Positions 1 through 6,724 of a stretch of 6,724 nucleotides of DNA are shown here, one piece after another (positions within the stretch are counted from its first letter, which is position 1; the number at the start of each line of letters is the position of its first letter). This DNA comes from a virus (taxonomy: Duplodnaviria; Heunggongvirae; Uroviricota; Caudoviricetes), in the IMG/VR virus record IMGVR_UViG_2713896831_000003; one strand, 5' to 3'. Below the pieces are notes generated by a model. That model was not told the origin of the DNA. It worked only from the letters and a program-made list of their open reading frames with translations, and ran no database searches. Both the position numbers and the translations under genes were made by a program.

Positions 1-139
<139 letters not shown>

Positions 140-224
140 CAAATGAAGTACTGAAAACAGCAGTTAAACCGGAATGGTTTGAGCGTCACAAGATTGAATT
201 AGGTTATTGGGGTGAGGAGGTTTT

Positions 225-512
225 ATGAAACCTTGGCATGAAGATGTTAGACGATATTTTACAGAACACCTTATCTATGATGAATCCAGTGATTCCCTGT
301 GCTGGTCTGATGGAGAGTCAGTCACGATAAATACCGACGACTACGGCAACAAAACATTTAATATAGGCCGATATACTTTCTACGTGAAATATGTTGTCTG
401 GTTCCTTTATCATGGCTATCAATCCAACAAGCAAATTATCCATCGAAATGGTAACAGAGCCGATACCAGACCAAAAAATCTTATGCAAGTCCGAGACTTT
501 AAGAGAAATTAG
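225..512 (+). CDS. HNH-type endonuclease-like protein (HNH_3-like), 95 aa
   Basis: ATG at 225 preceded by GAGGAGG (215-221). The C-terminal motif IIHRNGNRADTRPKNL fits the His-Asn-Gly-Asn ... Asn-Leu core of phage HNH_3 endonucleases. The upstream segment YTFYVKYVVWFLYHGY resembles the hydrophobic stretch that precedes this core. Some consensus positions are substituted (Ile for Asp before the His; DTR for DNR). Confidence 0.55.
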   Translation: MKPWHEDVRRYFTEHLIYDESSDSLCWSDGESVTINTDDYGNKTFNIGRYTFYVKYVVWFLYHGYQSNKQIIHRNGNRADTRPKNLMQVRDFKRN

Positions 513-667
513 AAAAATAGCTTCTCAGGCGCTCTCAATCGCATTCTAACGCAAAAAACTATCTTATTTTAGGGTGGGTAATACCACTGTACAGGCTACC
601 CCTGAAAAAGACTGTTTAGCTCGTTACAGAGCGATTGAGGAGGTCTGGTAAAAAGGAGATTTTAAAA

Positions 668-991
668 ATGAACAATTACCCATTACAGATTTTCGTTGAT
701 AACGACACCGCTATGATGATTCAGGCTTTCACTGATGTAGGTGTTAGCATTGACTTTGACAGGCTGTTAAGGCTAATGGCTGATAACTCAGAAGTAATTG
801 AAGACTTTATTCAGTCGGTGGAGTTTAACGAGCCTCGAATGATGCTACCAATTATAGACAGCAACATGAAAAGATTGGTTATCGAGCAAACGAACAAATA
901 CAGTATTAGCCCTGAAAGATATCTCAAGGCAGCTATAGCAATTTTGTACGCTGACAATATTTTGGTGACGGATTCGAAGGTGGTGCATTAA
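668..991 (+). CDS. Hypothetical protein, 107 aa (acidic)
   Basis: ATG at 668 with AAGGAG (653-658) 9 nt upstream. The ORF track starts it at an upstream TTG (635) that lacks a better ribosome-binding site. No recognisable motif. Confidence 0.65.
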   Translation: MNNYPLQIFVDNDTAMMIQAFTDVGVSIDFDRLLRLMADNSEVIEDFIQSVEFNEPRMMLPIIDSNMKRLVIEQTNKYSISPERYLKAAIAILYADNILVTDSKVVH

Positions 992-1056
992 TGGAATTGG
1001 TGATTATCTGTTTTGTATTGATTGGTATGATTGCAGGTGCATCTATTAAAGTATAA
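991..1056 (+). CDS. Small hydrophobic peptide, 21 aa (MELVIICFVLIGMIAGASIKV), candidate single-pass membrane peptide
   Basis: ATG at 991 overlaps the TAA stop of the preceding gene (TAATG). AAGGTGG (976-982) sits 8 nt upstream. The sequence is almost entirely hydrophobic, consistent with one transmembrane helix. Below the ORF-track size cutoff. Confidence 0.35.
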   Translation: MELVIICFVLIGMIAGASIKV

Positions 1057-1081
1057 ATGTTACCAATCTGTTAAAAAGCTG

Positions 1082-1110
1082 TTGACAAATAACCTTGAGC
1101 ATGACATAAT
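1082..1110 (+). promoter_or_regulatory. Sigma70-type promoter, near consensus
   Basis: TTGACA (1082-1087), 17-bp spacer, CATAAT (1105-1110). Predicted transcription start around 1117. Confidence 0.6.
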
Positions 1111-1287
1111 TGTATATATAGGGAGAGCAATTCTCCTTGAATTAAAATATTAATCGTCTCTACATCGATGATAACTATATTCTGAGTTGGAAAGGTGCAA
1201 TGCTTTTCGTCATGGCCTTTCAGGTTAGTCTGAGAGGCTATCTCAAAAAGTGCTTAATCATTCATTCATTGAACCCTTTACAGCTTT

Positions 1288-1316
1288 GCCCTAATCATGA
1301 GTTAGGGCGTTTCTTT
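1288..1316 (+). terminator. Putative intrinsic terminator or attenuator within the leader
   Basis: Stem GCCCTAA (1288-1294) / TTAGGGC (1302-1308), 7-nt loop, followed by GTTTCTTT (1309-1316). Confidence 0.45.
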
Positions 1317-1387
1317 AAGAGTTTTCAAACAGAACTTTTAAAGAAAGTTTTTCCTGAAACTTCGTTAACGTTATAAAGCAAACCTCC

Positions 1388-1434
1388 AAAGCCCTTCACA
1401 GATGAGGATGAACCTATGTTTAGGGCTTTTCTTT
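1388..1434 (+). terminator. Second terminator-like hairpin within the leader (weaker)
   Basis: AAAGCCC (1388-1394) pairs with GGGCTTT (1423-1429) around a ~28-nt loop, followed by a T-rich run (TTTTCTTT). Its 3-prime half, TTAGGGC-TTTCTTTA-AGAG, repeats the motif at 1302-1321. Confidence 0.3.
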
Positions 1435-1529
1435 ATAGAGCATCTTTAATAAATCGTTAAGTCATCTTCTAAGTGTATTGGCGTTGAAGGTGCTCTATTA
1501 AGAAATAATCACACTTAGAGGAAATTATA

Positions 1530-2240
1530 ATGACAAATGATATTTACATTAATGGCAGAAAGGTTGATAGCTTCGGTGACTGGTCGCCACAGACTGAACA
1601 TCCAGCTATCACTATTCAGCGTAAAGAACACGATGAAAGAATTAAGCTTGAGCAATCGTTAAAGATGTCACCAAAGGTAATTTCCTTTGTGTCTCCTGAG
1701 CCTCAAGAAATGCCAGATATCTGCAAAAGTGAAGCACTATTTAATCTTGAGCGTGAATATTACCCACAGTTAAAAGCACAGCGTATTAAACTTGATGACG
1801 CTTACAGCAAAGTTACCCTGATGCAATCAGCTATTGAGCCGTCAGAATTTGAGATTCAGGATGAATTGTCACAGAAACCATTTGTCTATTACCAATACGA
1901 AGATAATGATGGTTTTGGTACTTTTCCTGAGAATATCCCAGACGTGATTAATAATCTTCCTGACGGATATCGAATTGTGAAGATGGTTAAAGCTTCAAGG
2001 GGTGCTGGTCAATTTATTTATATGACTAATAAGAGCGATGAAGAACTCTGTGAACTTGCTAGACAGAACATCTTGGCATCACGTAACAAGCAACTTGAAA
2101 ATGTTAAGTTGTATCTCTCAAGAGAGCTTCAGGCTATGAAAGAACTTGTTAGTGAATATGAATCACAGAAGAAGATTGCTATGCAAGCCGATATTGAGCA
2201 GTTAATGAAGATTTCTCAGAAATATGCAAAGGCTATTTGA
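1530..2240 (+). CDS. Hypothetical protein, 236 aa, with a predicted coiled-coil-like C-terminus
   Basis: ATG at 1530 with AGAGGA (1517-1522) 7 nt upstream. Long ORF with codon usage consistent with its neighbours. No recognisable catalytic motif. Confidence 0.7.
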   Translation: MTNDIYINGRKVDSFGDWSPQTEHPAITIQRKEHDERIKLEQSLKMSPKVISFVSPEPQEMPDICKSEALFNLEREYYPQLKAQRIKLDDAYSKVTLMQSAIEPSEFEIQDELSQKPFVYYQYEDNDGFGTFPENIPDVINNLPDGYRIVKMVKASRGAGQFIYMTNKSDEELCELARQNILASRNKQLENVKLYLSRELQAMKELVSEYESQKKIAMQADIEQLMKISQKYAKAI

Positions 2241-2248
2241 GGTGATTA

Positions 2249-2557
2249 ATGAATGATTTAACAGAACGCGATAAAAGAATTAAAGGGGTGATGGAACCTT
2301 TTGAAGATAGGTTCAATGAAATTAAAACGACTCTTGGTGATATTCAGGAGGTCACTGAATATCTTATTGGTCGTATGGACGAAAAGCCTCTTGCCGAACT
2401 AAAGTGTGATGGTCGGGATGATTTAACGCGACTTCTTATCGAACTCAAGGATAAGATAAATAAGCTTGATACTGTGTATTATCAAACTGGTCTTTCACTA
2501 CGTTATGAAATTCAAAAGAATGAACGCGGTGTCGAGTGTATACACTACTTAGATTAA
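2249..2557 (+). CDS. Hypothetical small acidic protein, 102 aa
   Basis: ATG at 2249 with GAGGTGA overlapping the upstream stop. The N-terminus MNDLTER is shared with the next ORF. Its position two genes upstream of the tape-measure gene is compatible with a tail assembly chaperone, but there is no direct evidence. Confidence 0.65.
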   Translation: MNDLTERDKRIKGVMEPFEDRFNEIKTTLGDIQEVTEYLIGRMDEKPLAELKCDGRDDLTRLLIELKDKINKLDTVYYQTGLSLRYEIQKNERGVECIHYLD

Positions 2558-2582
2558 AATCGAATTAAAAAGGAGGTGGTGA

Positions 2583-2786
2583 ATGATTGATTTAACAGAA
2601 CGCTATGAACTCATCAAGGCAATTAGTGAACGACTGAAAGAACAACCCAACAAACCAAAACGAATCAAATCATCCACCTCTAAGCAAAATAACAGAATCA
2701 GAAGAATCGCTAAATGGTGTCTTGATAAATTACCAAGTGATTGTCAGATTGTTGGTGAAGATGGCAATTATTATCTGGTTGGGTAA
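2583..2786 (+). CDS. Hypothetical small basic protein, 67 aa
   Basis: ATG at 2583 with AGGAGGTG (2571-2578) upstream. The N-terminus MIDLTER is paralogous to the 2249 gene. The central region is rich in Lys and Arg. Confidence 0.6.
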   Translation: MIDLTERYELIKAISERLKEQPNKPKRIKSSTSKQNNRIRRIAKWCLDKLPSDCQIVGEDGNYYLVG

Positions 2787-2806
2787 AAAGATTGGTTGGG
2801 TAAAAA
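2776..2806 (+). repeat. Tandem direct repeat, 2 x 14 bp (TGGTTGGGTAAAAA) separated by 3 bp
   Basis: Perfect copies at 2776-2789 and 2793-2806. The first overlaps the TAA stop of the 67-aa gene. Confidence 0.8.
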
Positions 2807-2811
2807 TCTAC

Positions 2812-2853
2812 GGGAGAGATTATCGAGTGACATCGGTAGTTTCTCCCTTTTTT
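2812..2853 (+). terminator. Rho-independent terminator
   Basis: Long hairpin 2812-2826 / 2833-2847 (about 15 bp including G-U pairs, loop GTGACA), followed directly by TTTTTT (2848-2853). Confidence 0.75.
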
Positions 2854-2860
2854 GTATGTG

Positions 2861-2931
2861 TGCTACGTGAAATCTGTAAAGCTAATACCCACACTGAAAA
2901 ATAGAATTTACGTACAACACGCTTAAAGAGG
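2861..2931 (+). promoter_or_regulatory. Conserved intergenic element, copy A (candidate promoter or operator upstream of the tape-measure gene)
   Basis: Shares with 5005-5075 the collinear blocks TGCTACGTGAAATCT, ATACCCAC, TTACGTA and CACGCTTAA-AGAG. Contains an internal inverted repeat around a TACGT core. A possible -10 TAGAAT lies at 2902-2907, but no good -35. Confidence 0.45.
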
Positions 2932-2944
2932 TGAAATATGAACA

Positions 2945-4993
2945 ATGAGCAAATTTACAGTTGATAGTTTTATCGTTGAATTAGGCTTCAGTGAAAACGT
3001 TGTTAAAGGCTTGCAAAGAGTTGAAAAGGCAGCTTTGCAGTCAGCACAAAGAATTGAAAAGAACCTAAATAAAGGTTTCAGGATTAATACAAAACAGCTT
3101 GATAGTAATTTGACAAGTTCTTTAGGGCAACTTGAAAGGAAGTTTAATAAGGCTTTTGACAAGATTGAACAGAGAGCAAGAAGCACAAAAGCTTTCCGTT
3201 TCACAAGTCAGGTTAATGACGCTATTAATCCTCCAAAACAACCAAGACAGCCACGAATTAGCGGAAACAGAGCAATCACAGCAGCTTACTCAGCGAATAT
3301 GAGCAAGTTAAAGGGCTTTGACCCTGTTTTGCAGAAATACATCAAATCTCAGTTTTACGGGCTATCTGCTAAAGCTGGTCAGATGGATAATTCAAAATTC
3401 AATGAGAAGCTGGCTCAGTTAAATGCTTCAGTCAGAGAAGCAATTGCTAAAGCTAAAGGTCATACATCCACCAGCATTAACGGTGACAGAGCAGCTAATA
3501 GTCTTGATAGTTTGAGTTCAGCAGCAGTTAAAACAGCAGGTGCATTTATCAGCTTTCAGGCTGTACTATCCGCTTATCAGAAGATTATGGAAGTTGGCCT
3601 TCAACGTGCATCATCGGAAAGAAGTATTGATTTCGTATTCGGTGACCAAAGTACACAGGTCAAAAAGTTCATTCAAGATTTAACTCAAATTACTGGTATG
3701 GACACAACCGAAACACAAGCACAGTTTGCTTCATTTGGTGCATCTGCAAAAAATACGATGGGTCTTGAAGGCTCAGAGGAATTATTTAAAAACTTAACTG
3801 GATATGCCCGTTTAATGGGTCGTTCAGATGAGCAGATTCAAAGAGCATTAACCGCAGTATCGCAGATGGCTTCTAAGGGTCAGGTGATGGCTGAAGAGCT
3901 TAAGGGGCAACTATCTGAAGCTTTACCGGGTGCTACTCAGGCATTTGCAAAGGCTTTAGGTCTGACTGAAAAACAGCTTTTCGATAAGATGAAAAATGGT
4001 GATGTTAAAGCCTCTGATGCACTCCCTAAGTTTGCTAAAGAACTTGGTTCACAGATTAATTCCAGAGGTGGCTGGAAAGCTATTCAGGACTCTACGCAGA
4101 CGATGTTAGGGAACTTAAAGAATACTTGGAACAACTCACTAACGGATATCTTCAGAGGTTCTGAAAATGGTCTTCAAGATTTCACAAGAAGCTTAACAAC
4201 GCTTTTAAATAGTCTTGGTGGGAGTGGTAAAACATTAGGTGAAAGTCTTGGTAATCTCATGACTTCTATGTCACACGGTGTCGATAACCTGACTGATATT
4301 AGTTACAGGGTAAGGGCGTTCTTTGACGAGGTGACATTGGCTTATCGTGGTTTAACCGATGAACAAAAGAAAGTTGTTGATGCTTTAGGTTCTGGCTTGA
4401 TTAATAGTTTAAAAGTCTTGGCTGGTGTTATTGCTGTAAATAAAGTTGTTGGTGTAACCAGAAGTATTTACGGGCTTATGACTGCTATCACAAGATTAGG
4501 TCAGGTCGCTGATACTACAGCGGATAACGTGAATAGAAAGAACGGGAAACCATCAAGGTTTAATCTTGGGAATATGCTATTAGCTGGTAGTGCTATCTAT
4601 GCAGGTTATGAAAGATTAGCCTCTACACCTGAACGAATGGAAGCACAAGCTAAATTACCAGAGCTGGCTAAAGAGTCTGGACTTAAGCCAGTATTTACTA
4701 TGGACGATGTGAAAGGTTGGTTTAATAGTGCAGCTATGAATCTTGCTAACTTCCAGCATCCAGAATTAATCACCATGAGACAAGATGCGGCATTAACGAA
4801 TACGGATATCCAAAGCCTGAGAGATGAAATTAGTGCTTTGAGCAAACGTATTCAGGAGCCTGTGAAAGTTTCACTTGGTGGTGAAGTTGCCATTAAACCA
4901 GATGAAACCAGCTTTATGACCTTTAGCAGTAATATCTACGACCAATACGCAGAAGCTACGCTATTAAGTTCATCATTCCCAGAAGATGATTGA
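2945..4993 (+). CDS. Phage tail tape measure protein-like, 682 aa
   Basis: ATG at 2945 with GAGGTG (2929-2934) upstream. The long Ala/Leu/Gly/Ser/Gln-rich sequence looks largely helical by composition. The central segment (ALTAVSQMASKGQVMAEELKGQLSEALPGATQAFAKALGLTEKQLFDKMKNGDVKASDALPKFAKEL) matches the conserved tape-measure domain seen in tailed-phage tape-measure proteins. Ends with three consecutive in-frame stops, TGA TAA TAG. Confidence 0.7.
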   Translation: MSKFTVDSFIVELGFSENVVKGLQRVEKAALQSAQRIEKNLNKGFRINTKQLDSNLTSSLGQLERKFNKAFDKIEQRARSTKAFRFTSQVNDAINPPKQPRQPRISGNRAITAAYSANMSKLKGFDPVLQKYIKSQFYGLSAKAGQMDNSKFNEKLAQLNASVREAIAKAKGHTSTSINGDRAANSLDSLSSAAVKTAGAFISFQAVLSAYQKIMEVGLQRASSERSIDFVFGDQSTQVKKFIQDLTQITGMDTTETQAQFASFGASAKNTMGLEGSEELFKNLTGYARLMGRSDEQIQRALTAVSQMASKGQVMAEELKGQLSEALPGATQAFAKALGLTEKQLFDKMKNGDVKASDALPKFAKELGSQINSRGGWKAIQDSTQTMLGNLKNTWNNSLTDIFRGSENGLQDFTRSLTTLLNSLGGSGKTLGESLGNLMTSMSHGVDNLTDISYRVRAFFDEVTLAYRGLTDEQKKVVDALGSGLINSLKVLAGVIAVNKVVGVTRSIYGLMTAITRLGQVADTTADNVNRKNGKPSRFNLGNMLLAGSAIYAGYERLASTPERMEAQAKLPELAKESGLKPVFTMDDVKGWFNSAAMNLANFQHPELITMRQDAALTNTDIQSLRDEISALSKRIQEPVKVSLGGEVAIKPDETSFMTFSSNIYDQYAEATLLSSSFPEDD

Positions 4994-5004
4994 TAATAGT
5001 CGAA

Positions 5005-5075
5005 TGCTACGTGAAATCTTCTGAACAGATATACCCACCAAAAATTATTTTTTACGTAGCTCACGCTTAACAGAG
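5005..5075 (+). promoter_or_regulatory. Conserved intergenic element, copy B (candidate promoter or operator upstream of the 5151 gene)
   Basis: Collinear with 2861-2931 at roughly 70% identity (by eye). Internal inverted repeat GCTACGTGAAA ... TTTTTTACGTAGC (5006-5016 / 5048-5060). Confidence 0.45.
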
Positions 5076-5150
5076 AAAACACTTATATATCAAAGGCTTG
5101 GTTAAAAATGATTAAAATACACTAAGTCTTTGAAATCAAAGGAGAATTTA

Positions 5151-5924
5151 ATGATTTACTCTAACCAAATCAAATATAGTGGCAAAGATGGCATCTATTT
5201 CCACTTAAGAGATAATGTAGATGCCTTCTTAACCTTATCAGCAACTGAAAACATGGAATTTGACAGCCCTATGCAGGTAACTACACAGAACATGCAATCA
5301 GGGCAAACCGTCACAGATAATGTGCAAAGAGCACCCAGAACAATCACTATTAGTGGTGTCGTTGTAGTTGGCTATGAAGGAAGTTTATTATTAACTCGTC
5401 AGGGTCAATTAGTAGAAAACTTCATTGACACTCTCGAAAGCTGGCGTGACCAGAAGCAAATTATTTCGGTCATCTGTAAAGACGGTATCAAGATTGATGA
5501 CTCCATTATCACGAGTTTTAAAGCCTCTAAAGATGTTGGAATTTCAAACGGCTTAAGAATCCAATTAACTTTTCAGGAAATTAACTTTAAAGCTATTGTG
5601 GGTCAGACTGATATCTCGGCTGCGACCGGAAGGACTTCTACCACAAGTGATGGTGGTGCTACCAGTAAAAAGAATACTGGTAATACTACAACAAGTCTAG
5701 GTAATGGTATGTTGCTGTGTCAGGAGCTATATAATCGCTCTACGAGTGAACTTTCTAATGAGCAACTTCAAGCCCGTATCAATTGTGGTAGAAGTGTCAA
5801 AGTTGAGAATGGAAAAAGCACCTTCTCAGATGCCGCTAATGAGCAAGCTTCAAAGGCGCTTAATAATGCTGGTACAGGTAATGTTTTGAAGAGGCTTTCT
5901 GTGAATCCTAACAAGCGCTACTGA
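5151..5924 (+). CDS. Hypothetical protein, 257 aa, possibly tail-associated by position, with a Thr/Ser/Gly-rich low-complexity segment
   Basis: ATG at 5151 with AAAGGAGAA (5138-5146) upstream. The ORF track starts it at TTG 5130, which lies inside that ribosome-binding site. It sits immediately downstream of the tape-measure gene. No diagnostic motif recognised. Confidence 0.65.
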
Positions 5925-5938
5925 CGATAGAATCTCAA

Positions 5939-6724
<786 letters not shown>

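Follow-up and report, generated by a model that had tools for sequence, protein, structure and literature searches.

The window analysed here, a stretch of 6,724 nucleotides taken at its full length, belongs to an approximately 11.5-kb island of Escherichia coli that lies in yecE and encodes a 506-aa serine recombinase. On its plus strand, open reading frames of 236, 102 and 67 aa form an operon at positions 1530-2786, which is closed by a strong terminator found by terminator scanning (2812-2847, a 15-bp stem followed by T6). Searches of Pfam, PHROGs, NCBIfam and PADLOC assigned none of these proteins to a family, and a single-sequence AF2 model of the 236-aa protein, which is made mostly of long helices and is of low-to-medium confidence (pLDDT 67.8), matched no fold in the PDB. 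Of the closest 120 among 3,118 homologues of these genes, all that have a named source belong to Escherichia, Shigella or Salmonella; most of the 120 are labelled "transposase", a label that is unsupported. The 102-aa protein is not similar to JH2_090, the Felixounavirus JH2 protein whose gene lies two genes upstream of the tape measure gene of that phage. Further upstream is an early operon with HNH, 107-aa and 21-aa genes, with no terminator before position 1082. The other promoter matches of 10-11/12 in the island include a divergent pair upstream (L001 12927-12992) that would drive the early operon into the region described below, with the rightward promoter predicted at L001 12964-12992. 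Immediately 5′ of the three genes is a gap of approximately 450 bases, and this gap contains, on the plus strand, a conserved folded RNA control region that we refer to as the leader.

The island also carries genes related to the tail genes of a myovirus. Its tape measure protein (TMP) is 30% identical to that of Felixounavirus JH2, with conserved ends and 65 fewer amino acids, and its Dit-like protein shows 81% amino acid identity, with approximately 94-95% nucleotide identity to Felixounavirus genomes. A small island with a large serine recombinase and its own myovirus-related tape measure and Dit-like genes resembles the PLE satellites, which provide a precedent for the carriage of phage-derived tail genes (PMC12987554). 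The island thus looks like a putative, previously undescribed satellite of Felix O1-type phages, and among the papers searched none links Felixounavirus to a satellite.

Among 5,426 complete E. coli genomes, 477 contain the leader, which is annotated in none of them, and a scan of species-representative genomes adds only two Escherichia loci. An Rfam search, suggested in a preliminary description of this DNA, matched no family (Rfam 15, cmscan of the whole window on both strands, E ≤ 1, 0 matches). Likewise, no homology to the leader, or to the repeat upstream of the TMP gene, was found among 50,697 phage records, and the promoter, the invariant core and the D1 motif are all absent from the Felixounavirus JH2 genome. 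The leader is never seen apart from a gene of about 235 aa that always lies directly 3′ of it, and in each of the 126 loci with enough sequence it is followed by an open reading frame of 150 codons or more (233-246 in almost all). We compared 111 distinct homologous leaders. The plus strand of positions 1117-1529 reaches a folding energy of -125.1 kcal/mol (z = -5.85; none of 100 shuffles did as well). Because folding of this strand is better than that of the minus strand (z = -2.9), and because G-U pairs are abundant at covarying positions, the region is, as judged by comparative analysis, a conserved plus-strand RNA with helices supported by covariation. The suspicion that this is not a plain intergenic spacer is therefore borne out, both by these helices and by terminator-type hairpins in every homologue. 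The free-energy and covariance folding that had been proposed gives the whole-leader score above and covariation in the helices termed H1, H3 and H5, and hairpins, whose loss among relatives would have spoken against the proposal, are kept among the 111 leaders in the form of H1, H3 and at least one terminator-type hairpin.

The leader is headed by a sigma-70 promoter, TTGACA-17-CATAAT (plus strand, 1082-1110), with the -35 element at 1082-1087, the -10 element at 1105-1110 and an extended -10 TG at 1102-1103. The preliminary description had called this promoter near-consensus, and indeed it agrees at 11 of 12 positions, is kept in all 111 homologues, and is the best sigma-70 match of the window and the only one above 9/12. 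Promoter-like matches as a class are not enriched in the window (12, versus 17.1 ± 3.3 in shuffles), and the support for this promoter thus comes from its conservation. The -35 element is TTGACA in 110 of 111 leaders, whereas the TG and the spacer length of 17 are found in all of them. The -10 hexamer is CATAAT in 96 leaders, GATGAT in 12 and GAAGAT in 3, always with A2 and T6 retained. From the promoter geometry, transcription is predicted to start at approximately 1117-1118. A TATATA sequence (1113-1118) overlaps this site, and the promoter spacer is unusually conserved. Directly upstream of the -35 element lies the block ATGTTACCAATCTGTTAAAAAGCTG (1057-1081, plus strand), in which nearly all positions reach at least 90% conservation among the 111 leaders. 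The block occurs exactly in 78 of them, and the sequence just upstream of it falls below 50% conservation. It includes an A-tract at about -43 to -38 reminiscent of a proximal UP element, and TGTT occurs three times at 11-bp spacing (1058-1083). The block may be an UP element or an operator.

A hairpin had been noted previously near the predicted start, and the comparison confirms it as H1, at the predicted RNA 5′ end (1119-1139, with a GGGAGA-GCAAU-UCUCC core), which pairs 1119-1126 with 1132-1139 (-8.5 kcal/mol, z = -2.9). All 26 sequence variants of H1 fold, with 6-8 bp, and two pairs are changed on both sides (GC47/GU37/AU18 and GC77/AU21). In 19 of the 111 leaders an extra 28-nt insertion before H1 forms its own hairpin. 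The plus-strand spacer that follows (1140-1189) is an indel hot spot with three unrelated sequence versions, an optional 28-nt insert (26 of 111 leaders) and 0-5 tandem copies of GATG. Next is H2 (1190-1208, GAAAGGU-GCAAU-GCUUUUC, 7 bp by RNAalifold), which shares the GCAAU pentaloop of H1 and is nearly invariant, and which lacks covariation because the segment does not vary. Since the metagenome loci were retrieved with the H2 motif, these were excluded from the count of its conservation; in the subset of 27 leaders that comprises the window and the loci found without this motif, GTGCAATGCTTTTCG is intact in 26. In antitermination of the N/nut type, a boxA (CGCUCUUA) precedes a boxB hairpin with a GNRA-like pentaloop; no boxA was found beside H1 or H2, and no arginine-rich N-like protein was identified.

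The 9-bp hairpin reported earlier at 1215-1238 is real, but it is only the core of the 12-bp hairpin H3 (1212-1241, pairing 1212-1223 with 1230-1241). The 36 variants of H3 fold with 10-13 bp; together with its flanks H3 reaches -24.2 kcal/mol (z = -4.3), and four of its pairs are changed on both sides, with many G-U pairs. In H3 99.6% of cells are paired, versus 48-62% when the partners are slid. For H1 and H3 together the value is 99.7%, again with slid controls at 48-62%, and six pairs and 83 cells are changed on both sides, values that were reached by 0 of 500 shuffles. An optional outer helix of H3 (1203-1209 with 1244-1250), present in minimum-free-energy folds, competes with H2 for GCUUUUC. 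The A/U-rich linker that follows (1251-1287, plus strand) is predicted to be mostly unpaired. It carries a (CATT)n run of variable copy number and the motif CCCUUUACAG, and it occurs in three sequence classes.

H2 contains an SD-like GGAAAGG and an AUG at position 1200, both invariant, that open a reading frame of 58 codons in the window (1200-1376). It is conceivable on this basis that the region encodes a small protein, yet among the 111 leaders this reading frame spans 5-58 codons, the encoded peptides lose all resemblance beyond residue 3-5 as a result of 2-nt indels, and none is annotated in any genome. We therefore regard this possibility as extremely improbable. Attenuation by a leader peptide is also unlikely, as the stop codon of this reading frame is at no fixed position relative to H3 or the first terminator.

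Two terminator-like hairpins with T-tracts had been proposed further downstream, and both are confirmed, with at least one such hairpin in every homologue. The first, T1, was identified by the terminator scan (plus strand, 1287-1317) and consists of the hairpin GCCCUAA/UUAGGGC (1287-1309) followed by GUUUCUUU. It passes the scan rule with nine pairs, a 5-nt loop and 6 T in 8 (-11.7 kcal/mol). T1 is found in about two thirds of homologues, including a variant, GCCCUGA/UUAGGGC, that still pairs through G-U. Its U-tract (1310-1323) can also pair with 1333-1346, a 14-nt inverted repeat that is 93% complementary, and the resulting hairpin (1310-1346) appears in the minimum-free-energy fold. The second, T2, is evident from folding and from homologues (plus strand, 1388-1436), and comprises AAAGCCCU and AGGGCUUU followed by UUUUCUUUAU. 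Its 8-bp stem (1388-1395/1422-1429) lies between an A-tract and a U-tract and encloses a loop of 26 nt (14-46 nt in homologues); with UUUUCUUU the hairpin reaches -14.1 kcal/mol (z = -2.1). A GCCCU...AGGGC hairpin with a U-rich tail is present in all 111 leaders, with two in 74, one in 36 and three in one, and in the single-unit leaders the terminator stem covaries (AUAGCCCU/AGGGCUAU versus AUGGCCCU/AGGGUCAU). As predicted intrinsic terminators, T1 would end an RNA of approximately 190-200 nt and T2 one of approximately 310-320 nt. The U-tract is interrupted or displaced in some single-unit terminators, and given these imperfect U-tracts and the long loop of T2, termination could be weak. Weaker -10 variants are not associated with fewer terminators (Fisher p = 0.23), and thus there is no sign of a balanced level of read-through. 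Downstream of T2, no further sigma-70 match precedes the start codon of the 236-aa gene.

The direct repeats of approximately 50 bp that had been described around these hairpins (1271-1321 and 1388-1440) are also real. The two units, which are 70% identical and 117 nt apart, agree in 38 of 54 alignment columns, and their alignment score of 52 (12.5 ± 5.6 when shuffled, with 0 of 2000 reaching it) is not equalled elsewhere in the window. Nevertheless, because 36 of the 111 homologues have only one terminator unit, the two-repeat layout is not a defining feature of the leader.

Although the preliminary description had placed four hairpins and the two repeats correctly, it overlooked the 3′ half of the leader, for which 87 distinct 3′ leader sequences form the basis of comparison. 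Here the plus strand forms a long helix, H5 (1428-1505, -29.8 kcal/mol, z = -7.4), whose covarying core of 19 bp (1431-1449/1484-1502) encloses an apical region of approximately 35 nt. Pairing is close to 100% across the 87 sequences, and in nine or more pairs both partners are replaced, for example UA/CG, AU/GC, AU/CG, CG/UA and GC/AU. The apical region contains an anti-Shine-Dalgarno (anti-SD) segment, UCUUCUAAGUGU (1465-1476), whose partner is the ribosome-binding region of the 236-aa gene, ACACUUAGAGGA (1511-1522). In all 87 sequences the strongest pairing available to the 25 nt upstream of the ATG is this helix, and its mean energy is -17.2 kcal/mol, versus -9.2 ± 2.6 kcal/mol for shuffled ribosome-site regions. 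Moreover, both sides change together in four classes (UCUUCUAAGUGU/ACACUUAGAGGA, GYCUCUUCUAAGU/ACUUAGAAGAGG, CUUCACCUCU/AGAGGUGAA and AUUCACCUC/GAGGUGAAU), such that the leader has the upstream SD complement and the co-changing partners typical of a translational operator that sequesters the SD. Nested folding leaves the ribosome site (1511-1522) unpaired because H5 dominates, and hence the anti-SD could pair with it only in a loop-to-tail pseudoknot or through an alternative fold. Masking of the SD accordingly depends on a predicted pseudoknot, which is beyond the scoring of nested-fold tools. No second anti-SD target was found within the island, and the 3′ arm of H5 hides a boxA-like sequence, UGCUCUAUUAAG (1492-1503). 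In terms of comparative evidence, H5 with its anti-SD/SD pairing is the best-supported part of the leader, and it would add translational control.

We consider the most probable explanation, at roughly 0.55, to be a terminator-gated, translationally masked leader of the three-gene operon that also releases RNAs of approximately 190 and 310 nt. Transcription would start near 1117 from a very strong sigma-70 promoter, with its consensus -35, 17-bp spacer, extended -10 and upstream A-tract, and the nascent RNA would form in order the 5′ hairpin H1, the invariant H2 and the 12-bp H3. Most transcripts would then end at T1 (approximately 1317) or at T2 (approximately 1436), yielding the two short RNAs and leaving the operon off. 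RNA that reads through would fold H5, whose apical anti-SD would cover the ribosome site of the 236-aa gene and so mask translation. With terminators and an SD mask in series, full expression would require read-through and unmasking together. The signal may be supplied by infection with a helper phage of the Felixounavirus type, and the mode of control could be antitermination or attenuation, both of which had been suggested earlier. No antiterminator candidate emerged: none of the island proteins encoded beside the leader could be assigned to a Pfam, PHROG, NCBIfam or PADLOC family, nor did we recognise any feature of the Q, N or RfaH/ops kind. A short regulatory RNA and a leader controlled by read-through do not exclude each other, and the sequence evidence fits both.

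It is possible, though rather unlikely, that the main product is a trans-acting sRNA of approximately 190 nt (promoter to T1), with a form of approximately 310 nt extending to T2, that pairs with helper or island mRNAs. Control of the operon would then be secondary, and this arrangement can coexist with the leader model. An sRNA could account for the strong promoter, the 5′ hairpin, the unpaired A/U-rich linker (1251-1287) before the terminator and the lack of a conserved open reading frame, as well as for a 20-nt, seed-like segment (1190-1209) that is essentially invariant amid variable surroundings. Satellite precedents also exist in SviR and in the 5′UTR RNA of a PLE operon (10.1101/2022.04.08.487710). 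A 14-nt exact complement of the invariant core, extending to 23/29, occurs on the sense strand of gene JH2_061 of Felixounavirus JH2, but approximately one such match is expected per comparison of leader with genome, other duplexes are more favourable in energy, and the match is not significant. Elsewhere in the island, no further site resembling a target of the core was found. Complementarity between the linker (1251-1269) and the start regions of the 102- and 67-aa genes (-22.7 and -20.3 kcal/mol in the window) was rejected: the sequence classes do not co-segregate in 120 loci, and we treat the complementarity as chance in A/T-rich sequence. The constant company of the approximately 235-aa gene, and a covarying SD mask, which signifies selection for control in cis, also speak against an RNA that acts chiefly in trans. 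A somewhat less probable alternative is that there is no conditional control at all, with T1 and T2 ending the upstream early operon, the promoter at 1082 being ordinary, and the untranslated region setting stability and a fixed low level of translation. This would be consistent with the promoter at L001 12964-12992, whose transcripts meet no terminator before 1082, and with the absence of a trans-acting factor among the proteins searched (Pfam, PHROG, NCBIfam and PADLOC). Furthermore, H5 is a duplex of 19-21 bp, a kind that RNase III cuts, and such cleavage would constitutively remove the anti-SD loop. However, terminators that serve only an upstream operon are expected before the promoter, whereas T1 and T2 are 3′ of it and so act on its own transcripts too. 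Every homologue combines the promoter, one to three terminators and the covarying SD mask, an arrangement that resembles a poised but blocked unit.

Far less probable is a function at the level of DNA, with the region serving as a replication origin, a packaging site or a protein operator. In satellites such as PLE the replication origin lies in a region free of open reading frames, and the leader has repeats that might suit such a role, namely the three TGTT motifs at 11 bp (1058-1083), the two units of approximately 50 bp and the GATG and CATT runs. Conservation of the promoter block also exceeds what promoter function alone needs. Yet the compensatory changes include many G-U pairs, which correspond to A-C mismatches on the other strand and are meaningless in duplex DNA. 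The joint changes of SD and anti-SD make sense only in mRNA, and folding is strand-asymmetric. An operator overlapping the promoter is possible as an addition to the terminator-gated leader, not as its replacement.

The leader shares features with several known systems. In the late unit of lambdoid phages, the PR′ promoter is followed by the tR′ terminator, giving 6S RNA unless the Q antiterminator acts, and in Stx phages the short late-promoter transcript acts as the sRNA StxS. As in the PR′-tR′ arrangement, a strong constitutive promoter directly precedes morphogenesis-type genes, with an intrinsic terminator approximately 190 nt on that would give an abundant short RNA, and with genes that would be expressed only on read-through; this layout is predicted from the promoter (1082-1110) and T1 (1287-1317), both of which are conserved. 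In contrast to lambdoid phages, the leader mostly has two terminators, and adds a helix that masks the SD. No Q-binding element or pause signal was recognised with certainty, with the conserved promoter spacer and the TATATA at the predicted start as possible candidates. No gene of the Q antiterminator family was found next to the promoter: searches of Pfam, PHROG and NCBIfam left the upstream 107-aa protein and the remaining island proteins without a family. Among satellites, SviR of PLE is produced as species of 160, 210 and 300 nt from an intergenic region without open reading frames and has a rho-independent terminator, and the 5′UTR of the PLE orf2-5 operon in Vibrio cholerae is a second regulatory RNA (10.1101/2022.04.08.487710). 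The layout of SviR is similar to that predicted for our leader, with an ORF-less satellite region, a lytic myovirus as helper, an own promoter, an intrinsic terminator and several transcript lengths, and the orf2-5 leader that doubles as a regulatory RNA is a further likeness. Nevertheless, the promoter of SviR is switched on by factors of the phage and the satellite whereas that of the leader looks like a constitutive sigma-70 promoter, and the inverted repeats that flank SviR are lacking here.

Other parallels are more partial. For example, the type III toxin-antitoxin system toxIN, which acts in phage defence, has the same order of parts as the leader: a strong promoter, a repeated structured RNA, an intrinsic terminator and a protein gene. 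In such systems the proportion of RNA to protein is determined by the terminator, and the ToxI repeats are 34-40 nt in tandem arrays. The repeats of the leader, by contrast, are approximately 50 nt, imperfect, 117 nt apart and single in 36 of 111 homologues, and the 236-aa protein, modelled mostly as long helices, has no ToxN/AbiQ match in Pfam or PADLOC. The satellite P4, which also exploits an E. coli myovirus, derives from its early-operon leader the CI immunity RNA, with seqA, seqB and seqC, that terminates this same leader early. The leader has no Rfam match, C4/CI-type families included, and inspection revealed no internal complement of the repeated CCCUUYACAG motif that would be analogous to seqB. 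With regard to translation, the lambda N leader, which has an RNase III site, and the repZ leaders of IncI-alpha and IncB plasmids are examples of SD masking or of loop-to-ribosome-site pairing; as in our leader, a loop is complementary to a ribosome site some tens of nucleotides downstream, with a long duplex nearby that could be processed. In repZ the pseudoknot activates translation and is controlled by an antisense RNA, whereas in the leader the SD itself lies within the pairing, and the promoter scan yielded no antisense promoter.

The helices of the leader have unusually clear comparative support and the element matches no RNA family, which makes direct curation as a new cis-regulatory RNA family feasible. 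The leader also sits at the apparent control point of an island with tape measure and Dit-like genes copied from Felixounavirus, and it offers a simple reporter for the lytic-phage signal that wakes the satellite. Felix O1-type phages are used in the typing and biocontrol of Salmonella and E. coli, and a widespread satellite that responds to them could thus affect their efficacy. We tentatively suggest, as a doubtful extension of the terminator-gated reading, that the leader is the phage-sensing switch of an undescribed family of Felix O1-type satellites, in which a helper-encoded product would enable the operon, whose transcript would otherwise start constitutively but be terminated and translationally masked, and the abundant terminated RNA would act in trans on transcripts of the helper, like SviR in PLE. 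If this is true, the leader would represent a new class of RNA with roles both in cis and in trans in the conflict between phages and their satellites.

The leader region upstream of the 236-aa gene at 1530 is a real and conserved feature, and the preliminary description of it was largely correct. With positions 992-1529 as query, sensitive blastn located it, with 73-100% identity, in 477 of 5,426 complete E. coli genomes, in every case on the chromosome and in none under an annotated feature. E. coli genome records, loci reached via the downstream protein, one metagenome scan and one viral-contig scan together yielded 111 distinct leaders, which were oriented and trimmed. The metagenome loci were retrieved by the exact 20-mer at 1190-1209 and so are uninformative on the conservation of that segment; among the window and the loci found without this motif, 26 of 27 leaders retain GTGCAATGCTTTTCG. 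The family seems confined to Escherichia and its close relatives. No Rfam family matches the leader at E <= 1, and no deposited phage record is similar to it.

The promoter block is the most conserved part of the leader. The promoter proposed earlier, TTGACA-17-CATAAT, is present at 1082-1110 with 11 of 12 consensus positions and an extended -10 TG, and it is the sole match in the window above 9/12. Promoter-like matches in the window are not commoner than in shuffles, however, and therefore this one by itself proves little. Of the 111 leaders, 110 have an intact -35, and all have the TG and a spacer of 17; at the -10, 96 read CATAAT, 12 GATGAT and 3 GAAGAT, with A at position 2 and T at position 6 always kept. 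The 25 nt upstream of the -35 (1057-1081) are nearly fixed and contain AAAAAG at about -43 to -38, a putative proximal UP-like element.

The whole leader folds far more stably than its shuffles on the + strand (z = -5.85), and to a lesser degree on the - strand (z = -2.9). All of the hairpins described earlier are present (1119-1139; 1212-1241; 1287-1309 and 1388-1429, each with a U-tract), although the one given as 9 bp is the core of a 12-bp hairpin (1212-1241). Taken together, the 5' helices H1, H2 and H3 form standard pairs in 99.7% of 2,160 cells, versus 48-62% once the partners are displaced by 1-3 columns; six pairs show both-sided changes (83 cells), and none of 500 shuffles scored as high for pairing or for covariation. 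Many G-U pairs occur (GC51/GU48 and UG48/CG30/AU25, among others), which assigns the RNA to the + strand. H1, at the predicted RNA 5' end, occurs in 26 sequence versions, all foldable, and H3 in 36, all folding to 10-13 bp. In 19 leaders an additional 28-nt hairpin is inserted immediately before H1, which fits a predicted transcript start there. H2 (GAAAGGU-GCAAU-GCUUUUC) shows no variation. CAAAAAG or CGAAAAG at 1244-1250 offers an alternative partner for its 3' arm, lengthening H3; the two folds are mutually exclusive, and comparison of such unvarying sequence cannot choose between them. The spacer equivalent to 1140-1189 exists in three unrelated versions and may carry an extra insert. In the leader alignment, length variation at the equivalents of 1140-1189 and 1255-1270 takes the form of (GATG)n, with n from 0 to 5, and a variable (CATT)n, and two optional insertions of ~28 nt are both hairpin-forming. 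Each leader is a mosaic of interchangeable modules.

Every one of the 111 leaders carries at least one GCCCU...AGGGC hairpin with a U-rich tail. The ~50-nt direct repeats reported in the window are borne out, with 38 of 54 aligned columns identical and a score of 52 versus 12.5 +/- 5.6 in shuffles, but the two-repeat layout is frequent rather than obligatory: 74 leaders have two units, 36 have one and a single leader has three. Terminator stems vary through G-U pairs (GCCCUGA/UUAGGGC) and have also changed on both sides (AUAGCCCU/AGGGCUAU versus AUGGCCCU/AGGGUCAU), and the loop of the second unit ranges from 14 to 46 nt.

The 3' domain, consisting of the helix H5 and an anti-Shine-Dalgarno (anti-SD) segment, is absent from the preliminary description. 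H5 comprises 19 bp (1431-1449 with 1484-1502; 21 or more in the window fold), with -29.8 kcal/mol and z = -7.4. Its pairing is close to 100% in 87 distinct sequences, and at least nine pairs differ at both bases from class to class (UA/CG, AU/GC, AU/CG, CG/UA, GC/AU and others). Within the apical region of H5 lies a stretch complementary to the downstream gene's ribosome site, and in 87 of 87 distinct 3' leaders this anti-SD/SD helix is the best duplex that the upstream leader can form with the 25 nt preceding the ATG. Its mean energy is -17.2 kcal/mol, versus -9.2 +/- 2.6 for shuffled ribosome-site regions, and its two strands change together in four classes: UCUUCUAAGUGU/ACACUUAGAGGA, GYCUCUUCUAAGU/ACUUAGAAGAGG, CUUCACCUCU/AGAGGUGAA and AUUCACCUC/GAGGUGAAU. 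In nested folding H5 dominates and the ribosome site is unpaired; the SD mask suggested by this covariation would therefore have to form as a loop-to-tail pseudoknot or through alternative folding.

Comparison brings out RNA helices and their strand, universal terminator hairpins, a probable SD mask and a fixed linkage to the ~235-aa gene. We consider it somewhat better than even (probability roughly 0.55) that the leader is a gated leader RNA of the operon behind it, combining terminators with a masked ribosome site. The strong promoter at 1082-1110 would fire, the 5' hairpin may shield the RNA, and one or two intrinsic terminators would halt most transcripts, giving RNAs of ~190-200 and ~310-320 nt. 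Read-through transcripts would conceal the first gene's ribosome site, so that expression of the operon would require both blocks to be lifted, presumably by helper infection. No antiterminator candidate emerged. The lambdoid late promoter with its 6S RNA follows the same gating logic; the leader, as predicted here, differs in adding a translational lock.

The main rival, compatible with this model, is that the terminated RNA acts in trans as a small RNA, like SviR of the Vibrio cholerae phage satellite PLE. An invariant 20-mer and an unpaired, A/U-rich linker ahead of the first terminator would suit such a role, but target searches yield just one 14-nt complement, in JH2_061 of Felixounavirus JH2, where the expected count is near 1, and complementarity within the island fails the cross-locus test; we regard a trans-acting function as unlikely. 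The complement itself, between leader core 1195-1208 and JH2 39519-39532 on the JH2_061 sense strand, is exact and extends to 23/29; the 69-aa product of JH2_061 has a basic N-terminus. With a chance expectation near 1, this is only a lead. Leader-peptide attenuation would call on the 58-codon ORF at 1200, which we reject as a gene: its equivalents are 5-58 codons long, their peptides diverge past residue 3-5, and the stop codon is not fixed relative to H3 or the first terminator, all of which argues against attenuation as well. A role at the DNA level alone would leave the G-U-rich compensatory change and the SD/anti-SD co-change unexplained. An operator may overlap the promoter in addition.

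The operon that the gated leader would control (1530-2786, +) encodes proteins of 236, 102 and 67 aa, none with a family match in four libraries. The 236-aa protein (1530-2240) is often named 'transposase' in public records, a name unsupported by Pfam, NCBIfam, PHROGs or PADLOC; its single-sequence model has modest confidence and consists mainly of two long helices, and no PDB structure matches it in fold. Over their ribosome sites and initial codons, the 102-aa (2239-2275) and 67-aa (2573-2609) genes share 86% identity (MNDLTER/MIDLTER), and hence the two are, as judged from this similarity, paralogous at their starts. Related islands have one or two such small genes, with two start types. 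Across the stop of the 67-aa gene (2776-2806), TGGTTGGGTAAAAA occurs twice, exactly, 17 nt apart, just 5' of a strong terminator at 2812-2847.

A perfect 139-nt inverted repeat at the window ends (1-139/6585-6723) matches the end of IS100 (IS21 family) in thousands of records; the window is therefore a segment flanked by two IS100 copies, the right one truncating a large serine recombinase gene (5939-6583, - strand). In IS-free genomes the same sequence belongs to an ~11.5-kb island, which in E. coli AR434 (locus L001; coordinates are window + 13867) interrupts a DUF72 gene between yecN and yecD; related islands are inserted between yciI and tonB. The conserved order is a small regulatory/replication module; small genes, among which an HNH gene is frequent; a 107-aa gene; an unannotated gap of ~450-570 nt that is the leader; the ~235-aa gene; one or two 67-102-aa genes; the tape measure gene; a Dit-like 'baseplate' gene; and, on the opposite strand, the large serine recombinase. 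An unannotated hydrophobic ORF of 21 codons at 991-1056 (+; MELVIICFVLIGMIAGASIKV) overlaps, at TAATG, the stop of the 107-aa gene, and other island classes retain an ORF there with a different hydrophobic sequence (e.g., MGLIIAWTALGLFVGCWVGNTVNKN in locus L002). The only sigma-70 matches of 10-11/12 in the island are the leader promoter, a 10/12 match at L001 10668-10697, and a divergent near-consensus pair ~2 kb upstream (L001 12927-12992; leftward TTAACA-18-TATAAT, 11/12; rightward TTGACA-17-TAGTAT, 10/12; both with TG). This pair resembles an early switch region for the island, and its rightward promoter would drive early genes into the leader. To the left of the pair lies an unannotated 69-aa ORF (L001 12623-12835, - strand) without a Pfam match.

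The tail genes relate the island to Felixounavirus. Its tape measure protein shares 30% identity with that of JH2 and is 65 aa shorter (682 versus 747 aa), with the first ~28 and last ~10 residues strongly conserved; the Dit-like protein shows 81% amino-acid identity, and over 544 nt its gene shares about 94-95% identity with Felixounavirus genomes. JH2 has the two genes side by side, ordered as in the island. A 66-nt direct repeat (71% identical) lies upstream of the tape measure gene (2861-2926) and of the Dit-like gene (5005-5070), beginning TGCTACGTGAAATCT and ending CACGCTTAA, with an internal inverted repeat CTACGTGAAA...TTTACGTAG in each copy. It has no sigma-70 match and no counterpart in JH2 or the phage collection, and may be a helper-dependent late control site. 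No recognisable capsid genes were found in the island (window 2945-5924; L001 9908-21400), and our literature search found no paper tying Felixounavirus to a satellite or describing the island. PLE satellites swap the tape measure, tail chaperone and baseplate hub of their helper, producing chimeric, shorter tails (PMC12987554). The island resembles them in having its own tape measure and baseplate-type genes related to those of a lytic phage. Judged by its gene content, it looks like a PLE-type satellite of Felixounavirus and deserves attention in itself, and its leader is a new RNA element built on known principles.

Follow-up and report, generated by a model that had tools for sequence, protein, structure and literature searches.

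The two small genes that precede the tape measure protein (TMP) gene of an integrative island in E. coli begin almost identically, and we propose, with a probability of roughly 0.58, that this shared start is a partial gene duplication, by which the start region of the downstream gene (B), along with its first seven codons, was copied onto the upstream gene (A). B would be a core gene of the ~11.5-kb island and A a rapidly exchanged cassette between B and an upstream gene of 236 amino acids (aa), with the shared segment native to B and acquired by A, as a copy, in a single branch of its family. The copied piece would supply A with a proven strong start, comprising an extended Shine-Dalgarno sequence (SD; GAGGTGAT), an ATG and A/U-rich, unstructured codons, and would also make the first turn of the N-terminal helix of A, and its present role may be limited to that of start region and helix cap. 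We infer the B-to-A direction and the way in which the copy arose from a few dozen alleles rather than from a rooted phylogeny. As an evolutionary trace, left by module shuffling, the repeat is of an ordinary kind, and the island that surrounds it is the more interesting object.

The island and its two small genes

The window (the whole stretch of DNA analysed, 6,724 nt) holds the features listed in Table 1. At either end of it lies the right end of an IS100/IS21-family element, the two copies being inverted relative to each other; the 6.45 kb between them recur with 100% identity in at least 113 complete chromosomes of E. coli and were not found on plasmids. An intact copy (L001, strain AR434, NZ_CP029122.1) forms an ~11.5-kb island that splits yecE (DUF72), the two flanking yecE fragments adding up to the full gene, with a 507-aa large serine recombinase at one end. 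The genes follow one another in the order AP2-HNH nuclease, three small unassigned genes, HNH endonuclease, a 107-aa gene, the 236-aa gene, A, B, a terminator-like hairpin, TMP (682 aa), a Dit-like protein (257 aa) and the recombinase. Related islands occupy other chromosomal sites and occur also in Citrobacter, Salmonella and Shigella. An ORF-poor stretch (positions 1000-1530) contains a strong sigma-70-like promoter, a terminator-like hairpin and 11 nt complementary to the start of A (I3).

Table 1. Positions of the features discussed in the text, numbered from the first letter of the window
Feature	Position	Strand	Remarks
IS100/IS21-family end	1..140	.	Inverted copy at about 6585-6724
236-aa gene, first of the 236-A-B unit	1530..2240	+	Its TGA stop falls inside the Shine-Dalgarno of A
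Repeat copy 1	2239..2269	+	Extended Shine-Dalgarno GAGGTGAT, ATG, gene A codons 2-7
Gene A, accessory, variable, 102 aa	2249..2557	+	Helical hairpin and C-terminal beta-hairpin, predicted
Second short repeat	2263..2283	+	A codons 5-12 versus codons 32-39 of the upstream 236-aa gene (1625-1645), 19/21; repeat finder D6
Repeat copy 2, probable source copy	2573..2603	+	Shine-Dalgarno GAGGTGGT, ATG, gene B codons 2-7
Gene B, core of the island family, 67 aa	2583..2786	+	N-terminal helix, basic linker and small C-terminal beta unit, predicted
Intrinsic terminator-like hairpin	2812..2847	+	15 pairs, then TTTTTT; closes the 236-A-B unit before the TMP gene
Tape measure protein, 682 aa	2945..4993	+	Homologue of Felixounavirus TMP (742-747 aa)
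Dit-like protein	5151..5924	+	Homologous to the gene that immediately follows the TMP gene in Felixounavirus
Large serine recombinase, C-terminal part	5939..6583	-	Cut off by the IS at the right end of the window

A repeated segment at two adjacent gene starts

A first, sequence-only reading of this DNA had described near-identical starts of the two genes that differ at one base, and this was borne out: ATGAATGATTTAACAGAACGC (2249-2269) and ATGATTGATTTAACAGAACGC (2583-2603) match at 20 of 21 positions, the sole difference being A/T at position 5, and each 21-mer consists of a start codon and six further codons, so that A begins MNDLTER and B begins MIDLTER. The match in fact reaches upstream through the SD, with 28/31 positions identical between GAGGTGaTtAATGAaTGATTTAACAGAACGC (2239-2269) and GAGGTGgTgAATGAtTGATTTAACAGAACGC (2573-2603), as can be followed when the two are laid side by side (GAGGTGATTAATGAATGATTTAACAGAACGC versus GAGGTGGTGAATGATTGATTTAACAGAACGC), and a repeat finder returned the slightly longer pair 2239-2275 and 2573-2609 as its family D2, with 32 of 37 positions in agreement. 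The A-start/B-start pair is the only pair of direct 21-mers with at most one mismatch in the window, and no comparable pair arose in 300 first-order Markov random sequences with the composition of the window. A second short repeat, which overlaps the end of the first and links A to the 236-aa gene, is likewise of a kind that random sequences held at a mean of only 0.02 pairs each.

Being the complement of the 16S rRNA 3' end, the upstream part of the repeat is generic to some degree, which does not hold for the 15 identical bases GATTTAACAGAACGC. If the two genes had come to encode D-L-T-E-R independently, the shared codons GAT-TTA-ACA-GAA-CGC would have a joint probability of ~0.003 under the window's own codon usage, in which CGC makes up 6% of Arg codons, and all synonymous sites are identical between the two 21-mers of the window. 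This joint probability favours common descent over convergence. The exact 21-mer pattern does occur at the start of unrelated genes elsewhere (Schwartzia, Ureaplasma, an Anaerolineae MAG, a viral contig), about as many matches, by our own estimate, as chance would yield in 596 Gb, and M-x-DLTER might on that account be just a common, well-translated N-terminus. With the random sequences, the codon identity and the position of the copies at adjacent gene starts all standing against it, a chance or convergent likeness is hardly credible.

Different genes behind a common start

A and B are separated by a 25-nt gap, and their starts lie 334 nt apart (2583-2249 = 334), which places B in frame +1 relative to A; B is preceded by an SD of its own, and a TGA in the frame of B (2580-2582) stands directly before its ATG. 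Past codon 7 the two genes diverge in DNA and protein, with I-K at residues 11-12 the only residues held in common there. A BLASTP comparison of A with B gave E=0.22, and a profile-profile alignment of the two families with hhalign covered residues 1-19 only, with a probability of 42%; as judged by these alignments, A and B are unrelated beyond about residue 19. Paralogy of the whole genes was rejected on the same two results, although strictly speaking an older whole-gene duplication, of which the shared I-K and the 19 aligned residues could be remnants, is still conceivable.

AlphaFold2 models built with the family alignments, of moderate to low confidence, give A helices at 3-45 and 57-80 followed by a C-terminal beta-hairpin (pLDDT 78.5, pTM 0.53), and give B a helix at 5-20 (pLDDT 86-89), a disordered basic linker and a small beta unit (overall pLDDT 71.2, pTM 0.29). 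In both models the shared motif is the start of helix 1. A likeness of the C-terminal beta-hairpins of A and B, seen by eye and in the models, was not substantiated. Foldseek searches of the two models against BFVD and PDB gave no hit at E<=0.001 and turned up nothing more specific than generic helical hairpins, and neither A, B nor the 236-aa protein had a match in Pfam, PHROGs, NCBIfam or PADLOC.

In lambda-type phages, the tail assembly chaperones gpG and gpGT, encoded upstream of the tape measure gene, share their N-terminus via a -1 programmed frameshift. A and B are similar to this pair in that they are small proteins encoded directly upstream of a TMP gene and begin alike, in the slot where Felixounavirus has two genes annotated as chaperones (132 and 79 aa) before its TMP gene. 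Unlike gpG and gpGT, they share 7-12 residues only, are separate genes each with an SD, and are set apart from the TMP gene by a terminator-like hairpin between it and B. The sequence-only reading had dismissed a frameshift chaperone pair, correctly so: such a pair is ruled out by the 25-nt gap, by the SD and ATG of B, by the TGA in front of that ATG, by a frame of +1 and not -1, and by the lack of chaperone homology, with hhalign probabilities of <1% for A and B against both Felixounavirus chaperones and no match to a Pfam or PHROG chaperone.

A is accessory and the shared segment appears native to B

The body of B is present in 371/5426 complete E. coli genomes, and B lies ahead of the terminator and the TMP gene in all islands examined. 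The body of A is present in 131/5426, and 114 of these carry it at an identity of at least 99%, apparently as one lineage. Elsewhere (islands L004, L006 and L021-L023) B directly follows the 236-aa gene with no A between them, and the start found in copy 2 is also present in the A-less islands L004 and L021-L023. By hand comparison, the start of A in the window (-13 to +21) is identical at 32 of 34 positions to the start of B in L023.

At least three divergent classes of A can be distinguished: the window type, the L008 type (62% aa identity) and the L005 type, A' (138 aa, 31%). Among 22 A-family clusters, 14 begin M(N/S/T)D(L/S)(T/K/Q)(E/R)(R/H), six begin MIKW and two begin at a later Met. 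The Citrobacter A of 93 aa (MIKW form, locus L009) lacks exactly nine codons (AAT GAT TTA ACA GAA CGC GAT AAA AGA, encoding NDLTERDKR) between identical flanks, L013 has a four-codon deletion, and the A' class has no motif. A search with the A profile HMM against 1.84 billion representative proteins yielded eight relatives only, all in the same small family. The distant relatives P0083 and P0086 lack the N-terminal extension, as does P0082 as annotated (it starts MEPIEDKL), the N-terminus of which may be a gene-call truncation. No A-family locus was confirmed by tblastn in GTDB species representatives or IMG/VR. All B alleles, for their part, carry an N-terminal helix beginning DLTER, DLQQR or (F/Y/I)(E/A)(E/D)R; DLTER is found in 16/28 B clusters and DLQ(Q/H)R in 4/28, with MFEER or MYEDR in the place of the motif in other alleles. 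The motif occurs in A and B clusters from E. coli, Shigella, Citrobacter and Salmonella. The existence of A relatives without the extension, together with a native N-terminal helix in all B alleles, supports copying from B to A.

The locus combines direct copies beyond chance, an unrelated flank on one side, relatives that lack the segment or A altogether and an abrupt change in identity, as would be expected of a partial duplication or mosaic joint. A local duplication had been one option of the sequence-only reading, and it gains support from the A-less islands and from the A relatives and the Citrobacter subgroup that are without exactly the shared piece. The same reading had named, as a finding that would count against it, that the proteins belong to unrelated families in which the N-terminal heptapeptide is not conserved; the first half of this holds, in that the families are unrelated past about residue 19, but the second does not, the heptapeptide being conserved in most members of both.

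The start block as an edge of allele exchange

In a sliding comparison of the window with island L008, identity in the 236-aa gene is 53-73% over most of its length and 80-100% over the last ~120 nt. It is 100% from the end of that gene through +24 of A, including -30 to +24, drops to about 66% at the nucleotide level in the body of A, and returns to 93-100% from the 3' end of A through B. The A proteins of the two islands are 62% identical despite identical starts. Island L012 pairs a window-like A (90-100%) with a different B allele (36-70%), and in L007 the allele switch lies inside A. Because the start block is conserved while the A bodies differ, it marks the left boundary of A-allele swapping; the swaps observed exchange one A allele for another, not A for B. 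On the evidence of these alignments, shuffling among islands affects the whole 236-A-B interval, and one of its conserved edges of exchange is the copied start block. A recombination junction at which gene bodies change behind a shared initiation region, likewise suggested in the sequence-only reading, is thereby supported by the pair formed by the window and L008, and the alignment of related loci, which that reading had offered as a check, showed A to be accessory, B to be core and the shared 21-mer to lie at a mosaic boundary.

Joints at conserved gene boundaries are a tenet of Botstein's modular theory of phage mosaicism, and short conserved boundary sequences are known from lambdoid phages. 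The locus is like such joints in that the bodies exchanged adjoin a short block, conserved among related elements, at a gene start, with identity switching abruptly at +24 of A, and unlike them in that the block is present twice in one island, a gene start having apparently been copied onto the neighbouring cassette. The junction that a deletion between the two copies would produce had no single-piece near-identical match in 5426 E. coli genomes, in a search that joins pieces and that divergent recombinants could escape.

Direct repeats spaced 334 nt apart might also keep both starts alike in each island through ongoing gene conversion, which would account for the identity of every synonymous site in the window. 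However, the run of perfect identity is just 15 nt long, less than RecA-dependent exchange usually requires, and the start types of A and B do not co-vary within islands (nine A-plus-B pairs). A and B begin MNDSQRH and MIDLTER in L011 (DSQRH/DLTER), MSDLKER and MYEDRLE in L012 (DLKER/MYEDR), and MSDLTER and MIDLQQR in L014 (DLTER/DLQQR), and in L013 the start of A differs from its own B start at four of 21 bases (hand count). Among islands, the start 21-mer changes both at synonymous sites (ACA/ACT, CGC/CGT) and at the protein level (TER/QQR/KER/SQRH). More favourable to conversion is the A start of L011 (GATTCACAGCGACAT), which by hand count matches a DLQQR-type B start (GATTTACAGCAACGT) at 12/15 positions and other A starts at 7/15; this likeness points to one or more additional exchanges between the starts of A and B. 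As read from these alleles, such exchange has probably happened more than once, without homogenising the starts inside an island, and continuing conversion as the source of the likeness strikes us as quite improbable.

What the shared start may do

The extension is kept in 14/22 A clusters, including members that are only 62% identical, which suggests selection on the peptide itself, and selection at that level fits a functional motif equally well. M-x-D-L-T-E-R-x-x-x-I-K could then be a shared docking peptide, a helix start kept because A and B bind the same partner, for example, the TMP or the tube initiator of the island or of a helper. Such a peptide would be a non-frameshift analogue of the shared N-terminus of G/GT and is compatible with an origin by duplication. 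It would explain the recurrence of the motif in A clusters (14/22) and in B clusters (16/28 with DLTER and 4/28 with DLQ(Q/H)R) and its position within a predicted helix of both proteins; the seat of A and B in the slot of the two Felixounavirus chaperone genes upstream of TMP is in line with it, as is the fact that PLE satellites carry TAC, TMP and hub genes of their own (PMC12987554). Yet the motif is dispensable in nature, given the nine-codon in-frame deletion in Citrobacter A, the four-codon deletion in L013 and its absence from A', and some B alleles have MFEER or MYEDR in its place. Its types in A and B do not co-vary inside islands, homology to the Felixounavirus chaperones was not detected, and no protein of the Felixounavirus phiWec172 begins with the motif (searched as M..DL(T/Q/K/S)(E/Q)(R/H)). 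We regard a docking peptide as a reasonable but less likely reading.

The sequence-only reading had further raised a shared translational control element, for which we found no support. About 31 nt would in that case form an RNA site for one regulator, a small RNA or an RNA-binding protein from the island or a helper phage, that switches A and B together. The identity does span the SD, the AUG and the first codons, the usual place of translational operators, and the ORF-poor stretch at 1000-1530, with its promoter, its hairpin and its 11 nt complementary to the start of A, could be cited in favour, as could the PLE small RNA SviR, reported to bind helper TAC and baseplate-hub transcripts (PMC12987554). 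Against this, the 21-mer freely takes up synonymous and non-synonymous changes, independently in A and B, and many islands are without A or have an A without the segment. The start regions of both genes are less structured than shuffled controls (z +0.86 and +0.76), with no RNA structure in evidence, and the window had no Rfam match. An 11-nt complementarity is expected about ten times by chance in 6.4 kb (own estimate), and the upstream match is merely the complement of the 16S rRNA 3' end. An operator is, in our view, very improbable.

A probable satellite of Felix O1-like phages

Only three island proteins, the TMP, the Dit-like protein and the AP2-HNH nuclease, have homologues in phiWec172. 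The island TMP is 29% identical to that of the phage overall, with clearly conserved N- and C-termini, and the Dit-like protein is 82% identical at the aa level, with 95% nucleotide identity over 544 nt. The TMPs of related islands measure 682-723 aa, always below the 742-747 aa of the phage; with some 60 residues fewer than the helper protein, the TMP encoded here would predict tails shorter by about 9 nm. In the Felixounavirus Bas63, the tube initiator gp18 is encoded after the TMP gp17 (PMC12609058), and from gene order we take the Dit-like protein of the island to be its counterpart. No capsid, terminase, sheath or tube genes were recognised in the island, and two further elements, a 66-nt hairpin element and a TGGTTRGGTAA repeat, are both absent from phiWec172. 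The presence of homologues of the Felixounavirus TMP and tube initiator makes the island a probable PLE-like satellite of virulent Felix O1-like phages with its own TMP and tube initiator, to judge by gene content. Like a satellite, it has its own recombinase at a precise chromosomal site and few helper homologues, with no full virion or replication set. It would be an apparently undescribed E. coli satellite, and our literature search returned no paper tying satellites to Felixounavirus, Felix O1 or Ounavirinae.

The PLE of V. cholerae, the parallel that is established by experiment, has a large serine recombinase, encodes TAC, TMP and the baseplate hub BhuB and forms chimeric tails with ICP1, and PLE11 adds an 80-aa tail-assembly inhibitor, Rta, that targets the phage TMP (PMC12987554). 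Like PLE, the island is integrative, with a large serine recombinase; it mirrors a virulent myovirus, if it does not parasitise one, and it has its own shorter TMP and a hub-proximal phage homologue with small unannotated proteins adjoining. Unlike PLE, it has a different host, helper and set of gene families. Putative E. coli satellites of phi92-like phages have also been reported with a TMP and a baseplate gene (PMC10055350). They are like the island in being E. coli islands with a TMP and a baseplate component and with most tail genes missing, some having a serine recombinase; they differ in having, in addition, a major capsid protein, a decoration protein, RepA_N and a relation to Justusliebigvirus, to which their helpers belong, whereas the island has none of these recognisable genes and relates to Felixounavirus.

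By position and by analogy with PLE, B could be a tail-assembly chaperone or adaptor and A a variable interference factor. Taken further, the two might be the small-protein arm of a chimeric-tail module, in which B would be the chaperone or adaptor for the shorter TMP of the island, A an Rta-like inhibitor of helper tail assembly and the common N-terminal helix start the means by which both dock on the same intermediate. Such a module, which we consider unlikely, would span an undescribed satellite family in E. coli, Citrobacter and Salmonella with virulent Felix O1-like helpers and, if real, would be a frameshift-free counterpart of the shared N-terminus of gpG and gpGT.

Significance

Considered alone, the repeat is a minor evolutionary trace, one that illustrates how an accessory gene of a mobile element can come to be expressed through a start borrowed from its neighbour. 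It also shows where allele swapping takes place, and it points to a variable slot beside the TMP gene in an island family that is present in 371/5426 complete E. coli genomes and that has counterparts of two proteins that nucleate the tail in Felix O1-like phages, which serve in typing and therapy. Should the island be a satellite or a defence acting by tail interference, gene A would be the obvious candidate for a specificity or arms-race factor.

Mosaic structure around the start of A

The 236-aa gene (window 1530-2240, plus strand), which precedes accessory gene A and core gene B, has N-terminal alleles of two classes unrelated to each other, MTNDIYINGRKVDSFGDW... and MSIRNEHEKEIDNKPLA..., found on comparing the island loci L001, L004, L005, and L006 with L009, L012, L013, and L014. 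Both classes are joined to a conserved C-terminal part, and the junction is a further mosaic joint within the A/B operon. Some copies are labeled "transposase" by PGAP, a label for which no family support was found.

The same gene also matches the beginning of A, where codons 5-12 of A (AGAACGCGATAAAAGAATTAA; ERDKRIK) and codons 32-39 of the 236-aa gene (AGAACACGATGAAAGAATTAA; EHDERIK) agree at 19/21 positions, and the A allele of L014 reaches 20/22 by hand count. About 0.02 pairs of this type per window would be expected in random sequences. On AGAAC(G/A)C, this match runs into the end of the B-derived repeat (the SD and first seven codons common to the A and B starts), and therefore the N-terminal extension of A may be pieced together from two nearby sequences.

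Features of the window and of the intact island L001 (E. coli strain AR434)
Feature	Position	Detail
Promoter, near-consensus sigma-70	window 1082-1110	TTGACA-17-CATAAT with TG
Terminator-like hairpin	window 1287-1309	within ORF-poor 1082-1316
Short match, A and 236-aa gene	window 2263-2283 and 1625-1645	
14-nt exact direct repeat	window 2776-2789 and 2793-2806	TGGTTGGGTAAAAA; start-to-start spacing 17 nt
66-nt hairpin-like element, two copies	window 2861-2926 and 5005-5070	GCTACGTGAAATCT ... ATTTTACGTAGC ... CACGCTTAA
Short out-of-frame ORF	window 2938-2964	ATG AAC AAT GAG CAA ATT TAC AGT TGA
IS100/IS21-family right ends, inverted	window 1-140 and 6585-6724	
Island in yecE, ~11.5 kb	L001 15903-27393	window = L001 20001-26445
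38-nt match, 89%	L001 17845-17882 and phiWec172 83094-83131	

Repeated elements and a short ORF

One copy of the 66-nt hairpin-like element lies directly upstream of the TMP gene and the other directly upstream of the tube-initiator gene. Its distribution among islands is patchy, some being without it and others having one or two copies; it was not found in the Felixounavirus phiWec172 and had no match in Rfam. It could act as a promoter or operator, mark a site of processing, or be a small mobile element. The 14-nt direct repeat, which includes part of B's stop codon and lies immediately 5' of the terminator, may be a protein-binding site. In the three other islands read (L004, L005, and L006), the downstream copy TGGTTGGGTA is kept in all three and the upstream copy TGGTTAGGTAA in L004 and L005. 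The short ORF begins 7 nt ahead of the TMP start codon, which it overlaps, and the ATGAA..ATG layout recurs in other islands.

A candidate small RNA

The ORF-poor stretch with the promoter and hairpin is a candidate small RNA of ~200 nt. It holds 11 nt complementary to the start codon region of A, which alone is not significant. In PLE, the Vibrio cholerae satellites of phage ICP1, a small RNA has been reported as binding helper TAC and baseplate-hub transcripts (PMC12987554).

The yecE island as a candidate satellite

The inverted IS copies flank a 6.45-kb piece at both window borders, and therefore the island of the source genome is interrupted on both sides: the left break falls within a gene for 71 aa, and the right break falls within the serine recombinase gene and leaves the recombinase without its catalytic N-terminal domain. 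Gene B of the island is present in 371 of 5,426 complete E. coli genomes, and our literature search found no paper on the yecE island. The island carries a large serine recombinase, TMP, a tube-initiator homologue, and two HNH nucleases; its TMP, shorter than that of the phage, and its tube-initiator homologue have counterparts in Felixounavirus. The 38-nt match to phiWec172, non-coding on both sides and near the genome end of the phage, could reflect a signal common to island and phage, for replication or packaging or as a promoter. The island appears to be a PLE-like satellite, with virulent Felix O1-like phages as its helpers.

What the first reader, a model, noticed from the sequence alone, without database searches (positions are those of the whole stretch)
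2861..5075. Two copies of a ~70-bp conserved element bracket the tape-measure gene
Elements at 2861-2931 and 5005-5075 are collinear (TGCTACGTGAAATCT ... ATACCCAC ... TTACGTA ... CACGCTTAA-AGAG), and each carries an internal inverted repeat around TACGT. Copy A sits just after a strong terminator and before the tape-measure gene's ribosome-binding site. Copy B sits between the tape-measure gene and the next gene. They are therefore likely repeated promoter or operator modules for a dedicated regulator or sigma factor. As direct repeats they could also mediate deletion or exchange of the tape-measure gene.
Basis: seen in the sequence. Interest (0 to 1): 0.55.

Follow-up and report, generated by a model that had tools for sequence, protein, structure and literature searches.

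The report
Repeated palindromic control cassette before tail genes
Two real copies of a ~70-bp palindromic non-coding cassette sit just upstream of the tape-measure and baseplate genes of an undescribed, phage-derived E. coli island, and they most likely control expression of those two genes rather than cut the tape-measure gene out.

Summary
Windows 2861-2926 and 5005-5070 match at 47/66 positions without gaps; shuffled sequence gives 36-39.

The window is part of an ~11.5-kb chromosomal island with a large serine recombinase. Related islands occur in ~470 of 5,426 complete E. coli genomes. Its tape-measure and baseplate genes derive from Felix O1-like phages, which lack the element.

Across ~90 related loci:
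- Copy B, upstream of the baseplate gene, is nearly universal.
- Copy A, upstream of the tape-measure ribosome-binding site, is present in ~40%.
- A third, inverted copy lies near the island's left end, outside the window.

The element is an imperfect palindrome. Its arms, CTACGTGA and TYACGTAG, are invariant and sit at fixed spacing in 49 of 50 A/B variants. A TAnnnT hexamer abuts the right arm. A CACGCTTAAC tail follows.

No sigma-70 consensus, Rfam family or covariation was found. The element is absent from phage collections.

My best reading, at confidence 0.45, is a DNA-level promoter/operator cassette that needs an unidentified factor. The main rival, at 0.3, is an RNA leader hairpin. 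No island has lost the tape-measure gene through the repeats, although the copies do exchange sequence. The function remains inferred.

The parts
2812..2850 (+). Intrinsic-terminator-like hairpin plus T-run that closes the upstream operon (genes at 1530-2786). It is followed by GTATGTG and then copy A.
   Evidence: 15-pair stem, 6 GC pairs, TTTTTTGTAT tail. The same terminator precedes the tape-measure gene in 61 related loci.
2857..2929 (+). Copy A of the cassette. Outer helix 2857-2860 / 2918-2921. Left arm core CTACGTGA 2863-2870. Spacer 2871-2901. TAGAAT 2902-2907. Right arm TTTACGTA 2907-2914. Tail CACGCTTAA 2918-2926.
   Evidence: (alignment A1, column n = 2856+n). Present at this position in 25 of 61 scorable related loci.
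2927..2933 (+). Ribosome-binding site AGAGGTG of the tape-measure gene, fused directly to the tail of copy A.
   Evidence: Sequence. The same fusion is seen in all A copies.
2945..4993 (+). Tape-measure protein gene, 682 aa. The first ~45 aa are ~85% identical to a Felixounavirus tape-measure protein, the core is ~45% identical, and the C-terminal ~170 aa are unrelated.
5001..5073 (+). Copy B of the cassette. Left arm core CTACGTGA 5007-5014. Spacer 5015-5045. TATTTT 5046-5051. Right arm TTTACGTA 5051-5058. Tail CACGCTTAAC 5062-5071, followed by CAGAG.
   Evidence: (column n = 5000+n). Present in almost every related island, 144 or 83 nt before the baseplate start.
5090..5133 (+). Second hairpin ('Y module') between copy B and the baseplate ribosome-binding site. 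Its 5' arm ATCAAAGGCTT repeats the ribosome-binding region ATCAAAGGAGAA (5136-5147). It is present in the '-144' class of islands only.
   Evidence: 13-bp stem. for presence/absence between islands.
5151..5924 (+). Dit-like baseplate gene, the homologue of the Felixounavirus gene that abuts the tape-measure gene. Positions 5166-5709 are ~94-95% identical in DNA to many Felix O1-like phages.
380..390 (+). Lone third occurrence of CTACGTGAAAT, inside the HNH endonuclease gene (225-512), with no partner arm. It may be chance.
   Evidence: Conserved with that HNH allele in 10 loci.

Best explanation
The two repeats are copies of one DNA-level control cassette that belongs to an uncharacterised family of chromosomal islands. 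These islands carry a tape-measure gene and a baseplate gene taken from Felix O1-like phages.

Each cassette has these parts:
- two inverted 8-nt protein-recognition sites, CTACGTGA and TYACGTAG, 44 bp apart centre to centre;
- an A/T-rich spacer containing an A-tract;
- a -10-like TAnnnT hexamer touching the right site;
- a short conserved transcribed leader, (A)GCTCACGCTTAAC, that runs into the ribosome-binding site.

I infer that transcription starts about 7 nt after the hexamer, near 2913-2916 and 5057-5060. I also infer that an unidentified factor binds the two sites and switches the -35-less promoter on or off. That factor could be encoded by the island or by the infecting phage. Under this model the baseplate gene (copy B) and, in ~40% of islands, the tape-measure gene (copy A) gain their own regulated expression instead of relying on terminator read-through.

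Shown: the anatomy, the conservation pattern, the positions and the distribution. Inferred: promoter activity, the start site and the existence of the binding factor.
For: 1. The position is fixed. Copy B is 144 or 83 nt before the baseplate start in nearly all islands. Copy A sits between the terminator and the tape-measure ribosome-binding site. Both are always in the sense orientation.

2. A third copy outside the window also follows a terminator, with the same TTTTTTGTAT junction as copy A. In the excised circle it would point towards the recombinase gene.

3. The two arms are invariant in sequence in 49 distinct variants while the spacer is mosaic. No compensatory changes are seen. This points to sequence recognition rather than mere pairing.

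4. 49 of 50 distinct A/B variants have the same length, although homologous internal blocks are displaced by 1-3 nt. One variant has an unrelated spacer of identical length.

5. The first, second and sixth positions of the TAnnnT hexamer are kept while the three inner positions vary: TATTTT, TAGAAT, TAGATT, TAATTT, and TAACTT in the third copy. The hexamer is always at the same offset from the right arm.

6. Copy A and the best-preserved third copy follow a terminator, which is the classic terminator-then-promoter layout. Felix O1-like phages themselves use repeated hairpin + leader + ribosome-binding-site cassettes between early genes (57-bp repeats noted without function in PMC3185647).

7. 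A 33-nt unstructured loop makes a weak RNA hairpin, about -12 kcal/mol.
Against: - No -35 element is present, and the consensus scan finds no sigma-70 promoter in either copy.
- The element is absent from a Felix O1-like genome, from 50,697 phage records and from IMG/VR contigs. It therefore does not mimic a recognisable helper-phage promoter.
- In 20 of 61 islands the tape-measure ribosome-binding site follows the terminator with no cassette. Copy B lies inside what could be one read-through transcript. A promoter is therefore not required at either place.
- The variant with the unrelated spacer (L008 type) lacks TAnnnT at the usual place.
- Some copies break the spacing: a 27-nt hairpin insertion in five A copies and a 44-nt insertion in two third copies.
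- The plus strand folds better than shuffles (z -2.1 to -3.8) and the minus strand does not. Most changes in the arms are C-to-T changes that keep G-U pairs.
- A47 and T51 of the hexamer also belong to the extended palindrome, so their conservation has a second possible cause.
- No candidate regulator was identified.
Confidence: 0.45

Rival explanations
1. The cassette acts as RNA. It is transcribed as part of a read-through tape-measure/baseplate message, where it folds into a long-loop hairpin just upstream of each ribosome-binding site. There it either sets mRNA processing, stability or translation of the downstream gene, or serves as the binding site of an RNA-binding protein.
For: - Plus-strand folding is better than shuffles (z -2.1 to -3.8), while the minus strand is at background.
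- The core stem is 100% paired in 49 variants. One pair alternates G-C (22) and G-U (27), and another shows one G-U.
- Five of seven substitution events seen in arm cores, third copies included, are C-to-T changes that keep wobble pairing on the plus strand.
- In L077 the outer helix is kept through a G-U pair while the non-palindromic tail is lost. In the L008 type the tail change G-to-C completes an outer helix.
- A self-folding 27-nt hairpin inserted in the loop is tolerated.
- The tape-measure gene needs no promoter in 20 of 61 islands.
- The tail abuts the ribosome-binding site.
Against: - There is no statistical covariation; observed values equal the shuffled controls.
- There is no Rfam match.
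- The outer and extension pairs are often broken, with 16-27 of 49 variants unpaired.
- A strict loop-length constraint is not expected for an unstructured 33-nt loop.
- The third copy is not next to any protein-coding start and lies on the opposite strand.
- The stem lacks the ~20 bp expected of an RNase III substrate. That requirement is from my own knowledge of RNase III.
Confidence: 0.3
2. The cassette has no regulatory role. It is a small palindromic repeat of the REP/ERIC/MITE kind, or a conserved 'linker'. It was inserted once at the tape-measure/baseplate junction and duplicated once or twice. It persists because it serves as a homology patch for exchange of tail-gene modules.
For: - The phage homologues abut with no spacer, so the element is an insertion. 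In some islands the junction GGAATAA-ACAATGTT is duplicated on both sides of the inserted block.
- There is presence/absence polymorphism at position A. Copy B has been lost in L019 (replaced by phage-like junction sequence) and L093.
- Loop haplotypes swap between positions A and B.
- The upstream genes are unlinked from the tape-measure gene in pairwise distances (r = 0.14). There are also 17 locus pairs with a near-identical tape-measure 3' end but a divergent baseplate gene.
- A still smaller 24-27-nt hairpin is clearly mobile. It is found inside the cassette, elsewhere in the islands and in Felix O1-like phages.
Against: - Only three positions are ever occupied, each in one orientation.
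- There is no target-site duplication at position A.
- No transposase or HUH enzyme is present. The 'transposase' name given to the 236-aa protein has no Pfam, NCBIfam or PDB support.
- Orthologous copies keep both arms invariant while loops and neighbouring genes diverge by 24-39%, which indicates selection on the island itself.
- No tape-measure deletion between the repeats was observed.
Confidence: 0.15
3. The two copies are sites for a site-specific recombinase, either the island's large serine recombinase or the small resolvase/invertase found in some islands. This would allow excision or swapping of the tape-measure gene as a cassette.
For: - The ~55-bp imperfect palindrome with outer conserved arms is about the size of a serine-integrase attP site. 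That size comparison is from my own knowledge.
- The direct-repeat orientation around the tape-measure gene would give excision.
- In L147 the third copy lies next to a small recombinase gene.
Against: - The island's own att arms (TAAATACACTA / TAGTGTATTTA) are unrelated to the element.
- The symmetry centre falls on a single base, not a dinucleotide, and the inner half-sites show no symmetry.
- The window's own island type has no small recombinase.
- No tape-measure-less or inverted arrangement was found among ~90 loci.
- Most islands have only copy B.
Confidence: 0.04

Closest known systems
Satellite late promoters activated by the helper phage (P4 Psid/PLL with P2 Ogr / P4 Delta)
   Same: Repeated, -35-poor promoter modules with a dyad-symmetric upstream site. 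They sit in front of the morphogenetic genes of a phage-dependent island.
   Different: The P2/P4 dyad TGT-N12-ACA is absent. The motif is not shared with the presumed helper lineage. No activator is known and promoter activity is untested.
Repeated intergenic hairpin + leader + ribosome-binding-site cassettes of Felix O1-like phages (57-bp repeats, PMC3185647)
   Same: Same lineage and same layout. An inverted repeat without a U-run is followed by a conserved leader that runs into the ribosome-binding site. The cassette is repeated before several genes, and its function is unknown.
   Different: There is no sequence similarity. The phage hairpins have short loops, whereas the island element has a 27-33-nt spacer.
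Intercistronic palindromic repeats of enterobacteria (REP/BIME, ERIC/IRU)
   Same: Imperfect palindromes in transcribed intergenic regions of operons. They show presence/absence polymorphism and nesting of smaller palindromes.
   Different: Those families have tens to hundreds of dispersed copies in both orientations. This element has one to three copies at fixed sites within a single island family.
HK022 putL/putR antitermination RNAs
   Same: Two ~70-nt similar cis-elements in one phage-like genome, in the sense orientation within operons.
   Different: put RNAs have two stem-loops and lie between a promoter and the terminators they override. Copy A lies after the terminator. There is no Rfam match.

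Membership tests
Sigma-70 promoter | -35 TTGACA and -10 TATAAT hexamers 16-18 bp apart | tested here: not met
   The consensus scan of 2500-5400 finds no site in either copy. The best match by eye in copy B is TGAACA-18-TATTTT, 8 of 12.
Sigma-70 promoter | -10 hexamer with T1, A2 and T6 conserved | tested here: met
   TAGAAT at 2902 and TATTTT at 5046. T46 and A47 are >=90% conserved and T51 is invariant in 49 variants. The third copies have TAACTT. The L008-type variant is an exception.
Sigma-70 promoter | A mapped transcription start | not testable with these tools
   No transcript data were available.
Intrinsic terminator | GC-rich hairpin with a short loop followed by a U-run | tested here: not met
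   The only terminator-like site in the region is 2812-2847, upstream of copy A. The element has a 27-33-nt loop and no T-run.
Any described RNA family (Rfam 15) | Match to a covariance model | tested here: not met
   No hit at E<=1 over the whole window, both strands.
Conserved structured RNA (generic) | Base pairs supported by compensatory changes | tested here: inconclusive
   The seven core pairs are fully paired. Five of them never vary and two vary only between G-C and G-U. All covariation measures are no better than shuffles. Folding z-scores are -2.1 to -3.8 on the plus strand.
MITE / REP-like mobile palindromic repeat | Many dispersed copies in either orientation, with target-site duplications and a cognate transposase | tested here: not met
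   Only three fixed positions are occupied. No target-site duplication is seen at position A. No transposase family hit was found.
Large serine recombinase att site | Shares half-site sequence with the element's own attL/attR | tested here: not met
   The island ends carry TAAATACACTA / TAGTGTATTTA, which are unrelated to CTACGTGA.
Helper-phage promoter mimic | The same motif upstream of genes in the helper phage | tested here: not met
   The words, the paired ACGT sites and the profile are all absent from phage AYO145A. No true match was found in 50,697 phage records or in IMG/VR.
P2/P4-type and T4-type late promoters, sigma-54 promoter, integron attC | TGT-N12-ACA; TATAAATA; TGGCAC-N5-TTGC; RYYYAAC...GTTRRRY | tested here: not met
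   None of these patterns occurs in 2800-2950 or 4950-5155 on either strand.
Small protein-coding gene | An open frame kept across variants | tested here: not met
   The plus-strand frame ending at the tail TAA has in-frame stops in the L008-type and L077 variants. The minus-strand ORFs over copies A and B use different frames.

The most novel reading that the evidence does not exclude
The cassettes are infection-responsive promoters of a previously undescribed family of satellites or anti-phage islands that target virulent Felix O1-like phages. The family is present in about 9% of complete E. coli genomes.

On infection, a phage or island factor would bind the inverted CTACGTGA sites. That would fire expression of substitute tape-measure and baseplate proteins and, after excision, of the integrase. 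The substitute proteins keep the phage-like N-terminal assembly interfaces but carry different C-termini. The island would thereby hijack or sabotage tail assembly.

The island also carries patches of the phage's terminal non-coding region, which fits piracy of replication or packaging.
Probability: 0.2. Interest if true: 0.8.

Novelty: new member of a known kind. Interest (0 to 1): 0.5.

Why it matters
How Felix O1-like phages time their transcription is unknown (PMC3185647). I found no description of an element that parasitises or defends against them in the paper library.

The cassette is the only conserved non-coding signal placed directly on the two phage-derived tail genes of a widespread E. 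coli island. That makes it the obvious experimental handle. It can be used in reporter fusions, as bait for DNA or RNA pull-downs, or as a target for mutation. Such work could show when and how the island expresses its tape-measure and baseplate variants, and whether the island is a satellite, a defence system or a remnant.

If the element turns out to be only a palindromic linker, the finding is ordinary.

Tried and rejected
- **Helper late-promoter mimic.** Element words, paired YACGTR sites and an HMM of 49 variants all fail to find it in phage AYO145A. BLAST of 4996-5150 against the phage collection gave only chance hits. The 42 IMG/VR pattern hits were all unrelated sequences.
- **Small peptide gene.** The plus-strand frame ending at the tail TAA looked open in four haplotypes, including a 27-nt in-frame insertion. 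It has stops in the L008-type and L077 variants. The minus-strand ORFs 2820-2945 and 4936-5082 read the element in different frames.
- **Pairing with the putative non-coding RNA made from the strong promoter at 1082-1110.** Duplex energies were weaker than for shuffled targets.
- **Serine-recombinase att site.** The island att arms are unrelated.
- **Integron attC, IHF, DnaA, MotA-box, sigma-54, P2 and T4 late-promoter patterns.** None was found within the element.
- **Resemblance of the arms to P1 box A (ATTTCAC) or to parS.** This rests only on my memory of those sites. The invariant part of the arm (CTAC) lies outside that motif, so I dropped it.
- **T7-like promoter resemblance (CTCAC).** Only 5 nt are shared, and Felix O1 encodes no RNA polymerase.
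- **Reaching more distant islands for covariation.** The protein search returned only relatives of >=89% identity in its top 120. The viral-contig scan found six close relatives.
- **Literature.** Searches for satellites of Felix O1-like phages, or for islands carrying a tape-measure gene, found nothing relevant.
Full report
**The observation**

The two copies are real. The repeat finder reports 2861-2926 and 5005-5070 as the largest direct-repeat family in the window: 66 nt, 71% ungapped identity, sharing TGCTACGTGAAATCT, ATACCCAC, TTACGTA and CACGCTTAA. An all-offset scan finds this pair as the best 66-nt direct match, at 47/66. Fifteen shuffles gave 36-39.

Each copy contains inverted arms around ACGT. 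Copy A follows a terminator-like hairpin at 2812-2847 and ends at the AGAGGTG ribosome-binding site of the tape-measure gene (2945-4993). Copy B lies between that gene and a Dit-like baseplate gene (5151-5924).

**What the window is**

The window matches E. coli chromosomes at 100% identity, not a phage. In strain AR434 it is part of an ~11.5-kb island inserted in the DUF72 gene between yecN and yecD. A large serine recombinase gene sits at the right end, and a largely non-coding left third carries an AP2/homing-endonuclease-like gene.

The first and last 139 nt of the window are the same IS21-family end in inverted orientation. The contig is therefore bounded by insertion sequences, and the recombinase gene is cut at 6584.

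Related islands occur in 463-472 of 5,426 complete E. coli genomes, at 68-100% identity and at several integration sites (yecE, next to tonB, and others). They also occur in E. albertii, Citrobacter and Shigella.

Two links to Felix O1-like phages stand out.
- The baseplate gene is ~94-95% identical in DNA to Felix O1-like phages over 5166-5709. The protein is 80% identical overall, and nearly identical over its first ~185 aa.
- The tape-measure protein shares only its first ~45 aa closely with the phage protein, and 31% overall.

In the phage the two genes abut (TAATG overlap) and no element lies between them.

**Distribution of the element**

I gathered 9 islands from E. coli genomes, 3 loci from other genomes and 80 metagenome loci.

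- **Copy B** is present 144 or 83 nt before the baseplate start in nearly all islands. It is absent from every phage contig.
  - L019 has a phage-like abutting junction, with copy B replaced by phage sequence.
  - L093 has no copy at all.
- **Position A** is scorable in 61 loci, with four states.
  - 20 have nothing; the ribosome-binding site lies 18-35 nt after the terminator.
  - 18 have the element only.
  - 16 have only a small hairpin (GGATAGCCTTCTATCC type).
  - 7 have both.
- No locus has lost the tape-measure gene between the repeats.
- **A third copy** lies outside the window, 400-500 nt from the island's left end on the other strand. In L147 it follows a terminator with the same TTTTTTGTAT junction as copy A. 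After excision it would point through attP towards the recombinase gene.

The element was not found elsewhere in E. coli genomes, in 50,697 phage records, in IMG/VR, in Rfam or in phage AYO145A by profile search.

**Anatomy from 50 distinct A/B variants**

- Invariant positions are CTACGTGA (left arm), TT-Y-ACGTA (right arm) and CA..CTTAA (tail).
- T46, A47 and T51 form a TAnnnT hexamer that touches the right arm. Its inner positions vary: TATTTT, TAGAAT, TAGATT, TAATTT, and TAACTT in the third copies.
- The palindrome extends outward. CGTG upstream pairs with CACG of the 'tail', so only TTAAC(AG) lies outside it.
- The spacer is a mosaic of at least four haplotypes, which swap between positions A and B.
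- 49 of 50 variants have the same length, even though homologous blocks inside are shifted. One variant (L008 type) has an unrelated spacer of identical length.
- Exceptions to the spacing are a 27-nt hairpin inserted after the left arm in five A copies and in one third copy, and a 44-nt insertion in two third copies.

**DNA or RNA?**

For RNA:
- The plus strand folds better than shuffles (z -2.1 to -3.8) and the minus strand does not.
- The core stem is always paired, with one pair alternating between G-C and G-U.
- Five of the seven substitutions I could find in arm cores are C-to-T changes that keep wobble pairs.

Against RNA:
- Covariation is no better than in shuffled controls.
- Outer pairs are often broken.
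- The loop is long and unstructured.
- The third copy is not next to a gene start.

For a DNA promoter/operator:
- The arms are invariant in sequence.
- The spacing is fixed.
- The TAnnnT pattern is conserved at its key positions.
- Copy A and the L147 third copy follow terminators.
- The sense orientation is towards a gene at all three positions.

Against a DNA promoter/operator:
- There is no -35 element and no consensus promoter call.
- The motif is not shared with the phage.
- A promoter is evidently dispensable at position A in a third of islands.

I therefore rank the explanations as follows: promoter/operator cassette 0.45, RNA leader hairpin 0.30, palindromic repeat or recombination linker without regulatory function 0.15, and recombinase site 0.04.

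Pairwise distances show that the genes upstream of the terminator are unlinked from the tape-measure gene (r = 0.14). The tape-measure and baseplate genes are partly linked (r = 0.49-0.59). Seventeen locus pairs have a near-identical tape-measure 3' end but a divergent baseplate gene. Both cassette positions are therefore module junctions, and the copies convert each other. Deletion of the tape-measure gene was not seen.

**Context that raises interest**

The island's left non-coding region shares patches with the large non-coding region of Felix O1-like phages, where many deposited genomes begin or end.
- One patch is 53 nt at 83% identity to AYO145A.
- Another is a 50-nt block at 93-96% identity to phages NBEco004, NBEco005 and EC106.

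Both regions are rich in CTTAACAG-type repeats, and this word also ends the cassette tail.

Taken together, the recombinase, the phage-derived tail genes with altered C-termini and the lack of any capsid or terminase gene suggest a satellite or an anti-phage island aimed at Felix O1-like phages. I found no description of such an element in the paper library. The Felix O1 genome paper states that temporal control of its transcription is unknown.

**Verdict**

The element is a new, island-specific member of a familiar kind, the repeated intergenic control cassette. Its mechanism is inferred and not shown.

Noticed in passing
window 1-139 and 6585-6723: The two window ends are a perfect 139-nt inverted repeat. 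Each is the end of an IS21-family insertion sequence (TGTCAACG...TGATCCAC repeats). RefSeq annotates IS100-type copies at this junction in other strains. The island copy in this window is therefore flanked or disrupted by insertion sequences, and the recombinase gene is truncated at 6584.
   Followed up: partly
L001 1908-13400 (whole island; the window covers its right 55%): An ~11.5-kb island in the yecE (DUF72) gene with a large serine recombinase. Related islands occur in ~470 of 5,426 complete E. coli genomes at several integration sites. They carry no capsid or terminase genes. They do carry a tape-measure gene and a baseplate gene derived from Felix O1-like phages, which may mark an undescribed satellite or defence island.
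   Followed up: partly
L147 3285-3440 (+), L140 1125-1275 (-), L001 2275-2425 (-): A third, inverted copy of the cassette lies near the island's left end, outside the window. In the excised circle it would point through attP towards the recombinase gene, ~450 nt away. In L001 it is degraded, with CG-to-TG changes in both arms and a 44-nt insertion.
   Followed up: partly
window 5166-5709: This part of the baseplate gene is 94-95% identical in DNA to ~200 Felix O1-like phage genomes. The first 5 codons and the last ~70 codons differ. This suggests recent gene conversion between phage and island.
   Followed up: yes
L001 1936-1987 and 4207-4258; L138 2506-2555; A copies of L031, L047, L071, L090: A 24-27-nt hairpin (GATGATTCGGATGAAGCATCCTCAT and variants) behaves like a tiny mobile insertion. 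It occurs twice in the island's left region and in the non-coding region of some Felix O1-like phages (93-96% identity). It also lies between the terminator and the tape-measure ribosome-binding site in many islands, and inside the left arm of the cassette.
   Followed up: partly
L001 1908-5050 versus L003 14850-16480 and L138 950-2720: The island's left non-coding region shares patches with the large non-coding region of Felix O1-like phages. Both are full of CTTAACAG / CTTGTTA repeats. Many phage records begin or end there, so the region may hold replication or packaging signals.
   Followed up: partly
window 1082-1440: A near-consensus sigma-70 promoter (TTGACA-17-CATAAT with TG, 11/12) is followed by ~400 nt without an ORF and two terminator-like hairpins (1287-1309 and ~1390-1437). 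This is a candidate non-coding RNA. It shows no special complementarity to the cassettes.
   Followed up: partly
window 2239-2275 and 2573-2609: The two small genes before the terminator (102 aa and 67 aa) share their ribosome-binding site and first ~10 codons (86% over 37 nt), so they are paralogues. Most related islands have only one of them.
   Followed up: no
window 5090-5147: The hairpin between copy B and the baseplate start has a 5' arm (ATCAAAGGCTT) that repeats the ribosome-binding region (ATCAAAGGAGAA). Its 3' arm could therefore pair with either, giving a possible translational switch. It is present only in the '-144' class of islands.
   Followed up: no
L005 7161-7240, L012 6269-6345, L040 (gap between the tape-measure and baseplate genes): Some islands carry an extra module before copy B. 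It begins with a duplicated copy of the original junction (GGAATAAACAATGTT) and opens an 18-codon hydrophobic ORF, MLELLIFIATHGNLLIFI*.
   Followed up: no
window 1530-2240: RefSeq names the 236-aa protein 'transposase' in many genomes. It has no Pfam, PHROG, NCBIfam, PADLOC or PDB-sequence support and no HUH or DDE signature that I could see. More than 3,000 90%-identity clusters of it exist in public data.
   Followed up: partly
L003 9224-14568 (phage AYO145A early region): Felix O1-like phages have two families of repeated intergenic cassettes, each made of a hairpin, a conserved leader and a ribosome-binding site. In one family the hairpin lies between a TTTACA -35-like hexamer and a TAAAGT -10-like hexamer. 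The Felix O1 genome paper noted them as 57-bp repeats without assigning a function.
   Followed up: partly

Follow-up and report, generated by a model that had tools for sequence, protein, structure and literature searches.

The window, by which we mean the whole 6,724-nt stretch of DNA analyzed here (IMG/VR record IMGVR_UViG_2713896831_000003), comprises the right-hand 6.45 kb of an integrative island of approximately 11.5 kb that lies in yecE of E. coli and, in this copy, is cut on both its left and right sides by IS100 ends. An IS100/IS21-family terminal sequence occupies positions 1-139 and recurs without mismatch, in inverted orientation, at 6585-6723 (139 nt, 100% complementary); the plasmid matches beneath positions 1-163 carry the annotation IS100kyp istB. 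The island-specific sequence starts at about position 134, where the matches to E. coli chromosomal islands begin, and the left IS end interrupts a small gene, p71. The second, inverted copy of the IS100/IS21-family end was located at 6585-6724 by inverted-repeat comparison. Because this end begins at 6585, the large serine recombinase on the minus strand (5939-6584), described as a convergent recombinase fragment in the initial annotation, is indeed only a fragment. It consists of the C-terminal 214 aa with a zinc ribbon and a coiled coil (Pfam Zn_ribbon_recom), the catalytic N-terminal part having been removed by the IS. In other strains the full-length recombinase of 507 aa is intact, with Resolvase, Recombinase and Zn_ribbon domains, and it is the route by which the island integrates into yecE. 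As IS100 splits the recombinase gene, the island copy of the window is unable to excise itself. In the clone carrying the window, the island is frequently hit by IS elements, also in the genes for the tape measure protein and the tube initiator described below, so that selection in this clone may be weak today; the IS damage is confined to this clone. The IMG/VR matches are prophage calls within bacterial contigs and not virion DNA.

The flanking sequence was checked for a complete contiguous tail module, and none is present: in uninterrupted genomes the island is flanked by both halves of yecE, and further tail genes are absent. Both island junctions hold the att core AAAATCA, and reconstruction of attP showed palindromic, inverted arms of 9 bp. 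The GC content of the island (34-42%) is well under that of the E. coli chromosome; for the Salmonella phages VSe11 and VSe102 of the Ounavirinae, PMC5968733 gives 39.0%, close to the value of the island. Variable cargo comes first in the gene order, followed by small regulators, the gene for a small RNA, p236, p67, the tape measure gene, the tube initiator gene and the convergent recombinase gene. Identity with SpLE2 of E. coli O157:H7 Sakai was considered and rejected, SpLE2 being a CP4-44-like element with yeeV/yeeU and genes of that sort, from which the island differs. A P4-like element adjoins one island copy.

The gene at 2945-4993 (plus strand) encodes a protein of 682 aa that had been taken for a tape measure protein (TMP), and the profile searches bear this out. 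The protein matched Pfam TMP_3 with 65.1 bits (cut-off 41), TIGR02675 with 53.9 bits (cut-off 21.35), PHROG 4036 with E=8.5e-86, and the solved TMP gp017 of phage Bas63 (PDB 9NDY_F) with E=3.7e-69. It is a homologue of Ounavirinae gp17 and 31% identical to the TMP of Felixounavirus CRP22; among 50,697 phage records no closer TMP was found in a phage or prophage, the best identity being approximately 31%. Resemblance to the phage is confined to the first ~45 aa and the C-terminal tip (LLSSSFPEDD), and the body of the protein is island-specific. The island TMP and Bas63 gp017 have these 45 N-terminal aa and the C-terminal motif LLSSS[FY]PE in common, and in Bas63 the extreme C-terminal segment of the TMP contacts the hub and the puncture protein (PMC12609058). 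The island TMPs are 679-725 aa long with dN/dS values of 0.17-0.46, and their alleles are strongly diversified and travel as cassettes among island backbones.

Only one other structural gene is present, located downstream as annotated initially, and its product is a tail tube initiator (TI) of 257 aa with a Dit-like fold (5151-5924, plus strand). The mechanical ORF begins at TTG 5130, and the start was placed at ATG 5151. The TI matched Pfam Dit_like (PF21821) with 72.6 bits (cut-off 24.2) and the Bas63 'tube initiator protein gp018' (9NDY_A) with E=1.7e-127. It is 81% identical in amino acid sequence to Felixounavirus gp18 and is encoded directly 3' of the TMP gene, in phage-like synteny. At the DNA level, it is 94.9% identical to Felixounaviruses over 544 nt, and the tube-like N-domain (aa 1-185) is 95% identical to that of the phage in amino acids. 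The N-domain, whose dS to phage CRP22 (0.22) is below its dS to the sister islands (0.27-0.38), is part of the gene pool of the Felixounaviruses. The island-specific part of the TI is its C-terminal extension (aa ~186-257); it is similar in length to that of the phage, 32-46% identical to it and saturated at synonymous sites. In tube initiators of the Bas63 type, such an extension of ~100 aa passes through the baseplate. Among the islands, the dN/dS of the TI is 0.08-0.25. In sequence terms, the TI genes are mosaics that demonstrate ongoing exchange between islands and phages.

Apart from the ORFs of these two genes, those of the window and the complete island gave no match to capsid, portal, terminase, sheath, tube, baseplate-wedge or fibre families in Pfam, PHROGs or NCBIfam, in agreement with the initial remark that no major tail, baseplate, fibre, capsid, portal or terminase genes were recognised. 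There is no tail operon around the TMP gene, as neither the window nor the whole island holds a tube, sheath or chaperone homologue, a tail assembly chaperone included. No replication initiator, small terminase or pac/cos mimic was recognised in the island, and the similarity to the phage terminal repeat is weak, non-significant and unconserved. The tonB-type islands, introduced below, encode a protein of 322-327 aa with only weak HTH_36/DnaD_N matches. Candidates for an origin are a direct repeat of 48 nt and blocks of conserved non-coding sequence.

The TMP unit had been credited with its own upstream terminator and a putative promoter element. The intrinsic terminator is present at 2812-2847 (plus strand) as a 15-pair stem followed by a T-run (TTTTTTGTAT); it is also found in the variants L006 and L009, and it isolates the TMP unit from the genes upstream. 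As to the promoter, a conserved 66-nt element of type e1 does lie 5' of the TMP gene (2861-2926, plus strand; 17 copies aligned) and is repeated directly, as type e2, 5' of the TI gene (5005-5070, plus strand), but the sigma-70 promoter scan found no match within 2861-2926. The pattern of e1 is TGCTACGTGAAATCT...ATACCCAC...AAAAAT...TTTACGTA..CACGCTTAA, and it contains the inverted half-sites ACGTGAAA/TTT(C)ACGT. The e1 and e2 types trade positions between islands and are 100% identical where the coding sequences are 50-77% identical. The element is a candidate for a regulated promoter or operator, or for a cassette-exchange site. Its expression under phage control is conjectural, as nothing corresponding to the element is present in phage CRP22, the only Felixounavirus genome compared.

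The left part of the window carries several smaller genes, all on the plus strand. At 225-512, a 95-aa HNH endonuclease is encoded with an HNH_3 domain only (Pfam HNH_3, E=1.8e-08; PHROG HNH endonucleases). This gene is found in some island variants and is missing from others, and one of the HNH endonucleases encoded by the islands is 42% identical to a Felixounavirus HNH. The core protein at 635-991 (107/118 aa, probable start ATG 668) is kept in 9 aligned island variants; it has no family match in Pfam, PHROG or NCBIfam, and its C-terminal segment, judged by sequence pattern, resembles a ribbon-helix-helix DNA-binding motif. A putative small RNA gene of ~200 nt follows at 1082-1317, with an extended -10 sigma-70 promoter (1082-1110; 11/12 positions matched plus TG), a conserved 20-nt core (~1190-1209) and an intrinsic terminator (1287-1309) with a T-run. 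The promoter and the core are invariant across 10 island variants including Citrobacter, and the region is 82-90% conserved where the adjoining p236 is ~25% identical. The Rfam search with this candidate gave no match.

The island-specific core protein p236 (1530-2240) is present in every island variant with 24-95% identity, and it formed just 20 clusters in 1.84 billion representatives. Structure prediction of this 236-aa protein with AF2 (pLDDT 80.9) gave a long coiled-coil hairpin and a small alpha/beta domain, a predicted fold with no structural match at E<=0.001; nothing in Pfam, PHROG, NCBIfam or PDB matched the protein either, and its NCBI label 'transposase' was dismissed as being without support. 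The gene p102 (2249-2557), which shares a direct repeat with p67, occurs in some islands only and is missing from most variants; as its RBS and first ~12 codons are common to p67, it is a partial duplication. The small and very basic core protein p67 (2583-2786) is encoded directly 5' of the TMP gene in every island and has the conserved motif KWCIDRIP. A role in regulation or in tail assembly is possible for p67, but it was not detectable as a tail assembly chaperone, with an hhalign probability of 0.1 against the Felixounavirus chaperone gp38. No PDB sequence matched p67, the PLE1 TAC 5IR0 included, and neither p67 nor p102 showed similarity to the PLE1 TAC 5IR0, the HK97 TAC or Felixounavirus gp38.

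Among 5426 complete E. coli genomes, 481 (~9%) have at least a partial match to the TMP-TI pair, often a partial one only, and the island family is also present in Citrobacter and E. albertii. The identical gene order occurs at two attachment sites, yecE and yciI/tonB, although between the islands of the two sites the recombinases are 34%, the p236 proteins 24-26% and the TMPs 49-59% identical. The relatives sampled were all small islands of this same kind, and the nearest phage relatives of TMP and TI are exclusively Ounavirinae. Both genes are intact in all sampled variants except for one, in which the TI gene is cut by an IS element. Judged from the substitution rates given above, TMP and TI of the island family are under purifying selection.

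Satellites that rebuild the tails of their helpers were first demonstrated in 2026 with the cholera PLEs (PMC12987554). The PLEs carry a large serine recombinase and parasitize a lytic myophage; among their genes are those for a TAC, a TMP and a baseplate hub, and the tails that they assemble are chimeric and shorter and leave out the phage TMP (Mathur, Boyd et al., Nature 2026; PMC12987554). Compared by description, PLEs and the island share a small chromosomal island, a large serine recombinase and a tie to a virulent myophage. In both, only a partial tail pathway is present, consisting of a TMP, somewhat shorter than that of the phage, and a baseplate-centre protein. Further likenesses are several divergent types of tail genes, nuclease genes descended from homing endonucleases and a conserved small RNA, the one of the island being a candidate. 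On the other hand, the hosts of the island are Enterobacteriaceae and the presumed helpers Ounavirinae, while the PLEs live in Vibrio cholerae with ICP1, and the second gene of the island encodes a tube initiator, not a hub (BhuB). Unlike the PLEs, the island has no recognised chaperone, RepA, capsid-remodelling gene or Rta. The island TI is also much closer to its phage counterpart (81% amino acid identity, 95% in the N-domain) than is the BhuB of the PLEs to that of ICP1 (41%; PMC12987554).

The island genes have the same order and orientation as gp17-gp18 of Bas63 and Felix O1, with the TMP N-terminus and C-terminal tip conserved (9NDY; PMC12609058). In the phage, however, gp17-gp18 lie inside a complete head-tail operon, after the sheath, tube and chaperones and before the spacer, hub and wedges, whereas in the island the two genes are isolated and each is preceded by a 66-nt element, and the TMP body and the TI C-extension have diverged. 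The EPIP satellites of Mycolicibacterium likewise combine a serine integrase with a TMP of their own, and EPIP particles show altered tail length (bioRxiv 2025; PMC12822802). By description, they differ from the island in adding a small terminase, head-tail connectors, a scaffold and a major capsid protein, and in having a temperate siphophage as helper (PMC12822802). The PICMI, P4-like, PICI and cf-PICI elements are also small helper-dependent integrative islands, and among them the PICMIs, with minimal gene content, exploit virulent phages as well. Membership in the P4-like, PICI, cf-PICI or PICMI groups was rejected, since psu/delta/sid, alpA, pri-rep, terS, capsid and portal were undetected in the island ORFs (Pfam, PHROGs).

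We propose, at what we judge to be an even chance, that the island is a PLE-like satellite or anti-phage element of Felix O1-like (Ounavirinae) virulent phages, whose own TMP and TI lead to chimeric tails or disturb the assembly of the helper. When a Felix O1-like phage infects, the island TMP and TI would be expressed from the two copies of the 66-nt element and join the tail assembly line of the phage. The TI would dock by its tube-like domain, which is practically identical to that of the phage, and the TMP by its phage-like N- and C-terminal ends, i.e., at the neck side and at the hub and puncture protein. With an island TMP of 682 aa and a phage TMP of 742 aa, the chimeric contractile tails are predicted to be ~9 nm shorter. 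Such tails might serve the transfer of the island itself, leave the phage short of functional tails, or do both, as with PLE and ICP1. Induction by the phage, incorporation into tails, packaging, transfer and any protective effect are what we infer from the genes. Among the three explanations offered initially, a satellite-like element borrowing helper proteins fits best, because of the compact conserved architecture at two sites, the intact att sites and recombinase, the purifying selection and the phage-matching interfaces. In its fuller form, which we put forward tentatively, these islands would be undescribed, widespread satellites of Ounavirinae in Enterobacteriaceae that insert their own TMP and TI, re-copy the tube-like domain of the helper by recombination to remain compatible, swap TMP cassettes between the 66-nt elements and control the programme by the conserved small RNA, as an independent counterpart of PLE-ICP1.

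The mosaic structure of the two proteins, with interfaces conserved or exchanged with phages and the remainder (TMP body, TI C-terminal extension) island-specific, is also as expected for a defence-only island. There, TMP and TI would be dominant-negative decoys, the phage-like interfaces of which enter the assembly of Felix O1-like phages while the island-specific parts spoil the product; the bacterial population would be protected and the island never packaged. Packaging or replication genes were indeed unrecognised in the island (Pfam, PHROGs), and tail assembly is a known target of defence, as seen with Rta of PLE11, Tai and Tab. These systems, often located on mobile islands, resemble a decoy in acting against the tail assembly of the infecting phage, but by description they are small non-structural proteins or sensor systems and not homologues of tail parts. 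We regard the decoy as unlikely, since it would not need a ruler length, yet TMP length is maintained (679-725 aa) and purifying selection acts on the entire protein. Moreover, the recombinase, the att sites and two integration specificities have been retained, which indicates horizontal mobility. PADLOC found no defence family for TMP, TI or cargo except an orphan methyltransferase, next to a homing-endonuclease model and sub-threshold noise.

A decayed prophage, in which TMP and TI would be left from a temperate Felix O1-like relative, spread by recombination and now functionless, had been another of the initial explanations. It describes in part the copy of the window, which is decaying with IS100 in the recombinase gene and p71, and sister copies carry IS elements in TMP or TI; prophage-finding pipelines also label such regions viral. 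For the family, gene order and selection make it very improbable. The compact order recurs at two att sites in highly diverged copies, and independent decay is therefore unfit as its source. The ORFs are intact with dN/dS of 0.08-0.46, and a prophage origin is hard to reconcile with the lack of a closer TMP in the 50,697 phage records and with sampled relatives that are all the same small island. The diversification and cassette mobility of the TMP alleles would be expected if the TMP were a target of immunity, and the PLE11 satellite's own TMP escapes Rta (PMC12987554). An alternative TMP and TI might in this way be spare parts that let phage or island particles evade TMP-directed host defences, to the benefit of the phage-island pair. 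We give this even less credit, as the island yielded no TMP-targeting factor, p67 being a candidate just through its position and size, and as the idea refines the satellite model instead of being independent of it. Least probable of all is an integrative element that does not exploit phages and has the TMP-domain protein in a non-tail role, e.g., in the envelope or membrane: p236, p67 and most small proteins do lack a recognisable function, but the partner is a tube initiator with a tube-like domain 95% identical to a phage structural protein and the conserved TMP parts are the termini that contact other tail parts, which indicates assembly into a tail, and the non-canonical use suggested initially is not needed.

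If the proposed satellite of Felix O1-like phages is real, it would be a second, unrelated family of helper-tail-rebuilding elements (in E. coli, Shigella, Salmonella and Citrobacter), so that the strategy would be general and a genetically easy model would be at hand. It would also open a path for genes to move between bacterial chromosomes and phages that are strictly lytic. The near-phage-identical tube-like domain beside an island-specific extension offers a testable handle on how the tube initiator is anchored in the baseplate. Felix O1-like phages are widely used in Salmonella and E. coli typing, biocontrol and therapy, and if the island blocks or hijacks them, it would matter in practice for how effective such phages are.

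The window is AT-rich for E. coli (GC 34–42%) and contains eight substantial ORFs. Profile searches identified an HNH endonuclease of 95 amino acids (225–512; Pfam, PHROGs), a tape measure protein (TMP) of 682 amino acids (2945–4993; TMP_3, TIGR02675, and PHROG 4036 with E = 8.5e-86), a Dit-like protein of 257 amino acids (5151–5924; PHROG 3721, E = 1.9e-137) and, on the minus strand, the C-terminal part, with zinc ribbon and coiled coil, of a large serine recombinase (5939–6583; Pfam Zn_ribbon_recom). No family was assigned by these searches to the proteins of 118 (635–991), 236 (1530–2240), 102 (2249–2557), and 67 amino acids (2583–2786), the last three referred to below as p236, p102, and p67. 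Among solved structures, the 682-aa protein matched the TMP gp017 of the Felixounavirus Bas63 (E = 3.7e-69), and the 257-aa protein matched its 'tube initiator protein gp018' (PDB 9NDY_A, E = 1.7e-127). The lone TMP gene claimed in the initial annotation was thus confirmed, and the one structural gene downstream of it can now be named as the tail tube initiator (TI). The upstream terminator of this unit was also found, as a strong terminator at 2812–2847 that ends the upstream genes.

Positions 1–139 and 6585–6723 of the window match IS100/IS21-family ends and are identical to one another in inverted orientation, and the matches to the island in chromosomes run from 134 to 6584. The convergent recombinase is present as annotated, and its fragmentary state is thus a property of the window strain only. 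A small upstream gene, p71, is likewise interrupted by an IS end, and the copy of the island in the window is crippled by IS elements. This exact pair of IS junctions was found in no complete genome of the collection. The clone with the window's island was seen to collect IS insertions in it, namely IS100 in p71, TI, or the recombinase and IS2 or ISEc12 in TMP, plus IS1.

In E. coli AR434 the window sequence is uninterrupted and lies within an insertion of ~11.5 kb that splits yecE, a DUF72 gene. The core AAAATCA is present at both yecE junctions, and the attP rebuilt from the island-side arms, with the predicted sequence ...GTGTATTTAAACGTGTCTAATAAAAATCATCAAGGTCTAAATACAC..., carries 9-bp inverted repeats, GTGTATTTA...TAAATACAC; the corresponding attB would be yecE made whole again. 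The left part of the island encodes, in order, an HNH-AP2 endonuclease, p185, p92, p71, the 95-aa HNH protein, and p107/118, with ~1.5 kb free of ORFs after the first gene. The right part consists of p236, p102, p67, TMP, TI, and a convergent, intact serine recombinase of 507 amino acids with Resolvase, Recombinase, and Zn-ribbon domains. Island-positive strains in which the recombinase is intact also include FDAARGOS_1252 and an O157 Rafaela-type strain. The complete AR434 island encodes no protein of the capsid, portal, terminase, sheath, tube, wedge, or fibre type. The window therefore does not simply cut through a tail module, as the whole island is devoid of sheath, tube, wedge, and fibre genes, and the minimal context described for the TMP gene is real and was correctly framed. 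The HNH-AP2 endonuclease (AR434 locus, 16943–17467, minus strand) is annotated as an 'AP2/ERF transcription factor', and the same cargo position is occupied in other islands by a Dam-like orphan methyltransferase, a small resolvase, or unknown proteins. At the sampled locus L005, the island is directly adjoined in the same yecE by a lambdoid prophage (18424–28410) whose integrase is of the tyrosine type, indicating that the locus is used in tandem by two different integration systems.

At least partial relatives of the TMP-TI pair were detected in 481 of 5426 complete E. coli genomes (76–100% nucleotide identity), all of them chromosomal. Copies in yecE (L005, L006) and in the yciI-tonB intergenic region (L007, L008, L019) were sampled, and further copies were found among IMG/VR prophage calls and in Citrobacter; protein names in a large database extend the range to E. 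fergusonii, Shigella, and Salmonella Typhi. All sampled copies share one gene order (variable cargo, small proteins, p236, p67, TMP, TI, recombinase), and diverged islands are only distantly similar, with identities of 34% for the recombinase (yecE type against tonB type), down to 24–26% for p236, and 49–59% for TMP. For both TMP and TI, nine alleles entered the comparison, which left out the variant on a metagenome-derived contig (L009) with a TI gene cut by an IS. All were intact, with TMP lengths of 679–725 amino acids and pairwise dN/dS values of 0.17–0.46 for TMP and 0.08–0.25 for TI. A plain prophage remnant would in part suit the window copy, which is IS-crippled and belongs to a clone with frequent IS hits in the island, but for the family it is very unlikely, since independent decay cannot explain a shared order with intact TMP and TI genes under selection in such diverged islands. 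We conclude that these islands form a family of compact mobile elements in which TMP and TI are kept in working order. The possibility that a related TMP sits in a larger prophage was rejected, every sampled relative being the same small island, as was identity with SpLE2 of O157 Sakai, which is a CP4-44-like element (Sp13 is a P2-like remnant). The IMG/VR matches were also rejected as evidence of packaging, as they are bacterial contigs with the same island, one of them with an IS21 element as well as a P4-like satellite beside it. On the L009 contig (5286–14616), the element cutting TI is of the IS21 family and is followed by a P4-like satellite (Psu, Ogr/Delta, Ash).

A conserved element of 66–71 nt precedes both TMP (2861–2926) and TI (5005–5070). 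Its two types, e1 and e2, trade positions between islands (the window, L006, L008, and L010), and it is 100% identical across islands with coding regions that are 50–77% identical. It carries the inverted half-sites ACGTGAAA/TTTCACGT, and a promoter scan gave no sigma-70 match inside it. A copied phage promoter was rejected, as neither a match nor motif enrichment was found in the Felixounavirus CRP22; the element could act as a regulated promoter or operator, or may serve as a recombination site for exchange of the TMP cassette. The L006 island is 95% identical to the window in TI and 93% in the recombinase, but only 49% in TMP, and its TMP is 87% identical to that of a tonB-type island. The TMP gene was thus observed to behave as a swappable cassette between two conserved elements, with alleles moving among backbones with unrelated recombinases.

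When the window was compared by megablast with 50,697 phage records, a single stretch, 5166–5709, gave matches, and these were to more than 200 Felixounavirus genomes at 90–95% nucleotide identity. Felixounaviruses are virulent myophages with the gene order sheath, tube, two chaperones, TMP, TI, spacer, hub, and wedges. The whole island has only three homologues in one complete Felixounavirus genome, namely TMP (31% amino acid identity), TI (81%), and the HNH-AP2 endonuclease (42% to a phage HNH). The best TMP matches were all from Ounavirinae, with none closer in any phage record searched, and among phages the TI family is confined to Ounavirinae. In the cryo-EM study of Bas63, the gene after TMP was named the tube initiator, a hexamer with a tube-like fold and a C-terminal extension of ~100 residues running through the baseplate, and the last 25 residues of TMP were placed against the hub and puncture protein (PMC12609058).

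Both island proteins are mosaics in relation to their phage counterparts. The tube-like domain of TI (residues 1–185) shares 95% identity with the phage protein and shows a synonymous divergence of 0.22, lower than that between the window island and its sister islands (0.27–0.38), whereas the C-terminal extension is 46% identical with saturated synonymous sites. This pattern was found in all yecE-type islands; the tonB-type TI alleles are more distant, and their nearest relative at the DNA level is Mooglevirus. In TMP, the first ~45 residues share about 75% protein and about 80% DNA identity with phage, the final motif ...LLSSS[FY]PE[DE][DE] is common to island and phage, and the body between the termini is island-specific. 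The parts touching other tail components (tube, neck end, hub/puncture protein) are thus conserved or freshly exchanged and the rest is different, which we read as a sign that TMP and TI are probably meant for assembly into a Felix O1-type tail built from phage-supplied parts.

The remaining genes gave few indications of function. The p236 family is tiny, with 20 clusters among 1.84 billion representatives. Sequence searches of Pfam, PHROGs, NCBIfam, and the PDB gave no match for it, and its AF2 model (pLDDT 81), in which a coiled-coil hairpin accompanies a small domain, had no Foldseek hit at E ≤ 0.001. Its NCBI name 'transposase' is unsupported, with no transposase family, fold, or motif detected, and is probably a propagated annotation error. 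p67 is small and basic. It has a ribosome-binding site and the first ~12 codons in common with p102 (2239–2275 and 2573–2609, 86% nucleotide identity), and as p102 is present in some islands only, it appears to have arisen from p67 by partial duplication. Homology searches did not support either protein as a tail chaperone. No replication initiator or small terminase was recognised among the island genes, and no known defence systems were found in the cargo.

Between p118 and p236, the plus strand at 1082–1317 likely contains a small RNA gene of ~200 nt, as judged from an extended -10 sigma-70 promoter and a 20-nt core (GAAAGGTGCAATGCTTTTCG), both invariant in all 10 island variants, Citrobacter included, and from an intrinsic terminator. 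It had no Rfam match, and no known RNA families or tRNAs were found in the island. Targeting of phage mRNAs was dropped, as complementarity to the Felixounavirus genome was no better than chance. In the left half of the AR434 island, outside the window, a non-coding block of ~175 nt (18035–18208) is near-invariant between E. coli and Citrobacter islands; it lies within the 1.5-kb ORF-free stretch, forms one hairpin with compensating changes, and has no Rfam match. A 48-nt direct repeat in the ORF-free region (18359–18406 and 18456–18503; 83% identical, 97 nt apart) is a candidate iteron/origin or regulatory site pair. A pac or terminal-repeat mimic was dropped, since the non-coding DNA of the island matched the terminal repeat of CRP22 (579 bp) over short stretches only (nhmmer E ≥ 0.2) and conservation of the segment did not extend to other islands.

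Among described systems, the PLE of Vibrio cholerae comes closest. It is an island integrated by a large serine recombinase that parasitises the lytic myophage ICP1 and has genes for a chaperone, a TMP, and a hub protein of the baseplate (PMC12987554). In its chimeric tails, ~10 nm shorter, the satellite TMP is incorporated and the phage TMP excluded, and in PLE11 Rta additionally blocks phage tail assembly (PMC12987554). The mycobacterial EPIP satellites, like the island, combine a TMP with a serine integrase. Full-text literature searches did not turn up a described counterpart from E. coli or Ounavirinae. The main rival, a decoy role in defence only, seems rather improbable to us. The best-supported reading, in which we place roughly even confidence, treats the family as a putative satellite or anti-phage island of the PLE kind that targets Felix O1-like phages and has a partial tail pathway of two genes. 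Such an island would be induced upon phage infection, its TMP and TI would be incorporated into phage tails, predicted to be ~9 nm shorter from 60 fewer residues at ~0.15 nm each, and the island may be transferred.
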